From Spirochaetia bacterium (GTDB taxonomy: Bacteria; Spirochaetota; Spirochaetia; SZUA-6; Bin103): DNA of 64,000 bases. The DNA lies in assembly GCA_965203055.1 (NCBI GenBank), contig OZ241863.1, forward strand, positions 960,001 through 1,024,000, given 5' to 3'. How positions within the stretch are numbered: the first letter of the stretch is position 1; every line of letters begins with the position of its first letter. The translations under genes and the position numbers were made by a program. Positions 1-64,000 of the stretch are shown here, in pieces. Below the pieces are notes generated by a model. The model was not told the DNA's origin, made no database searches, and saw only the letters and a list, made by a program, of their open reading frames with translations.

Positions 1-960
1 GGCGCCCAGTTGGCCGAGCGTCTGATCCGCCAGGATGGGGTGCGCTTCATGCTCGGCCCCTACAGTTCCGGCCTGACTCAGGCGATCGCACCGGTTACCG
101 AGCGCTACCAGGTGCCGATGGTGGAGGGCAACGGCGCCTCCCGCGAGCTGTTCAACAAGGGGTACCGCTATCTGTTCGCGGTGCTGTCCACCTCCGAGCA
201 GTACCTGCGGGACGTGCTGCGCCTGGCCGCCGCGCAGGCCGCCGCGCAGGGCCGGGAGCCGGCCTCGCTGAAGATCGCCATCGCCACCGAGAACGATCCG
301 TTCTCCCAGGACGTGCGCGCCGGAATCGTCGACGACGCCGGAAGCCGCGGCATGCGGGTGGTGATCGACGACAAGCTGCCGCGCGACCTGAACGACATGA
401 CCTCCACCCTGATCAAGGTCAAGGCGGTGCGGCCCGACGTGTTGATGGTGTCGGGCCACTCCAAGGGCGCCGCGCTGCTGGTACGGCAGGCGGAGAGCAT
501 GCGGGTGAACGCCCCGATCATCGCGCTGACGCACTGCGAGTCGGCCGAGGTTACCGACCGGACGCGGTTCGGCAGCGCCGCCGAGGGGATGTTGTGCGCG
601 ACCCAGTGGGCGCCGACCCTCGCCTACGAGGACGACCTGTTCGGCAGCGCCGCCGACTACGCCGCGCTGTTCGAGCAGGAGTACGGCTATACGCCGCCCT
701 ACCAGGCCGCCGAGTCCTCCGCCTCGGTGATGGTGTGGGTGGACGCGCTGCAGCGCGCCGGTTCATTCGACGCCGAGGCGGTGCGCGCCGCGCTGGCGGC
801 GACCGATCTGCAAACCTTCTACGGCCAGGTGCGGTTCGACGAGACCGGCAAGAACATCGCCAAGCCGATGGTGCTGCGCCAGATCCAGGACGGCGCCTAC
901 CAGATCGTGGCGCCCGACCACCTGGCATCCCGTGAACTGGTGTACCCGCGGCGCGGCTGA
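1..960 (+). CDS. Branched-chain amino acid ABC transporter substrate-binding protein (5'-partial)
   Basis: LGPYSSG and TFYGQVRFDETG motifs of LivJ/K-type binding proteins; first gene of a liv-like operon; frame open at window edge. Confidence 0.88.
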   Translation, partial: GAQLAERLIRQDGVRFMLGPYSSGLTQAIAPVTERYQVPMVEGNGASRELFNKGYRYLFAVLSTSEQYLRDVLRLAAAQAAAQGREPASLKIAIATENDPFSQDVRAGIVDDAGSRGMRVVIDDKLPRDLNDMTSTLIKVKAVRPDVLMVSGHSKGAALLVRQAESMRVNAPIIALTHCESAEVTDRTRFGSAAEGMLCATQWAPTLAYEDDLFGSAADYAALFEQEYGYTPPYQAAESSASVMVWVDALQRAGSFDAEAVRAALAATDLQTFYGQVRFDETGKNIAKPMVLRQIQDGAYQIVAPDHLASRELVYPRRG

Positions 961-1001
961 GCCGCTTCCCGGCGCGGCGCCGCAGGGACGACCGGACCGC
1001 G

Positions 1002-1901
1002 ATGGATAACCTGCTCCTTCTGTTCCAGTTCTGGCCGCTGTCCGCGCAGTTGCTGTTGGACGGATTGCTGGTGGGCGCGATCTTCGCGCTCGCCGCCTAC
1101 GGCATGGCGCTGGTATGGGGGGTGATGAACATCATCAACGTGGCGCAGGGCGAGCTGGTGATCCTGGGCGGCTTCGTCACCTGGCAGGTAGCGGCGCTCG
1201 GCCTCCACCCGTTGTTCGGCATTCCGCTGTCCGCCGCGGCGCTGTTCGTGGTCGGCTGGGCGCTGTACCGGGCGGTGGTGTTCCGCCTGGTGGACCGCGA
1301 CCTGTTCGTGTCGCTGCTGGCCACCTTCGGCCTGTCGATCCTGCTGCAGCAGTTGATGAATCAGGTATTCGGCGCCGACATCCGCAGCGCCAACGCCGAG
1401 ATCGGCGCGACCCTCCTGTGGGGCGGCAACGTGGTGCTGGACAACGTCAAGCTGGCGGCGTTCGCCGCGGCGCTGGCCGCCGGCGGGGCGATGATCCTGT
1501 TCCTGCGCCGCAGCCGCGTGGGGCGCGCGCTGCGGGCAACCGCGCAGAACGCGCGCGCCGCGCGCCTGGTCGGCGTGCAGACCGACCGCGTCTACGCGCT
1601 GGCGTATGCGTTGAACGCCGCGTTGTGCGGCGTCGCCGGGTCGCTGGTGGCGATGGTGTGGGTGGTGCATCCATTCATCGGCATCACCTACACGGTGCGC
1701 TCGTTCATGATCGCGGTGGTCGCGGGGCTGGGCAACGTGGCCGCGGTGGTGATCGCCGGGTCGGCCCTGGGGGTGGTGGAGAACTTCGCCGGCTTCATCC
1801 TCGGCGTGGAGTTTCAGACCGCGTTCGTGTTTTCGCTGCTGGTGGTGATCCTGCTGCTGCGCAGCTTGCTGCTCGCCCGCCGCCGCAAGGTGCTGGAGTG
1901 A
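1002..1901 (+). CDS. livH: Branched-chain amino acid ABC permease (LivH-like)
   Basis: GMALVWGVMNIINVAQGE and GRALRATAQN motifs; hydrophobic. Confidence 0.88.
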   Translation: MDNLLLLFQFWPLSAQLLLDGLLVGAIFALAAYGMALVWGVMNIINVAQGELVILGGFVTWQVAALGLHPLFGIPLSAAALFVVGWALYRAVVFRLVDRDLFVSLLATFGLSILLQQLMNQVFGADIRSANAEIGATLLWGGNVVLDNVKLAAFAAALAAGGAMILFLRRSRVGRALRATAQNARAARLVGVQTDRVYALAYALNAALCGVAGSLVAMVWVVHPFIGITYTVRSFMIAVVAGLGNVAAVVIAGSALGVVENFAGFILGVEFQTAFVFSLLVVILLLRSLLLARRRKVLE

Positions 1902-2947
1902 ATCCCCGGGCGCGGAAGTGGTGGGGGCCGCTGCTGGTGGCGGCGGCCGGTATTGCGGGGCCGTTCATTGCGCCGCAGTTCCAGTCGCAGATGGCGGTGC
2001 TGTGGGTGATGGTGATTCTGGCGCTGACCTGGGACGTCGCCGGCGGCCAGATGGGCTACAACTCGTTCGGCAACGTGGTGTTCTTCGGCGTCGGAATGTA
2101 CGCCTCCGCGGTGGTGCAGCGCGAGTTGGCCGGCGGCGCGGGGGAGGTGGCGAACTTGGCGCCGGCGGTCTACCTGGGCGGCCTGGGGCTGGGGCTGGCG
2201 TGCGCGCTGCTGGCGGCGGTGCCGCTGGCGGTGCTGCTGGGCGGCGGCATCCTGCGCCTGCGCGGCCATTACTTCGCGATCTGCACGCTGGGGCTGGGGG
2301 TGGCGGCGGGCGAAATCGCCAACGGCATCGACTTCCTGGGCGCCGGCTCGGGGCTGGTCACGCCGCTGCTGCCGGCCGCGCTGGGCGACCGCAACCGCTT
2401 CTTCTGCTTCTATTTTCTGGCGCTGGCGGGGGTCTGCTTCGGCGTGCTGCGGCTGCTGTACCGGCGCCGCTTCGGGCTGCTGCTCAACGCCATCCGCGAC
2501 CACGAGGACAAGGCGGAGGCGATGGGGCTGCCCACCACGCGCTGCAAGATCGTGGCGTGGGCCGTGGCCGCGGCGTTCCTGGCCCTGGCCGGCGGCGCCT
2601 ACGGCAACTTCGTCGGCTTCATCGATCCGCTCGACGTTGCCTTCTCCGGCGCCACCTTCGGCGTGTGGATGGTGCTGATGGCGATCATGGGCGGGCGCGG
2701 CACGTTGTGGGGGCCGGTGCTGGGGGCGATGGTGTTCCACGTCACGCAGGAGTTGTTCTGGACCTACCTGCTCGGCTGGCACCGCGTGGCGATGGGGCTG
2801 CTCATCGTGGTGATCGTGATGTTCCTGCCGGAGGGGTTCCTGGGCTGGTTCCGGGAGCGCCGCGCCGGCGCCGCGGCGGGCTCCCCGCCGGGCTCGCCCG
2901 CCGCTCCCGCCGCGCCGGCCGCGCCGGCCGGAGGAACCGGAGCGTGA
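1898..2947 (+). CDS. livM: Branched-chain amino acid ABC permease (LivM-like)
   Basis: GQMGYNSFG, LRLRGHYFAICTL, GGRGTLWGP; GTG start overlaps upstream TGA. Confidence 0.87.
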   Translation: MNPRARKWWGPLLVAAAGIAGPFIAPQFQSQMAVLWVMVILALTWDVAGGQMGYNSFGNVVFFGVGMYASAVVQRELAGGAGEVANLAPAVYLGGLGLGLACALLAAVPLAVLLGGGILRLRGHYFAICTLGLGVAAGEIANGIDFLGAGSGLVTPLLPAALGDRNRFFCFYFLALAGVCFGVLRLLYRRRFGLLLNAIRDHEDKAEAMGLPTTRCKIVAWAVAAAFLALAGGAYGNFVGFIDPLDVAFSGATFGVWMVLMAIMGGRGTLWGPVLGAMVFHVTQELFWTYLLGWHRVAMGLLIVVIVMFLPEGFLGWFRERRAGAAAGSPPGSPAAPAAPAAPAGGTGA

Positions 2948-3690
2948 AGCCGCTGCTCGAGGTCGACGGGGTCAGCAAGTCGTTTGGCGGAGTGCAGGCC
3001 AACCGTGACATCAGCATCAGCGTGGCGGACGGCGCCGTGCACGGGCTGATCGGTCCCAACGGTTCCGGCAAGACCACGTTGTTCAACAGCATTGCCGGCG
3101 CCCATCCGGTAGACCGGGGGAGGGTGACCTTCGCCGGCGTGCGCATCGAGCGGCTGCGGGTGGCGCGCATCTCGCGCCTCGGTCTGGTGCGTACCTTCCA
3201 GCAGACTCACGTGTACGGCGGCATCAGTTGCCTGCAGAACATGCAGATCAGCGCGCCCCACGGCAACGGCCGCGGCGGCACGCTGTTCGGGCGCGTGCCG
3301 GACGCGGTTACCGAGCGCGCCGCGGCGCTGCTGGAGTTCGTCGGCCTCTACGGGTTGCGCCGCGAACCCGCCGCCAGCCTGTCGTTCGGCCAGCAGAAGT
3401 TGCTGGAGTTCGCCATGGCGCTGATGTACGAGCCGAAGATGCTGCTGCTCGACGAGCCCACCGCGGGCATCAACCCGACCCTGATCAACGGCATGATCGA
3501 TCGCCTGCTGCGCGCCAACGCGGAGCTGGGAATCACGCTGCTGGTGATCGAACACAACATGCGGGTGATCATGAATCTGGCCACCCACATCTACTGTCTG
3601 GCGCACGGCCGGCTGCTGGCTGCCGGCACGCCGGAGCAGGTGCGCGCCGACCCGCGCGTCGTGGACGCGTATCTGGGGGGCGGCTCATGA
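2944..3690 (+). CDS. livG: ABC ATP-binding protein (LivG-like)
   Basis: GPNGSGKTT, LSFGQQK, LLLDEPTAG, AYLG; GTGA coupling. Confidence 0.9.
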   Translation: MKPLLEVDGVSKSFGGVQANRDISISVADGAVHGLIGPNGSGKTTLFNSIAGAHPVDRGRVTFAGVRIERLRVARISRLGLVRTFQQTHVYGGISCLQNMQISAPHGNGRGGTLFGRVPDAVTERAAALLEFVGLYGLRREPAASLSFGQQKLLEFAMALMYEPKMLLLDEPTAGINPTLINGMIDRLLRANAELGITLLVIEHNMRVIMNLATHIYCLAHGRLLAAGTPEQVRADPRVVDAYLGGGS

Positions 3691-4553
3691 CGGAATCCAC
3701 GACCGGCGCCGGCACCTCCGGGTATGGCGGCGGCGAGCTGGGCGCCGCGGTGTCGGTGGAGCAGGTGGCCCGCGAGAGCGCGTCGCTGCTGGAGCTCAGC
3801 GTGCCGCGCGCAACGCTGGCCGCGCTCGCCGGCGGCGACGACTTCCTGCGCATCGACCGCCTGACCGCCGGCTACGGCCGCATGGAGATCCTGCACGGCA
3901 TCGACCTGCAGGTGGGGCGCGGGCAGTCGTTGTGCCTGATCGGTCCCAACGGCGCCGGCAAGTCCACCGTGCTGCACTCCATCTACGGGTTCACGACCAT
4001 CACCGGCGGGGCGATCCGCAAGCAGGGCAGCGACATCACCCGCCTGCGCCCCGCCGACAAGCTGAAGCAGGCCGGCATTGCCTACATCCTGCAGGACAAT
4101 TCGGTGTTTCCCGACATGACGGTCGAGGAGAACCTGCGGATGGGCGCCTACCTGATGCGCGACAAGGCCGCGGCGCGGCGCGCCGTAGCCGCGGTGTTCG
4201 ACCGCTATCCGCGCCTCGCCGCGCGCCGCGCGCAGCCGGCGCGGGTGCTGTCGGGCGGGGAGCGGCGGCTGCTGGAGATTTCGCGCGCGCTGGTGATGGA
4301 ACCCGACGTGCTGCTGGTGGACGAGCCGTCCATCGGCCTGGAGCCGCGCTACATCGACATGGTGTTCGAGATCCTCGTCGAGCTGCGCGACCGGGAGCGC
4401 AAGACGATCATCATGGTGGAGCAGAACGCCCGCAAGGGGCTGGAGTTCGCCGATCTCGGCTACGTGCTGGTGGCCGGCGAGCTGGCGCTGGCCGCGCGCG
4501 GCGCCGAGCTGCTGCAGGACCCGCGGGTGGGCCGGTTGTTTCTCGGCGGGTAG
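3687..4553 (+). CDS. livF: ABC ATP-binding protein (LivF-like)
   Basis: GPNGAGKST, LSGGE, VDEPSIGL, VEQN; ATGA coupling. Confidence 0.9.
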   Translation: MTESTTGAGTSGYGGGELGAAVSVEQVARESASLLELSVPRATLAALAGGDDFLRIDRLTAGYGRMEILHGIDLQVGRGQSLCLIGPNGAGKSTVLHSIYGFTTITGGAIRKQGSDITRLRPADKLKQAGIAYILQDNSVFPDMTVEENLRMGAYLMRDKAAARRAVAAVFDRYPRLAARRAQPARVLSGGERRLLEISRALVMEPDVLLVDEPSIGLEPRYIDMVFEILVELRDRERKTIIMVEQNARKGLEFADLGYVLVAGELALAARGAELLQDPRVGRLFLGG

Positions 4554-4636
4554 GCCGCGCAGGCGAATCGGCGGCGGCGCGGGCGGGCCGCCCCATGCAA
4601 CGCCGCGCCGCAAGCCCGCGGGCGGGCCGCCGCGGG

Positions 4637-6445
4637 TCAGCAATCCAGGAGTTGCTCCAGTTGGCCCACCAGCGAGCCGAAGACCTGCAATGCCTGCCTG
4701 ACCGGCTCCGGGCTGCTCATGTCCACTCCGGCAAGCTGCAGCGACTGCAACGGGTAGCGGGAGCCGCCGGACCGCAGGAACGCCATGTACCGGTCGCGCG
4801 CCTCCGTACCGCCGGCCAGCACGCCCTCCGCCAGGGCCACGGCCGCGGCCAGGCCGGTGGCGTACTTGTACACGTAGAAGGCGTTGTAGAAGTGGGGGAT
4901 GCGCAGCCCCTCCAGGTCGCTCACCTCCTCCAGCTTCAGTTCCGGCCCGAAGTAGCGCTCAAGCAACTGCCGGTAGGCGGCGCGCAGCGATTCCACCGTC
5001 AGCGGCTCGCCCCGCTCCGCCATGGCGTGGGTCTGGTGCTCGAATTCGGCGAACATGGTCTGGCGGTAGACGGTGGCGATGATGTCGTCCACCCGCTTGC
5101 CGACCAGGTAGGAGCGCATCTCCCGGTTGCCGGCGCGCTCCAGCAGGTAGTGGAACAGGAGCTGCTCGTTGAACGTCGACGCCACCTCGGCCTCGAAGAT
5201 GCTGTAGCCGTAGTGCTGGATCGGGTTGTGGCGCACGCTGTGCCAGGAGTGCATCGAGTGCCCTGCCTCATGGGCCAGGGTGAACACGTCGCGCAGCACG
5301 TCCTCCTTGAAGTTCATCAGGATGTAGGGATCGCCGGCGAAGGAGCCGGCGGAGAACGCGCCGGAGCGCTTGCCCTTGTTCTCGTAGCGGTCCACCCAGC
5401 CGCCGCGCAGCCCGGCGCCCAGGGTGGCGCAGTAGTCGGAGCCGAGGGGGGCCAGCGCGGCAAGCACCACCTCCACCGCCTGGTCGTAGGTGTGCCGCAC
5501 CCGCACGTCGCCGGTCAGCGGCGCGTAGACGTCGTAGTGGCGCAACTCCGCCACGCCGAGGGCGCGCCGCCGCAGGGCGTAGTAGGCGTGGAGCCGGTCC
5601 AGATTCTCATGCACCGCGGCGATCAGGTTGTCGTACACCGTGGCCGCGACCTGATCGGGAAACAGCGCCGCCTCCCGCGCCGACGGATAGTTGCGCACCC
5701 GGGCGCGGTACAGGTCGAGCTGCACGCTGCCGTCGTAGAGCGCGGCGAGCGTGTTCTTGTGCTGCTCGAAGTGGCCGTAGAACTGGTGGTAGGCGCGCCG
5801 CCGCACGTCGCGCTCGGGGTGGATCATGAACTGCGACCACGACGCCTGGCTGAGCGGCTGCGCCCCCTCCGGGGTATCGACGGCGCCGAAGTCGAGGTCC
5901 ACGTCGGTCAGGGCGGCGAACGTCTTGCGCGCGGTCTGATTGGCTTCGAGCTGCAGCGCCAGCAGCCGTTCCTGCGCCGCCGGCAGGACGTGCGGCTTGA
6001 ACCGCAGCAACTTGCGCAGGGCGATGGCGAACTCGGCCAGCGACTCGTCGGCCAACATCCGCTCCATGACGGCGTCGGGAATCGCCTGAATCTCCGGCGT
6101 GACGTAGCTCTTCTCGGCCTCGGCGCGGCTGGCGGCGTTGAGGTAGCGCGCGAAGCGGCCCTGGTGTTCGCTGTCGCCGGCGTCCTCGCTGGTGCGCAGG
6201 TGGGCGTAGTAGCCGACCCGCTCATCCAGCAGCTCCAGCTCGTTCAGGAACTCCAGGCAGGCGCGCAGGGCGGCCGCTGACTGCCCCAGGGTGCCCTTGA
6301 AGGCGGCGATGCGGGGCACCAGCTCCTGGTACTGGCGCAAGCCCCGCTCCCAGGCGTCCTCGTCGGGATACAGCTTCCCCAGGTCCCACTGATCGGCGGC
6401 GGCAATCTGGCTGCGTTGCGGAATGGCGGTGGTAGCGTGGCTCAT
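4637..6445 (-). CDS. pepF: Oligoendopeptidase F (peptidase M3B)
   Basis: WDL N-terminus, GKRSGAFS, HEAGHSMH zinc motif, AEVASTFNE, HFYNAFYVYKYATG. Confidence 0.95.
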   Translation of the reverse strand: MSHATTAIPQRSQIAAADQWDLGKLYPDEDAWERGLRQYQELVPRIAAFKGTLGQSAAALRACLEFLNELELLDERVGYYAHLRTSEDAGDSEHQGRFARYLNAASRAEAEKSYVTPEIQAIPDAVMERMLADESLAEFAIALRKLLRFKPHVLPAAQERLLALQLEANQTARKTFAALTDVDLDFGAVDTPEGAQPLSQASWSQFMIHPERDVRRRAYHQFYGHFEQHKNTLAALYDGSVQLDLYRARVRNYPSAREAALFPDQVAATVYDNLIAAVHENLDRLHAYYALRRRALGVAELRHYDVYAPLTGDVRVRHTYDQAVEVVLAALAPLGSDYCATLGAGLRGGWVDRYENKGKRSGAFSAGSFAGDPYILMNFKEDVLRDVFTLAHEAGHSMHSWHSVRHNPIQHYGYSIFEAEVASTFNEQLLFHYLLERAGNREMRSYLVGKRVDDIIATVYRQTMFAEFEHQTHAMAERGEPLTVESLRAAYRQLLERYFGPELKLEEVSDLEGLRIPHFYNAFYVYKYATGLAAAVALAEGVLAGGTEARDRYMAFLRSGGSRYPLQSLQLAGVDMSSPEPVRQALQVFGSLVGQLEQLLDC

Positions 6446-7500
6446 TTGACGGCGACCCAGGAGTCGCGGTCCGAGGCCGCGTAGACGGCTTCGAACAGCG
6501 CCACCGTGCGGCGGCCCTCGCGCCCGTCGCACTGCAGGTCGGTGCCGTTGCGCAGCGCGCTCACCAGGTCCTGAAAGATGTTCTCCGGCAGGTCGTCCGG
6601 CACCGGGTACGCAATCAGGTCGCCGGCAGCCACGGCCGGCGCGGCGGCCGCGCCGGCGGCGCGAAATGCGTCGCTGCCGGTGCGCGCGGCCGGAGGCACG
6701 TGTTTGAGGCGCGGCACGTCTTCGTCCTTCCAGTGCAGGGTGCCCCAACTGCCGTTGACGCTCATCTCGGCTTCGGCGCCGGGAACGCTGCAGGTCGTGG
6801 TCAGCACCGAGCCCACCGCGCCGCCGCGGAACTGCACCACCGCCGCGGCGGCGTCTTCGGTCCGGATGTCGTGCCCGTAGGTGCCGCGGCGTCCGGCTAC
6901 CCGCTCGGCGTCTCCCACCCACCACAGCATCAGGTCCAGGAAGTGCACCGCCTGATTGGCCAGCGAGCCTCCCTCGGTGTCGAGCCGGCTGCGCCAGCGT
7001 TGCGGCACCCCGGCGTCGTAGTAGGACTGCGCCCGGTACCACTTCATGCGCAGGTCGGCGAGCAGCGGGCGGCCGACGGCGCCGGCGTCGAGGGCGCGCT
7101 TGACGCGGTGGTTGCGCGGCTGGTAGCGCTGCTCGAAGTCCACCGCCAGCAGCAGCCCGCGCTTCTGCGCTTCGTGAATCGCCGCATCGCACGCCGCGGT
7201 GGTGATGTCCATCGGCTTGGTCATGCACACGTGCTTGCCGGCGCGCAGCGCCTGCAGCGCCATCCCGGCGTGGGAGCCGCTCGGCGTCCACAGACCGACC
7301 ACGTCCACGTCGGCGCGCTTCAGCAGTTCGTCGTAGCTGTCGAGCCACGGCACGCCCAAGTCGCGCTCCGCCTCCCGCCCGCGCGCGGCCGACAGGTCGC
7401 ACACCGCCACCAGGTCGGCTCCGGGGGTCTGGGCGCAGAGCGACGCGCGTCCCTCGCCCATGCCCAGTCCTACGATTGCGAACCGTATCGTCGCCGCCAC
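6442..7500 (-). CDS. Gfo/Idh/MocA family oxidoreductase
   Basis: IVGLGMG, AGKHVCMTKPM, GGSLANQAVHFLD; GGAGG RBS before GTG at 7500. Confidence 0.9.
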   Translation of the reverse strand: MAATIRFAIVGLGMGEGRASLCAQTPGADLVAVCDLSAARGREAERDLGVPWLDSYDELLKRADVDVVGLWTPSGSHAGMALQALRAGKHVCMTKPMDITTAACDAAIHEAQKRGLLLAVDFEQRYQPRNHRVKRALDAGAVGRPLLADLRMKWYRAQSYYDAGVPQRWRSRLDTEGGSLANQAVHFLDLMLWWVGDAERVAGRRGTYGHDIRTEDAAAAVVQFRGGAVGSVLTTTCSVPGAEAEMSVNGSWGTLHWKDEDVPRLKHVPPAARTGSDAFRAAGAAAAPAVAAGDLIAYPVPDDLPENIFQDLVSALRNGTDLQCDGREGRRTVALFEAVYAASDRDSWVAVK

Positions 7501-7540
7501 ATTTCCTCCCCGCGCATGGTAGCCGAAACGCCGCCCCGCG

Positions 7541-8701
7541 TCAGGGGGGCTGATCGCCGGCGGCGGTGATGACCGGAGGATGCGCCCAGTCCAGGTAGCG
7601 CTCGCCGACCCGCGCCGCGGCGCAGCCGCCGGCATGCCACAGCACGCGGTAGCGAAACGTGGCCCGCGCGCCGGCCTCCAGAGTCCAGTCGCCGCGCCGG
7701 CGGTGGCCGCTGCGGTAGTCGGCCAACCCGAATGGATTGGCGGCGAACAGACCGTAGCCGCGCACGTGCCAGTGGGTGGGGTAGAGCGGGTTGCGCGGAT
7801 GATCGAATATCGCCGCGCCCACGGTACGGGGCGTGCCCGCGGCATCGGTCACGGCGCCCGAATAGTCCACCCACGGCGCGCGCTGCCCCCAGGTCTCCGC
7901 TTCATGGAGCGCGCCGTAGGCGTTGCTGATGGTACCGCCGCGGCTCTCCTTGATCGCTTCGTGGACGCGCAGGGCGCAGAGTCCGCCCTCCTTGGTGTCG
8001 CCGAAGGTCACCGCGCCGCGGGCGGCGTGGAAGGTGACGGTCAGGTCCAGCAGCCGCGCCGCGGCGGGCGTGTTCCAGAACGTCAGGGTACGGCGTTCTT
8101 CCAGCAGCGGCGGGCTGGCGGCGCCGCCCGCCCGCCAGTTCACGCGCTGCACGATGCGCCCGAACGCCGGGCCGCTTTGCACCGCCTCGAAGCCGTCGTG
8201 GACCTGGCAGCCGTGCCCGTCGGCCTCGCTCCAGAAGTCGACCCCGTTCACCAAGCCGTGGGCCACCCAGAACGAGCGGTGGTGCACGTGGTCGGTCGCT
8301 TCGCCGGGCACGTCGGCAAGCGGCCAGGCGCGCGTCATCGGCAAGCCGTACGGCCCGATCACGGGATGCAGGAAGGAACGCACCGGATGCGCGGCATAGT
8401 GGTAGCGGCACCACAGCGCCCCGTCGACGGTCACCTCCAGGTGCGCCCCGCGGTCGCTGATCCGCACCCCGCCGGCGGGCGCGGCGCCGCCGCCTGTCAC
8501 CTCGACCCGCTCTCGGGCCGCAGCCGCCAAGTAGGGGAGTACGCACCACCGCGCCCCGTCGTCGCCCGCCTGCAGCGGCACGGCCGGCGCGCCGCCCGCG
8601 ATGCGCAATGCCGCGCCGCCGCCCTCCACCGCCGCCGGCGGCAGCTCCACCGGGCAGTGGACCCGCTCGTGCGGTCCGGCCTGAATCTCCAGCTTCCCCA
8701 C
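7541..8701 (-). CDS. DUF6807 / 'PmoA-family' beta-sandwich protein
   Basis: LHPV, DHVHHRSFWVAHG, WVDYSG, IFDHPRN, WHVRGYGLFAANPF pattern; start approximate. Confidence 0.7.
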   Translation of the reverse strand: MGKLEIQAGPHERVHCPVELPPAAVEGGGAALRIAGGAPAVPLQAGDDGARWCVLPYLAAAARERVEVTGGGAAPAGGVRISDRGAHLEVTVDGALWCRYHYAAHPVRSFLHPVIGPYGLPMTRAWPLADVPGEATDHVHHRSFWVAHGLVNGVDFWSEADGHGCQVHDGFEAVQSGPAFGRIVQRVNWRAGGAASPPLLEERRTLTFWNTPAAARLLDLTVTFHAARGAVTFGDTKEGGLCALRVHEAIKESRGGTISNAYGALHEAETWGQRAPWVDYSGAVTDAAGTPRTVGAAIFDHPRNPLYPTHWHVRGYGLFAANPFGLADYRSGHRRRGDWTLEAGARATFRYRVLWHAGGCAAARVGERYLDWAHPPVITAAGDQPP

Positions 8702-8781
8702 CGTCCGGGCGACGATAGCCCAAAACCGCGCCCGGCGCCACCGCGCCGACAGGAAATACGCTATCATGTCGCCCGCAGGAC

Positions 8782-8904
8782 ATGGCATACCGTAGTAGCG
8801 CAGCATGGGAGACGATTTGTCTTGGGGACGTTGCGGCTATCACCATGGGCCAGTCACCGCCGACGAGCTGCTCGCAACGAATGGGGCGCATTTCCCAAAT
8901 GTAG
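8782..8904 (+). pseudogene. N-terminal relic of a type I R-M specificity subunit (HsdS)
   Basis: Manual translation MAYRSSAAWETICLGDVAAITMGQSPP...; W-x4-LGDVA-x-I-x-MGQSP is the typical HsdS N-terminal signature; stops after 40 aa. Confidence 0.65.
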
Positions 8905-8973
8905 GTAAGCGACAGGCCGCTTGGCGGCCAAGCCCAAGTCCCAGTGTAAGATGACGTTTCTCGGCGATCTTGA

Positions 8974-10378
8974 TCACCGGTCTACCGGCGCCTGACGATC
9001 CTCGCTGGGGCGCCCGAATCCGGCGCCGGCGTGGCGGTAGCGGTGATGGGCGGCGCACAGCAGCCGGAGATTGTTCGGCTCGGCGGCGCCGCCGCAGGCA
9101 TACGGCACGACGTGATCGATCTGCAGCAGGTGTTCGGAGCCGCAGCGGCGCCCGCTGGTGCGGTCCACGTAGCGGCAACGGCCCCGGTCGCGCCGCCACA
9201 CCTCGCGCTTGACCGCCGCCGGGATGGCGCGGCCGGTCACGCCGCCGGCCTTCGCTGCCGAAGTTTCGGTCCGCGCCGGCGGCGCGGGCTGCGTCGCGCC
9301 CGCCGTCGCAGCCTGACGGCCGGGGCGCCGCGTCTTCGGCGCCGAAGTGGTGTCGCCCGCCGGTTTCACTGCCGGTTTCACCGCCGAAGTGTCCGGGCGG
9401 TCCGGGCCGCGGTTCGCCTGCAGCGGCGAAGCGGCTTCGTCTCCCGGCTGCGCCGGCGTCTGAGCCGATACCTTCGCCGCCGAAAGAGCGGCGCGGTTCG
9501 CGCTGACCTCCTGCTTCGCTGCCGAGGCGGCGCTGCGAGCCGAGGCCGCCTGCGTCTTCGGCGCCGAAGTTTGCTCGGCGCCTTTGGCCGGCGCGGTGCG
9601 CCGTCCGCGCGGCGGCCGGGCCGGATCGTGGCGGTCGAGACCTTCCCATACCAGCCGCCCCATGAGCTGCCCCATCGTCAGGTGCGGATCGACGTGGGAC
9701 AGGAGGCCCTTGAGCCGCTCCAAGCCGCGCCGGCACTCATCGTCGATCACCGCCTTGAGTTCCCAACGCCCGCCGCCCAGAGGCCGCACCCGATCCGCCG
9801 GCGCCGCCAGCTCCGGGTCCACCTCGGCCAGCAACTGCATCACCTCCCGGCTGCTCTTGCCGGACGCCTGCTCCACCAGCTCCCGCCGCGCCTCCGGGTC
9901 CAGCACCGCCGCCGGCGCCGGCTTCCGCTCCGCCGGCCGCGGCGGCGCCGAGCCGTTCTGCGACTGGGCGGCAGCCCCGAACCCGGCCCCGCCCGGCGCG
10001 CTACGCGCCGCCCGTTCCTTCTTGCGCTCCTGCCGGTCGAACGCATGCTGCAACTAGGCGGCCGCGTTCAGCGTCATCGAGCCATTCCCGCAGGCGCTCG
10101 CGCACGCCCTCCACGTCCGCGCAGAGGCGCATCGCCTTGATGCGCCGCCACGCCGCGGCGTCGCTGTAACCCAGCTCGCGCACCGCGTAATCGAACAGGC
10201 TCGAGAACCCGCGGCGCAGATACAGGCGGCGCTTATGAATCTCGCGCAGGTGGTCGATCACGACCACTTCGAGATGGTGTTCGATGCGGGAAAGTTCCTT
10301 GGTCCGCTCCAGCAGGCGGTCGTCTGAGAGGGCGGAAACGGTAGTGGTGACGGCCCCGACCGAACCCTGATTGTTCAT
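8974..10378 (-). pseudogene. HNH endonuclease with DUF222-like N-terminal domain, disrupted by a frameshift and a nonsense codon
   Basis: N-part LSDDRLLERT...GFSSLFDYAVRELGYS; C-part RDRGRC...LQIDHVVP...NNLRLLCAAHH; joined via a frameshift near 10088 and an in-frame TAG at 10054-10056. Confidence 0.85.
9250..9569. repeat. Seven copies of a 14-bp palindromic motif (consensus CTTCGGCGCCGAAG), mostly 42-bp period, inside the HNH gene
   Basis: Copies start at 9250, 9334, 9376, 9418, 9472, 9514, 9556; perfect palindromes at 9334 and 9556; they encode TSAxK-like motifs. Confidence 0.8.
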
Positions 10379-10384
10379 GACATA

Positions 10385-10413
10385 AGTATAACCATGGAAA
10401 CCACTTGAGTCAA
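10385..10413 (-). promoter_or_regulatory. Sigma70 promoter of the HNH gene (probably leaderless)
   Basis: TTGACT-N17-TATACT on minus strand; ATG lies 7 nt downstream; CTTGAgTCAAG palindrome overlaps the -35. Confidence 0.75.
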
Positions 10414-10500
10414 GTTCTTCGGCCTGGAATATGCCACCTGCGGGAGTGACTCGGCGGCGCATTTCCAAGCGGCTAGACGTTCCGTCAGATGCTGCTCGTT

Positions 10501-10572
10501 GTTGTTTCACCATGAGCGCGGCGCGGTACTCGTGGTACGCCTTTCCCGGCGGCGGCTTCGAGGGCGGGATCG
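10501..10572 (-). pseudogene. Short relic homologous to the C-terminal region of the large methyltransferase (23916-23980)
   Basis: 26-bp exact match ACGAGTACCGCGCCGCGCTCATGGTG plus flanking similarity; encodes GKAYHEYRAALMV vs GKAYYEYRAALMV. Confidence 0.8.
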
Positions 10573-10677
10573 GTACCAACAAATTGGAAGTGCGCCCCAA
10601 CGAATGGGTGCCCGTGACGCGGACCATGAGCGGTGCTATCATCGGGTAGCGATGAAGCAGCTTGATCGAGGTTCGTC

Positions 10678-11778
10678 ATGACCAGCTATCAGGTGGTGGC
10701 GTGGGGCCGGCCGCTGGAGCGGCGCACCTGCCCGACGCCCGACCCGCAGGGCACTGAAGTGCTGTTGCAGGTGGAGATGTGCGGGGTGTGCCACAGCGAC
10801 CTGCACATCCACGAGGGGTATTTCGACATGGGCGGCGGGCGCCGGCGCATGCTCACCGATCTGGGGGTGCAACTGCCGCTCACCCTGGGTCACGAGCCGG
10901 TCGGCACCGTGGCCGCGGTCGGCCCGGAGGTGGATGACCCGCAGGCCGCGGGGGTGCCGGTCGGCGCGCGCCGGGTGGTGTGGCCGTGGGTCGGGTGCCG
11001 GCAATGCGCGGCCTGCCGGCGCGAAGAGGACATCCTGTGCGAGCGCGGGCGCTACCTGGGGGCGCGGGTCGACGGCGGCTTCAGCGACCACCTGCTGGTG
11101 CCGCATCCGCGCTACCTGCTGCCCTGCGCCGGCATCGCGCCGGAGGTGGCGGCCACCTACGCCTGCGCCGGCATTACCGGCTACGCGGCGGTGAAGCGCG
11201 CCCTCACCACCTACCCGGAGAGCGCCGGCACGCTGGGCCGGATCGGTTCCGGCGACACCCTGCTGCTGGTGGGCGCCGGCGGCGTCGGGTTGAGCGCGCT
11301 GCGCGCGGCCCGCGCCCTCACCGCGGCGCGCATCGTGGTGGCGGACATCAGCGCCGAGAAACGGGCGCTGGCCGAGGCCAACGGCGCCGACGCCGCCATC
11401 GACGCCGCCGACCCGGACGCCGGGCGCCGGCTCAAGGAGCGGAGCGGCGCCGGCGTCGCCGCGGCGGTGGACTTCGTCGGCCGGCCGGAGACGTCGCAGA
11501 TGGCGATCGACTCGCTGCGCCGCGGCGGCACCCACGTCGTCGTGGGCATGTTCGGGGGCGCGCTGACGGTGTCTATACCCGACTACGTCTACAAGCTGCT
11601 GGCGGTACGCGGCTCGCACCTGGGGACGCCGCAGGACCTGCGCGAACTGATCGAGCTGCGCCGCGCCGGCCACATCGAGCCGCCGCCGATCGCGCGCCGG
11701 CCGCTGGCGGAGATAGACGAGGTGTTCACCGATCTGCACGCCGGCCGCATCCCCGGCCGCGTGGTGCTGGTACCGTAG
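10678..11778 (+). CDS. Zinc-binding alcohol dehydrogenase
   Basis: CGVCHSD, GHE, CxxCxxC-x7-C, GAGGVG. Confidence 0.93.
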   Translation: MTSYQVVAWGRPLERRTCPTPDPQGTEVLLQVEMCGVCHSDLHIHEGYFDMGGGRRRMLTDLGVQLPLTLGHEPVGTVAAVGPEVDDPQAAGVPVGARRVVWPWVGCRQCAACRREEDILCERGRYLGARVDGGFSDHLLVPHPRYLLPCAGIAPEVAATYACAGITGYAAVKRALTTYPESAGTLGRIGSGDTLLLVGAGGVGLSALRAARALTAARIVVADISAEKRALAEANGADAAIDAADPDAGRRLKERSGAGVAAAVDFVGRPETSQMAIDSLRRGGTHVVVGMFGGALTVSIPDYVYKLLAVRGSHLGTPQDLRELIELRRAGHIEPPPIARRPLAEIDEVFTDLHAGRIPGRVVLVP

Positions 11779-11780
11779 CG

Positions 11781-12677
11781 ATGGGCGGCCGAAGCGCGGC
11801 GGCCGCGGCGCCGCGGCGGGTGGTGATCACCGGCGCCGCCGGCTACGTCGCCGGCCTCATGCTGCCGGACCTGCGCCGCCGCTATGACCTGACGCTGCTC
11901 GACGTGCGCCGGGACAATCGCGGCGGCGCGGCGGTGGACGGCGTGACGCTCGCGGACCTGACGGAGAAGGACCGCGACCGCTACCGCGCTCATTTCGCCG
12001 GCGCGGACGCGGTGGTGCATACCGCCTTCGTGCGCCCGCGCGGCGGCGCCGCCAACCTCGGCGCCATCGCCTCCCGGAGCGAAGCGCGGTTCCGCTCCGA
12101 GTTCGCCAACGTGGCGATGGCCTACAACATCTATCAGACGGCGCGCGAGGAAGGGGTGCGGCGGGTGGTGATGATCAGCTCCAATCATGCCGCGGACTTC
12201 TACGAGCCGCTGATCCTCGACGGCGCCTGGGACTTGGTCACCCCGGAGATGCAGGAGCGCGCGGTGGGCTACTACGGCTGGGCCAAGGCCTCCTACGAGC
12301 ACCTGGGGTTCATCTTCGCCCAGGGCGGCCCGGGCGAGGCGCCGCTGGAGAACGTGCAGATTCGCATCGGCGGCCCGCGCGAGGATGACCTGGAGCGCGC
12401 CGAACCGGGCAACATGCGCCAGGTGCGGCGCGGGTTGGCGGTGTACCTGAGCCGCCGCGATCTGGTGCAACTGATCGTCAAGAGCGTCGAGACCTCCGAC
12501 ATCCGCGACCGCCACGGGGTGCCGTTTCAAGTGTTCTACGGCATCAGCGACAACTCGCACGCCTTCTGGAGCATCGCCAACGCGCGCCGCGTCATCGGCT
12601 ACGCGCCGCGCGACAACAGCGAGGTGCGCTTCCGGGAGCAGCTTGCCCGCCATCTGGCCGCGGCCGGCGGCGAGTGA
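11781..12677 (+). CDS. NAD-dependent epimerase/dehydratase (uronate dehydrogenase-like SDR)
   Basis: ITGAAGYVA, SSNHA, YGWAK, YGISDN...WSIANAR..IGYAP. Confidence 0.82.
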   Translation: MGGRSAAAAAPRRVVITGAAGYVAGLMLPDLRRRYDLTLLDVRRDNRGGAAVDGVTLADLTEKDRDRYRAHFAGADAVVHTAFVRPRGGAANLGAIASRSEARFRSEFANVAMAYNIYQTAREEGVRRVVMISSNHAADFYEPLILDGAWDLVTPEMQERAVGYYGWAKASYEHLGFIFAQGGPGEAPLENVQIRIGGPREDDLERAEPGNMRQVRRGLAVYLSRRDLVQLIVKSVETSDIRDRHGVPFQVFYGISDNSHAFWSIANARRVIGYAPRDNSEVRFREQLARHLAAAGGE

Positions 12678-14518
12678 GCACTTTCGCCCCAATGGCTGAG
12701 GCGGCGCCGCGCGCCCGCGTAGCCGACCTGTTCCGCGACCACCTGCCGCTGATCGGATGGTCGGCGGCCTGCGGTCTGCTGTTCGCCGGGACCACGTTGA
12801 TCCCGCCGCTGTACGTGCGCGGCCTCATCGCCGCCATCACCGAACCGCCCGCCGGCGCCGCCGGCGGCCCGGACGGCGTCTCGCTGGCGGTGGTGGCCGC
12901 GGCGCTGGTCGGGGTGTTCCTGCTGCGCGGCGCGGCGCGCTACCTGTACGGCCTCACCTCGCATCATGCCGCCTACGCGCTGCTGGCCGACCTGCTGCAG
13001 CGGGTCTATCGTCACCTGCAGCAACTCTCGCACCGCTTCTTCGCCGGCAACCGCACCGGGACGCTGATCGCGCGTTCGGTCAGCGACGTGGAGGCGCTGG
13101 AAGACTTCGTCGCGCACGGCGTGCCGGAGCTGGTGCAGGCGGTCGCCATTCCGCTGGCGATGATCGTGGTGCTGGTCAGCATCGATCCATCGCTCACCCT
13201 GGTGGTGCTCAGCCCGCTGCCGGTTGCCGCGCTGGTGATCTATCTCCTAACCCGCAACGTGCGCGGCAAGTGGCGCGGCGTGCGCGAACAATACGCGCGG
13301 GTAGTGGCCCTGGTGGAGGACAACCTGCAGGGGATGAGCGAGATCAAGTCGTTCACCCGCGAGGCCGAGCAGGAGCGGCGCGTGGCGCGGCTGGCCGGAG
13401 ATTACCGCGACGCCATCATCCGCGCTACCCACCGCTCGCTGCTGCCCTCCGGCATCGTGGAGATGACCGGCGGCGTGGGCGTGATCCTGGCGGTGGCCGC
13501 CGGCGGCGCCACCGCCCTGCGCGGCGGGCTGGAGGTGGCCGATCTGTACCTGTTCCTCGCCTACCTGACGTTCATCTACCAGCCGTTCCTCAAGCTGGCG
13601 GACATCGGCGAGGTGCTGCACCGCGCCGTGGCCAGCTACCAGCGCATCGACGAGCTGCTCGCCGTCGAGCCGGACATCGTCAGCCCGCCGCACGCCGTGC
13701 TGCCGGCGTCCTGCTCCGGCTCGGTGGAACTGGATGCGGTGACGTTTTCCTACGGTCCGGGAGCGCCGGCGCTGCGCGGGATCAGTCTGGCGGCGGCGCC
13801 GGGGGAGGTGGTTTCCCTGGCCGGACCCACGGGCGCCGGTAAGACCACGGTCACGCGGCTGGTGCCGCGCTTCTACGACTCCGACGCGGGCCGCGTGCTG
13901 GTCGGCGGCCACGACGTCCGCACGCTCGATCTGGCGTACCTGCGCCGGCAGGTGGCGGTGGTCAGCCAGGAGGTGTTCCTGTTCCATGGCAGCGTGCGCG
14001 ACAACATCCTGTTCGGGCGGCCCGACGCCGGCGAACAGGCGTTCCGGGCCGCCGCCCGCGCGGCCAACGCCGACCCGTTCATCCGCCGGCTGCCGGATGG
14101 CTACGACACGGTGGTGGGCGACCGCGGCGTGCGCCTCTCCGGCGGCCAGCGCCAGCGCGTGGCGATTGCCCGCGCGCTGCTCAAGGACGCGCCGATCCTG
14201 ATCCTGGACGAGGCCACCTCGTCGGTGGACGCCGAAACCGAAGAGCTGATTCAACAGGCGATGCAGCGGCTGCTGTCCGGGCGCACCGCGCTGATCATCG
14301 CCCACCGCCGCTCCACCCTGGAGCGCGCCGACCGGCTGATCGTGCTGGAGGCCGGCCGCGTCATCGAAAGCGGCTCCGCGGCCGAACTGCTCGCCGCCGG
14401 CAGCCGCTATCGCAGTCTCGTCGACGCCCAACTGGAAGCGGCGCCGTTCGCCGCCGGCCGGCAGCCCGGCGCCGCGGTCGGCGGCGGCCGCGCGTTGGCC
14501 GCCGCCGCGGCGCGGTAG
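12674..14518 (+). CDS. ABC exporter, fused permease/ATPase (MsbA-like)
   Basis: N-terminal TM domain, [24 protein letters not shown]. Confidence 0.93.
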
Positions 14519-14532
14519 GTACGGTCCGGACG

Positions 14533-14913
14533 ATGCCGAAGCGCAAGCGCACCTTTCCCTGTGGTCACCGGGGATATGGGCAATTCTGTCACCAGTGCGC
14601 CGAGGAGGAGCGCCGCCGGGGCCGGAAGCGACAACAGAAGGAGGAGTGGAAGCAGACCTTCGCCGCGGACCCGATCGACCTGCGGGGGTTGCCCAGAGCG
14701 ATCGTGGTAAAGGCGCGGCAAACGATCCAGGGGCTGGCGGAGGGACGCGACTACCGCGAATTTTCGGGCAAGCGGCTGGAGCATGACCGCTCCGTCATCA
14801 GCATTCCGGTTACGCGCAGCTACCGCCTGCTGTGCCGCGCTTCCGGCGGCGCGTTGACGCCGGTACGAGTCGTTACCCACGAAGAATACAACGTCCGCAA
14901 GCCGCTGGACTGA
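14533..14913 (+). CDS. Small basic protein with CxH...CxxC Zn motif and possible RelE/ParE-like C-terminal domain
   Basis: FPCGHRGYGQFCHQC; C-terminal GKRL...VISIPVTRSYRLL...THEEYN. Confidence 0.6.
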   Translation: MPKRKRTFPCGHRGYGQFCHQCAEEERRRGRKRQQKEEWKQTFAADPIDLRGLPRAIVVKARQTIQGLAEGRDYREFSGKRLEHDRSVISIPVTRSYRLLCRASGGALTPVRVVTHEEYNVRKPLD

Positions 14914-14935
14914 GCCGCCGTACCGATCCTCCGGA

Positions 14936-16063
14936 TCATCGATAGGGGTCGGCCGCATCTCTGAGACCGTCTCCCAGGAAATTGAAGGCCAGGACGGTAA
15001 CGATGACGAGAATGCCGGGGATCAACAACCACGGATACATGGCCACGACGTTCACCTGCTGAGCGGAGGTGAGCAGCGCCCCCCAACTCACCGCCGGCGG
15101 GCGAATGCCCAATCCCAGGAAGCTGAGCGCAGTCTCGCCTAGAATCATCGACGGAACGGCCAGCGTTACGTTCACCACAAGGTAGCTCATGAAAGAGGGA
15201 AGCAGGTGCCGCAGTATGATTGATCCGCTCCGCATCCCGGAAATCCTTGCCGCCAGGACGAAGTCCTCTTCCCGCAGACTGATGAGCTTGCCTCGCACCA
15301 CCCGCGCCAGCGTAGTCCAACCGATAAGGGAAAGTATGACGGTGATCGCGAAGTAGGTCTTGATCACTGACCAATCCCGCGGAAGCGCCGCGGCCAGCGC
15401 GATCCACAGCGGGATCTGCGGAAGACTCATGAATATCTCGATGATACGCTGGATGATCAAGTCAGGCTTGGAGCCGAAGTAGCCGGAAATCCCGCCCAGT
15501 ATGCAGCCCAATACAAAGCTGAAGGCGACACCGACGAGACCGATCGACAGCGAGACTCTCGCCGCGTAGACCGTGCGGGAGAACAGGTCTCGGCCAAGCC
15601 GGTCGGTGCCGAACAGAAATATCCTGCCCGGTTCCGCCACGCCGAACAGGCGCCGGTTGAGCGGAACGAACGACCACAGCTCGTAGGAGGCGCCCCGGGT
15701 AAAGAGACGAATGGGGTAGCGCTGGCTTTGGTCCTCGGAATATACCAACTCCCACGTTTCCGGATCCCGCCGCCGCTCCATGCCATATACGAACGGTTGA
15801 AAGTGGAACCTGCCATTGTCATCGACCAGACGAATACGGTGCGGAGGACTATACCTGAGCCGCGAGCGCTCGGAGATGTCATAAGGGCTTATGAACTCCG
15901 CAAACGCCGCAAAGACGTAGAGTATCCCCAGGACCACGGCGCCGGCCGCCGCCAGCTTGTGCCGCTTGAACTTGCGAAAGATCAACTGCCACTGCGAGGC
16001 CACGTAGAACCTCTCCGCGGCCGTCGACTCTCGTTCCTGTTCGCGGCCTGCCAGGCTTGTCAT
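14936..16063 (-). CDS. ABC permease, DppC/OppC-type
   Basis: FGTDRLGRDLFSR, EDFVLAA, ETALSFLGLG, LGDGLRDAADP. Confidence 0.92.
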   Translation of the reverse strand: MTSLAGREQERESTAAERFYVASQWQLIFRKFKRHKLAAAGAVVLGILYVFAAFAEFISPYDISERSRLRYSPPHRIRLVDDNGRFHFQPFVYGMERRRDPETWELVYSEDQSQRYPIRLFTRGASYELWSFVPLNRRLFGVAEPGRIFLFGTDRLGRDLFSRTVYAARVSLSIGLVGVAFSFVLGCILGGISGYFGSKPDLIIQRIIEIFMSLPQIPLWIALAAALPRDWSVIKTYFAITVILSLIGWTTLARVVRGKLISLREEDFVLAARISGMRSGSIILRHLLPSFMSYLVVNVTLAVPSMILGETALSFLGLGIRPPAVSWGALLTSAQQVNVVAMYPWLLIPGILVIVTVLAFNFLGDGLRDAADPYR

Positions 16064-17043
16064 TCGTGCCGTATTCGTGGATCTATGAACATCAACAGCA
16101 GATCGGACACCAGCGTCCCTACCACGGTCAGAAAGCTGAGGAACATCACCGTGCTGCCGGCTAGGTAACTGTCCTGGCTGATCAGCGCGCCGTACAGGAG
16201 AGGACCGGTGGTTGGCAGGTTCAGCACGATCGCGGTGATGGTCTCCCCGGAAACGATGGCCGGAAGGGTCCAGCCTATGGTGCTGACAATGGGATTGATC
16301 GCGACCCGTACCGGATACTTGAAGGTGAGCCGCCGCTCCGGCAGGCCCTTCGACCGGGCCGTTATCACGTATTGCCGCCGCAGCTCATCCAGCAGGCAGC
16401 CGCGCATCACCCGAATCAGGGCCGCGGTACCGGCGGTCCCGATGACGATGACGGGGACCGGAAGATGCTTCAACATGTCGACCAGCTTGGCAAAGCTCCA
16501 GGCCTGAATCTGATACTCGGTGGAAAACAACCCGCCCGGACTCCAGCCTAGATACTTGAAGAAGAAGAACATGAGCATCAGGGCCAGCAGAAAGTTGGGG
16601 ACTGCCAGCCCGATGAAGCCCAGGGCGGTGACGACGTAGTCTCCGCCGGAATACTGCCTGAGCCCCGAATATATGCCCATCGGTACCGCTACGCCGTAGG
16701 TGAATCCCAGGGTAACGGTCGATATGATGATCGTAAGCGGCAGCCGCTCGGCGATCAGGTCGGATACCGGCCTGTTCCACTCGAAAGACCGGCCAAGATC
16801 GCCGCGCAGAAAATTCGCCATCCACTTTCGGTAGCGCGCCGGCAGGTTCAGGTCGAGCCCGTACTGCCGGCGCAGGCTTTCAAGGGCTTCCCGACTGATC
16901 GCCTGTCCGCTCTGCTCCAGTCTCATGACGTAGCTGGCCAGGTAATCGCCGGGTGGAAGATCGATGATGAGAAACGCCAGAATCGAAACCACGAACATGG
17001 TCACGAGCATGAAGATCACGCGGCGCGTAGTATAGATCAGCAC
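16060..17043 (-). CDS. ABC permease, DppB/OppB-type
   Basis: GDLGRSF, YVITARSKGL, DPRIR. Confidence 0.92.
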   Translation of the reverse strand: MLIYTTRRVIFMLVTMFVVSILAFLIIDLPPGDYLASYVMRLEQSGQAISREALESLRRQYGLDLNLPARYRKWMANFLRGDLGRSFEWNRPVSDLIAERLPLTIIISTVTLGFTYGVAVPMGIYSGLRQYSGGDYVVTALGFIGLAVPNFLLALMLMFFFFKYLGWSPGGLFSTEYQIQAWSFAKLVDMLKHLPVPVIVIGTAGTAALIRVMRGCLLDELRRQYVITARSKGLPERRLTFKYPVRVAINPIVSTIGWTLPAIVSGETITAIVLNLPTTGPLLYGALISQDSYLAGSTVMFLSFLTVVGTLVSDLLLMFIDPRIRHE

Positions 17044-17078
17044 GTTGCTGCTGCCTGCCGGCTGCGGCGAGGCGAACG

Positions 17079-17114
17079 CCGTCCTCCCCGTCAGCGAGCG
17101 ACCGGGGAGGACGG
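17079..17114 (-). terminator. Intercistronic stem-loop after binding-protein gene
   Basis: CCGTCCTCCCCG ... CGGGGAGGACGG 12-bp inverted repeat. Confidence 0.6.
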
Positions 17115-17127
17115 GTTCCGATGCCGC

Positions 17128-19209
17128 CTACTGCTCAAAGTACCATTGTTCGTGCAGGTACGGCGCGGTGAACATGTTGGCCCAGATGCCCCAAAGCCTG
17201 CCATCTTCGAGGGGAACGTTCTTGAGCTTCTTGTTGAGCGGAATGACGCGCCCCATCATGCCGACGGTACCTATCTGGTACACGTTTTCGCTGTGCAGGT
17301 CGAAAATCGCGTGCATGTGGTCGACGTACTCCTGCGTCCCCGACGTAAGGTACATCATGTCTTCGAGGCGCTGGTAGTATTCTTTGATCTCCTCGGGAGG
17401 CTCCTCTCCGCTGTCTCCCTTCGTGTTCCACCACTGTTCCCACTTCGGGGCGGCTCCGGTACTCATCGCGCCCAAACGCAGATTCCAGAACTTGAGCATT
17501 CGCCCGGTGGCTTCCAACTCCGCCGCGGAGAAGGACCAGATCGTTACCTCAGTCTCGGCATTGCCGATCATGGTGTGATAGAGGCCGCGTTCCGTGGTCT
17601 TCACGTTCGTACGAATTCCGACCTCGTCCCAGTACTCCTTGACCAGCTCAGCCTGCGCCTCCCACGAAGGAACCTCACCGGTGTGCTGTATCATGACGCT
17701 GAACTTGTTACCGTCAGGCCCAAGACGAAATCCGTCGGCGTCCCGCTCGTTCAGTCCCATTTCGTCGAGCAGCGCTGCCGCGGCATCGGGATCGAACCGC
17801 GCGTAGGGATGCCGCTCACCCCATTCGGGCTTGTAGAACGAGACGGCAGGATGGAGCGCCGCGGCGCGCGGGGTGCCGGTGTCCTGAAACACGATCTCGT
17901 TGATTTCGTCCCGATCTATCGCCACTGACAGCGCCCGGCGAAACCGAACATCCTGGAACACCTGGCGCTTGATCGGGTCCACTTGATTGAGATTGAACGT
18001 GAAAATCGCGTCTGACCCCTGCGTATCCTTCAGCAGAACGACCCGGTAACCGCCGGCTTCTTCATTGTTCTTGAACAACGGATAATCTTCCAGGCTCGTG
18101 TACGAATTGTAGTCGATCTCACCGGCAATCGTCTTCAGTTTCCGCACTTCCGAATCGGCGATGATGAGCCTCATGATCCGGTCTATGTAGGGCAACTGGT
18201 TGCCCGCGGTATCAACCGCGAAGTAGTACGGATTACGCACGTACAACCCATGATCCGGGTTTATCTCACCGAGCAGCCACGGTCCGGCATGGGGAAGGTC
18301 CGGATCACCCTGAGCGGCGTGGGTGTTCGCATGGAAGTTGAACGCCTGCGACCAGTTATCGTAACCTTCTTCCTTCGCTACTTCCTCAGCATCGGCATTG
18401 TAGGCGGGATGCCACTTCCGTAGATAATGCTTGGGATTGTAGAACCCGGCCGACCATTTCTTCTGCGATCCCTCGTGATGGCCAAGTCCGATGAGCGCAA
18501 GCTGGTACGGGACTTGAAAGCTCAGTTGAACACTGTAGTCGTCGAGTTTTACCAGCTCGGCGACTTCCCCGCCCGGAGTCCAGAAGCTCGGCGTCGCCGG
18601 CGTCAGCGTTTCGTTCAGCACGATGTCGTTCCAGGTGAAGAGTACGTCGTCGGCCGTAAAGGGGGCGCCGTCGGACCACTTCAACCCCTGTCGCAGCGTG
18701 ATCGTGAGGGTCTTGTAGTCATCAGAGAATGCGTAGCCCTTCGCGATGTTCGGCAGGACCTCGGTGGCCGCGGTATTCAACCTGAATATGGACGCCTTCT
18801 TGAAGAAGTAGGGGTCGTTCGCGCAAGCCTGGCAAGTGGTGACGGTTCGTAGTATGCCGCCGTACTGACCCACCTGCTCGTACGGCTTGACCACCATGAC
18901 GTCGCCGCCGGCGGGCAGCCGCTGCTCCACGGGAGGCAGTTCGCCGGCATTCACCTGTTCGCGCAGCATGGGAGCTTCGTCGAACTCGGAGATGGTGTTG
19001 CCGGTGGCCTGTTCATAATCTCCAAGGGTTGCCCAAAGGTAGTCGCCGGTCACGAATTCGCCGGTTCTCACCGGGCCTTCAGCCTCGCGGGAAGAGGCAG
19101 CCGGTGCTTCCTCTGCTCCTTCTTCGCCGCCGGCGGCCCAGAGGCCGGTCGCGGCAAGGGTCAAGCCAAACAGTACCGCAAGGCTCGTCCTGAACGTTCT
19201 TTCTCTCAT
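17128..19209 (-). CDS. ABC substrate-binding protein, family 5 (likely oligosaccharide-binding)
   Basis: Signal peptide, LPPVEQRLP, KWSDGAPFTADDV, RNPYYFAVDTAGNQLPYID. Confidence 0.9.
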   Translation of the reverse strand: MRERTFRTSLAVLFGLTLAATGLWAAGGEEGAEEAPAASSREAEGPVRTGEFVTGDYLWATLGDYEQATGNTISEFDEAPMLREQVNAGELPPVEQRLPAGGDVMVVKPYEQVGQYGGILRTVTTCQACANDPYFFKKASIFRLNTAATEVLPNIAKGYAFSDDYKTLTITLRQGLKWSDGAPFTADDVLFTWNDIVLNETLTPATPSFWTPGGEVAELVKLDDYSVQLSFQVPYQLALIGLGHHEGSQKKWSAGFYNPKHYLRKWHPAYNADAEEVAKEEGYDNWSQAFNFHANTHAAQGDPDLPHAGPWLLGEINPDHGLYVRNPYYFAVDTAGNQLPYIDRIMRLIIADSEVRKLKTIAGEIDYNSYTSLEDYPLFKNNEEAGGYRVVLLKDTQGSDAIFTFNLNQVDPIKRQVFQDVRFRRALSVAIDRDEINEIVFQDTGTPRAAALHPAVSFYKPEWGERHPYARFDPDAAAALLDEMGLNERDADGFRLGPDGNKFSVMIQHTGEVPSWEAQAELVKEYWDEVGIRTNVKTTERGLYHTMIGNAETEVTIWSFSAAELEATGRMLKFWNLRLGAMSTGAAPKWEQWWNTKGDSGEEPPEEIKEYYQRLEDMMYLTSGTQEYVDHMHAIFDLHSENVYQIGTVGMMGRVIPLNKKLKNVPLEDGRLWGIWANMFTAPYLHEQWYFEQ

Positions 19210-19323
19210 GGAACAGGTCTCCTTCGATCCTTTCTCAAGAGCGCTGAGGTCACCGCCGGCCTCTTCTGCGCTAGTCGGAGTTGAGGACGGTAGCGGCGAG
19301 GTTGCCCGGTCACCCGCGCGTTG

Positions 19324-20184
19324 TCAAGCGCTCGCGCTCCTCCACAGGCGATCCAACGCTTCCGAGACCTCGGCTGCGGCCTGCTTCGGGTCTTGTTCGG
19401 CGACCGCGTTGATGCGCGCGTTGAACGGTTCGGTCGTCACCGGCCCGTCGTAGCCCCGCGCGCGCAGCTTCCGCAGAAAACCGGGAAGGTCGATCTGGCC
19501 GGTTTCCAGGGGCAGGAATCGCTCGTTGTCGATGAGCTGATCCAGCGGAGTGTCGGCCGGAGCATCGCTTACGTGAACCGTCACGACGTCGCCGGCAGAG
19601 ATGCGGTCGAGGTCGGCCGGCGAACCGCCCGAGGAATAGAGGTGCCAGGCGTCCAGCAGCAGGCCCACGTTGCCGGTGCCGATTTCCTCCGCCAGCTCGA
19701 TCATCCGGTCCATGGTATGGATGAACTCGTAGCGGCGCCCGGCGCGCAGCGTCGATGGGCCAAGGAATTCGAGCCCGAGCCGGCAGTCGTACTCGCGCAG
19801 AATCTCGGCGATGGCGCGGAATCGTTCGGTATGCCAACGCAGGTTCTCGGCGTAATCCAACTCGTCGGACCAGGAGAGGCACCACGTCGCCGTGCGCCTG
19901 CACCCGAGCTCGCGGCCGAGCTCGGCAAGCCGCGGCAACTCGATCAGGTCGCGCCGCCACTCGTCGGTCCGCCACGCCACCGGCAACGACCAGAGACCGG
20001 GGCGCACGCCCGCCCCGGAGAAGAGCGACCGCACGTGTTCGACGCCGTGCGCGCCGGAGAGCGTTCGCGCCTCACGGATGTCGAAATCGATTCCGGAGTA
20101 GCCCGTTGCTGCGGCCAGCTCGACGGTCTCGGCAAGTGAGATTCCGCGAATGCCAATCGCTCGGGCGTTGAGATTCTTGAACAT
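19324..20184 (-). CDS. Sugar phosphate isomerase/epimerase (TIM barrel)
   Basis: GLEF, LLDAWH, VHVSD, GYDGPVTTEPF. Confidence 0.85.
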   Translation of the reverse strand: MFKNLNARAIGIRGISLAETVELAAATGYSGIDFDIREARTLSGAHGVEHVRSLFSGAGVRPGLWSLPVAWRTDEWRRDLIELPRLAELGRELGCRRTATWCLSWSDELDYAENLRWHTERFRAIAEILREYDCRLGLEFLGPSTLRAGRRYEFIHTMDRMIELAEEIGTGNVGLLLDAWHLYSSGGSPADLDRISAGDVVTVHVSDAPADTPLDQLIDNERFLPLETGQIDLPGFLRKLRARGYDGPVTTEPFNARINAVAEQDPKQAAAEVSEALDRLWRSASA

Positions 20185-20287
20185 CGCCGGTCACCTATAG
20201 CCGCGGCCGACGGCCTCGTCAAGGAGAGCTTTGGGCTGGGGAGGGGCCTTTGGCCGCCGGGTAGTCTATGATGAAGGCTGCTGAACG

Positions 20288-23200
20288 ATGCCTGCATCTG
20301 ATCCGAACACGCGCGCGCACCTGGAATGGCTGGGGTTCATCCAGCCGCACGGTCTGGTGGTGTCGCCGCCGGCGCTGCTCAAGGCGGGCGCGTTCGTCAA
20401 CCGGCAGGATACCCACCGGCAAGCGCTGCTCGCCGGCTGCGCCGAGGAACGCGAGCTCGCTCCCGACCGGCCGCCCACCGCGTGCATCCGCGACTTCCGC
20501 GAGTTCGCCGGTACGGTGCTCGGCTGGGGATTCTCGCCCCGGGGCTACGCCGGCTTCACTGAAGAAACTCCGATCCCTGAAGAACTCACGCTGCCGCTGC
20601 CCGATTACGGCGAGACCCTGCGCCCCGACTTCGCGGTGCGCGAACGCGACCCGGCGAACGGCGACTCGCCGTGGCAACTGCTGGTGCAGGTGCTGGCCGC
20701 CGGCCAGGAGTTCGACCGTCCGGCGCCCGGCCCCGGCGGGCTGGACGCATCCGCCCAGGGGCGCGCGGAACGCCTGCTGCGCGCCACCGGGGTGCGCGCC
20801 GGCGTGCTGGTCAACGGAGTTGCGCTGCGCCTGATCTCCGCCCCGCACGGCGAGAGTTCCGGCTGGATGGATTTCCGCTTCGCCGACCTGCTCACCACCG
20901 CCGGACGCCCGCTCTGCTCCGCCCTGCACCTGCTTCTGTCCGAACAGCGCCTGCTGGCGTTGCCGCGCCATGAACGCCTCACCGCCGTGCTGGCCGACAG
21001 CCGCCTCTACCAGAACGAGGTCTCCGAGCGCTTGGCCGAGCAGGTGCTGCATGCGTTGTACGAACTGGTACGCGGCTTCCAGAACGCCCATGCCGCCACC
21101 GACGGCGCGCTGCTGAGCGAGCCGCTGGCCGCCGGCGGGGACCGCAACGCCATCTACCGCGGGCTGCTGACCGTGATCCTGCGGCTGGTGTTCCTGCTGT
21201 ACGCGGAGGAGCGCGGCCTGCTGCCGAAGGACGAGACCTTTGCGCGCCACTACTTGCTGGGAGGCCTCTACCGGCGGCTGCGCAAGGACGCTGCGGCCTA
21301 CCCGGACACGATGGATCAGCGCTATGGCGCCTGGGCGCAGTTGGTGGTGCTGTTTCGCCTGCTCCACGACGGGGTTGCGGCGGACCGCACCGGCGGCGCG
21401 GTGAGTCTGCCGGAGCGCCGCGGTGCGCTGTTCGATCCGGACCGCTACCGGTTCCTGGAAGGCCGTAGCGGCGGCGGGTCGCGGCAGCGGCATGCGCGGC
21501 TGGAGCCGCCGCGGGTGTCGGACGGGGTGGTCTACCGGGTGCTGGAAAAGCTGCTGGTGCTGGACGGGGAGCGGCTCTCCTACCGGACGCTGGACGTGGA
21601 GCAGATCGGCTCGGTGTACGAGACGATCATGGGGTTTCGGCTGGAGACCGCGACCGGGCGCTCGCTGGCGGTCAAGCCGGGCAAGAAGCTGGGCGCGCCC
21701 ACCACCATCGACCTCGACGCGCTGCTGGCGCAGCCTTCGGGGCGCCGCGGGCGCTGGCTGCAGGAGCGCGCCGACCGCCCCGTCAGCGCCGCGGTCGCCA
21801 AGGGGCTGCGCGCCGCGCGGACGGTGAACGACCTGCACGCGGCGCTGGACCGGGTGCTGGACCACGCTGCGACGCCGGACCTGGTGCCGCGCGGCGGGCT
21901 GGTGCTGCAGCCCAACGAGGAGCGGCGCCGTTCCGGCTCGCACTACACGCCGCGCGAGCTGACCGAGCCGATCGTGCGCCACACCCTGGCGCCGCTGCTG
22001 GAGCGGCTACGCGCCGCGGACGGCGGCGCGCCGCGCCCGGAGCAGGTGCTCGAACTCAAGATCTGCGATCCGGCGATGGGCTCGGGGGCGTTTCTGGTGG
22101 AGACCTGCCGCCAGCTTGCCGACGCGCTGATCGAGGCGTGGGCCGCGCACGGCGCCGCGCCCGACGTTCCGCCGGACGAGGACGAGGTGACCTTCGCGCG
22201 CCGGCTGGTGGCGCAGAAGTGTCTGTACGGCATCGACCGCAACCCGATGGCGGTGGACTTGGCCAAGGTGTCGCTGTGGCTGAGCACGCTGGCGCGCGAC
22301 CATCCGTTCACCTTCGTGGACCACGCCTTCCGCCGCGGCGATTCGCTCCTCGGGCTGACGCGGCGGCAGCTCGAAGCGCTGCACTGGCAGGGCGGGCAGC
22401 CGATCCTGGCCGGCTTCGGGGTGCGCGAGGCGATGGAACAGGCCGCGGCGTTGCGGCGCCGGATTCGGGAAGCGGACGACACCGTGACCGACCGGCAGTT
22501 GCAGCGTCTGTGGCGCCGCGCGCAGGACGCGCTGGCCGAGGTGCGGCGGTTCGGCGATCTGACGCTGGCGGCGTTCTTCGAGGGCTCGAAGCCGAAGGAG
22601 CGCGCGGCGCGTCTGGAGGCATATCAGGAAGCGATCCTGACGCGGCAGGCGCGGCGCTACGCCGCGGAGTTGAAGGCGCGCCGTAACGCCGAGGTGCCGT
22701 TTGCGCCGTTTCACTGGGAGATCGAGTTTCCGGAGGTGTTCGAGCGGGAGAACCCCGGCTTCGACGGCTTCGTCGGCAACCCGCCGTTCGCGGGCAAGAA
22801 CAACGTTGCCGCCGGCAACGTCGCCGGCTATCCGAGCTGGCTGAAGGAACTACACGCGCGGAGCCACGGCAACGCCGACCTGGTGGCGCACTTCTACCGG
22901 CGCGCGTTCGACCTGCTGCGCGGCGGCGGCGCGTTCGGTCTGATCGCCACCAACACGATCGCCCAGGGTGACACCCGTTCCAGCGGCCTGCGCTGGATCT
23001 GCGAACGGGGCGGGGAAATCTACCGCGCCGTCAAGCGCGTCAAATGGCCGGGCGATGCGGCGGTGGTGGTCAGTGTGGTGCACGTGGAGAAGGGGCAAGT
23101 TTGTCGGCAGAAGATGCTCGACGGCGTCCCGGTGGACCGCATCACCGCGTTCCTGTTCCATCGCGGCGGTCACGCCGACCCGGTGCGGCTTGCGGCGAAC

Positions 23201-24340
23201 GCCGGCAAGAGCTTTGTCGGGAGCTACATACTCGGCATGGGATTCACCTTCGACGACACCGACCGGAAGGGAGTCGCGTCATCGCTCGCCGAGATGCGGC
23301 GGCTGGTCGCTCAGGAACCGCGCAATCGGGAAGTGATCTTCCCCTACATCGGCGGCGAGGAGTTGAACACCGGCCCCACTCACGCGCCTCATCGCTACGT
23401 CATCAACTTTCACGACTGGCCCCTGCACCGGGCGAAGATCGGAGAATCGTGGGCCGCGGCTGACGCGGAGCGAAGGCGAGCGTTACGGCGCCGTCCGCTC
23501 GTGCCGCACGACTACCCCGGCCCGGTTGCGGCCGATTGGCCGGACCTGCTGAGAATCGTCGAGTCGAAGGCCAAGCCAGAGCGCGACGTTCAGAACCGTA
23601 AAGCACTTCGAGAGCGTTGGTGGCATTACGCCGAAAAGCGACCGGGCCTCTACGCCGCCATCGCTGGCCTGGACCGAGTGCTGGTAGTCTCCCGTGTCGG
23701 CCAACACGCGGCATTTACCTTCCTCCCAAGAGACATGGTGTACGCGGAATCCATGATCGTCTTTCCGTTGACTTCGTACGCCGCACTCTGCGCATTACAA
23801 TCCCGCCCTCACGAAGTTTGGGTCCGTTTCTTCGGATCGTCGCTGGAAGAACGGCTCCGCTACACCCCTTCCGACTGCTTCGAGACCTTCCCGTTCCCGG
23901 AAGGCTGGGAAACTCATCCCGACCTCGAAGCCGCCGGCAAGGCGTATTACGAGTACCGCGCCGCGCTCATGGTGGACAACGGCGAAGGCATGACCGGCAC
24001 CTACAACCGCTTCCACGACCTCTACGAGACCGACCCGCGCATCGCCGAGCTCCGCGAGATGCACACCGCCATGGACCGCGCCGTGCTCGACGCCTACGGC
24101 TGGACCGACATTCCCACCGCCTGCGGCCTCCTCCTCGACTACGCGATCGACGAAGCCTCCTGGGGCCGCAAGAAGAAGCCGTACCGCTGGCGTTGGCCCG
24201 ACGAAGTCCGCGACGAAGTGCTCGCCCGCCTCCTCGCCCTCAACGCCGACCGCGCCGCCGCCGAAGCCCGCGCCGGCACCGCCGCCGGCCCCTCGCCCGC
24301 TGCCGAAGGCGGAAGTGGACCGGATCATGCTATCGTCTGA
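20288..24340 (+). CDS. Large N6-adenine DNA methyltransferase, type IIG/Eco57I-like (resembles DISARM DrmMI)
   Basis: GSHYTP, ICDPAMGSGAF (motif I), GNPPF (motif IV), FHWEIEFPEVF, C-terminal RYTPSDCFETFPFP; 1350 aa. Confidence 0.88.
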   Translation: MPASDPNTRAHLEWLGFIQPHGLVVSPPALLKAGAFVNRQDTHRQALLAGCAEERELAPDRPPTACIRDFREFAGTVLGWGFSPRGYAGFTEETPIPEELTLPLPDYGETLRPDFAVRERDPANGDSPWQLLVQVLAAGQEFDRPAPGPGGLDASAQGRAERLLRATGVRAGVLVNGVALRLISAPHGESSGWMDFRFADLLTTAGRPLCSALHLLLSEQRLLALPRHERLTAVLADSRLYQNEVSERLAEQVLHALYELVRGFQNAHAATDGALLSEPLAAGGDRNAIYRGLLTVILRLVFLLYAEERGLLPKDETFARHYLLGGLYRRLRKDAAAYPDTMDQRYGAWAQLVVLFRLLHDGVAADRTGGAVSLPERRGALFDPDRYRFLEGRSGGGSRQRHARLEPPRVSDGVVYRVLEKLLVLDGERLSYRTLDVEQIGSVYETIMGFRLETATGRSLAVKPGKKLGAPTTIDLDALLAQPSGRRGRWLQERADRPVSAAVAKGLRAARTVNDLHAALDRVLDHAATPDLVPRGGLVLQPNEERRRSGSHYTPRELTEPIVRHTLAPLLERLRAADGGAPRPEQVLELKICDPAMGSGAFLVETCRQLADALIEAWAAHGAAPDVPPDEDEVTFARRLVAQKCLYGIDRNPMAVDLAKVSLWLSTLARDHPFTFVDHAFRRGDSLLGLTRRQLEALHWQGGQPILAGFGVREAMEQAAALRRRIREADDTVTDRQLQRLWRRAQDALAEVRRFGDLTLAAFFEGSKPKERAARLEAYQEAILTRQARRYAAELKARRNAEVPFAPFHWEIEFPEVFERENPGFDGFVGNPPFAGKNNVAAGNVAGYPSWLKELHARSHGNADLVAHFYRRAFDLLRGGGAFGLIATNTIAQGDTRSSGLRWICERGGEIYRAVKRVKWPGDAAVVVSVVHVEKGQVCRQKMLDGVPVDRITAFLFHRGGHADPVRLAANAGKSFVGSYILGMGFTFDDTDRKGVASSLAEMRRLVAQEPRNREVIFPYIGGEELNTGPTHAPHRYVINFHDWPLHRAKIGESWAAADAERRRALRRRPLVPHDYPGPVAADWPDLLRIVESKAKPERDVQNRKALRERWWHYAEKRPGLYAAIAGLDRVLVVSRVGQHAAFTFLPRDMVYAESMIVFPLTSYAALCALQSRPHEVWVRFFGSSLEERLRYTPSDCFETFPFPEGWETHPDLEAAGKAYYEYRAALMVDNGEGMTGTYNRFHDLYETDPRIAELREMHTAMDRAVLDAYGWTDIPTACGLLLDYAIDEASWGRKKKPYRWRWPDEVRDEVLARLLALNADRAAAEARAGTAAGPSPAAEGGSGPDHAIV

Positions 24341-24362
24341 GCGCTTGGAGGGATTAGGCGCC

Positions 24363-25199
24363 ATGACCAGCTCTACGCTCGCTCCCGCTGCTATCGAGTA
24401 CCCCACCGAGGACGGTGTCCCTATGGCCGAAACCGATGCCCAGGGCATCCCGCTCATGTACGCGGTCACCGGACTGCGCGATTTCTTCCTCTGCCGTCCC
24501 GACGTCTATGTTTCCGGCAACCTGCTGATCTACTACCAGGAGGGCAACTTCGATGCCTCGGTAGCGCCCGACGTGTTCGTGGTGTTCGGGGTGCCGAACC
24601 ACATCCGGCCGACGTACAAGGTGTGGGAGGAGGGCAAGAGCCCGGACTTCGTAATGGAGATCACCTCGCGCCACACGCGGCGCAAGGATCAGGGGGCGAA
24701 GCGGGAGTTGTACGAGTCGCTGGGGGTGCAGGAGTACTGGCAGTACGATCCGACGGGAGACTACCTGGAGCCGCGGTTGCGCGGCATGCGTCTGATGGGC
24801 GGAGAGTACGAGGAGCTGACGGAGACCCGGCTGGGGGACGGAACGCTGGTGATGTACAGCGCGGTGCTGGGGCTGGAAGTACGGATCGAGGAAGGGGAGC
24901 TGCGCTTTCACGACCCTGAGACGGGAGAGAGCATATCGACGTTCACCGAGCAACGACAGGGGCGGCAGCAGGCCGAACGGGAGTGGCAGCAGGAGCGGTT
25001 GGCGCGACAGCAGGCCGAACGGGAGCGGCAGCAGGAGCGGAAGGCACGGCGGCAGGCGGAGCGGGAGCGGCAGCAGGCGGAACAGGCACGGCAGCAGGCG
25101 GAAGCCGCGCGTCATGCGGCGGAAGCGCAGGTGGCAGAGCTGCGGGCACTGCTGGCGCGGCAGCACGATCCCGGCGCTGACTCCGGTCCGGGGCGGTAA
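24363..25199 (+). CDS. Uma2 (DUF820) family endonuclease-fold protein with coiled-coil tail
   Basis: YPTEDGVPMAE, APDVFVV, PDFVMEITS, GVQEYWQYDP. Confidence 0.9.
   Translation: MTSSTLAPAAIEYPTEDGVPMAETDAQGIPLMYAVTGLRDFFLCRPDVYVSGNLLIYYQEGNFDASVAPDVFVVFGVPNHIRPTYKVWEEGKSPDFVMEITSRHTRRKDQGAKRELYESLGVQEYWQYDPTGDYLEPRLRGMRLMGGEYEELTETRLGDGTLVMYSAVLGLEVRIEEGELRFHDPETGESISTFTEQRQGRQQAEREWQQERLARQQAERERQQERKARRQAERERQQAEQARQQAEAARHAAEAQVAELRALLARQHDPGADSGPGR
24960..25105 (+). repeat. Degenerate 21-bp tandem repeats encoding heptads (RQQAERE)
   Basis: Repeated CAGCAGGCCGAACGGGAG-type units. Confidence 0.75.
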
Positions 25200-25251
25200 A
25201 ACGCACTCTGCGGCCACCGACGGCGAAGCCGCCGGCAGTCTCGCTTCTTGC

Positions 25252-25280
25252 TTGACCGGCCGCCGGGGCGGACCTAATCT
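25252..25280 (+). promoter_or_regulatory. Putative sigma70 promoter
   Basis: TTGACC-N17-TAATCT just upstream of the dehydrogenase start. Confidence 0.5.
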
Positions 25281-25289
25281 GCCTTGGAG

Positions 25290-26324
25290 ATGCGAATAAG
25301 CAACCGCAAGATCGTCTTTGCCGCGCCGCAGACGGTGGAGGTTCAGCAAGAAGAGGTCAGTACCGATGATCTTGGACCTGACGAGCTGCTCGTCGAGTCC
25401 CTCTACTCGGTGGTGAGCGCGGGTACCGAGCTCGCCTGCCTGTCGGGTCGGGAAGCCTGGTTCTCGTTGCCGCGGGTGCCGGGCTACGCCGCGGTCGGAC
25501 GCGTCGCGGCGGCGGGCAGCTCGGTGACCGAAGCGCGCGAGGGCGACGTGGTTCTGCACTACGGCGGTCACCAGTCCTGCAATCGAAGAAAGCGGGGCGA
25601 CTTCCTGCTGCCGGTGCCGCCGGGAATCGACGGGAAGGTGGCCGCGATGACCCGGCTTGCCACGGTCGCCTTCACCAGCATACGGGTTTCCGGCATCGAA
25701 GCGGGCGACTTCGTGGTGGTGGCCGGTCTCGGCCCGGTGGGCAATCTGGCCGCCCAGCTCGCCCAGATCCAGGGCGGCCGCGTGATCGGGGTGGACGTGA
25801 GCGCCGGGCGCATCGACCTTGCCAGGAAGTGCGGCATCGAGCAGACCATAGACGCCTCGCAGGAGGACGCGGCGGAACGGATCGCGGAGCTGACCGGCGG
25901 CGCCGGCGCCGCCTCGGTGATCGACGCCACCGGGAACCCGCGGGCGATCGTCGCCGAGCTGGATTGGGTGGCCAAGCAGGGGGAGCTGATTCTCCTGGGC
26001 ACGCCGCGCGGCGAGGTCCGGGGCGACCTGACGGAGTTGCTGAGCAGGGTGCATCTCTGGCCGCACGGCTGCGTCACGCTCAAGGGAGCGCACGAGTGGC
26101 GCTATCCCGTCATGCACGACCCCAACGCGAAGCACTCCCTGGAGCGCAACTCCCGCGTCGCGTGGTGGCTGCAACAGACCGGCAGGCTGCGGATGCACCA
26201 GTTGATCACCCACGTCGTGAGCCCCGACGACGCACCTGCGGTCTACGACGGCCTGCGGACGCGCAAGGACGAGTACCTGGGCGTGGTCTTCGATTGGTCG
26301 GCCGGCGCAAAGGAGCGCAATTAG
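25290..26324 (+). CDS. Zinc-binding/MDR family dehydrogenase (sugar-acid/polyol type)
   Basis: SVVSAGTE, PGYAAVG, GLGPVG. Confidence 0.85.
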   Translation: MRISNRKIVFAAPQTVEVQQEEVSTDDLGPDELLVESLYSVVSAGTELACLSGREAWFSLPRVPGYAAVGRVAAAGSSVTEAREGDVVLHYGGHQSCNRRKRGDFLLPVPPGIDGKVAAMTRLATVAFTSIRVSGIEAGDFVVVAGLGPVGNLAAQLAQIQGGRVIGVDVSAGRIDLARKCGIEQTIDASQEDAAERIAELTGGAGAASVIDATGNPRAIVAELDWVAKQGELILLGTPRGEVRGDLTELLSRVHLWPHGCVTLKGAHEWRYPVMHDPNAKHSLERNSRVAWWLQQTGRLRMHQLITHVVSPDDAPAVYDGLRTRKDEYLGVVFDWSAGAKERN

Positions 26325-26360
26325 GTCACAGACAACCAGTTAAACACGCATCTTATCCGG

Positions 26361-26462
26361 CTGTTCGGCGCGATGATGATGACGGCCTCCGTGCTCGTGG
26401 TGTTCGTCGCGCTGCAGCGCTACTTCACGCAGGGCATCGTGCTCTCCGGCCTCAAGGGATAG
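26361..26462 (+). pseudogene. C-terminal relic of a carbohydrate ABC permease (MalG-type)
   Basis: Manual translation LFGAMMMTASVLVVFVALQRYFTQGIVLSGLKG*. Confidence 0.75.
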
Positions 26463-26480
26463 TCCGGGACGCAGCGCCGG

Positions 26481-27383
26481 TCATCCCTCGTATTCGCCGC
26501 GCTCGCGGGCGAAGCGCTTGAGCTTGGCGAAGAAATCCTCGTGGATGAACCGCGCGTCGATGTCTTCGTAGACGCGAATCGGCCGATGCTCTCCGGTGTG
26601 CCGGTAATGCATGGTGGGCTCGAACTCCGGCGCCGGGCGCCAGCTCCATGCGCCGCAGTCCGGGTACATCAGCACGCCGACGCACGGGGAGTCGCCCAGC
26701 GAGCGGTACGGCATGGCGGTTGGCCGCGTGTTGCTGTTGTGCTCCACCAGTTGTTCGACCAGGTAGCGGCCGATCTTGCCGCACGGATATACCTTGTCGG
26801 CCAGCTCGGCGTAGCTTACCGGCATCCTCCGGTACACGGGCTGCGGGATCTGCCACACCTCGAGCCGGGACCGCATGATGACGTTGGCGGCGTTCACGTC
26901 GTTGGACAGGTTGTACTCGCGGCCGCCTTGCGGCCACTTCCCGCCGCCAATCCAGATCACGGTTACGTTGCGCGCTTCGATCGCCGGCTCCAGCAGCAGC
27001 GCGGACGCCATGTCGGTGAGCGGGCCGTAGAAGGCGACGTGCAAGGGCCGCGGATCGTCCCTCAGAGCCTGTTCGATGATCAGGCGCGCGCCCGGCGACT
27101 CGACCGGGGTGCGCTCGTCGGGCAGGGCACGTTCGCCGCCGTCGGCAACGTGGACCCGGCCGCGGAGGTCCATGAGATCGAGCAGCAGCATGGTCTCGTC
27201 GTGGCTGTCGCGCAGACTGTGGGCTGACTTTCCGGTCCCGAAGTGGGCGGGAATTACGCCGTGCAGCTCGAACGCGGGCGTAAGTATCGCGTGCACGATG
27301 GCGAACTGATCATCCGCTTCGTTCTTTGCGTCGGTGTTCACGATAACCCGAATCTTCTTGTCGGCCGGGAACTCGTACTGCAT
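26481..27383 (-). CDS. Nucleoside hydrolase family protein (atypical Asp motif)
   Basis: VIVNTDAKNEADDQFAI, GPLTD, WIGG, EYNL. Confidence 0.85.
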   Translation of the reverse strand: MQYEFPADKKIRVIVNTDAKNEADDQFAIVHAILTPAFELHGVIPAHFGTGKSAHSLRDSHDETMLLLDLMDLRGRVHVADGGERALPDERTPVESPGARLIIEQALRDDPRPLHVAFYGPLTDMASALLLEPAIEARNVTVIWIGGGKWPQGGREYNLSNDVNAANVIMRSRLEVWQIPQPVYRRMPVSYAELADKVYPCGKIGRYLVEQLVEHNSNTRPTAMPYRSLGDSPCVGVLMYPDCGAWSWRPAPEFEPTMHYRHTGEHRPIRVYEDIDARFIHEDFFAKLKRFARERGEYEG

Positions 27384-27423
27384 TGATCTTCTCCTGTTCA
27401 GGCGCGGTATCGACGGGATCCAC

Positions 27424-28290
27424 TCACTCTCTCGGCGGAATCCCCTTGCTCGCGGACTTCGTCAGTGGCTCGCGCGTTGCCGCGCCGGCGTTGGCAACGA
27501 CGACCTCGATCCCGCGGCGCTCGAACTCGGCGCGGTCGTCCGCGCCGATGCCGTCGTCGGTGATGAAGGTGTGAATCAGGTCCAGCCCGCCGAGCGCCGC
27601 AAGGGCGGACGTGCCGAGCTTCGTGGAATCGGCCACCAGATACACCTGATCTGCTGAAGCGATCATCGCGCGCTTCACCTGGATGTCGTTGAACCCCGGG
27701 TACGTAAGACCGGCGGCGAAGGAGATCCCCCCGGCGGCGAGGAAGAGCTTGTCCACGTGAACCTTGTCGAAGAACGCGGCGGCCCGCTCGCCGGTCAGAG
27801 ACAGCGTCGGACCCTTGAACTCACCGCCCGTGACCATGACCTCGAAACCGAAGTGCCCTCCCAGGAGCAGCGCGATGTTCAAGGCATTGGTGACGATCGT
27901 GAGGTTGCGCTTGCCCTCCAGGTTCTTGGCTACTTCGGTAACCGTAGAACCTGCGTCCAGGATGATGGTGTCACCGTCACCCACGAACTCCGCGACCTTG
28001 CGGCCAATCGCGCTCTTGCGCTGCATGTTCTCGGTGTGTTGCAGGCTGAGACTCCGCACCTGGTCGGGGATGCTCTTGAGGAACGCGCCGCCGTACTCGC
28101 GTATGATCAGGCCATCCTCCTGCAGACGCTCCAGGTCCTGGCGGATCGTTGGTTCCGAGACGGAGAACACCCGGCTGAGTTCGCTGACCCGCGCGCTGCC
28201 CTCCTCCTGCAGCAGCTCGAGGATTCTCACCCGCCGCTGCTGGCCAAGAAGATTCGATGGCCCTTTGCTCGAATTCGCTTTGGTTGCCAT
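27424..28290 (-). CDS. DeoR/GlpR family transcriptional regulator
   Basis: VSEPTIRQDL HTH, ILDAGST, VTNAL, ADSTK. Confidence 0.93.
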   Translation of the reverse strand: MATKANSSKGPSNLLGQQRRVRILELLQEEGSARVSELSRVFSVSEPTIRQDLERLQEDGLIIREYGGAFLKSIPDQVRSLSLQHTENMQRKSAIGRKVAEFVGDGDTIILDAGSTVTEVAKNLEGKRNLTIVTNALNIALLLGGHFGFEVMVTGGEFKGPTLSLTGERAAAFFDKVHVDKLFLAAGGISFAAGLTYPGFNDIQVKRAMIASADQVYLVADSTKLGTSALAALGGLDLIHTFITDDGIGADDRAEFERRGIEVVVANAGAATREPLTKSASKGIPPRE

Positions 28291-28524
28291 GTGGATGAGT
28301 ATGCCGTGACCTCCAGTCTTGAGAATGCCCGGATTACGCGTGAAGCGCAACCGGGGAGGCAAGCGGGACGCCGATTTCGACGCCGAGATCAGACGGCTGA
28401 AGTTCATATCCAATAATGATTTGCTGGCAAACGATCGCGCCCGGCCGATAGCCTGCGACTCGCTCGTCTCGGCCAGCTGCGCGGGTATACTATAGGCGAA
28501 CGAAGAATAACGTGCAACAATGAG

Positions 28525-28553
28525 TTGACCATCACCAGAGGATCACTTACGAT
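28525..28553 (+). promoter_or_regulatory. Sigma70 promoter of the apiose operon
   Basis: TTGACC-N17-TACGAT; AACGAAG..AACG motif upstream. Confidence 0.6.
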
Positions 28554-28582
28554 GATCTGCGGATTTCAGACGGAGCGTGCAG

Positions 28583-29431
28583 ATGACGAATCGAGAGTTG
28601 GCTCTGAAGTCGGTCCGCTACCGCCAGACGGTGCTGCGGATCATCAAGGAGGCCGGGGCAGGCCACACCGGGGGCAGCCTGTCGTGTATCGACATTCTCA
28701 ACGTCTTGTACAACGAGGTGTTGAACGTCTCCCCCGCTACCGTTTCGGCCCCCGCCCGGGATCGGTACGTCCACAGCAAGGGTCACTCCGTCGAGGCGCT
28801 CTACACCGTCCTCGCCGACCGGGGGTTCTTCCCCGATTCGCAGTTGCGCACGTTGAGCCGCTACCGGTCGCACTTCGTCGGGCACCCGACCCGGAAGGTC
28901 AACGGCATCGAGCACAACACCGGCGCCCTCGGGCACGGCCTGTCGGTGGCGGTGGGGATGGCGCTGGCCGGCGCGAGGAGCGGGCTTCGATTCCGGGTGT
29001 TCGCGCTGCTGGGCGACGGTGAGCTTACCGAGGGTTCGGTCTGGGAGGCGGCGATGGCGGCGGCTCATTATCGGCTGGACAACCTGGTCGTCATCGTCGA
29101 TCGCAACGGACTGCAGATCACCGGGCGCACGGAGGAGGTGATGGGTCTGGAGCCGTTGGCGCAGCGGTTCTCCGCGTTCGGCCTGGAGGTGCGCGCCTGC
29201 GACGGCAATGACATCGCGGAGCTGCGTACCGCGTTCGAGGAGATTCCCTTTGCTTCGGGACGGCCTGGCTTGCTGCTCGCCCGCACGGTCAAGGGCAAGG
29301 GGGTGAGCTTCATGGAGGACCGGGCCCGGTGGCACCACCACGTGCCGAGTGACGAGGAGCTCCGGTTGGCGTTGCGAGAGCTGCGGAGTGCCGCGGCTGA
29401 GTTGCAGGCAGGGCACCCTCTGAGCAGATAA
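28583..29431 (+). CDS. aptA: Split transketolase N-terminal subunit (probable apulose-4-phosphate transketolase A)
   Basis: GHTGGSLS, SKGH, TGALGHG, GDGE...WEA ThDP motif; apiose-pathway context. Confidence 0.8.
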   Translation: MTNRELALKSVRYRQTVLRIIKEAGAGHTGGSLSCIDILNVLYNEVLNVSPATVSAPARDRYVHSKGHSVEALYTVLADRGFFPDSQLRTLSRYRSHFVGHPTRKVNGIEHNTGALGHGLSVAVGMALAGARSGLRFRVFALLGDGELTEGSVWEAAMAAAHYRLDNLVVIVDRNGLQITGRTEEVMGLEPLAQRFSAFGLEVRACDGNDIAELRTAFEEIPFASGRPGLLLARTVKGKGVSFMEDRARWHHHVPSDEELRLALRELRSAAAELQAGHPLSR

Positions 29432-29445
29432 ACGAAAGGAAACGG

Positions 29446-29474
29446 TTGACATCGACAGTAGTCGAGTCTATAGT
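29446..29474 (+). promoter_or_regulatory. Near-consensus internal sigma70 promoter for the binding-protein gene
   Basis: TTGACA-N17-TATAGT; TCGAC-N4-GTCGA palindrome in spacer. Confidence 0.75.
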
Positions 29475-29497
29475 GTTCGGAGACTATCGGTAAGGAG

Positions 29498-30835
29498 ATG
29501 CGTATGGTCAAACCAAGCATGGTACTCGTTCTGGCGCTCCTGGTTGGGGCGCTGGCGTTTGCGTCCGGCGCAGAGGAGTCGAGCGCAGGCGCTTCCGGCG
29601 CGGAGGAGTTGACGTACTGGTTCTCTGCCTCGGAGCCGGAGATCGCGTATATGCGCGCAGCCGTGGACGAGTACAACGCGCAGTCCGGCGGCCCGCACAT
29701 CGAGTTCGTCGAACGCCCGGACAGCAACGAGGCGATGGCGACCGCCATTGCCGGCGGTCAGGGTCCGGACATTCTTCACTACAACCACAACACGGTGTGG
29801 TTCTTCGGTCTGGATTCCATCTACGACATACAGGAGTTCGTCCTGGACGACGAGATCGGGCTATCCTCAGAGTCGTTCATGCCGGCCCCGCGCATGTCGG
29901 TCAACTACGGCGGCAAGGTGATCGCGCTGCCGATCTCCTTCGGTCTCGGAGCGGTCATGTACAACGCCCGACTGATCGAAGAGGCGGGCCTCGATGCCAG
30001 CGATCCGCCGCAGACCTGGGCGGAATTCGAACAGTGGGCGGAGGCCTTGACGATTCGCGAAGGTGAGGAGACCGTGCAGTGGGCCGTCACCGCGGACTCG
30101 GTGGACTGGCTCCTGCAGGAGGTGATGTTCGCCAACGGCGGCGACTGGAACAACGACGACATGTCCGAGTACGCGCCATACAAGGAAGAGCTGATCGGCG
30201 GAGTCGCGTGGATCGACCGACTGGTCAACGAGTTGCAGGTCATGCCGATCCCCCGCGGGGTTACCTGGACCGGAACGTCACAGATGCTTGCCGGCGAACA
30301 GGGCTTCGAAAACGAGACGATCGCGATGAAGATCGGTTCGAGCGGGTTTGCTGATGAGATGGCAAGGAATCCTGATCTCCGCATCGGGCTGTTCCCGATC
30401 CCGCGCGGCCCGATGGCCGGCGACACGGTACGGATCAGCACCGGCTACAACGGCCTCCACGTGATGTTCAACTCAGCCGACCCGCGCGAGAGCTATCTGT
30501 TCATGAAGTGGATGGTGGAGAACAAGGCCGCGGACTACGCTTCCATCAACACGAGCTTTCCCGCATACGCCGGAAACCTGGATCGGTATCGGAACGATCC
30601 TACCTATGCGGCGATGGTGGATCACCTGCTGAAGAGCCCGGTGCGGCGGTTCCACGTCTTTCCCGCCCGGCTTGACGTACGCTCGCAAGAACCGGCCGTG
30701 GTGGAGAACGTGCTTCTGGGCCGCTTGACACCGCGCGAGTCGGTCGAGCAGTTCAAGGAGCATGCCAGGCGGGTGTTCAGCGAGAACCGCCGTGAGCTCG
30801 ACGAGTTCATCGCGATTCAGGAGCCAGTCTGGTAG
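29498..30835 (+). CDS. Carbohydrate ABC (CUT1) extracellular solute-binding protein
   Basis: Signal peptide + FASGAEE, GPDI, GKVIALP, PPQTWAE; AAGGAG RBS (start may be 29504). Confidence 0.88.
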   Translation: MRMVKPSMVLVLALLVGALAFASGAEESSAGASGAEELTYWFSASEPEIAYMRAAVDEYNAQSGGPHIEFVERPDSNEAMATAIAGGQGPDILHYNHNTVWFFGLDSIYDIQEFVLDDEIGLSSESFMPAPRMSVNYGGKVIALPISFGLGAVMYNARLIEEAGLDASDPPQTWAEFEQWAEALTIREGEETVQWAVTADSVDWLLQEVMFANGGDWNNDDMSEYAPYKEELIGGVAWIDRLVNELQVMPIPRGVTWTGTSQMLAGEQGFENETIAMKIGSSGFADEMARNPDLRIGLFPIPRGPMAGDTVRISTGYNGLHVMFNSADPRESYLFMKWMVENKAADYASINTSFPAYAGNLDRYRNDPTYAAMVDHLLKSPVRRFHVFPARLDVRSQEPAVVENVLLGRLTPRESVEQFKEHARRVFSENRRELDEFIAIQEPVW

Positions 30836-30871
30836 ACCCGCGTCTCGCGCAGGAGTGGGATGACGGAAACC

Positions 30872-30908
30872 GGCGCCTGTCCCGTAAGCAGAGACGAGGG
30901 CAGGCGCC
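30872..30908 (+). terminator. Intercistronic stem-loop after binding-protein gene
   Basis: GGCGCCTGTCC ... GGGCAGGCGCC inverted repeat with one G-U pair. Confidence 0.4.
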
Positions 30909-30935
30909 TTCTCGACCGCAGGTGCGGAGGCTGAG

Positions 30936-31925
30936 TTGCAGGCGGCAGGTTTGAGCAGCCAAGTCGATGGCTGGCGGCACCTTCCCGCTCTGCCGGCCGG
31001 CCGGCCGAACCAGGAGGTCTTTGCCGAGACGTTGCTGGAGGCGGCGCGGCGCGACCCGACCATCCTGGTAGTCACCAGCGATTCGCGAGGCTCGGCCCGG
31101 CTCGTGGAGTTCGCCAACGAGCTCCCCGACCGCATCGTGGAGGTCGGCATCGCGGAGCAGAACGTGGTCGGTATCGGGGCCGGTCTGGCCGCCGCGGGCC
31201 ACAAGGTCTTCGCCGTCTCGCCGGCATGCTTTCTCACCACCCGGGCGCTGGAGCAGATCAAGAACGACGTCGCCTATTCCGGTCACAAGGTAGTCCTGGT
31301 GGGGATCAGCGCCGGGGTGAGCTACGGCGCCTTGGGCTCGACCCACCACTCCCTCAACGATCTGGCATCGCTCAGGGCACTGCACAACCTTGACATCGTC
31401 GTGCCGGCTGACAACCGTCAGACGCGCCAGGCGGTGTTGGCGGCGCTCGACCACCCGCGCCCCCTCTACTTGCGATTTGGCAAGCGTCCGGTCCCGGATC
31501 TGCCCGCCGGCGCCGGCGAGTTCTCCATCGGACGCGGAGAATGCCTTGCCGGGGGTGCGGATGCCGCGCTGGTGGCCACCGGGGAGACGGTGTGGCGAGC
31601 CATGGCGGCGCGCTCGGCCCTCGCCGAGGAGGGGATCTCCTGCCGAGTTCTGAGTATGCACTCCATTCGCCCGTTCGACGGCGCCGCGCTTCTGGAAGCG
31701 GCGCGGTCGGTACGCGCAATAGTATGCATCGAGGAGCACTCGGTGCACGGCGGGCTTGGCGAGCAATGCGCGGCGTTGCTCATGCAGGAAGGGGCTCAGG
31801 TCCCCTATCGGATCATCGGCATTCCGGACGAGTACACGGTGACCGGCAGTCAAGAGGAGATTCTGTCGCACTACGGTATCTCGGCGACGGGCATCGCCGG
31901 CGAGATTCGCCGGCTGTTAGGTTAG
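30936..31925 (+). CDS. aptB: Split transketolase C-terminal subunit (probable apulose-4-phosphate transketolase B)
   Basis: SDSRGS, VGIAEQN, GSTHHS, EEHSVHGGLG; start uncertain. Confidence 0.8.
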   Translation: MQAAGLSSQVDGWRHLPALPAGRPNQEVFAETLLEAARRDPTILVVTSDSRGSARLVEFANELPDRIVEVGIAEQNVVGIGAGLAAAGHKVFAVSPACFLTTRALEQIKNDVAYSGHKVVLVGISAGVSYGALGSTHHSLNDLASLRALHNLDIVVPADNRQTRQAVLAALDHPRPLYLRFGKRPVPDLPAGAGEFSIGRGECLAGGADAALVATGETVWRAMAARSALAEEGISCRVLSMHSIRPFDGAALLEAARSVRAIVCIEEHSVHGGLGEQCAALLMQEGAQVPYRIIGIPDEYTVTGSQEEILSHYGISATGIAGEIRRLLG

Positions 31926-31940
31926 GTTAGGAGGAACGAC

Positions 31941-32912
<972 letters not shown>

Positions 32913-32917
32913 GCCCC

Positions 32918-34408
32918 ATGCACGTCCTGGCCGTGGATCAGAGCACCGCGTCCACGAAAGGCGTGATCTTCGATCAACGGGGCGCGGTCGTGGCGCGGGC
33001 GGCGCGGCCTCACCGCCAGCATCATCCCCGTACCGGCTGGGCCGAGCATGACGCGGAGGAGATCTACCGGAACCTCCTCGCGGTGATCGGAGAACTGGTC
33101 CGGGGCGCGGTGGACGCCGGGTCGCTCGCCAGCCTGGCCATCACCAATCAGCGCGAAACCGCGGTGGTCTGGGACCGGTGCTCCGGCCGTCCCGTGCACC
33201 CGGCGATAGTGTGGCAATGCATGCGGGGCGCCGAGGCCTGCCGCGAACTGCGCGCTCGGGGGCTCGAAGACCTGTTCCGGCAGCGCACCGGGCTGATTCT
33301 GGATCCATTCTTTTCGGCGAGCAAGATAGGGTGGGTATTGGAGCACGTGCCCGGCGCCCGCCGGAAGGCCGAATCAGGCCGGCTGCTGGCCGGCACCATC
33401 GACAGTTGGCTGGTGTGGAAGCTCACCGGAGGCAGTGTTCACGTCACCGACTTCTCCAATGCGAGCCGTACGCTGCTGCTGGATTTACGGCAACGGCGGT
33501 GGGACCCCGAGCTGTGCGCCCACTTCGGCATTCCCCTCGAGATGCTGCCCGAGCTGGTTTCCTCGAGCGGGCTCCACGGCGAGACGACCGCGGACGGCGC
33601 ATTGCGGGCGCCGGTACCGATCGCCGGTATCGCCGGCGACTCGCACGCCGCGCTCTTTGGCCAGCGCTGCTTCTCGCCCGGCGAGGTGAAGGTGACCGTG
33701 GGCACCGGCTCCTCGATCATGATGAACGTGGGCCCGCAGGTCCGTGATTCCGGCCGCGGGCTGGTCAGCTCGATCGGGTGGGGACTCGAGGAGCGGGTCG
33801 ACTACGTGCTGGAGGGAAACGTGCACTCGGCCGGCGACACCATCCAATGGCTGATCGAGGGACTCGAGCTGTTCGACGACGTCGAGACGATCGAGCGGCT
33901 GGCCGGCTCGGCCGCCGGCAGCGGCGGGGTGTGCCTCGTTCCTGCGTTCAGCGGCTTGGGAGCGCCCTACTGGGACAACGGCGCAACGGCAGTGCTGGCC
34001 GGGATGAGCCGCGATACCACCCGCGCCCACGTTGCCCGGGCGGCCGAAGAGAGCATCGCCTACCAGGTGCGCGACGTGCTGGAGGCGGCATGCGCGGTAG
34101 TGGGCGCCTCGCTGGCCGACCTGCAGCCGCGTTTCGACGGCGGCGCCAGCGAGAGCGATTTCCTGATGCAGACCATGGCGGATCTGATCGGCGCTCCGCT
34201 GCTGGCGGCGCCGCACCAGGACATGTCGGCTCTCGGTGTCGCTTTCATGGCCGGCCTGGCGACCGGGGTGTGGCAGGATACCGGCCAGATCGACGCGCTG
34301 CCCCTCGCCCCGCGCCGCTTCGAGCCCGCCCTGGCGGCCGGCGAGCGGGAAGCGCGCTACGCGCACTGGCTGGAAACCGTGCAGCGCGCCCGGCTGCGTC
34401 CGGAATGA
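32918..34408 (+). CDS. aplK: FGGY kinase (glycerol kinase-like), probable apulose kinase
   Basis: DQSTASTK, ITNQRET, TDFSNASRT, GDSHAAL, GLGAPYW; context. Confidence 0.75.
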   Translation: MHVLAVDQSTASTKGVIFDQRGAVVARAARPHRQHHPRTGWAEHDAEEIYRNLLAVIGELVRGAVDAGSLASLAITNQRETAVVWDRCSGRPVHPAIVWQCMRGAEACRELRARGLEDLFRQRTGLILDPFFSASKIGWVLEHVPGARRKAESGRLLAGTIDSWLVWKLTGGSVHVTDFSNASRTLLLDLRQRRWDPELCAHFGIPLEMLPELVSSSGLHGETTADGALRAPVPIAGIAGDSHAALFGQRCFSPGEVKVTVGTGSSIMMNVGPQVRDSGRGLVSSIGWGLEERVDYVLEGNVHSAGDTIQWLIEGLELFDDVETIERLAGSAAGSGGVCLVPAFSGLGAPYWDNGATAVLAGMSRDTTRAHVARAAEESIAYQVRDVLEAACAVVGASLADLQPRFDGGASESDFLMQTMADLIGAPLLAAPHQDMSALGVAFMAGLATGVWQDTGQIDALPLAPRRFEPALAAGEREARYAHWLETVQRARLRPE

Positions 34409-34423
34409 TAAGGAGATTGGATC

Positions 34424-35353
34424 ATGCGGAGCGGAGTCAGTCACACGGCGCCGGCAACGAAGCAACGACGTTCCGGGCTCACCGCGAAGCGCCAGGAAAT
34501 GCTCTTTGGACTCCTCTTCGCGGCGCCCGTAGTATTGCACCTCGTCATCTTCAAGTACTACCCGGTTCTCTATTCCATCGGCCTCAGTCTCTACCGGGGA
34601 ACACTGTTGAATCCGCTTCAGACCTTCTTCGGGCTGGGGAACTACCTCTTCGTGCTCCGCAACGAATACGCCATTCGCGGATTCGTGAATACGTTCCTCT
34701 ATGCGTTCATGTACGTTCCCGGCACGGTCGTGCTCGGAATCATATTGGGCTTGCTGGTCTCCAAGGAACGCGCCGGCAAGACCATCTTCCGGGTCGCCTA
34801 CTATACCCCGGTGGTCGTCTCCATCGTCGCCGCAGTGCAGGTCTGGTCGTGGGTCCTCAGTCCGAACAACTACGGCTTGGCGAACACTGCCCTGAAATTC
34901 CTCGGGCTCCCGGCCCTCCAGTGGTTCTATCATCCGAGCACCGCGCTTGCCTCCGTGGCGATCCTGGGATTCTGGAACGTCGGGCTCAACATGCTCATAT
35001 TCCTTGCGGCCATCAAGAACATCCCTTCCCAGCTCTACGAGTCCGCCACCGTGGACGGCGCCGGTCCCTGGAGGATGTTCTGGCGGATCACGATTCCGTT
35101 GCTGATGCCTACCATCTACTTCGTGACGATCACCGCCACGATCCTCTCGCTGCGCCTCTTTGAGCCGGTCCTGCTCCTGACCGGCGGCGGTCCGCTGAAC
35201 TCCACGACGACCGTGTCATTTCAGATCTACGAGCAGGCATTTCAATTTGCCCGCTGGGGGCGGGCGTCGGCGCAGGCCGCGATCTTCTTCTTCATCGTAC
35301 TCTTCATCACGGTGATTCAGTTCAAAGTGCTGCCCGAGTCGTACGAGAAGTAG
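34424..35353 (+). CDS. Carbohydrate ABC permease (MalF-type)
   Basis: LYESATVDGA EAA loop, LTGGGP. Confidence 0.92.
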   Translation: MRSGVSHTAPATKQRRSGLTAKRQEMLFGLLFAAPVVLHLVIFKYYPVLYSIGLSLYRGTLLNPLQTFFGLGNYLFVLRNEYAIRGFVNTFLYAFMYVPGTVVLGIILGLLVSKERAGKTIFRVAYYTPVVVSIVAAVQVWSWVLSPNNYGLANTALKFLGLPALQWFYHPSTALASVAILGFWNVGLNMLIFLAAIKNIPSQLYESATVDGAGPWRMFWRITIPLLMPTIYFVTITATILSLRLFEPVLLLTGGGPLNSTTTVSFQIYEQAFQFARWGRASAQAAIFFFIVLFITVIQFKVLPESYEK

Positions 35354-35367
35354 GTCAGGAGAAGGCC

Positions 35368-36213
35368 ATGCATCAGACTGACGTCTACCTGGTCAAGAAG
35401 CGTCTCAACTACTTGCTGTGGCTTCTCATTTGCGTTTCGTTCCTGCTCTTCTTCGTCGGTCCGTTCGTGTGGATGATAACGACCTCGTTCAAGGCCCCGG
35501 CCGACATCGTCCGCTTCCCTCCGCGATTCTTGCCTGAACGCTGGGTAGCTGACAACTACGCGACCATGTGGAACGAGCTGAATTGGTTGCCCATGTTCGC
35601 AAACAGCTTCTGGATTACCGGAGTCAGCGTCTTCCTGCTGGTAATGGTGAGCGCGCTGGGCGGATTCGCCTTTGCGAAGCTGCACTGGCCGATGAGGACG
35701 TTCTGCTTCCTCTTGATCGTTGCCGGACTGATCGTTCCGACCGAGGTGGACATAATACCGCGCTTCCTCATGATGACGAGTTGGGGACTTACCGGTACCT
35801 ACATTCCGGTGATTCTGCTGATCATCGGCCAGGGCTTCCAGACGTTCATGATTCGACAGTTCATCGGTACGATTCCCGACGATTACTTCGATGCGGCCAA
35901 GGTCGATGGGATGGGCTATATCTGGATGTTCCTCAAGATCGTGCTTCCGCTTGCCAAGGCCGGAGTCATTACGATGGCCATCTACTCAACCTTCATGGTC
36001 TGGAACCAGTACGTCTACCCGCTGATCTACCTCACCAAGCCGCATCAGTTCACGCTGCAGCTGGGGCTTGGTTTGCTGCAGCAGCGCCTCGTTGGTCAGT
36101 TTGGTCCGCTCATGGCGGCGGCCACCATGGTCAGCCTCCCGACGCTCATCATCTATCTGATGTTCCAGCGGCGCCTTACGAGCGGGATCGCAATGACCGG
36201 CGTGAAGGGGTAG
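35368..36213 (+). CDS. Carbohydrate ABC permease (MalG-type)
   Basis: DAAKVDG, WNQYVYPL, C-terminal GVKG. Confidence 0.92.
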   Translation: MHQTDVYLVKKRLNYLLWLLICVSFLLFFVGPFVWMITTSFKAPADIVRFPPRFLPERWVADNYATMWNELNWLPMFANSFWITGVSVFLLVMVSALGGFAFAKLHWPMRTFCFLLIVAGLIVPTEVDIIPRFLMMTSWGLTGTYIPVILLIIGQGFQTFMIRQFIGTIPDDYFDAAKVDGMGYIWMFLKIVLPLAKAGVITMAIYSTFMVWNQYVYPLIYLTKPHQFTLQLGLGLLQQRLVGQFGPLMAAATMVSLPTLIIYLMFQRRLTSGIAMTGVKG

Positions 36214-36215
36214 GG

Positions 36216-36245
36216 GCGGCGGGGGCGGCCATGCGCCCCCGCCGC
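36216..36245. terminator. Hairpin between convergent operons
   Basis: GCGGCGGGGGCG-N6-CGCCCCCGCCGC perfect 12-bp stem; no U tract. Confidence 0.55.
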
Positions 36246-36268
36246 AGCACTCCGCGCCGCAGCGCCTT

Positions 36269-37936
36269 CTACTTGTAGTTCTCGTAGGCGGCGTTCATGA
36301 TCTCCAGGTAGCGGGGCAGGCCGATCTTGTCGAGCTCGGCCAGGTAGCCGTTCCAGTCGTTGTCGTCGTTGATGTCCAGGCGGCCGGTCACGAACTTGGC
36401 CGCCGACTCGTAGACGAACGAGTTCACCACCGGGCGGATCTCGGAGACGACCTTGGCGTTGTCGACGTCGAGCGCCATGCGCGGCACCCACACGTCGGGG
36501 ATGTGATCGTAATAGACGTGCGACGAATCGATCAGGAAGCCCTCGTAGTTGAACTCCTCGGGATCGCCGCTGGAGCCGCCGAACAGGTCGGCCGGCATGA
36601 AGAACGGAGACGAGTGGATCCACGCCTGGGTCTGCTGCGGCTCCAGGAATACCGCGTCAGCGCCGAGGTTGGTGTGCACCGCCGGCTTGCCGTTGATGCC
36701 GATCTCGCCCGGCTCGGCCCAGCGCCAGTCGACTCCGAACACGCCCCACCAGTTGCGCACCGACGCCTCCCGCGAATACATGAAGTCGATCCACTTGTAG
36801 ACCGCGGCCGGGTTGTCGGCGTCCTTGGTGATCGCCGCGCTGTCGCCGGTCTTGGGTCCGGGCGGGAAGTAGCCGGCGCTGACGTGGCCATCGGGGCCGC
36901 GCAACGGCGGCACCACGCGGAAGTCGCCGGAGCCGCCGGAGTAGCCGCCGCGCCACGCGCCCAGCATGCCGCGGTGACCGACGGTGCCGGCGCCCACCCG
37001 CGGCGGTTCGCCCTCCACCAGCGGCGCCAGCGCCGACCGGTCGCGCACGAACATTTCCTCGTCGATCAGCCCTTCGGCGAACAGGCTGTGCACGTAGCGC
37101 ATTCCCTCGCGCCACTCCGGCTGCACGAACGCGGCCACGACCGCGCCATCCTGGACGTTGAGCATGTTGCCGTCGTCGGTATAGAGGAAGGCGTTCAGCA
37201 GGAACGGCCAGGGCCGCGTGTGCCAGCTATTGGCGAAGCCGGACAGCGCCAGCTCGTCGGCGACGCCGTTGCCGTTGGGATCCTGGGTCTTGAACGCGCG
37301 CAGCACGGTGCGCAGCTCCTCGGTGGTGGTGGGCACCGCCAGGCCCAGCTTGTCCAGCCACACCTGATTGATCCACATCTTCTGCGCCACGCCGCAGTGG
37401 TAGCACTCCTCGTAGGCGGTGAGCACGTACACGTTGCCGTCCGGTCCGGCGCTCTCCTTGAGGAAGTTGGGCGCCGCCTTCAGCACGTCGTTGATGTAGA
37501 AGCCGTGCTCGTCGACCAGGTCGTTGAGCGGGATGAACAGCCCCTGCGAGCCGTACAGGTGCTTCTCGTCGTTGCTGATCTGCATGCCCATCATCATGTC
37601 GGGCAGCTCGGAGCCGCTGTTCAGCAGCAGCGTGAACTTGGCCTTGGCGTCCTCGGAGCTGTTGACCGCATCCCACTCCCAGTGGATGTTGGTCTGTTCC
37701 TCCATCCACTTCGTCATCTCGTTGGCCTCGAAGTCGAGAATCGTGCGGGTATAGGACACGAAGGCGGTCATCGTGACCGGCTCCTCGACGATCGGCACCA
37801 CGCCGGGCGCCGACAGCTCGCCCATCGACATGGCGGCGCTCTCCTCCTCGCCGCTGGCAAACGCGCCGGCCGCGCCGCCTGCCGCCAGCGCCAGGGCCAG
37901 CAGCAGCGGCAGTGAATTACGAACGATACAGGTCAT
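36269..37936 (-). CDS. Extracellular solute-binding protein (LplA-like, oligosaccharide)
   Basis: FASGEEE leader, WINQVWLDKLGL..PTT, DPNGNG.ADE. Confidence 0.9.
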   Translation of the reverse strand: MTCIVRNSLPLLLALALAAGGAAGAFASGEEESAAMSMGELSAPGVVPIVEEPVTMTAFVSYTRTILDFEANEMTKWMEEQTNIHWEWDAVNSSEDAKAKFTLLLNSGSELPDMMMGMQISNDEKHLYGSQGLFIPLNDLVDEHGFYINDVLKAAPNFLKESAGPDGNVYVLTAYEECYHCGVAQKMWINQVWLDKLGLAVPTTTEELRTVLRAFKTQDPNGNGVADELALSGFANSWHTRPWPFLLNAFLYTDDGNMLNVQDGAVVAAFVQPEWREGMRYVHSLFAEGLIDEEMFVRDRSALAPLVEGEPPRVGAGTVGHRGMLGAWRGGYSGGSGDFRVVPPLRGPDGHVSAGYFPPGPKTGDSAAITKDADNPAAVYKWIDFMYSREASVRNWWGVFGVDWRWAEPGEIGINGKPAVHTNLGADAVFLEPQQTQAWIHSSPFFMPADLFGGSSGDPEEFNYEGFLIDSSHVYYDHIPDVWVPRMALDVDNAKVVSEIRPVVNSFVYESAAKFVTGRLDINDDNDWNGYLAELDKIGLPRYLEIMNAAYENYK

Positions 37937-37973
37937 CTTTCGACCTCCTTGTTGGGGTACGGGATGGAGAGGC

Positions 37974-38939
37974 TCATCCCTTCAGCGATCCAATCAACAC
38001 GCCCCTCACGAAGTACTTCTGGACGAACGGATAGAGCATCAGCACCGGCACGCTGGCCACCACGATCACCGCGAACTTGATCAACGCGCGGAGCTGCGCC
38101 TGGGCCGCGTCCGAACCGGCGGAGATGGCGAAGAGGCTGGCGTCCATCGAGTTCACTATCAGGATGTTGCGCAGCACGATCTGCAGCGGGACGAGCCGCT
38201 CATCGTTCAGGTAGAGCAACGCCTCGAAGAAGGAGTTCCACTTGTACACCGCGTAGAACAGCGTGTTCACGGCAATGATCGCCCCGGAGATCGGCAGCAC
38301 CACGTGCCAGAAGAATTGCAGGTCGCTGCTGCCGTCGATCTGCGCCGCCTCCAGCAGTTCATCCGGCACGTTCACCTGAAAGAAGGTGCGGGTGATGATC
38401 ACGTTCCAGGCCGCCACCGCGGTGGGTATCAACATCGCCCAGCGGGTATTGATCATGCCCGCGCCGCGCACCACGAGGTAGGTCGGGATGATGCCGCCGT
38501 CGAAGATCATGGTGAACACGAACAGCAGCATGTACAGGTTCCTGCCGCGGAAGCGGCGCCGCGACACGGGGTAGGCGGCGAGCAGGGTGAGCGCCACGCT
38601 GATGATGGTGCCGAACGAGGTGTAGAACAGGGTGTTGGCATAGCCGCGCCAGATGGTCGGGTAGCTGTAGACCCGTTCATATGCGATGAGCGACGGTTCC
38701 ACCGGCCACAGCCAGACTCTGCCGGCGGTGACTGCGGCCGGATTGCTGAACGAGGAGCTGACGATGTACACCAGCGGATAGAGCACGCCGAGCGCAACCA
38801 CCGCCAGCGCGATGACGTTGGCCGCGTCGTAGAGGCGGTCCGCGCGCGCGGACCGGATGCGCCGCTCGGCGCGGCGCGCGCGCCGGCGGCCCGGCGCGGC
38901 GCGCGCGCCGGCCGCTTCTGCTGTCGACAGGCCGCTCAC
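37974..38939 (-). CDS. Carbohydrate ABC permease (LplC-like)
   Basis: GGIIPTY, EAAQIDG, YPFVQKYFVRGVLIGSLKG. Confidence 0.9.
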   Translation of the reverse strand: MSGLSTAEAAGARAAPGRRRARRAERRIRSARADRLYDAANVIALAVVALGVLYPLVYIVSSSFSNPAAVTAGRVWLWPVEPSLIAYERVYSYPTIWRGYANTLFYTSFGTIISVALTLLAAYPVSRRRFRGRNLYMLLFVFTMIFDGGIIPTYLVVRGAGMINTRWAMLIPTAVAAWNVIITRTFFQVNVPDELLEAAQIDGSSDLQFFWHVVLPISGAIIAVNTLFYAVYKWNSFFEALLYLNDERLVPLQIVLRNILIVNSMDASLFAISAGSDAAQAQLRALIKFAVIVVASVPVLMLYPFVQKYFVRGVLIGSLKG

Positions 38940-39889
38940 CAGAGGCTGGTCCAGCCGAGCCGCCGGGCAATCCAGTTGCCCGCCATGATCAGTACGAAGT
39001 TGATCACCGAGTTGAACAGGCCGATCGCGGAGGCGTAGGAGGGGCGCGGGATGCCGGTCAGACCGATCTTGTAGACGTAGGTCTGGATCACCTCGGAGCG
39101 TTCGAGGTTGAGGTCGTTCTGCATGAGGTAGACTTTCTCGAAGCCGACGTTCATGAGCTGGCCCAGGGTGAGGATGAACAGGATCACCGCGGTGGGCATG
39201 ATGCCGGGAACGTCGATGAAGCGCGTGCGCTGCAGCTTGGTGGCGCCGTCGATGATCGCCGCCTCGTGCAGCTCGGGATCGATGCCGGCCAGCGCGGCGA
39301 GGTAGATGATGGTGCCGAAGCCGGCGAACTGCCACACGTGCGACCACACGTAGATCGACTGGAATGCCTCCGGGCGGCCCATATAGGAGACCGGCTCCAT
39401 CCCCAGCGCCAGCATCAGCGGCCCGACGACCCCGACCGAGGTGGACAGGAACTGGATCAGCAGCCCGACCATCACCACGGTGGAGATGAAGTAGGGGGCG
39501 TAGATGATCATCTGCACCGCCTTGCGGAACAGGCGGTTGTTGGCGTTGTTGATCGACAGCGCCAGCAGCAGCGGGATCGGAAAGGTCGCCGCCAGGGTGT
39601 AGATGCTGAGGAAGAAGGTGTTGCCGACGATGCGCCAGAACAGGTAGGAATCGAAGAACCGCCGGAAGTGGTCCAGTCCCATCCACGGGCTGCCCCAGAT
39701 GCCCTTGGCGGCGGCGAAGTCGCGGAACGCGATCTGCGCGCCGTACATCGGCAGGTACTTGAACACGATGAACCAGATGACCGGCAGGGCGATGATCAGG
39801 TGGAGCTGGTAATCGCGCGCCAGCTCGCGCAGCAGCCGAGGCCGGGAGCGGGAACGGGCGTCGCCGGTGACAATCGATCGGGAGGCCAT
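38936..39889 (-). CDS. Carbohydrate ABC permease (LplB-like)
   Basis: YLPMYGAQIAF, PYFIS, EAAIIDGA, AIGLFNS. Confidence 0.92.
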   Translation of the reverse strand: MASRSIVTGDARSRSRPRLLRELARDYQLHLIIALPVIWFIVFKYLPMYGAQIAFRDFAAAKGIWGSPWMGLDHFRRFFDSYLFWRIVGNTFFLSIYTLAATFPIPLLLALSINNANNRLFRKAVQMIIYAPYFISTVVMVGLLIQFLSTSVGVVGPLMLALGMEPVSYMGRPEAFQSIYVWSHVWQFAGFGTIIYLAALAGIDPELHEAAIIDGATKLQRTRFIDVPGIMPTAVILFILTLGQLMNVGFEKVYLMQNDLNLERSEVIQTYVYKIGLTGIPRPSYASAIGLFNSVINFVLIMAGNWIARRLGWTSLW

Positions 39890-39901
39890 CGCAGGCGCCG
39901 C

Positions 39902-40936
39902 CTACCTTACCCCCGCCCGGCGCCCGCGTCCAGCCTCGACCGCCTCGACCCGGCGCAGGATCTCTTCCGCAAGTTGCCGGAAGTCGCCGAACGCGCCGCG
40001 GGCCGCGGTCGCATGACTGCCGATGGCGCCGTCCGCCGGCGCCAGCGCGAAGATCGGCTTGCGAGCTTCCTGCGCGAGCGGAACCAGGCTGCGGTAGTGC
40101 TTCACCGTCGCTATGGAATTGTCGTCGGCGGCCGAATCGCGCACGCCTGAGGCAGGCGGCTTTCCCAGGACGCTGGCCGAATACTCGGCCGGCATCCGCT
40201 TCGCCCACCGGTCATACGCCTGCACCGGGCGGGTCAGCCGTACTCCGTGCTGCCGAATGAGATAGCCGATGGGGTGCATGTCTCCCGCGGGCAGCCTGAA
40301 CGCAGGGGCGGTCCAGTTGTCCCGCCTCTTCTTCCAATCCGCGCGCCACTGCCGCAGGGTTGGGCCGAGGTTTCGCAGCCCCTGTCGAGAGAACAGATCG
40401 GCGGCAAGTGGCACGACCACGAAGTCGGTGGCGATCAGCGCGGAGCGATTCACGGCCCCCAGACTAGGGCCTACGTCGACCAGTACGATCTGCGCTTGAC
40501 ATTCTCTCGCCCCCGCCTGAATCACCTGCCAAAACGAGGTGATCACCCGAAACGGGCGGTACAGGTTCTTGCTGCCCAGGCAGTTGGGCCACTCGGTGGA
40601 GAGTATTTCTTCGAATCCTGACAGTGCAAGATCGCCGGGAAGGACATGAATGCCATGCGCCGCCCGGCGCAGTACCGGCTCCCGTATGTCACCCACTTCG
40701 GTAAGTGGCGCGACACACTGATATATCGTCCTCGCTCGATCCTGGTCTTGCTCATCCCACAGTTCTTCGAGAGAACTATCGTCAAAGAATGTCGCCGTAA
40801 GATTAGCTTGGGGGTCAAGGTCTACGACGAGTAGTCTGTGTCCCAATTCGGACAACATCCAGGAGACGTGATAGACCAGCGAAGTCTTGCCAACTCCTCC
40901 TTTGTTGTTGAAGAAGGTCACCACCGGCGTGGTCAT
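39902..40936 (-). CDS. Orphan ParA/MinD-family ATPase
   Basis: FFNNKGGVGKT deviant Walker A, DLDPQANLT, DVGPSLG; start overlaps upstream stop (ATGA). Confidence 0.88.
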   Translation of the reverse strand: MTTPVVTFFNNKGGVGKTSLVYHVSWMLSELGHRLLVVDLDPQANLTATFFDDSSLEELWDEQDQDRARTIYQCVAPLTEVGDIREPVLRRAAHGIHVLPGDLALSGFEEILSTEWPNCLGSKNLYRPFRVITSFWQVIQAGARECQAQIVLVDVGPSLGAVNRSALIATDFVVVPLAADLFSRQGLRNLGPTLRQWRADWKKRRDNWTAPAFRLPAGDMHPIGYLIRQHGVRLTRPVQAYDRWAKRMPAEYSASVLGKPPASGVRDSAADDNSIATVKHYRSLVPLAQEARKPIFALAPADGAIGSHATAARGAFGDFRQLAEEILRRVEAVEAGRGRRAGVR

Positions 40937-42144
40937 GTCCGCGCTTTGACCGTGCAATGGATCCAGTTCTCTTCGACGCCAAACTCCGGCTCGGGTTGGC
41001 CATTTTCCCGCAGGTGCCGTCTTGCGCTCGGTATGCCGGCCCCGTAGCGCTGCACCAGACCCAACACGCGCATCGATTCGGCCAGGCTCGGGTTCCGGTA
41101 ATCGACCAGGCCCGGGCGTCCGAAGTTGGCGCGGGACACGGCGCCGTGGGGTCCGCCGGGGCTGTTGATCTCGATCCGGTCATCGAACCAGTAGACGTGG
41201 ACCGGACTATTGGTCCCTTCGTACGTTCGATGCATGACGGCGTTCAGGGTGAGCTGCTGAAGGGCCGCGATCGGGTACGTTGAGGTACGCACTTCGCGCG
41301 GCCCGGAAGTGAAGTCGACGGCGGTGCGGTTATGGGCTGCGAGCTTGCCGTTGAGCTTGCTGATTACGCTCATGAGCGGGCCGTCGCAGAGGGCCTCATC
41401 CACCACCGGGTCGCTCAATTCGGCTCCGGCAATGCGAAGAAACTGGATATATGCGCCGGGCAGGAAGTCGCGGGGATTCTTGCCGAGTACGATGAGACCG
41501 GCGATGGTTGGGGTGGGGCTGGCATCGGCCCCGATCATCTTCATGGCCGCGAGACGCTGCTCGACGCTGCGATCATTTTGGGCAAGGGTGGCGGCATCGA
41601 CGGCCAGCGGCAAATATTCCTCCTCGAAGCGCCGCAGATCGAGATCCTCGATGCCGGCCGTGGGAACCGGAATCGCATCGAAGTGAGGATCGCGGTAGCG
41701 CCGCTTCTCGTTCAGAATTCGCTCATCCTGGAGGGTGGCGGAAGCGCGCCGGGGACCCACCCGAATCCAGGTTCGTCCGCGCAGACGGACGGGGGGAGTG
41801 TCCGACGGTTGGACCAGTACGACCGCCAGCGGCGTTCCCTTGAGAATGCGTTTCGCTACCGTCAACGTCGGCGGCGGAACGAGGTTGCCGTCGGTCTTGA
41901 TATCGGCAAGTTGCAGCAAAAGCCGATCCGTTACCTGAATGCCGGTTGGCCTGCCGCCGTCATCCGCGCCGACGAAGACGACGCCGGGGCGGCGGTGGTC
42001 CGGCAGGTCGTTGGCGAACGCGCAGACCGCCTCCCGGATTCTGTTCGGCGCGTCTCCCTGCAGAGACTCCTTGCGCTCTACCAGGTCGGACTCCAGATCC
42101 GCCAGCATCTCTTCAAGCTCTGAATCGCTGTATGGCGCCGTCAT
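40933..42144 (-). CDS. Schlafen/AlbA_2 domain + HATPase_c_4 (RecG-C-like) protein
   Basis: ESDLVERKES, AVCAFAN, VFVGADD, WIRVG; NAVMHRTY, DRIEINSPGG, RNP, GAGI. Confidence 0.85.
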   Translation of the reverse strand: MTAPYSDSELEEMLADLESDLVERKESLQGDAPNRIREAVCAFANDLPDHRRPGVVFVGADDGGRPTGIQVTDRLLLQLADIKTDGNLVPPPTLTVAKRILKGTPLAVVLVQPSDTPPVRLRGRTWIRVGPRRASATLQDERILNEKRRYRDPHFDAIPVPTAGIEDLDLRRFEEEYLPLAVDAATLAQNDRSVEQRLAAMKMIGADASPTPTIAGLIVLGKNPRDFLPGAYIQFLRIAGAELSDPVVDEALCDGPLMSVISKLNGKLAAHNRTAVDFTSGPREVRTSTYPIAALQQLTLNAVMHRTYEGTNSPVHVYWFDDRIEINSPGGPHGAVSRANFGRPGLVDYRNPSLAESMRVLGLVQRYGAGIPSARRHLRENGQPEPEFGVEENWIHCTVKART

Positions 42145-42287
42145 ACGGTCGCGCGGATTGTGCCGCGGATGCCGGGCCGCGTCCAGGACGTCAAGCACGC
42201 CGCCGCGCGATCGGGTAGGGTGGCGCGGTGGATGAGCGGAGGGGAAGCGGCGGCGCCGGCGGCGGCGCGGCGGCCGCGGGCGCCGGG

Positions 42288-43508
42288 GTGACCGTGCGCA
42301 TCGCCGACGTGGTGACCTGGACGGTGCAGCCGGCGGGCATTCCCCTGGTCGTGGCCAAGGTGATGACCGACCAGCCGGGGCTGCACGGCTGGGGCTGCGG
42401 CACCTTTACGCAGCGCTTCCGGGCGGTGGAGGCAGCCATCGACCGCCACCTCAAGCCGTTTGCCGTGGGGCGCGACGCGAGCGCGATCACCGACTTCTGG
42501 CACAGCGCCATGCACAACGGCTACTGGCGCAACGGCCCGGTGCTCAACAATGCCGTGAGCGCGGTCGAGATGGCCCTCTGGGACATCAAGGGCAAGGCCG
42601 CCGGCGTCCCCTGCTATCAGCTCTGGGGCGGCCGCAGCCGCGGCAGCGCCGCGGTCTACGTGCATGCCAACGGCCGCGAGCCGCGCGAAGTGCTGGAGCA
42701 GGCTCAGGAGTTCTGGCGCCGCGGCTTTCGCCACGTTCGCTGTCAGCTCGGCGGCTACGAGGGCGTGGAAGCGGGGCGCGCCGGCGCCGCGGCGGGGACC
42801 TTCGCCGCGGCCGGCGGCAGCGGCTCGGCGTTCTTCGAGCCGGGCGAGAAGCTGCGCCGGGTGGCGGACCTGTTCGCCGTCGTGCGCGCCGGCCTGCCGC
42901 CGGAGGCGGAGCTGCTGTACGACATTCACGAGCGGCTGGCGCCGATCGACGCGGTGCGGCTGGCCAAGGCCCTGGAGCCGTACCGGCTGTTCTTCCTGGA
43001 GGACCCGCTGGCGCCGGAGGACCTCGGCTACTTCCGCATGCTGCGGGGGCAGTGCGCGGTGCCGCTGGCGATGGGCGAGCTGTTCGTCCATCCGCTGGAG
43101 ATCGAGCCGCTGGTACGGGAGCGGCTGTTCGACTTCGTGCGGGTGCACGTCTCCACCTACGGCGGCATTACCGCGGCGCTCAAGCTGGCCCATCTCTGCG
43201 GCGCGTTCGGGGTGCGCACCGCGTGGCACGGGCCGCGCGACGTGTCCCCCATCGGCATGGCCGCCAACGTCCACCTCGACCTGCACCTGGAGAACTTCGG
43301 GATTCAGGAGTGGGCGTTTCGGTCGCCGGCGGAGGAGGAGTTGTTTCCCGGCCTGCCGCAGGCGCGGGCCGGCGCGGTGGACGCGAGCGAGCGGCCCGGC
43401 TGGGGGATCGAGATGGATGAACGGCTGGCGCCGCGCTTCCCCTGCGACGACGCCGCCAGCCGGCGGCCGGTGCCGCGGCTGGCGGACGGCACCAGCCGTC
43501 CCTACTAG
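42288..43508 (+). CDS. Enolase-superfamily acid-sugar dehydratase (ManD/RspA-like)
   Basis: YWRNGPV, ALWDIKGK, DIHERL, FLEDP, MGE, AWHGP; start uncertain (42228 or 42288). Confidence 0.87.
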   Translation: MTVRIADVVTWTVQPAGIPLVVAKVMTDQPGLHGWGCGTFTQRFRAVEAAIDRHLKPFAVGRDASAITDFWHSAMHNGYWRNGPVLNNAVSAVEMALWDIKGKAAGVPCYQLWGGRSRGSAAVYVHANGREPREVLEQAQEFWRRGFRHVRCQLGGYEGVEAGRAGAAAGTFAAAGGSGSAFFEPGEKLRRVADLFAVVRAGLPPEAELLYDIHERLAPIDAVRLAKALEPYRLFFLEDPLAPEDLGYFRMLRGQCAVPLAMGELFVHPLEIEPLVRERLFDFVRVHVSTYGGITAALKLAHLCGAFGVRTAWHGPRDVSPIGMAANVHLDLHLENFGIQEWAFRSPAEEELFPGLPQARAGAVDASERPGWGIEMDERLAPRFPCDDAASRRPVPRLADGTSRPY

Positions 43509-43537
43509 ACCGTGGCCTGTAAGGGCGGCGCGGCGGA

Positions 43538-44899
43538 TCAGGCCCCTGCCTGGGCCGCGCGCGCCGGGCCGGCGTACTCGATGCGGGCGCCGAGCGCGTG
43601 GTAGGTCTCGAAGATGGTGGGGTAGCGCCGCCGCAGCAGGTCGACCCCGTGAATGATCGTTTCCGCCTCGTCGGCGAGCGCCGCCAGGAAGATCGCCTTG
43701 GTGCCCTGGATGATGTAGGGCGCGGCGATCTCGCCGCCGCGGAAGGTGATGGCCGGTTCGCGTACCATCACCCGCTGCGGATCCGAGATCAGGATCTCCG
43801 CCCCCAGGTAGTTCAGTTCGCGCACGTAGTCGAAGCCTGACTCGTACATCCAGTTCTGGAACAGGATGGCGCCGTGACTCTTGCAGGCCAGGGTCACCAT
43901 CACCGGGAGCACGTCGACCGGAAAGCCCGGCCACGGCCTCACCGCCAGCTTGGGCAGGTCGCGTCCGGCCAGCGGCAGGAACCCGGGGCGCACCTGCAGC
44001 CGCTCCGGGGCCGCCACCAGGAGGTCGCCGCCGCGGCTCTCCAGCTCGATCCCGAAGGCGCGGAACCAGTTCGCCATGCCGTTCACCAACCCCGGCACGT
44101 TGCCGCCGCGGATGGTCAGCGCCCCGCCCGTCACCGCCGCGGCGACGATGCTGCCGGCCAGGTCGACGTAGTCGGGACCGGCCTGGAACTCGGCGTCGGC
44201 AAGCGGCTGCCCGGTGCCGCGGATGGTGAGCTGGTTGGTGCCCTCACCGGTCACCGCCACCCCCAGGCGCCGCAACAGGCGCAGCACGTCCACCACGTGG
44301 GGCTCGCAGGCGGCGTCTCTGATGGTCACCGAGAAGCGGCTGCCGGCGGCGTACAGCGCCAGGTCGAGCGTGGCCGAGACGCTCGCTTCGGCCAGCCAGA
44401 TGTCGTAGTGGTCGGCGTGGGAGCGGGGCGCGGTGAGCACCACCGAGGAGTCGCGTTGCCGCACGGCGACGTCCAGCTTGCGGAAGCCGTCCAGGTGGGT
44501 GGTAACCCCGCGAAAGCCCAGGTCGCAGCCGCCGGGAAGCGGCATCTCCACGCTGCCGAACCGCGCCAGCAACGGCCCGGTAAGGGAAAACGCGCCGCGC
44601 AGCCGGCGGCCCATGGCCGGGTCGATGGTGCGGGCGCGGATTCCGGCCGGGTCCACGTGCACGGCGCCTTGACCGCGCCCGGTCACCTTGGCGCCGAGGC
44701 GGGAGAGGATCTCCAGATAGCTGTGGACGTCGAGGGTGTCGGGGAGGGCGCGGAACAGAATGCCGTCGCCGGCCAGCGCCGCCGCCGGCAGCGCGCCCAT
44801 CAGCGCGTTCTTGTTGGCGATGGGGGTTACCTCGCCATGCAGCGGGACCCCTCCCTGGATGCGGAAGGTGCCGTTCACCGTAGCCTGCTCATGCGCCAA
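43538..44899 (-). CDS. murA: UDP-N-acetylglucosamine 1-carboxyvinyltransferase-like protein (atypical)
   Basis: NKNA, LPGGCDLGFR, ASVSAT, EPHVVD, PWPGFPVD; two C-terminal Arg motifs substituted. Confidence 0.75.
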   Translation of the reverse strand: MAHEQATVNGTFRIQGGVPLHGEVTPIANKNALMGALPAAALAGDGILFRALPDTLDVHSYLEILSRLGAKVTGRGQGAVHVDPAGIRARTIDPAMGRRLRGAFSLTGPLLARFGSVEMPLPGGCDLGFRGVTTHLDGFRKLDVAVRQRDSSVVLTAPRSHADHYDIWLAEASVSATLDLALYAAGSRFSVTIRDAACEPHVVDVLRLLRRLGVAVTGEGTNQLTIRGTGQPLADAEFQAGPDYVDLAGSIVAAAVTGGALTIRGGNVPGLVNGMANWFRAFGIELESRGGDLLVAAPERLQVRPGFLPLAGRDLPKLAVRPWPGFPVDVLPVMVTLACKSHGAILFQNWMYESGFDYVRELNYLGAEILISDPQRVMVREPAITFRGGEIAAPYIIQGTKAIFLAALADEAETIIHGVDLLRRRYPTIFETYHALGARIEYAGPARAAQAGA

Positions 44900-44980
44900 T
44901 GATACCGCGGAATCGGGCGGCCCGTCAGAAGCGCGGTGCGCCGCCTGCGCCGCCCTGCGCCGCCGCGGCGCGCAACCGTA

Positions 44981-45988
44981 TCAGGCCCCCGGAGAAGCCG
45001 GCACGGGCACCGTGGCGCCGGCGGCCAGCGATTGCAGCGCGGCCTCCGCCAGCACCAGCGCGCGGCGCCCGTCCTCGAAGGTCACCGCCGGCGCGCGCCC
45101 GGTTTCCACCGCGTCGATGAAGTCGGCCAGCTCGGCGCGGTAGGCGGCCGCGTAGCGCTCGGCGAACGGCCGCGGCAGCGCCGCCGGGGCGCCGGCGCTG
45201 TCCGCCGTGTACCGGCGCGTCTGATCGGCGTGGTGGTTGCCGGAACACGCCATCCCGGCGCTGCCGTGCGCCTCCAGCCGCTGGTCGTAGCCGTACACCG
45301 CGCGCCGGGAGCAGTTGATGTGGCACTGCACGCCGGAGGCGGTCGTCATCAACACCATGGCGGTGTCGACGTCGCCGAGCGCGGCGAGCTCCGGCGTGAT
45401 GCGGACGCTGCCGGCGGCGGTAATGGCGACCGGCTCCTCGCCGAGCACGAAGCGCGCCAGGTCGAAGTCGTGGATCATCATGTCGCGGAACAGCCCGCCG
45501 GAGACCTTTACGTAGGAGAGCGGCGGCGGCGCCGGGTCGCGGCTGGTGATGATCACCTGATGCAGGGCGCCGATCTCGCCTCCGGCGACCAGCTCCCGCA
45601 CCCGGCGGTGGGAAGCATCGTAACGGCGGTTGAAGCCGATCTGAATCGGTACGCCGCAGCCCCGCACCGCCTCCCGGCAGTACGCGACCCGCTGCAGACT
45701 CAGATCGATCGGCTTCTCGCAGAACACCGCCTTGCCGGCGCGGGCCGCGGCGATGATCAGGTCGACGTGGGTGTTGGTGGCGGAGGCGATCAGCGCCGCG
45801 TCCACGCCGGCCGCCAAGGCGTCCGCAACGTCGTTCACGGCCTGCGCGCCGTGGCGCTCCGCCACCGCGGCGGCCGCTTCGGCGGCCGGATCGTACACGC
45901 GCACCAGGCGCGCCGCGGGGGAGGCGGCCAGATTGGCGGCGTGCAGGGCGCCGATGCGTCCCGCGCCAAACAGGGCAAACCGAATCAC
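44981..45988 (-). CDS. iolG: Inositol 2-dehydrogenase-like oxidoreductase
   Basis: GAGRIG, CEKP, GFNRRYD, SRDP, DMMIHDFD, YGYDQR. Confidence 0.85.
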   Translation of the reverse strand: MIRFALFGAGRIGALHAANLAASPAARLVRVYDPAAEAAAAVAERHGAQAVNDVADALAAGVDAALIASATNTHVDLIIAAARAGKAVFCEKPIDLSLQRVAYCREAVRGCGVPIQIGFNRRYDASHRRVRELVAGGEIGALHQVIITSRDPAPPPLSYVKVSGGLFRDMMIHDFDLARFVLGEEPVAITAAGSVRITPELAALGDVDTAMVLMTTASGVQCHINCSRRAVYGYDQRLEAHGSAGMACSGNHHADQTRRYTADSAGAPAALPRPFAERYAAAYRAELADFIDAVETGRAPAVTFEDGRRALVLAEAALQSLAAGATVPVPASPGA

Positions 45989-46154
45989 GTTTTCCAGAGT
46001 AGCGGATGCCGCCGGCATTGCGCGAGCGGTGGAGGACCTGACTATACCTGACTGCCTGACCTGCTGCTTTCAGGCAGCGAATCGCCCGGCCGCGCCGGCG
46101 GGCGGGCGGGCAGTCGGGTAGCGGCGCGCTGCGCGTCCGGGGTAAGCTGCCGCC

Positions 46155-46859
46155 GTGGCCGCCAAGAATGACAAACCGCTGACGATTCTCGCCTGCTTTC
46201 CTCACGCCGACGACGAGATGGGGGTGCTCGGGACGCTGCTCAATCACCTGTCCCGCGGCGACCGCGTGGTGCTGGCGTGGGCAACGCGCGGCGAGATGAC
46301 CTCCCTGTTCGGCGACAAGCCGATGGCCGAGATCGTGACCGAACGCAAGCGTCACACCGAGGAGGTGGCGCGGATCGTCGGCTGCGAGATCCGGCAACTC
46401 GCATTCCCCGATGCCCATATCGGCCGCTCCCACGAGGAAGCGCTGGAACTGGCGCGGCTGGTGGCCGACGTGCGGCCCGACGCCATCGTGACCTGGAACG
46501 TGCTGCGGGGCCATCCGGACCATCGCAACATCGGCCACCTGTTGCAGGATGCCGTGACCTATGCCCGCCTGCCGCGGATGGTGGCGCCGCTCCCCGCGCA
46601 CCGGCCGCGGCAACTGGCGTTCTTCGCCTACTACGACGAGGCGAGTCCCTATCCGGCCTGCTACGTCGACGTGACGCCGCACATGGACAAGATCGGGGAG
46701 GTGATGGAGCTGTACGCCAAGGTCTACCACTGGGACAAGGCGGCCGAGAACCTGCGCCGGCGGCGCGCCGCGGTGGGCGCCGAGTGCGGCGTGAAGTATG
46801 CCGAGAAGTTCAACGTGATTGCCGGCCCGCGGCCGGCGGTCACCTATCTGCTGCCCTGA
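46155..46859 (+). CDS. PIG-L family deacetylase
   Basis: PHADDE, TRGE, HPDH. Confidence 0.9.
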   Translation: MAAKNDKPLTILACFPHADDEMGVLGTLLNHLSRGDRVVLAWATRGEMTSLFGDKPMAEIVTERKRHTEEVARIVGCEIRQLAFPDAHIGRSHEEALELARLVADVRPDAIVTWNVLRGHPDHRNIGHLLQDAVTYARLPRMVAPLPAHRPRQLAFFAYYDEASPYPACYVDVTPHMDKIGEVMELYAKVYHWDKAAENLRRRRAAVGAECGVKYAEKFNVIAGPRPAVTYLLP

Positions 46860-47320
46860 TTCGACTCCAGGAACGCCTTCATCGCGGCGGTGTCCTTGGC
46901 GATTGCCTGCTTCAGGGAGCCGCGCGCCATCCTGCCGAGCAGCTTGGCGACGACGCCGGGCAGGTCGATCTCGACCCGCAGCTCCAGGCAGGTGGTCCCT
47001 CGGCCGCCGGCTCCCTCGGTCAGCCGGTAGTGGAACCGATAGACCCCCTTGCCGCTGGTACCCTGCGTGCCATCGACCCGGAGCGCCAAGTCATGGGGAG
47101 GATCGGCGGCGGCGACCTCGAATACCTCGCGGCTTTCGCGGCGGTCGAAGCGGCGCACCTTGCGCCAGCGGGTTCCCGCAACGAACGGACCGCCGGAGAG
47201 GCGTTCGACGCGCACCAGCCCGCTCATCCAGGCGCCGTAGCCTTCCAGGTCGGTCAGGCACTCGTATACCCGCTCCGCCGGCGCCGCTATCTCGGTCGTG
47301 AATGAGAAACCTGTCGGCAC
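46844..47320 (-). CDS. SRPBCC (START-fold) family protein
   Basis: EIAAPAERVYECLTD...W pattern. Confidence 0.8.
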   Translation of the reverse strand: MPTGFSFTTEIAAPAERVYECLTDLEGYGAWMSGLVRVERLSGGPFVAGTRWRKVRRFDRRESREVFEVAAADPPHDLALRVDGTQGTSGKGVYRFHYRLTEGAGGRGTTCLELRVEIDLPGVVAKLLGRMARGSLKQAIAKDTAAMKAFLESNQGSR

Positions 47321-47434
47321 CTGCTGCCCCGGCGGCAGGCTGCCGCGCGCCGCCGCGGAATGTCAAATTTTGTTAAAATCAGGCGCGGGCTGACGCTGCC
47401 GGTGCGGATGTGCTATATTGCCTCACGTTCCCTT

Positions 47435-47505
47435 TGCCCGATGGTGTAACGGTAGCACGACAGACTCTGGATCTGTTCGTCGGGGTTCGAATCCCTGTCG
47501 GGCAG
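47435..47505 (+). tRNA. tRNA-Gln (anticodon CTG)
   Basis: Acceptor TGCCCGA/TCGGGCA, anticodon arm ACAGA-CTCTGGA-TCTGT, GGTTCGAATCC T-loop; CCA not encoded. Confidence 0.96.
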
Positions 47506-47551
47506 CTACCCCCTCGCAGGAACGAACCGTGAGTAACGCAGGATACGCGTC

Positions 47552-48685
47552 ATGCCGAGCATAACGGTTCGGGATCTGACCGTCCGCTACGACCAGGTGC
47601 TGGCCGTGGACAACTTGGCGCTGCACGTGGAAGAGGGCGAGTTCATGGTGCTGCTCGGCGCCTCCGGGAGCGGCAAGACCTCCACCCTGCGCGCCATCGC
47701 CGGCCTGGAACGGCCGGCCGACGGCGAAATCCTGTTTGGCCGGCGCTGCATGTTCTCTGCCGCGGCGGCCGTCGACCTGCCGCCCGCGCGCCGCGGAGTG
47801 GGGATGGTGTTCCAGAACTACGCGCTCTATCCCCACATGACCACGGTGGCAAACGTGGCGTTCCCCCTCAAGACCCAACGGCTGCCGCGGGAAAAGATCG
47901 CCCTGGCGGTAGAGCAGGCGCTGGCGCTGGTCGATCTGACCGGTCTGGAGCAGCGCTATCCGCGCCAGCTCAGCGGCGGCCAGCAGCAGCGGGTGGCGCT
48001 GGCCCGCATGCTGGTGGGGCAGCCCGAGGTGCTGCTGTTCGACGAGCCGCTGTCGAACGTCGACGCCAAGTTGCGGGTAGCGTTGCGCACCGATCTCAAA
48101 CGCCTGCAGCGCCGGATCGGCGCCACCTCCCTGTACGTGACCCATGACGTATCGGAGGCGTTCGCGTTGGCCGACCGCATCGCCATCATGTTCCACGGCG
48201 TCATTCACCAGATCGGCCGGGCCGGCGACCTGTACCACCGCCCGGAGACGCTGCAGGTGGCGGAGATGACCGGTCTGCCGCAGTCCAACCTGATTCCCGC
48301 CACCGTGACCCGCGCCGAGGGCGCGGTGCTGCTGGCCGCGGCCGCCGCTCCCGGCAAGCCGTTTCGCCTCCCGGCGATGAACGGCGCCTTCAGCGGCCAG
48401 CGCGCGGTGCTGAACGTGCGCGTCGAGGACCTGGAGCTGGCGGCGGGCGCGCCGCCGGACGCGACGGGGCCGCGGTTCGAGGTATTCGCGGTGCTGCCGC
48501 AGGGCGCCTCCACCCTGATTCACCTGCGCTTCCCCGGGCGCCGCGAGGAGCTGGTCGCGCGGGTGCCGCATGCCGCGCCGGAGTGGCGCGCCGGCCAGCG
48601 CGTCTCCGTGCGGCTGCGGCGGGGCAATCTCTACGACGCCTCCACCGAGCGGCTGATCGACTCCTTCGACCGCGGCGGCCGCTGA
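47552..48685 (+). CDS. Stand-alone ABC ATP-binding protein (MalK/MsmX-like)
   Basis: GASGSGKTS, VFQNYALYPH, LSGGQQQR, FDEPLSN. Confidence 0.9.
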   Translation: MPSITVRDLTVRYDQVLAVDNLALHVEEGEFMVLLGASGSGKTSTLRAIAGLERPADGEILFGRRCMFSAAAAVDLPPARRGVGMVFQNYALYPHMTTVANVAFPLKTQRLPREKIALAVEQALALVDLTGLEQRYPRQLSGGQQQRVALARMLVGQPEVLLFDEPLSNVDAKLRVALRTDLKRLQRRIGATSLYVTHDVSEAFALADRIAIMFHGVIHQIGRAGDLYHRPETLQVAEMTGLPQSNLIPATVTRAEGAVLLAAAAAPGKPFRLPAMNGAFSGQRAVLNVRVEDLELAAGAPPDATGPRFEVFAVLPQGASTLIHLRFPGRREELVARVPHAAPEWRAGQRVSVRLRRGNLYDASTERLIDSFDRGGR

Positions 48686-48713
48686 ACGGCGGCGGGGCGG
48701 CGCTGCCGGCGCG

Positions 48714-50312
48714 CTACCCCGTCTTGCGGGCGAGCTGGGCGCGGATATCGTCGAAGCTGATGCCGTAGCGCCGCGCGACGTCGCGGGCGTAGCTCAGGCC
48801 GACCGGCGGGCCGGGCCGGATGCGGAAGGTGCGGCGCGCTTCGCCGTTCTCGCCGCGGCCGGCGGCGCCCGCTTCGATCCCCGCCACCATGCTCACCAGC
48901 CGGCTGGCGCCGGCCACTTCCCGGTTGATCGCGTCGACCCGTTCGCCAAGCTCATGCAGGTGGGTGGCGAATACCGCCCGCGCTCCCAGCAGGCGCAGTC
49001 CGCGCACCACGTCTTCCGCCAGGTACAGGCTCTCGCTGGGGCTGGTGCTGGCCAGCGATTCATTCATCAGGATCAGGCTGCGCTCGCTGGCGGCGCCAAA
49101 CAGCGACGCCAGCCGGCGCGCCTCCTCGGCCAGCCGGCCGCCCTCGGCGTGGCCCGGTTCGTCTACCGGGAAGTGGGTGCCGACCACGTCCGCCGGGCTC
49201 ACCGCCGCGGACTCGGCCGGCGCGTAGAGACCGGCCTGGGCCAGCGCCTGCAGCAGCCCCACGGCCCGTGTAAAGGTGGTCTTGCCGCCCTGGTTGGGAC
49301 CTGTCAGCACCAGGATTCTGCCGTCGGCTTCCATGTCGAGGTCGTTGCCGACGATCTCCCCGGCGCGCTCCTCGGAGCTGCCGAGGGCGAGGTTGACGTT
49401 GTACAGCCGGCTCACCTGCAGGCGGCGCGCCGCGGCCGGCGCGAGCTGCGGCCGGCAGATCGGCAAGCCGCGCGCGCGCAGCCGCTCGAAGAGCTGCGCG
49501 GCGCCCAGGTAGAAGGCGATCTCGCGCTCCAGGGAGAGCAGATCCTGGACCTGCAGGCGCACGTATTGGCCCAGCGCCTTGGCCAGGGGCCGGGCCACGG
49601 CGCCCAGAATCCGGTCCAGGTCGCCGAACAGGGTCCCCAACGCCGCCACCCGCTTGATGCTGGCCACCGGCTGGTAGGGCGAGGCGGCGCCGAAGATGCG
49701 GCTCAGCAGCGGGCGCTCGGCGAATTTCTCCTCATGCACGGCCAGCAGCGTGGCTTCGGCCGGGCGCAGTTGATCGTCCAGGTTGATGCCGATGCTTACG
49801 CTGGCGCGCCGCTTCAGGCCGCCGCGCAGCGCCGGCAGTTCCTGCAGCAGCCGCTGGTACACCGGGTCGGCCTGGCGCCGCCGCACGAATGCCAGCAGCG
49901 CCCGCAGACCGGCCGACTCCAGGTTGGGGAGTTGGGTCGCATCCGCCAGCCGCTGCAGGCATGCGACGTAGGTCTCCAGCTCGCCCAGCCGCCAGACCGC
50001 CTGCTGCAGGGGCGCGCTCTGTTCCTTGCGGGTGGTGGTGAAGTACGCCAGTTCGCGCAGCATCGGGCGGACCTCGCGCAGCACCTCACGCAGCGGAGCG
50101 GAGGCCAGGACGTCGGCCAGCACACTCTGGCGGTAGTGAATCGTGGCCAGGTCCTGGCACAGTTCGTAGAGCAGTTCCTCCGGCAGCCCGAACTGCTCGC
50201 GCAGGGCCGCCAGCCCGGTGTCCGCGGCCGCCTGCCGGCTGAGCCGCGGGCCGGCGGCGGGCGCGCCGGCGGCGGGATGGCACAGGCTTACCGTGTCCGG
50301 GGCGGGATCCAC
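48714..50312 (-). CDS. MutS-related ATPase (domain V, no mismatch-binding domain)
   Basis: TGPNQGGKTT, GRLAEE, LMNESLAST, FATHLHEL, SYA. Confidence 0.85.
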   Translation of the reverse strand: MDPAPDTVSLCHPAAGAPAAGPRLSRQAAADTGLAALREQFGLPEELLYELCQDLATIHYRQSVLADVLASAPLREVLREVRPMLRELAYFTTTRKEQSAPLQQAVWRLGELETYVACLQRLADATQLPNLESAGLRALLAFVRRRQADPVYQRLLQELPALRGGLKRRASVSIGINLDDQLRPAEATLLAVHEEKFAERPLLSRIFGAASPYQPVASIKRVAALGTLFGDLDRILGAVARPLAKALGQYVRLQVQDLLSLEREIAFYLGAAQLFERLRARGLPICRPQLAPAAARRLQVSRLYNVNLALGSSEERAGEIVGNDLDMEADGRILVLTGPNQGGKTTFTRAVGLLQALAQAGLYAPAESAAVSPADVVGTHFPVDEPGHAEGGRLAEEARRLASLFGAASERSLILMNESLASTSPSESLYLAEDVVRGLRLLGARAVFATHLHELGERVDAINREVAGASRLVSMVAGIEAGAAGRGENGEARRTFRIRPGPPVGLSYARDVARRYGISFDDIRAQLARKTG

Positions 50313-50399
50313 GCGCCAATGCTAACGGGTGGCGTGACGCTCTCGCAACGCCCGGCGCGCGCTTGCTTTGCCGCGGCGCTGCCGGCAGAATAGAGCGCC

Positions 50400-51284
50400 A
50401 TGGGACAGACCAACGCTGCCAGCGGCGCCTGGAACGATCATCGTCTCACCCTGTCCGAAGGCGAGGCGTTCGCCCGGGACGGTTACCTCGTACTGCAGGA
50501 GCGGCTGCCGGAGGCGGTAACCGACGGCCTGGAGCGGGCGTTCGACACGGTATGGGCCGCCGAACGCGCCGCGCGCGGCAAGAGCGAACTCGACAAGCTG
50601 AACATGTACGATTTTCTCGGCAAGGACGAGCGCTTCCTGGAGATGATCGACTGGCCGGCGACGTTTCCCAAGGTGATGGACATCCTGGGCTGGAACATCC
50701 AGATCTACCACACCCACATGATCATCAGTCCGGGGGCGGGCCAGGGCGCGGACCCCGGCAGCCGCGGCTGGCACCAGGACAGCGACCGGCTCAACCGGGA
50801 ACTGGAGTCGCGTCCGCAACCGCGGGTCTCCCTGAAGGCGGCGTTCTTCCTGACCGACTGCAGCGAGCGCGGGCGGGGCAACTTCGGCGCGGTGCCGGGG
50901 AGTCATCTGGCAGATCCTCCGGTGGACCCGGACCGGCGCCACCTCGATCCGCCGGGAGCCACGGAAGTGCTGGTGCCGCGCGGCGGCATCGTCCTGTTCG
51001 ACCGCCGCATCTGGCACACCGGGACCGAGAACTACGCCGACGTTCCGCGCAAGGTGCTGTTCTACGGGTACAGCTACCGCTGGCTGCGGCCGCGCGACGA
51101 CATGACGGTGGAACACTACCTGGAGCGCAGCGATCCCATTCGCCGCCAGTTGCTCGGCGCCGGGCCGAGCGGCGGCCACGGCTACACCTCGCCCAAGCCG
51201 GAGGACGTGCCGCTGCGCGCCTGGCTGGAGCGCCATCCGGCGGCGCCGGCCGCGGCCGCCGCGGCCGGCGCGCCCGCCGCCTAG
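50400..51284 (+). CDS. Phytanoyl-CoA dioxygenase (PhyH) family Fe/2OG oxygenase
   Basis: RDGYLV, WHQD, VPGSH, FDRRIWH. Confidence 0.9.
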   Translation: MGQTNAASGAWNDHRLTLSEGEAFARDGYLVLQERLPEAVTDGLERAFDTVWAAERAARGKSELDKLNMYDFLGKDERFLEMIDWPATFPKVMDILGWNIQIYHTHMIISPGAGQGADPGSRGWHQDSDRLNRELESRPQPRVSLKAAFFLTDCSERGRGNFGAVPGSHLADPPVDPDRRHLDPPGATEVLVPRGGIVLFDRRIWHTGTENYADVPRKVLFYGYSYRWLRPRDDMTVEHYLERSDPIRRQLLGAGPSGGHGYTSPKPEDVPLRAWLERHPAAPAAAAAAGAPAA

Positions 51285-51304
51285 CCCCGCGCCGGGCGCC
51301 GCCT

Positions 51305-52522
51305 TTGCCGCCCGCGGAGCCAGGCCGGCGCGCGCCGCCGGACGCGCGGCGCGAGCCGGCGGAGCCCACCGAGTTGGTGCGGGCGCTGCACGCCGCGCCG
51401 CAGCAGGCGGTGCTGGAGTTGGCCGGCGGTACCCAGGCGCTGGCGTGGCTGCATGCCGTGGGCGGCTCGTCGCGGACGGTGCTGGAGGCGACCGACCGCT
51501 ACAGCGCGGCCTCGCTGGCGGCGCTGCTCGGGGCCGCGCCGGCCAAGGCGGTGAGCCGCGGCGTGGCGGCGGCCATGGCCGCCGCGGCGCGGCGCCGGGC
51601 GCTGGCGCTGGCCGCGCCCGGCACGCCGGTAGTGGGGGCGGCCTGCACCGCGGCCCTGGCCAGCGACCGGCCGCGGCGCGGCGCGCACCGCGCGGTGGTG
51701 GCGGTGGCCGACGCCCTGGGCAGCGTGATCAGCGACCTGGAGCTGGCCAAGGGGGAGCGCACGCGCCGGCAGGAGGAGGCCGCGGTGAGCCGCCTGCTGC
51801 TGGCGGAGCTGGCCGCCGCGTGCGGCGCCGGGCCGCCGCCGGGCAGGGCCGCGGCAGCCTTGGAGGGCGACGTGGCGAAGCGTGAGTTTCGCCCCTCCGA
51901 GGCGTTCGCCGCGCTCGCCTCGGGCGGTGCCGACTGGCTGCTGCTGGACACCGGCGGCCACCTTGCGGAGGGACCGCCGCGCTGGGACGAGGCGGCCCTG
52001 CTGCCCGGCTCCTACCATCCGCTGCACGCCGGCCATCTGGCGCTGGCCGAGGCCGCGGCCCGGATGCTGCGGCGGCAGGTGGTGTTCGAGCTGACCCTGG
52101 TCAACGCCGACAAGGCCCCCCTCGACTTGGCGGAGGCGCAGCGGCGCGCCGCGCAGTTCGCCGGCCGCGCGCCGCTGGTGCTGTCGCGGCTGCCGCTGTT
52201 CGCCGCCAAGGCGGCCCGGTTTCCGGGCGCGGTGTTCATCGTCGGGATGGACACCGCGGCGCGCTTGCTGGACGCCCGCTTCTATGGCGGCTCCCGCGCC
52301 TCGATGGAGCAGGCGCTGGCCGCCATAGCGCGCTGCGGCGCCAGCTTCCTGGTCGCCGGCCGACGGGTGGGCGGCCGCTACCGCACGCTGGCCGACCTCG
52401 ATCTGGCGCTGCCGGCCGGGCTGCGCCGGCTGTTCCGGGAACTGCCGGAACGTTCCTTCCGGTGCGACCTTTCGTCCAGCGAGATCCGCGCGCGCGGCGC
52501 CCGGCATACGGCGCCGCGGTGA
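51305..52522 (+). CDS. CinA/PncC-like domain fused to HxGH nucleotidyltransferase domain
   Basis: GGSSRTVLEA, AVSRGVAAAMA; PGSYHPLHAGH, NADK, VGMDT, LSSSEIR; start uncertain. Confidence 0.75.
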   Translation: MPPAEPGRRAPPDARREPAEPTELVRALHAAPQQAVLELAGGTQALAWLHAVGGSSRTVLEATDRYSAASLAALLGAAPAKAVSRGVAAAMAAAARRRALALAAPGTPVVGAACTAALASDRPRRGAHRAVVAVADALGSVISDLELAKGERTRRQEEAAVSRLLLAELAAACGAGPPPGRAAAALEGDVAKREFRPSEAFAALASGGADWLLLDTGGHLAEGPPRWDEAALLPGSYHPLHAGHLALAEAAARMLRRQVVFELTLVNADKAPLDLAEAQRRAAQFAGRAPLVLSRLPLFAAKAARFPGAVFIVGMDTAARLLDARFYGGSRASMEQALAAIARCGASFLVAGRRVGGRYRTLADLDLALPAGLRRLFRELPERSFRCDLSSSEIRARGARHTAPR

Positions 52523-53835
52523 CGGGCGCGCGGGCAGGCCCTGCGCCGCGCGGCGGCGGCATCTACTACGGCTGGGTCATCGTCGGCACCTTCTTTCTGC
52601 TCAACGTCGCGGGGCAGGCGAGCGGCACCCTCAACTTCGGGTTGTTCGTGATCCCGATCAGCGAGGAGCTGGGTCTGTCGCGGCAGACGATCGGCTGGGC
52701 GCAGACCGGGCGCCTGTGGGCGGGCGGCCTGAGCGGCGTGGCGATCGGCTGGTGGCTGGATCGCTACGGGCCGCGCGTGCCGGTGCTGGCGGCTATCGCG
52801 ATTGCCACTGCCGGGCTGCTGGTGCTGGCGCGCGTGCAGTCGGCCGCGGTTCTGTTCGGGGTGCTGCTGGCGCTCGGCGCCAGCGGCTGGACCGGCGCAG
52901 GCGGCAGCGCGCTGTTCGCCACGGTCCCGGTGGCGAAGTGGTTCATCCGCCTGCGCGGGCGCGCTACCGGCATGGTGCAGCTTGGCCTCGGCGTGGGCGG
53001 CGCGTTGCTCCTGCCGCTGACGCAGATGCTGATCAGCAACCGCGGCTGGCGGGCGGCGTGGGTGGTTCTTGCCTGGTTCTCCGCGGCCACGCTGCCGCTG
53101 GTGCTGCTGTTGCGCCGCCAGCCCGGCGACATGGGCCTGGAGCCGGACGGGGGGCCGGCGCGGGCCGGGCGCGGCCGCGGCAACGCCCCCGCGCGCGCCG
53201 CCGGCGACCGGCCGCGGCGGGCGGCGGCCGAGGACGTGTGGACCCTGCGCGGCGCCGCGCGCAGCCCCGCCATGTGGCGGCTCTGCGCGGCGTTCGCCAT
53301 CCTTGGCGGTCTGCTCGGCGCCGCCAGCGTGCATCGGGTGCCGCACTGGGTGGAGTTGGGGTTCAGCCCCACGACCGTGTCGATCGCCTTCGGCATCGAC
53401 GCCGCCACCGCCACGGTCACCGCGCTGGCCGCGGGTTTCGTGGTCGAACGGTTGCCGGTGCGCGTGGTCGGCGGCATCTCCTGCAGCCTGTTCTGCGCCG
53501 CGCTGCTGTTGATGGTCGTGGGGCGGGCGTGGCTGCCGCTGCTGCTCGCCTCCACCGTGCTGTTCGGCGCCGGGGTCGGCCTGAACATGGTGGTGCAGGG
53601 GGTGATCTGGGCGCAGTACTACGGCTGGCGCTTCGTCGGTACCATCCGCGGCGTGGTGCTGCCGGTTACGGTGCTCGCCGGCGGATTGGGAGCGCCTCTG
53701 GCCGGCGCGTTGCGCGACGCAAGCGGCAGCTACCGGCTGGCGTGGTTGATCGTGCTGGCGCTGTGCGCCGTCGCCGGCGGCTTGATCTTCGGAACGCGGC
53801 CGCCGCGGGCGCCCGCGCCGCCGGCCCGGCGCTGA
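52519..53835 (+). CDS. MFS transporter
   Basis: YYGWVIV, GWWLDRYGPR, WFIRLRGRA; many TM segments. Confidence 0.9.
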   Translation: MTGARAGPAPRGGGIYYGWVIVGTFFLLNVAGQASGTLNFGLFVIPISEELGLSRQTIGWAQTGRLWAGGLSGVAIGWWLDRYGPRVPVLAAIAIATAGLLVLARVQSAAVLFGVLLALGASGWTGAGGSALFATVPVAKWFIRLRGRATGMVQLGLGVGGALLLPLTQMLISNRGWRAAWVVLAWFSAATLPLVLLLRRQPGDMGLEPDGGPARAGRGRGNAPARAAGDRPRRAAAEDVWTLRGAARSPAMWRLCAAFAILGGLLGAASVHRVPHWVELGFSPTTVSIAFGIDAATATVTALAAGFVVERLPVRVVGGISCSLFCAALLLMVVGRAWLPLLLASTVLFGAGVGLNMVVQGVIWAQYYGWRFVGTIRGVVLPVTVLAGGLGAPLAGALRDASGSYRLAWLIVLALCAVAGGLIFGTRPPRAPAPPARR

Positions 53836-53930
53836 CCGCCGGCGGGCCGGCTCGCCCGCGCGCCATCCGCCGCGCGCGGTTGCACGCGGTTGCGCCCGGC
53901 GCCGGTGCGCGCCACTATGAAGCCCGCGCC

Positions 53931-54941
53931 ATGGCAGCTCCCGCCCACCCCTGTCTGACGACCATCGAGACCCATACCTGCGGCCACCCCACGCGGGTGG
54001 TGGTGGACGGCCTGCCGGCTTTGGACGGCGATTCGGTGGCTGCGCAACGCGCCTGCGCTCGCGCCGACCACGATGCCTTGCGCACCCTGTTGTGCTGCGA
54101 GCCGCGCGGCCACGAGGCGATGTACGCCGCCTACGTGGTGCCGTCGCAGGTTGCCGACGTGGGAGTGATCTTCTGCAGCCAGGTCGGTTACGACGACATG
54201 TGCGGACATGGCACCATCGGCGTGGTAACGGCGCTGCTGGCGAGCGGGCGGCTGCCGCGGCGCCGGGAGGTGCGGCTGGAAACGCCGGCCGGGGTGGTCA
54301 CGGCGCGGGCCCGGTGGCAGGGAGAGCGGGTGGCCGCGGTGAGCTTCGACAGCGTGCCGGCATTCATCCGCCACCGCGGCGTCACGGTGGAGGTGCCCGG
54401 CGTGGGCGCGGTGCGCGGCGACATCGCCTTCGGCGGCAACTGGTACCTGTATCTGAACGCGGCCGAGGTGCGCCAGCCGATCGCGCCGGCCGCGATCCCG
54501 GCGCTGCTGCGGCTCGGCAACGAGCTCAAGCAGGCCTGGAACCGCACCGGGCGGCTGGAGCATCCCGAGCAGCCGCAGGTCGCCAACGGTCTGATCGGGG
54601 TCTCGTTCTACGGACCGCCGCGCCGCCGGGCCGGCGCCGACCAGGCCAATCTGGTGGTGGAGAGCGAGACCTTCTATGACCGCTCGCCGTGCGGCACCGG
54701 TACCTGCGGGCGCCTCGCCGCGTTGCACGCCCGCGGCGCGCTGGCGGTCGGCCGCGAGTTCCGCAACGAGGGCATCGCCGGCGGCGTGTTCAGCGCGCGG
54801 ATCGTCGCCGAGACCCGCGTCGGGGAGTTGCCGGCGGTGCTGCCGCGGCTGACCGGAACGGCGTGGATCATGGGCCGGGCGGAATGGAGCCTGGATCCGA
54901 CCGACCCTCTCGGCAGCGCCGGCTGGACCGGCCGCGGCTAA
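53931..54941 (+). CDS. Proline racemase / hydroxyproline epimerase family
   Basis: HTCGHPTR, EPRGH, MCGHG and DRSPCGTG (Cys/Cys pair). Confidence 0.92.
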   Translation: MAAPAHPCLTTIETHTCGHPTRVVVDGLPALDGDSVAAQRACARADHDALRTLLCCEPRGHEAMYAAYVVPSQVADVGVIFCSQVGYDDMCGHGTIGVVTALLASGRLPRRREVRLETPAGVVTARARWQGERVAAVSFDSVPAFIRHRGVTVEVPGVGAVRGDIAFGGNWYLYLNAAEVRQPIAPAAIPALLRLGNELKQAWNRTGRLEHPEQPQVANGLIGVSFYGPPRRRAGADQANLVVESETFYDRSPCGTGTCGRLAALHARGALAVGREFRNEGIAGGVFSARIVAETRVGELPAVLPRLTGTAWIMGRAEWSLDPTDPLGSAGWTGRG

Positions 54942-55485
54942 CGGGCGGCAGCTCGCGCAGCCACTGCGAGCGTTGCACGAAGCGCTCCGCAAACAGACCG
55001 AGCAGCAGGGCGGAGATGGTCCCGGTGATCAGAAACGCCGGCGCGATCAGCCAGGCGCTCGGGCCGAAGATCAGCAGGCGCGCGCCGGCGATCTGGGCGA
55101 AGTTGCTGGCCAGGGCGCCCATGATGCTGACTCCGACCAGCGACAGGTGCGGGCTCAGCGCGCGGTGCAGCGCCAGCATTACCGCGGCGCTGGCCAGCGA
55201 GCCGGCGGCCGAGAACAGCACGATGTAGGAGAACAGGGTTCCCTGCACCAGTCCCTGCCCGGCGACCTTCAGCCCCACCAGCGTGAAGATCTCGCGCGGC
55301 CGCAGCACCGTGAGGCCGATCAGCACCGGCAGATTGGCCAGCCCCAGCTTCAGAAACGGAACCGGTTTGGGTATGACGTGCTCGACGCCGGCCAGGAACA
55401 ACGCCACCGCGGCCAGCAACGCCAGCCGCCGGCGGCGCTCGTCGAGGCCCTGCGGCGCGCGCGCCGCGGCGGTCGCCGGCGTCAC
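54868..55485 (-). CDS. Gx transporter family (heptaprenyl diphosphate synthase component I-like)
   Basis: [37 protein letters not shown] overlap with metK stop. Confidence 0.82.
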
Positions 55486-56636
55486 AGCGCCTGCCGGAGC
55501 TCCTCCGCCCGGTCGGTTCGCTCCCAGGTGAACTCGTCCCTCCCGAAGTGTCCGTAGGTGGCGGTCGGGCGGTAGATGGGCCGCGCGAGCTCCAGCGCCT
55601 CGATGATGGCGCCGGGAGTCAGGTCGAAGAGCCGCCGCACCGCCGCTTCGATGCGCGCCTCCGCCACGCTGCCGGTACCGAAGGTATTGACGTACAGCGA
55701 GACCGGCTCGGCCACCCCGATGGCGTAGGCGAACTGCACCTCGCACTCCCGGCAGACGCCGCTGGCGACGACGTTCTTGGCCACGTAGCGCGCCATGTAC
55801 GCCGCCGAGCGGTCCACCTTGGAGGGATCCTTGCCGGAAAAGGCGCCGCCGCCGTGGCGCGCCTTGCCGCCGTAGGTGTCGACGATCAGCTTGCGCCCGG
55901 TCAGTCCGGTATCGCCGTGCGGGCCGCCCACCACGAAGCGGCCGGTGGGATTGATCAGGTAGGAGACGTTGCCGGCCAACATCTCGGCCGGCAGCGCGCG
56001 CTTGATCACCTCTTCCACCAGTCCCTCGCGGAGCCGGTCCGCCGCCGCCTCCGGCCGGTGCTGATGGGACAACACCACGGTATCGATGGCGGCCGGCCGC
56101 CCGCCGGCGTAGCGCACGGTCACCTGGCACTTGCCGTCGGGGCCGAGAAACGGCAGCAGCCGCTGTTTCCGCACCTGCGCGGCGCGCAGCATGATGGCGT
56201 GGGCGAAGTCGATGGGAGCCGGCATCAGGTGCGGCGTATCGGAGCAGGCGTAGCCGAACATCAGCCCCTGATCGCCGGCGCCCTGCGCTTCGCCGGAGCC
56301 GCGGTCGACGCCGCGGGCGATGTCGGGCGACTGCGCGTGCAAGGTGTTGAGTACCGCGCAGGTCTCGAAGTCGATGCCCAGGCCGGGGTCGTCATACCCG
56401 GCGTCGCGCAGCACGCCGCGCGCCAACTGCTGGGGATCGAACGAGCTGCGCGACCTGATCTCGCCTCCCACCAGGATCAGCCCGGTGGTCGCGAAGGTCT
56501 CGCAGGCGACCCGGGCCGCCGGGTCTTCCGCCAACGCGGCGTCCACCACCGCATCGGAAATCTGATCGCACAGTTTGTCGGGGTGGCCTTCGCCCACGCT
56601 CTCCGAGGTAAACAGGTAGTCGCCGCGCTGGTACAT
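55482..56636 (-). CDS. metK: S-adenosylmethionine synthetase
   Basis: [34 protein letters not shown]. Confidence 0.98.
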
Positions 56637-56754
56637 GATCCGGGTGCAAGGTAGCGCTGAGCGCCGGGCGCCGCAAGACGCGCCCCGGCTGATTGCCCCT
56701 GGGGGCGCTCAACGGTATGGTTCGCTCGTGGCGGTATGCGGAGGTTGATGGACC

Positions 56755-57579
56755 ATGAGCGCAGTTCTCTCGCCGGTCGCGGTTGAGTATCCGAGCACGG
56801 ACGGCAAGCCGGTGGCGGAAAGCGATTTTCAGCGCGATTACCTGTTGTACGTGGTGGATGCGCTGCAGGAGCACTTTCGAGCGCGGCGGGACGTGTACGT
56901 GACGGGGAACCTGTTGCTGTATTACGAGGAAGGGAACCGCCGCGCGATGGTGGCGCCGGACGTGTTCGTGGTGATGGGAGCGGCGAACCATCGGCGCAGT
57001 TCGTATCTGTTGTGGCAGGAGCCGAAGGGGCCTGACTTCGTGATGGAGGTGACGTCGAAGAGCACGCGGCAGGAAGATCAGGGAGCGAAGCGGGAGTTGT
57101 ACCGGCGGCTGGGGGTGCGGGAGTACTGGCAGTACGATCCGACCGGGGACTATCTGGCGCCGGCGCTGCAGGGCTACGAGTTGCGCGGCGGGGAGTATGA
57201 GCGGCTGCCGGGGCGGGAATTGGCGGCGGGGGTGGTGGCGCTGGGCAGCGCGGTGTTGGGGCTGGAACTGCGGCTGGACGGCGGCGATCTGCGGCTGTAC
57301 GACCCGGTCGCGGGGCGGGCGCTGGGCACCCGGGAGGAGATCGAAGCGGACCTGAGGGAGCGGGATGCGGAGCTGCGGGAGCGGGACGCGGAGCTGCGGG
57401 AGCGGAACGCGGAGATGCGGGAGCGGAACGCGGACTTGAAGGAGACCGCAGCGGAGCTTCGGGCGGCGGAAGCGCGGCTCCGGGAGGAAGTTGCGGCGCG
57501 GCAGCGGGAGACCGCCGCCCGCGCCGCCGCCGAGGCGCGGGCGGCCGAACTGGAGGCGCTGCTGCGCAAGATGACATAG
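56755..57579 (+). CDS. Uma2 (DUF820) family endonuclease-fold protein with coiled-coil tail
   Basis: YPSTDGKPVAE, APDVFVV, PDFVMEVTS, GVREYWQYDP. Confidence 0.9.
   Translation: MSAVLSPVAVEYPSTDGKPVAESDFQRDYLLYVVDALQEHFRARRDVYVTGNLLLYYEEGNRRAMVAPDVFVVMGAANHRRSSYLLWQEPKGPDFVMEVTSKSTRQEDQGAKRELYRRLGVREYWQYDPTGDYLAPALQGYELRGGEYERLPGRELAAGVVALGSAVLGLELRLDGGDLRLYDPVAGRALGTREEIEADLRERDAELRERDAELRERNAEMRERNADLKETAAELRAAEARLREEVAARQRETAARAAAEARAAELEALLRKMT
57352..57440 (+). repeat. About four 21-bp tandem repeats encoding (L/M)RER(D/N)AE heptads
   Basis: CGGGAGCGG(G/A)A(C/T)GCGGAG(C/A)TG units. Confidence 0.85.
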
Positions 57580-57580
57580 A

Positions 57581-59014
57581 GTGCAGGCCGTGATTCGTGT
57601 CGATCCGCGCCTCGGCATGCACGCGCCCGCCGAGGCTGACGACCGCGGCGCCGCGCGGGAGGCCTTGCGGCAGCGGTTCAGTGACCGCCTGATCGTGCGG
57701 CGCGATCTGAATCGCCGCTTGGTGTCGTACCAGGCGAACAAGGAGCAGCCCGGGCTGCGCTGGTTCAAGTACAAGGAGGGGTTCTCCTCGGAGCTGGTCC
57801 GCGACGCGCTGCGCGCCGGCCCCGGCCCCGTGTTGGATCCATTCGCCGGCATCGGCACCGCGGTGCTGGTCGCCGGAGCGGCGCGCCGCCCCGCCACCGG
57901 CATCGAGATCATGCCGGTCGGCGCGCGGGCTGCCCGCGCCATCGCCCTGGCGGCCCAACTGTCCGGCGGCGACCGGTTCGAACGCGCGGCACGCGGGCTG
58001 CTGGAGGCGCTCGGCGGCCGGGATGCCGATCCGGCGTTCCGCTTTCCGCATGTCCCGATCACCGCGCGGGCATTCCCGCCGGAGACCGAGGATGCCATCG
58101 CCAAGGCGAGAGCCTTTCTGGATCGGTTGGAGGAAGGGCCGATCCGGCTGCTCCTCGACGTCGCCTGCATGAGCGTCCTGGAAGAGGTGAGCTACACGCG
58201 CAAGGACGGGCAGTACCTGCGTTGGGACCTGCGGTGCGGGCGCGCGTTGCGCAGCGGCATGCACAAGGGGCCGATCCCCGGCTATGCCGAAGCGCTGGCC
58301 CGCCGCATCCGCGAGATGCTGCACGACGCGCCCCTGCTCGCGCAACGCTACCGCGGCCCTGCGCCGCGCATCATCGAAGGCTCCGTCCTGCGGGAGCTGC
58401 CGCGGCTTGCCGGCGGTTCGGTGGGCTTGACCGTCACCTCGCCGCCCTATGCCAATCGCTACGATTACACGCGCACCTATGCGCTGGAACTGGCATGGCT
58501 CGGCTACGACCGAACCGCGTTCGGGCAGTTGCGGCAGGAGTTGATAAGCTCGACCGTCGAAAATCGGTCCAAGGAAGCGCTGCTCACCCGCGAGTACCCG
58601 CGCCCGGAGGTGCTGGCGCAGGCCCGCGCCGCGCTCGACTCGCAGGCGGCGCTCGCCGAAGTGCTGGATGCCCTGCGCGCGCGGCAGGCCGAGCTGAGCA
58701 ACCCGCACGTCATTCGTCTGGTCGCCAACTACTGCTGCGAGATGGCGGTGGTGATCGCCGAGTTGGCGCGCATCACCCGGCCCGGCGGCTGGGTAATCAT
58801 GGTCAATGACAACGTTCAGTACCACGGCGAGGAGGTACCGGTAGACCTGATCCTGGCGGACATAGCGGAGCAGTGCGGGTTCTCCTGCGAGGAGATCAGC
58901 GTGCTGCCGCGCGGCAAGGGCAACGCCAGCCAGCAGATGGGCCGCTTCGGCCGCCGCGAACTCCGTAAATGCGTCTACCGTTGGCGGCGGACCGGGAGCG
59001 GACCCGATGGTTGA
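57581..59014 (+). CDS. Type II DNA methyltransferase, probable N4-cytosine, alpha-type motif order
   Basis: WFKYKEGFS, LDPFAGIGT (motif I) precedes TSPPY (motif IV). Confidence 0.9.
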   Translation: MQAVIRVDPRLGMHAPAEADDRGAAREALRQRFSDRLIVRRDLNRRLVSYQANKEQPGLRWFKYKEGFSSELVRDALRAGPGPVLDPFAGIGTAVLVAGAARRPATGIEIMPVGARAARAIALAAQLSGGDRFERAARGLLEALGGRDADPAFRFPHVPITARAFPPETEDAIAKARAFLDRLEEGPIRLLLDVACMSVLEEVSYTRKDGQYLRWDLRCGRALRSGMHKGPIPGYAEALARRIREMLHDAPLLAQRYRGPAPRIIEGSVLRELPRLAGGSVGLTVTSPPYANRYDYTRTYALELAWLGYDRTAFGQLRQELISSTVENRSKEALLTREYPRPEVLAQARAALDSQAALAEVLDALRARQAELSNPHVIRLVANYCCEMAVVIAELARITRPGGWVIMVNDNVQYHGEEVPVDLILADIAEQCGFSCEEISVLPRGKGNASQQMGRFGRRELRKCVYRWRRTGSGPDG

Positions 59015-59941
59015 ACGTGGCCGCATGCAGGACGCTATCGCCCGTGCCCGCAAGATCGCCGGGCGAATTGCGAAGGGAGAGGATCTGCGAATACGCGCGG
59101 AGATCGAGCGATTCGGACGTGAACTCGATTATACCGATCGAACTTCACTGTGTGTTGCAGAGGACGCTTGGCGGTACGTAACTGGCGCAGGCATCGAGCC
59201 ACGTTTGGTCTTCGCCCATCCGGAGCTTCTCAAGACCATACCCAACGCCTCCCTGCACTACCGGGGCATCGCGCTGCTCTCGCGCAAGCGAGTTCAGGAA
59301 ATCGCCGGATCGATCGACAACTGGGAGCGACAACCCCCGACCGCCCGAGTCAGCGATTCGAAGGCGTTGAAGGTATGCCGTCTGTATAACGCGGTCATCA
59401 GTTCGCTGATCGTAGATCACACCGAGTGGACGGTGGATGACGGCTATCGGAACATTCTCGCGACCATGGGCATCACCGAAGACGGCGCCATCCGCAACAT
59501 CATCGGACAGGAGGCTGAGCTGGCGATCAAGAAGCGCTCGTCGACTGGGTACGATCTCAAGGATTGCTGGTCAACTCTGACGAATCCCGCGATGAATGGG
59601 AGTTGACCGACGGAATCCGTATGTTATTTGGCTCCGAACCCGACATCGGATTCGAGAAGAACGGGAAATGGGCCGTGATCATCGAAGTGAAGGGCGGTAA
59701 GGATCCAGCAGGAGCGTTGGAACGACTCGGCGCTATCAAGAAGACGTTCGACGAGGCGCCGGTCGATTGCAAGAGCTTCCTCATCGTCGGCGTCGTTACT
59801 GCGACGATGCGCTCCAGACTCCGCGAGATGCGCATGGAAAAGGATTTCGACATAGATCGGTTACTCGACGATGAGCGCGAATGGACTATCTTCATGAACG
59901 AAATCTTCCATCACGGACTGCGAATAACACCGGAGGTATAA
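59007..59941 (+). pseudogene. Type II restriction endonuclease (XcyI/BsoBI-like), split by a frameshift near 59537
   Basis: RNIIGQ.AE in ORF1; FGSEPD and IEVKGGKDPAGALER in ORF2; adding one base restores KRLVDWVRSQGLL. Confidence 0.78.
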
Positions 59942-60053
59942 TCGCCGCCTCTCGGATTATCTACCGGCCGACGTACAATGAGCGCAAATGCGGCGACTGG
60001 GATCGGTCGATCGGCGAGGATTACTTGATGAGCGCGACAGAGAGACCGCGGTT

Positions 60054-63000
60054 ATGAGCAAGCGTAAGCGGCGGCGGGCGGCGCGGCGCGCGCCGCCTCC
60101 GCCGCCGGAGAGTATTCAGCTCGGGAGTCTGGCGCGGCGCCGCCTGGCCGACTCCAGCGCGCTGCAGACGCTGCTGCGGAAGGTCGCGGCGCAGGAGTTG
60201 CCGGCGGCGGTCGAGGGGGTGCACGGCAGCTTTGCCGCGTTGCTGCTGCATTGGCTGCGCGAGCCGGCCGCGGGGCCGCTGCTGGTGGTGACGCCGACGG
60301 AGCAGGAGGCCGATTCGCTGGTCGGCGACCTGCGCCTGTTTGCCGGCCCGCCCGACGCCGAGCGGCCCGGCGGCGGCGACCGCGTGCGGCGCTTCCCCTG
60401 GTGGGGGCTGCTGCCCTATTCCAACGTCGCGCCGCTGCCGACGGTGTTCGGCGAGCGCGCCGGCGCGCTCGCCGAGCTGGCCACCGCGCCCGACGCCATC
60501 GACGTGGTGGTCACTTCCCTGCGCGCCCTGGTCACCCCGGTGCCGCCGGCGGACTACCTGGCCGGGCGGGTGCTGCAACTGGCGGTCGGGAGCGACCTCG
60601 ATCCGGTCGCGGTGGAGGAGCAGCTCGTCAGCTTCGGCTACGTGCGCGTGCCGCGCGTGTCGATCCACGGCGAGTTCTCGGTGAAGGGCGAGGTGATCGA
60701 CATCTATCCCTACGCCCGCGAGCACGCCGTGCGCGCGGTGCTGGAGTTCGACGCCGTCGAGGACCTGCGCGAGTTCGAGCCGGCCACCCAGCGTTCGGTG
60801 GCGGCGCTGGAGCGGGCCGCGGTCTACCCCGCGCGCGAGGTGCGGGTGGCCGGCGAGGAGCTGGAGACGCTGGCGGCCAACCTGGAGCGGGCGCGCCTGC
60901 CGCAGGAGTCGCGCGAGCTGTTCCTGGAGGCGCTGCGGCGCGACCCCGATGCGCGCGGCGCCGAACTGTTCTTTCCCCTGTGCTTCGAGCAGCCGGCGAC
61001 CCTGCCGGAGATTCTGCCGGCCAACGTACTGCTGGTGCTGGCCGGAGAGGAGCGCCTGGCTTCCACCTTCGCCGCGGTGCGCAAGGAGTACTACGAGTTG
61101 CACCGGCAGGCGGCGGCCGCGGGCCACTTCGGGCCATTGCCCAAGGAGTTCCTGCTCGACTACGCGCGCCTGCTCCGCGACTGCCCGCGGCGGGTGGCGC
61201 TGCACGAGTTGGCGCCCGCCCGCCGCGGCCCGGTCGCCGAACCCGCGCCGGCGCGCCTGCGGCTGGCGTGCGAACCGCCGCGCTCCTTCTTCGGCAACAT
61301 TCCCTACTTCCGCGACGAAGTGGCGCGGCTCTTGGGCAACGGCAACGACATCGTGATCTTCGCCGTGTACGAGCACCAGGCGCAGCGGGTGCAGGCGCTG
61401 CTCGGCGAGGCGGCGCGCGACAGCCGGGTGCGCGTCGTGCCGCAGAGCATCCGCGCCGGGTTCGCGCTGCCGGAGGCGAAGATCGTCGTCATCCAGGAAA
61501 ACGAGATCTTCGGCCGCAAGCGGCGCCTGCCGCCGGCCGCCGCCCGGGTGCAGAGCGAAGCGATCGACTCGTTCGTCGACCTGACCGCCGGCGATTACGT
61601 GGTCCACGTCAACTACGGGATTGGCCGCTATCACGGACTGGAACGGATGCGCGTGCTGGGCAATGAACGCGACTACATCGATCTGGAGTTCGGCGGCGAG
61701 GAGCACGTCTACCTGCCGATCGAGCAGGTCAACCTGATCCAACGCTACGTGGGCAAAGAAGGGCGGACGCCGAAGCTGGACCGCATCGGCGGCAAGGCCT
61801 GGGACGCGCGCAAGGCGAAGGTGCGCAAGTCGGTGGAGGAGTTGGCCGAGCGCCTGGTGCGGCTGTACGCCCGGCGCAAGCAGGCGCAGGGCACCGCCTT
61901 CGAATCCGATACCGACTGGCAGGCGCAGTTCGAGGCCGGCTTCCCCTTCCAGGAGACCGAGGATCAGATCCGCTGCATCGAGGAGGTGAAGGCCGACATG
62001 GAGGCGCCGAGTCCGATGGACCGGCTGGTGTGCGGCGACGTCGGCTTCGGCAAGACCGAGGTGGCGCTGCGGGCGGCGTTCAAGGCGGTAATGGGCGGCC
62101 GGCAGGTGGCCGTGCTGACCCCCACCACGATCCTTGCCGAGCAGCACTTCGAGACCTTCAGCGAGCGCTTCGGCGCGTTTCCGGCGCGGGTGGAGATGCT
62201 GTCGCGGTTTCGCAGCAAGCAGGAACAGCGCGCGGTAGTGGCCGCGGTCGCGGGCGGCGCGGTGGACGTAGTGGTCGGCACCCACCGCCTGATTCAGAAG
62301 GACGTCAAGTTCAAGAACCTCGGGCTGCTGGTCATCGACGAAGAACAGCGCTTCGGGGTCAAGCACAAGGAGCGTCTCAAGGAGCTGAAGACCAACATCG
62401 ACTGCCTCACCCTCACCGCCACGCCCATTCCACGCACCCTGCACATGTCGTTGACCAGGATCCGCGACATGTCGATCATCACCACCCCGCCGCAGAACCG
62501 GCTGCCGATCGAGACCTTCATCCAGGAGTTCGACGAGGAGCTGGTGGCCGACGCGGTGCGCAAGGAACTGGCGCGCCGCGGTCAGGTCTTCTATCTGCAC
62601 AATCGGGTGCGCTCGATTCAGGAGGTGCGCGGCTTTCTGACCCGGCTGCTGCCCGAGGCGAGCATCGACTTCGCCCACGGGCAGATGGATGAGCGCGAGT
62701 TGGAAGACGTGATGCACCGCTTCGTCGGCGGCGAATTCGAGGTGCTGGTGGCCACCGCCATCATCGAGAACGGGCTGGACATTCCCAACGTCAACACCAT
62801 CGTCATCGACCGCGCCGACATGTTCGGCATCGCTCAGCTCTACCAGCTGCGCGGGCGGGTGGGGCGCTCCGACAAGCCGGCGTACGCCTACCTGTTCTAT
62901 CCCAAGGAGCGCGCCTTGAGCGAGCTGGCCATGAAGCGCCTGCGCATCATCTCCGACTTCACCGATCTGGGAGCCGGCTTCAAGGTAGCGATGAAGGACC

Positions 63001-63590
63001 TGGAGGTGCGCGGCGCCGGCAACCTGCTCGGCGGCGAGCAGAGCGGCGACATCCTGGCGGTGGGCTACGACCTGTACGTGCGCCTCCTCGAGCAGGCGGT
63101 GGCGGCGCTGAACGCGGACGGCAAGGGCCGCGGCGTCGACCTGGAGACGCCTGACGTCTATCTGGAGCTGGAATACTCCGGCTACATCCCGGACGACTAC
63201 ATAGCGGAGCCGGTGGTGAAGATGGAGGTCTACAAGAAGATTTCCGCGGTAACCAGCGCCGCCGAGCTGGAGCAGGTCCACGGCGAGCTGACCGACCGCT
63301 TCGGGCCGCTGCCGGACGTGGTGCTGAGCCTGCTGTCGATCGCCGAGATTCGCATCGCCTGCCGCCGGCTGGCGGTGTCCTCGCTGCGCGAGCGGCGCGG
63401 CGTGGTACGGGTGGAGTTCGCGCGCATGCAGCAGGTGTCGGTGGACAAGGTAATGCGCGTGCTGGCCGACAGCAACGGCAGCGTGCGCCTGGACTCGGCG
63501 CGGCCCAATTGCCTGCTGATCGATACCGGCGGCATCGGCCTGCGCGAGAAGTCGGAGTTCCTCAGCGAAAAGCTCGGCGCGCTGGGGTGA
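60054..63590 (+). CDS. mfd: Transcription-repair coupling factor
   Basis: VVHVNYGIG, DRLVCGDVGFGKTE, IDEEQRFG, TATPIPRTL, QLRGRVGRS, DLEVRGAGNLLG. Confidence 0.98.
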   Translation: MSKRKRRRAARRAPPPPPESIQLGSLARRRLADSSALQTLLRKVAAQELPAAVEGVHGSFAALLLHWLREPAAGPLLVVTPTEQEADSLVGDLRLFAGPPDAERPGGGDRVRRFPWWGLLPYSNVAPLPTVFGERAGALAELATAPDAIDVVVTSLRALVTPVPPADYLAGRVLQLAVGSDLDPVAVEEQLVSFGYVRVPRVSIHGEFSVKGEVIDIYPYAREHAVRAVLEFDAVEDLREFEPATQRSVAALERAAVYPAREVRVAGEELETLAANLERARLPQESRELFLEALRRDPDARGAELFFPLCFEQPATLPEILPANVLLVLAGEERLASTFAAVRKEYYELHRQAAAAGHFGPLPKEFLLDYARLLRDCPRRVALHELAPARRGPVAEPAPARLRLACEPPRSFFGNIPYFRDEVARLLGNGNDIVIFAVYEHQAQRVQALLGEAARDSRVRVVPQSIRAGFALPEAKIVVIQENEIFGRKRRLPPAAARVQSEAIDSFVDLTAGDYVVHVNYGIGRYHGLERMRVLGNERDYIDLEFGGEEHVYLPIEQVNLIQRYVGKEGRTPKLDRIGGKAWDARKAKVRKSVEELAERLVRLYARRKQAQGTAFESDTDWQAQFEAGFPFQETEDQIRCIEEVKADMEAPSPMDRLVCGDVGFGKTEVALRAAFKAVMGGRQVAVLTPTTILAEQHFETFSERFGAFPARVEMLSRFRSKQEQRAVVAAVAGGAVDVVVGTHRLIQKDVKFKNLGLLVIDEEQRFGVKHKERLKELKTNIDCLTLTATPIPRTLHMSLTRIRDMSIITTPPQNRLPIETFIQEFDEELVADAVRKELARRGQVFYLHNRVRSIQEVRGFLTRLLPEASIDFAHGQMDERELEDVMHRFVGGEFEVLVATAIIENGLDIPNVNTIVIDRADMFGIAQLYQLRGRVGRSDKPAYAYLFYPKERALSELAMKRLRIISDFTDLGAGFKVAMKDLEVRGAGNLLGGEQSGDILAVGYDLYVRLLEQAVAALNADGKGRGVDLETPDVYLELEYSGYIPDDYIAEPVVKMEVYKKISAVTSAAELEQVHGELTDRFGPLPDVVLSLLSIAEIRIACRRLAVSSLRERRGVVRVEFARMQQVSVDKVMRVLADSNGSVRLDSARPNCLLIDTGGIGLREKSEFLSEKLGALG

Positions 63591-63651
63591 CGAAACGACT
63601 GAATGCGGCGCGCGGTTGATTATCTGTTCGGGTTAAGGCGACACTGCGTCC

Positions 63652-64000
63652 ATGGCGGTTATGGAGGCGGCGCCGCCGGCTCATCGCGGGCAGTTCATCG
63701 GCGGCGTGGCGCAGGCGCTGTTCGTCCCGGAGCGCGCGTTTGCGGCCCACGCGACTCCGGTGTTCTCGCTGTTCGCGCTGGTCACGCTGCTGGCGCTCGC
63801 CACCGCCGCCGGCGAGGCGATGATCCTCTGGCAGCTCCGGGCTCCGGCGCTCCGCCAGATCGCCCTGGTCGAGGCGCGCCACGCCGCCGAGCAGCGCTCG
63901 CTGTCGCTCGCCGACGCGGAGGACGTGGAGCGCCGCCAGACCGCCGAGTACCGCCGCCTTACCGCCCCGGCCGGCGCCGCGGCCAAGACCGCGCGCGTCC
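63652..64000 (+). CDS. Membrane protein, possibly Yip1-like (3'-partial)
   Basis: Manual translation MAVMEAAPP...QALFVPERAF...LFALVTLLAL; open to window end. Confidence 0.5.
   Translation, partial: MAVMEAAPPAHRGQFIGGVAQALFVPERAFAAHATPVFSLFALVTLLALATAAGEAMILWQLRAPALRQIALVEARHAAEQRSLSLADAEDVERRQTAEYRRLTAPAGAAAKTARV

Follow-up and report, generated by a model that had tools for sequence, protein, structure and literature searches.

Why should a short palindrome recur at preferred intervals inside a protein-coding gene? The question is raised by a locus in a 64,000-nt stretch of a Spirochaetia genome (hereafter the window), where an initial annotation made from the letters alone had noticed a series of 14-bp palindromes within a gene for an HNH nuclease. 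Seven copies of the motif start at 9250, 9334, 9376, 9418, 9472, 9514 and 9556 (plus-strand coordinates), with 2, 0, 3, 3, 2, 3 and 0 mismatches to CTTCGGCGCCGAAG in that order. These start positions are exactly those claimed, and so are the gaps of 84, 42, 42, 54, 42 and 42 bp between them. The gene lies on the minus strand, on which the motif reads in frame as ACT TCG GCN NCG AAG, confirming the proposed T-S-A-x-K peptide. A T-ending codon before TCG, said to occur in six of the seven copies, was found in just those six, the exception being GCC at 9514. In gene order the copies are:

9556..9569: copy 1, CTTCGGCGCCGAAG (exact), TSAPK
9514..9527: copy 2, gene strand CCTCGGCAGCGAAG, ASAAK, 3 mismatches, the only one not preceded by T
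9472..9485: copy 3, gene strand TTTCGGCGGCGAAG, LSAAK (most paralogs have PSAAK)
9418..9431: copy 4, weak, ASPLQ, with the CTTCG arm alone retained
9376..9389: copy 5, gene strand CTTCGGCGGTGAAA, TSAVK, adjoining a 12-nt duplication specific to few copies
9334..9347: copy 6, CTTCGGCGCCGAAG (exact), TSAPK
9250..9263: copy 7, gene strand CTTCGGCAGCGAAG, TSAAK

Two copies, at 9376 and 9418, are weak matches (3 mismatches each) inside insertions that few paralogs have; the insertion around the 9418 copy is 36 nt long. Allowing up to 3 mismatches, CTTCGGCGCCGAAG has 33 matches in the window versus 10.66 expected, a number that none of 100 shuffles reached, and seven of the 33 fall in 320 bp. The strict dyad TTCG-N4-CGAA occurs five times in the window versus 1.18 expected, and four of the five are inside the array. 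Tandem Repeats Finder reported no 42-bp tandem array, so the spacers are not alike.

The gene that carries the array is a broken copy of one encoding a protein of about 455 residues, composed of a helical N-terminal module, a disordered linker and an HNH domain. Its parts are:

10385..10413, minus strand: sense promoter TTGACT-17-TATACT
10090..10378, minus strand: N-terminal part of the broken gene, ending at a +1 frameshift near 10089, as seen by alignment to an intact paralog
10054..10056, minus strand: in-frame TAG where the intact copy has CAG; second lesion of this pseudogene
8974..10053, minus strand: open remainder of 359 aa, with the end of the helical module, the RHH-like segment, the linker and HNH
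9622..9792, minus strand: predicted RHH-like segment (RVRPL...RHDP), from models of the intact paralog, residues 187–242
9229..9621, minus strand: disordered linker of 131 aa that carries the array (pLDDT below 50 at residues 248–370 of the intact paralog)
9031..9147, minus strand: HNH nuclease domain (PF01844, E 1.6e-06, 28.6 bits versus a cut-off of 21.4)

The mRNA is probably leaderless, since 6 nt separate the end of the -10 box from the ATG at 10378; a -10-like box stands at an equal distance in most of 69 homolog upstream regions, as judged by eye and uncounted. The initial annotation had placed the array between a DUF222-like and an HNH domain. The linker does lie upstream of HNH, but the DUF222 label finds no backing in Pfam, where PF02720 gave no match in the protein even at E<=1. 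The neighbours of the N-terminal module in ESM feature space include DUF222 clusters (score 0.95), with this family on 12% of the cluster members. HNH was the sole match, in Pfam and NCBIfam, of the one long sense ORF in the cassette, and a sequence-profile search of the PDB returned matches to HNH domains only. In a sample of 400 other Spirochaetota genomes, no match was obtained at E<=1e-20.

The gene is itself the passenger of a mobile element, whose limits in the window are:

8882..10599, minus strand: non-autonomous cassette of 1.72 kb, of the mobile-insertion-cassette type, with the HNH gene (repeat coverage profile and copy list)
8882..8907: terminal inverted repeat, on the 3' side as the gene is read
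10574..10599: terminal inverted repeat, on the 5' side as the gene is read
8877..8881: putative target-site duplication of 5–7 bp with an ACGAA core, partner at 10600–10604, a direct repeat across both junctions

Cassette copies are found by blastn at 66 places in this 4.56-Mb Spirochaetia MAG, 32 of them near full length, and are surrounded by unrelated flanking DNA. Target duplications of 5–7 bp are seen in several other copies, by eye and without a systematic count. The arms of the inverted repeat are 26 nt long and 81% complementary, and about 25 nt of the terminal repeat is common to the cassette and an ISKra4-family IS of the same genome. This autonomous IS, of 1.52 kb, encodes an ISKra4 transposase (NF033572, 214.6 bits, cut-off 205); no transposase gene was detected inside the cassette with Pfam or NCBIfam. 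Judged by its ends and content, the cassette is a non-autonomous derivative of an ISKra4-family IS. It shares with mobile insertion cassettes the inverted repeats of an autonomous IS, the lack of a transposase, the target duplications and the presence in many copies. It differs from them in having a nuclease passenger with an internal dyad array, and in far outnumbering its IS (66 places versus about 7 copies). The autonomous IS with the matching inverted repeats has no such dyad. The array is thus a feature of the HNH gene, separate from the transposition machinery, and a role as a transposase-binding enhancer was rejected.

Is the motif maintained as a peptide or as nucleic acid? We gathered 42 homologs of 45–63% identity from 12 other genomes by tblastn and picked 87 motifs in them by peptide alone. 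The motif Ser is TCG in 85 of the 87 (background 33%), and NCG AAG follows. The Thr before it is ACT in 60 of 62 cases, compared with 12.3% elsewhere in those genes and 4.0% genome-wide, while a Pro at this place is CCT in 12 of 12 (background 7%). Altogether T precedes TCG in 78 of the 87 motifs, across all 12 genomes. By comparison, the commonest codon averages only 0.71 at the conserved amino-acid columns of the domains. Nor is ACT-TCG explained by codon context across the genome, where just 101 of 2285 T-S dipeptides use it. Among 15 intact paralogs pN/pS is 0.24 in the domains and 1.05 in the linker spacers, which by this measure evolve neutrally, and pS at the motif codons is 0.060 versus 0.11–0.12 elsewhere. 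Nucleotide diversity (pi) is 0.022 in the arm columns, versus 0.051 in flanking domain columns (P 0.004) and 0.100 in the spacers. One reading frame is shared by 144 of 146 sites, and all listed sites but one lie within the linker stretch. The dyad is also restricted to this gene family: 215 of the 254 occurrences of CTTCG-N4-CGAAG in the genome are in cassettes, which make up 1.7% of the DNA. That the palindrome CTYCG-N4-CGRAG is selected as nucleic acid is strongly supported by these sequence comparisons. The synonymous-site constraint that the initial annotation proposed to look for in homolog linkers is present, with motif codons nearly invariant in relatives of 45–63% identity and spacers neutral. 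Its view that selection acts on DNA or RNA beyond the peptide stands on the codon use in distant homologs, on the neutral spacers and on a variant that keeps the dyad and changes the peptide. Some constraint on the peptide is suggested as well, because A precedes the dyad in 65% of sites and Thr is favoured there.

The variant in question is CTCCG-N4-CGGAG, with 23 perfect copies, in which the peptide becomes T-P-x-x-E (S to P, K to E) and the dyad is kept. Here too the preceding codon is T-ending, in 57 of 67 motifs defined by the peptide xP[AT][APS][KE] (background 8.1%). The two-by-two table of arm types reads 123/10/33/23, and the 33 hybrid sites CTCCG..CGAAG, whose arms are unpaired, recur at equal linker positions in many genes. 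Three to eight sites per gene are present in 62 of 64 genes. The preferred gap between sites is 42 bp (36 of 200), and multiples of 42 make up 59 of 200; gaps of 81, 78, 75 and 114 bp are also frequent, and the spacing is not strictly in helical phase. The flanks of the 14-bp core hold little information. A change between W and Y in the predicted RHH strand was compared with the CTTCG or CTCCG arm type, but the comparison comprises 2 tree changes and 1–2 independent pairs and has no statistical weight; the window gene belongs to the W subfamily.

Several explanations of this constraint can be weighed against these data. The motif could be a pure peptide repeat, i.e. a degenerate 14-residue tandem unit whose TSAxK core matters as protein and whose codons are left over from duplication. 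The commonest gap of 42 bp and the favoured Thr ahead of the dyad fit such a unit, as does a distant homolog, P0206, with six tandem 14-residue repeats at the same place (a metagenome scan found no relative). However, rare codons are retained in the 45–63% identity homologs while other conserved residues vary theirs, and the substitutions S to P and K to E occur with the DNA symmetry retained. We consider this explanation very improbable, as the codon data already contradict it. Hardly credible at all is a CRISPR-like or guide-RNA array, or an overlapping reading frame, as the source of the constraint. The layout does resemble repeat plus spacer, and CRISPR arrays likewise combine short palindromic repeats with unlike spacers of similar length; in addition, another frame reads xFGxE through the motifs. 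CRISPR repeats are nevertheless about 23–50 bp long, and the array has a 14-bp core and runs in frame inside an ORF, so that the initial annotation was right to set it apart from canonical CRISPR. Its suggestion of a guide RNA-like array finds no support, since the spacers are translated and inherited with the gene, the same ones standing at fixed positions in 39 paralogs, and no outside target was found. The 28-mers and the linker gave no match in phages or plasmids, and no full-length spacer match was found elsewhere in the genome, where the best match outside the cassettes was 35 nt at 89% identity, for the 70-nt spacer. An overlapping ORF as the general cause is ruled out by stops in the other two frames of the linker, in 12 and 9 of 23 homologs with anchors (19 of 42 without anchors). 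A less remote idea is that the dyads fold in the mRNA or an antisense RNA as hairpins with a 5-bp stem and a 4-nt loop, and act through ribosome pausing, transcript stability or protein binding. Perfect copies are predicted to fold at -4.8 to -8.4 kcal/mol, W-subfamily sites (those of the window among them) make good hairpins and may have an RNA role, the linker RNA is more stably folded than its shuffled versions (z -2.9), and the CTCCG/CGGAG copies amount to a compensatory pair seen 23 times. Against this, the arm sequence is invariant and not freely covarying, and the commonest imperfect form is a C.A mismatch (33 sites, -0.1 kcal/mol), whereas the wobble-compatible form has just 10 sites. 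When the linker is folded as a whole, its copies pair with one another and not locally. No antisense promoter-like site was found in the cassette, and Rfam gave nothing at the gathering score, the only match at E<=1 being CcsR1 (17.8 bits versus a gathering score of 65.3). Hairpins are an unlikely cause, but one to be taken more seriously than the two preceding ones.

Two further explanations look to the DNA itself. The dyads may be where the HNH nuclease itself, or a restriction-type enzyme, cuts or nicks the DNA, with repair from other copies homogenising and maintaining the family. There are HNH enzymes that work as dimers on short palindromes, the family is kept similar within a genome (76–100% protein identity among the database relatives listed), and some paralog indels end in motifs. 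On the other hand, self-cutting sites in every copy would be costly, and the spacer diversity (pi 0.10) argues against strong homogenisation across the array; we rate self-cutting as unlikely, slightly more so than hairpins. Alternatively, the motifs could be sites of recombination or slippage that need no binder and persist through useful linker-length variants or through template switching at quasi-palindromes. This idea, already raised in the initial annotation, holds in so far as recombination at motifs does occur: some paralog deletions begin and end in them, e.g. in c1686003p and c4150790p. Moreover, recent duplications are indicated by the share of within-gene spacer pairs with at least 60% identity, 7% versus 1% in the control. 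Other paralog deletions, however, end at unrelated short repeats, an identity of 15 nt is short for homologous recombination, and template switching restores symmetry but cannot hold one arm sequence at all sites in 12 genomes. Recombination looks like a by-product of the motifs, and we find it improbable as the cause of their conservation.

The reading that we prefer, while granting it somewhat less than an even chance, is that the dyads are read as duplex DNA and form an array of sites for a dimeric protein, most likely the cassette's own product. Self-binding, among the options of the initial annotation, is the leading candidate. The palindrome stays unchanged letter for letter while the surrounding linker drifts, and the copies are thus probably docking sites for a protein. 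From the invariant 5-bp arms, the variable 4-bp centre and the tolerated hybrids we infer duplex sites for a protein with two-fold symmetry. Recognition of half-sites in duplex DNA fits better than a hairpin, since hybrids that do not fold recur at fixed linker positions. A gene copy would then hold three to six docking sites for its product, and docking would serve autoregulation, titration of the nuclease or its loading in cis. Simple autoregulation of the operator type is not obvious, because inspection by eye of 69 homologs showed no conserved dyad ahead of the start codons or near the promoter. Candidate binders are the RHH-like or the KorB/ParB-like domains of the cassette protein, and a host protein could take this place instead. 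In the model of the intact paralog, the predicted RHH-like fold has strands at 187–197 and helices at 203–216 and 225–240. All fold matches fall below Z 8, the level where the tool cautions about common arrangements: for the RHH-like fold they are TraM (Z 6.5, rmsd 2.2, 48 of 50 residues), the RHH of PutA (4.9), NikR (4.9) and CopA (4.7), and for the N-terminal module KorB 8qa8_A (Z 6.1, 99 residues), ParB-parS 6s6h_B (6.0), KorB-operator (5.4) and SopB (4.6), with unrelated helical proteins scoring alongside the latter group. The RHH-like segment had no Pfam match at E<=1, and Foldseek against the PDB gave nothing at E<=0.001. As modelled, the two DNA-binding-like folds of the protein, KorB/ParB and RHH, form a weak but coherent picture. 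In an extended version, which we regard as unlikely, the linker would be the coding carrier of an array acting in cis, by which the nuclease would recognise copies of its own gene genome-wide, for copy counting, titration or copy-to-copy repair, and protein and site would be co-diverging into W-type/CTTCG and Y-type/CTCCG subfamilies.

A search of literature listings returned no published description of this palindrome array. The array offers a clean natural case of a cis-acting nucleic-acid signal in a part of a gene whose protein sequence is unconstrained, with hundreds of copies across at least 13 genomes for comparison. If the gene's own product binds, the array shows by what means a nuclease gene that travels on a very successful non-autonomous cassette controls or targets itself, and would provide a defined, easily tested protein-DNA pair of a 14-bp dyad and a small RHH/HTH module. 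For annotation, the lesson is that a disordered linker under strong synonymous constraint can point to a DNA element hidden within it.

Some known systems come close to the array in one respect or another. As far as the description in PMC2996958 (2010) goes, PARCELs are tandem intragenic repeats of dyad-symmetric DNA in ORFs associated with mobile elements; they encode 25-residue amphipathic domains of membrane proteins, and the entire unit is conserved. By that description the array is not a PARCEL: its unit has 14 codons, is predicted to be disordered, and conserves a 14-bp core while the remainder drifts. The REP13E12 or DUF222-HNH genes of Mycobacterium tuberculosis are likewise multi-copy, with a helical N-terminal module and a C-terminal HNH domain. 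The cassette gene differs from them in having no Pfam DUF222 at E<=1, a far higher copy number and ISKra4-type inverted repeats, and to our knowledge no palindrome array has been described in REP13E12. With sopC of plasmid F and the KorB operators of RK2 the array shares a short dyad, conserved arms and a regular spacing of about four helical turns, the repeat units of sopC being 43 bp long. The DNA-binding domains of KorB, ParB and SopB are also the best fold matches of the N-terminal module of the cassette protein, although weak (Z up to 6.1). Those operators are non-coding and their binding is proven, whereas the cassette array is translated as a protein linker and its sites are candidates from sequence; their binders have CTPase and dimerisation domains, which are not seen in the cassette protein. 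Finally, Lin and Grossman reportedly found in 1998 that parS lies inside the coding sequence of spo0J (parB) in Bacillus subtilis. This is a palindromic binding site within the gene of its own binder, a likeness that the array would share if its own protein binds. In spo0J, however, the site is single and falls in a structured part of a chromosomal partition gene, whereas the array places three to eight sites per gene, on a lattice, in the disordered linker of a mobile passenger gene.

The palindromes of the linker array are very probably selected at the nucleic-acid level. All seven motif copies described in the initial annotation (window 9250-9569) are present, with 2, 0, 3, 3, 2, 3 and 0 mismatches to CTTCGGCGCCGAAG. 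Their frame on the gene strand indeed reads ACT TCG GCN NCG AAG, i.e. T-S-A-x-K, and a T-ending codon precedes TCG in six of the seven, as had been noticed. The window holds 33 matches to the motif with at most three mismatches (10.66 expected; none of 100 shuffles reached 33). Four of its five strict TTCG-N4-CGAA dyads (1.18 expected) lie in the array. The HNH gene is on the minus strand, with the following features:

8974-10053, minus strand: open 359-aa frame with the HNH domain (PF01844, Pfam match) at its end
10385-10413, minus strand: promoter TTGACT-17-TATACT of the HNH gene

The N-terminus is encoded in a separate frame, farther upstream. Alignment with an intact paralog, i.e. another copy of this multi-copy cassette in the same genome, reveals two lesions, one additional base at about 10089 and a TAG in frame at 10054-10056. 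This +1 frameshift and stop codon make the window copy a pseudogene, in which the linker and the HNH part nevertheless stay open. The promoter stops 6 nt short of the ATG, which makes a leaderless mRNA probable. Most of 69 homolog upstream regions have, as judged by eye, a similar -10 box at this distance.

Of 23 other genomes in the same bacterial family, 20 carry the gene family; in other families of the order, 2 of 17 genomes do, with weak matches. From 51 loci in 13 other genomes, five without an alignment reaching the HNH domain, two duplicates, one fragment and one near-identical copy were removed. The final sample comprises 42 genes from 12 genomes, with 45-63% identity to the reference paralog (tblastn). 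Motifs for the codon analysis were picked in these homologs by peptide only (xS[AP][APVT]K, n=87).

Codon use in the 87 peptide-defined motifs, with the background of the same genes in parentheses
Thr before Ser: ACT in 60 of 62 (12.3%)
Pro before Ser: CCT in 12 of 12 (7%)
Motif Ser: TCG in 85 of 87 (33%)
Fourth motif codon: NCG in 83 of 87 (GCG 49% of Ala, CCG 69% of Pro)
Motif Lys: AAG in 81 of 87 (85%)

A T followed by TCG occurs in 78 of the 87 motifs, with all 12 genomes represented. Codon context was rejected as the cause of ACT-TCG: in the genome outside the cassettes, 4.0% of Thr codons are ACT, and 101 of 2285 T-S dipeptides are encoded by ACT-TCG. Synonymous conservation is far stronger in the motif than in the conserved domains, since in 82 conserved domain amino-acid columns the commonest codon averages 0.71 and reaches at least 0.9 in only 11%. 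Across the 15 cassette copies that passed as intact (frame of 430-480 aa), the domains have a pN/pS of 0.24 and the linker spacers one of 1.05, and pS is 0.060 in motif codons versus 0.11-0.12 elsewhere. In a 39-copy linker alignment, pi is 0.022 in the arms, 0.064 in the centre, 0.100 in the spacers and 0.051 in flanking domain columns; the probability of random domain columns being as low as the arms is 0.004. Homolog codon use, domain-codon controls and pN/pS thus bear out the proposal that selection acts on DNA or RNA beyond the peptide, and the homologs keep the motifs at synonymous sites.

The unit of conservation is a dyad, CTYCG-N4-CGRAG, with uninformative flanks. In a DNA search that tolerated a single mismatch in the arms, 144 of 146 dyad sites share one frame, and a single listed site lies outside the linker stretch. 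The four centre bases are variable (GCGC 60, GCGG 28, CCGG 9, CCAG 8, and others). A larger set comprised 87 distinct genes, of which 64 had linkers that could be delimited and 23, lacking anchors, were left out. Perfect 5-4-5 palindromes in the motif frame of these 64 linkers are CTTCG (123) or CTCCG (23) and little else, and the remaining two frames contain 24 and 21 in total. The CTCCG-N4-CGGAG variant encodes T-P-x-x-E, so that Ser becomes Pro and Lys becomes Glu, both arms being altered jointly. The 2x2 table of arm types (123, 10, 33, 23) gives a Fisher p of 1.5e-7, which overstates independence because many sites are orthologous. A T-ending codon also precedes 57 of 67 peptide-defined xP[AT][APS][KE] motifs, versus a background of 8.1%. 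Within the genome, 215 of 254 CTTCG-N4-CGAAG sites and 67 of 71 exact 14-mers are located in cassettes, which represent 1.7% of the DNA.

The dyads could be sites in duplex DNA for a two-fold symmetric protein, a role for which we regard them as tentative candidates, slightly short of an even balance. This reading is based on the invariant 5-bp arms, spaced 9 bp from centre to centre, the free 4-bp centre and the transitions tolerated at one arm position. Alternatively, the dyads may have an RNA role in the subfamily that includes the window copy, where their predicted folding amounts to -4.8 to -8.4 kcal/mol. Against RNA or single-strand DNA stems speak 33 hybrid sites, CTCCG..CGAAG, for which no hairpin is expected (-0.1 kcal/mol) and which are found repeatedly at fixed linker positions in many genes and several genomes. 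The recurrence of these non-folding sites argues for half-site recognition instead. The guide-RNA-like array that had been envisaged does not hold, and nothing about the array is CRISPR-like beyond its layout, the initial annotation having already set it apart from a canonical CRISPR: the spacers are translated, occupy the same positions in 39 paralogs and have no full-length match in phages, plasmids or the rest of the genome. Also rejected for the array were a known RNA family and an overlapping gene, the linker having stops in the other frames in 12 and 9 of 23 testable homologs.

If the dyads are duplex binding sites, the obvious candidate binder, on which we are still more reserved, would be the cassette's own protein, through predicted ribbon-helix-helix (RHH)-like and KorB/ParB-like segments. 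Pfam and NCBIfam detect only the HNH domain in this protein. DUF222 gave no Pfam match at E<=1, and DUF222 clusters are among the ESM-feature neighbours of residues 1-250. The AlphaFold2 model of the intact paralog (about 455 aa), built from 25 sequences, contains:

residues 19-126: helical module, confident
residues 150-240: second small domain
residues 248-370: linker, pLDDT below 50
C-terminal to the linker: HNH domain

Foldseek gave no match to the model at E<=0.001. The whole model and a second one restricted to the N-terminal 244 residues were used for exhaustive structural alignment. The DNA-binding domains of KorB, ParB, Spo0J, VirB and SopB were repeatedly near the top for residues 30-180 (Z 4.6-6.1). 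Residues 187-242 matched the RHH protein TraM (Z 6.5, rmsd 2.2, 48 of 50 residues) as well as PutA, NikR and CopA (Z 4.7-4.9). All these matches are below Z 8, the tool's caution line for common arrangements, and unrelated helical proteins score similarly; both folds are leads rather than findings. A W in the predicted RHH strand goes with CTTCG arms (136 versus 5) and a Y mostly with CTCCG arms (64 versus 24), a split without statistical weight since it reflects only two changes on the tree. Binding would serve titration of the nuclease, its loading in cis, or a roadblock. We favour these by inference over a classical operator, because no dyad was seen by eye near the promoter in the homolog upstream regions.

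Palindromic site arrays for ParB-family proteins are known from sopC and the KorB operators, and a parS site is located inside spo0J. These are the nearest analogues by mechanism, DUF222-HNH repeat genes being the nearest protein family and a mobile insertion cassette the nearest element type. PARCELs are dyad-symmetric coding repeats, like the array, and differ from it in unit and conservation pattern (PMC2996958). Among the full-text search results listed, none describes an array of this kind. For a DNA signal hidden in a disordered linker that is itself translated, the evidence is exceptionally clear, and it is easily testable.

The genome (4.56 Mb, 68.8% GC) has matches to the HNH-gene protein at 78 places. 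Blastn locates the 1.72-kb unit (window 8882-10599) 66 times, 32 of these copies being near full length. The unit ends in imperfect 26-nt terminal inverted repeats. The flanks of the copies are unrelated to each other, and 5-7 bp duplications are visible by eye at several. The same inverted repeats bound an insertion sequence (IS) present in about seven copies, one of which is at locus L148:

G000:C1:273723-275245, outside the window: ISKra4-family IS, 1.52 kb; about six more copies

It encodes a 467-aa ISKra4-family DDE transposase (NF033572, 214.6 bits; cut-off 205), and the four ends of cassette and IS can be aligned across about 25 nt. Because of these common repeats, the HNH unit is a non-autonomous passenger cassette, presumably moved in trans, with this IS as the likely mobiliser; cassettes outnumber it about ten to one. 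The IS contains no dyad, even allowing one mismatch, which assigns the array to the HNH gene rather than to the transposition machinery. Cassette copies, of which the one in the window ends at 8882, tend to lie immediately upstream of -35-like boxes. Among 34 copies, 11 have a TTGAC box 13-27 nt past the 3' end, compared with 58 of 5000 random windows, a pattern suggestive of promoter-proximal targeting or of selection. Two further features concern the cassette ends:

20288-24340: type IIG methylase gene, 1350-aa ORF (Pfam Eco57I, MmeI_Mtase, MmeI_TRD)
8911-8935: GC-rich hairpin GGCCGCTTGGCGGCC (plus strand), between the stop codon and the 3' inverted repeat

The 5' part of the cassette (window 10495-10570) shares homology with the part of MmeI/Eco57I-type type IIG methylase genes that codes for the C-terminus (GKAYYEYRAALMV). 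Apparently, the cassette took up the 3' end of one of these genes along with the HNH gene. The matching stretch of the methylase gene in the window is 23916-23974. The hairpin is kept in nearly all cassette copies; it lacks a T-run and is therefore not a classical terminator.

Three to eight sites per gene are present in 62 of the 64 genes. A gap of 42 bp is the most frequent (36 of 200), and multiples of 42 account for 59 of 200. Gaps of 81 (25), 84 (19), 114 (13), 78 (12) and 75 bp (10) are also frequent, and the 42-bp lattice is preferred without being strict. The spacers of one gene resemble each other scarcely more than codon-shuffled controls do (0.378 versus 0.351); 7% of within-gene pairs reach at least 60% identity versus 1% in the control, a sign of a few recent duplications. 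The distant homolog P0206, a database representative of AT-rich-looking composition that is 36-38% identical to the copies of this genome, carries six tandem 14-residue repeats LTSSEKSASHTKEL at the same linker position, a hint that a 14-codon unit is ancestral to a wider family. For the N-terminal module, 11,783 representatives match at E<=0.001.
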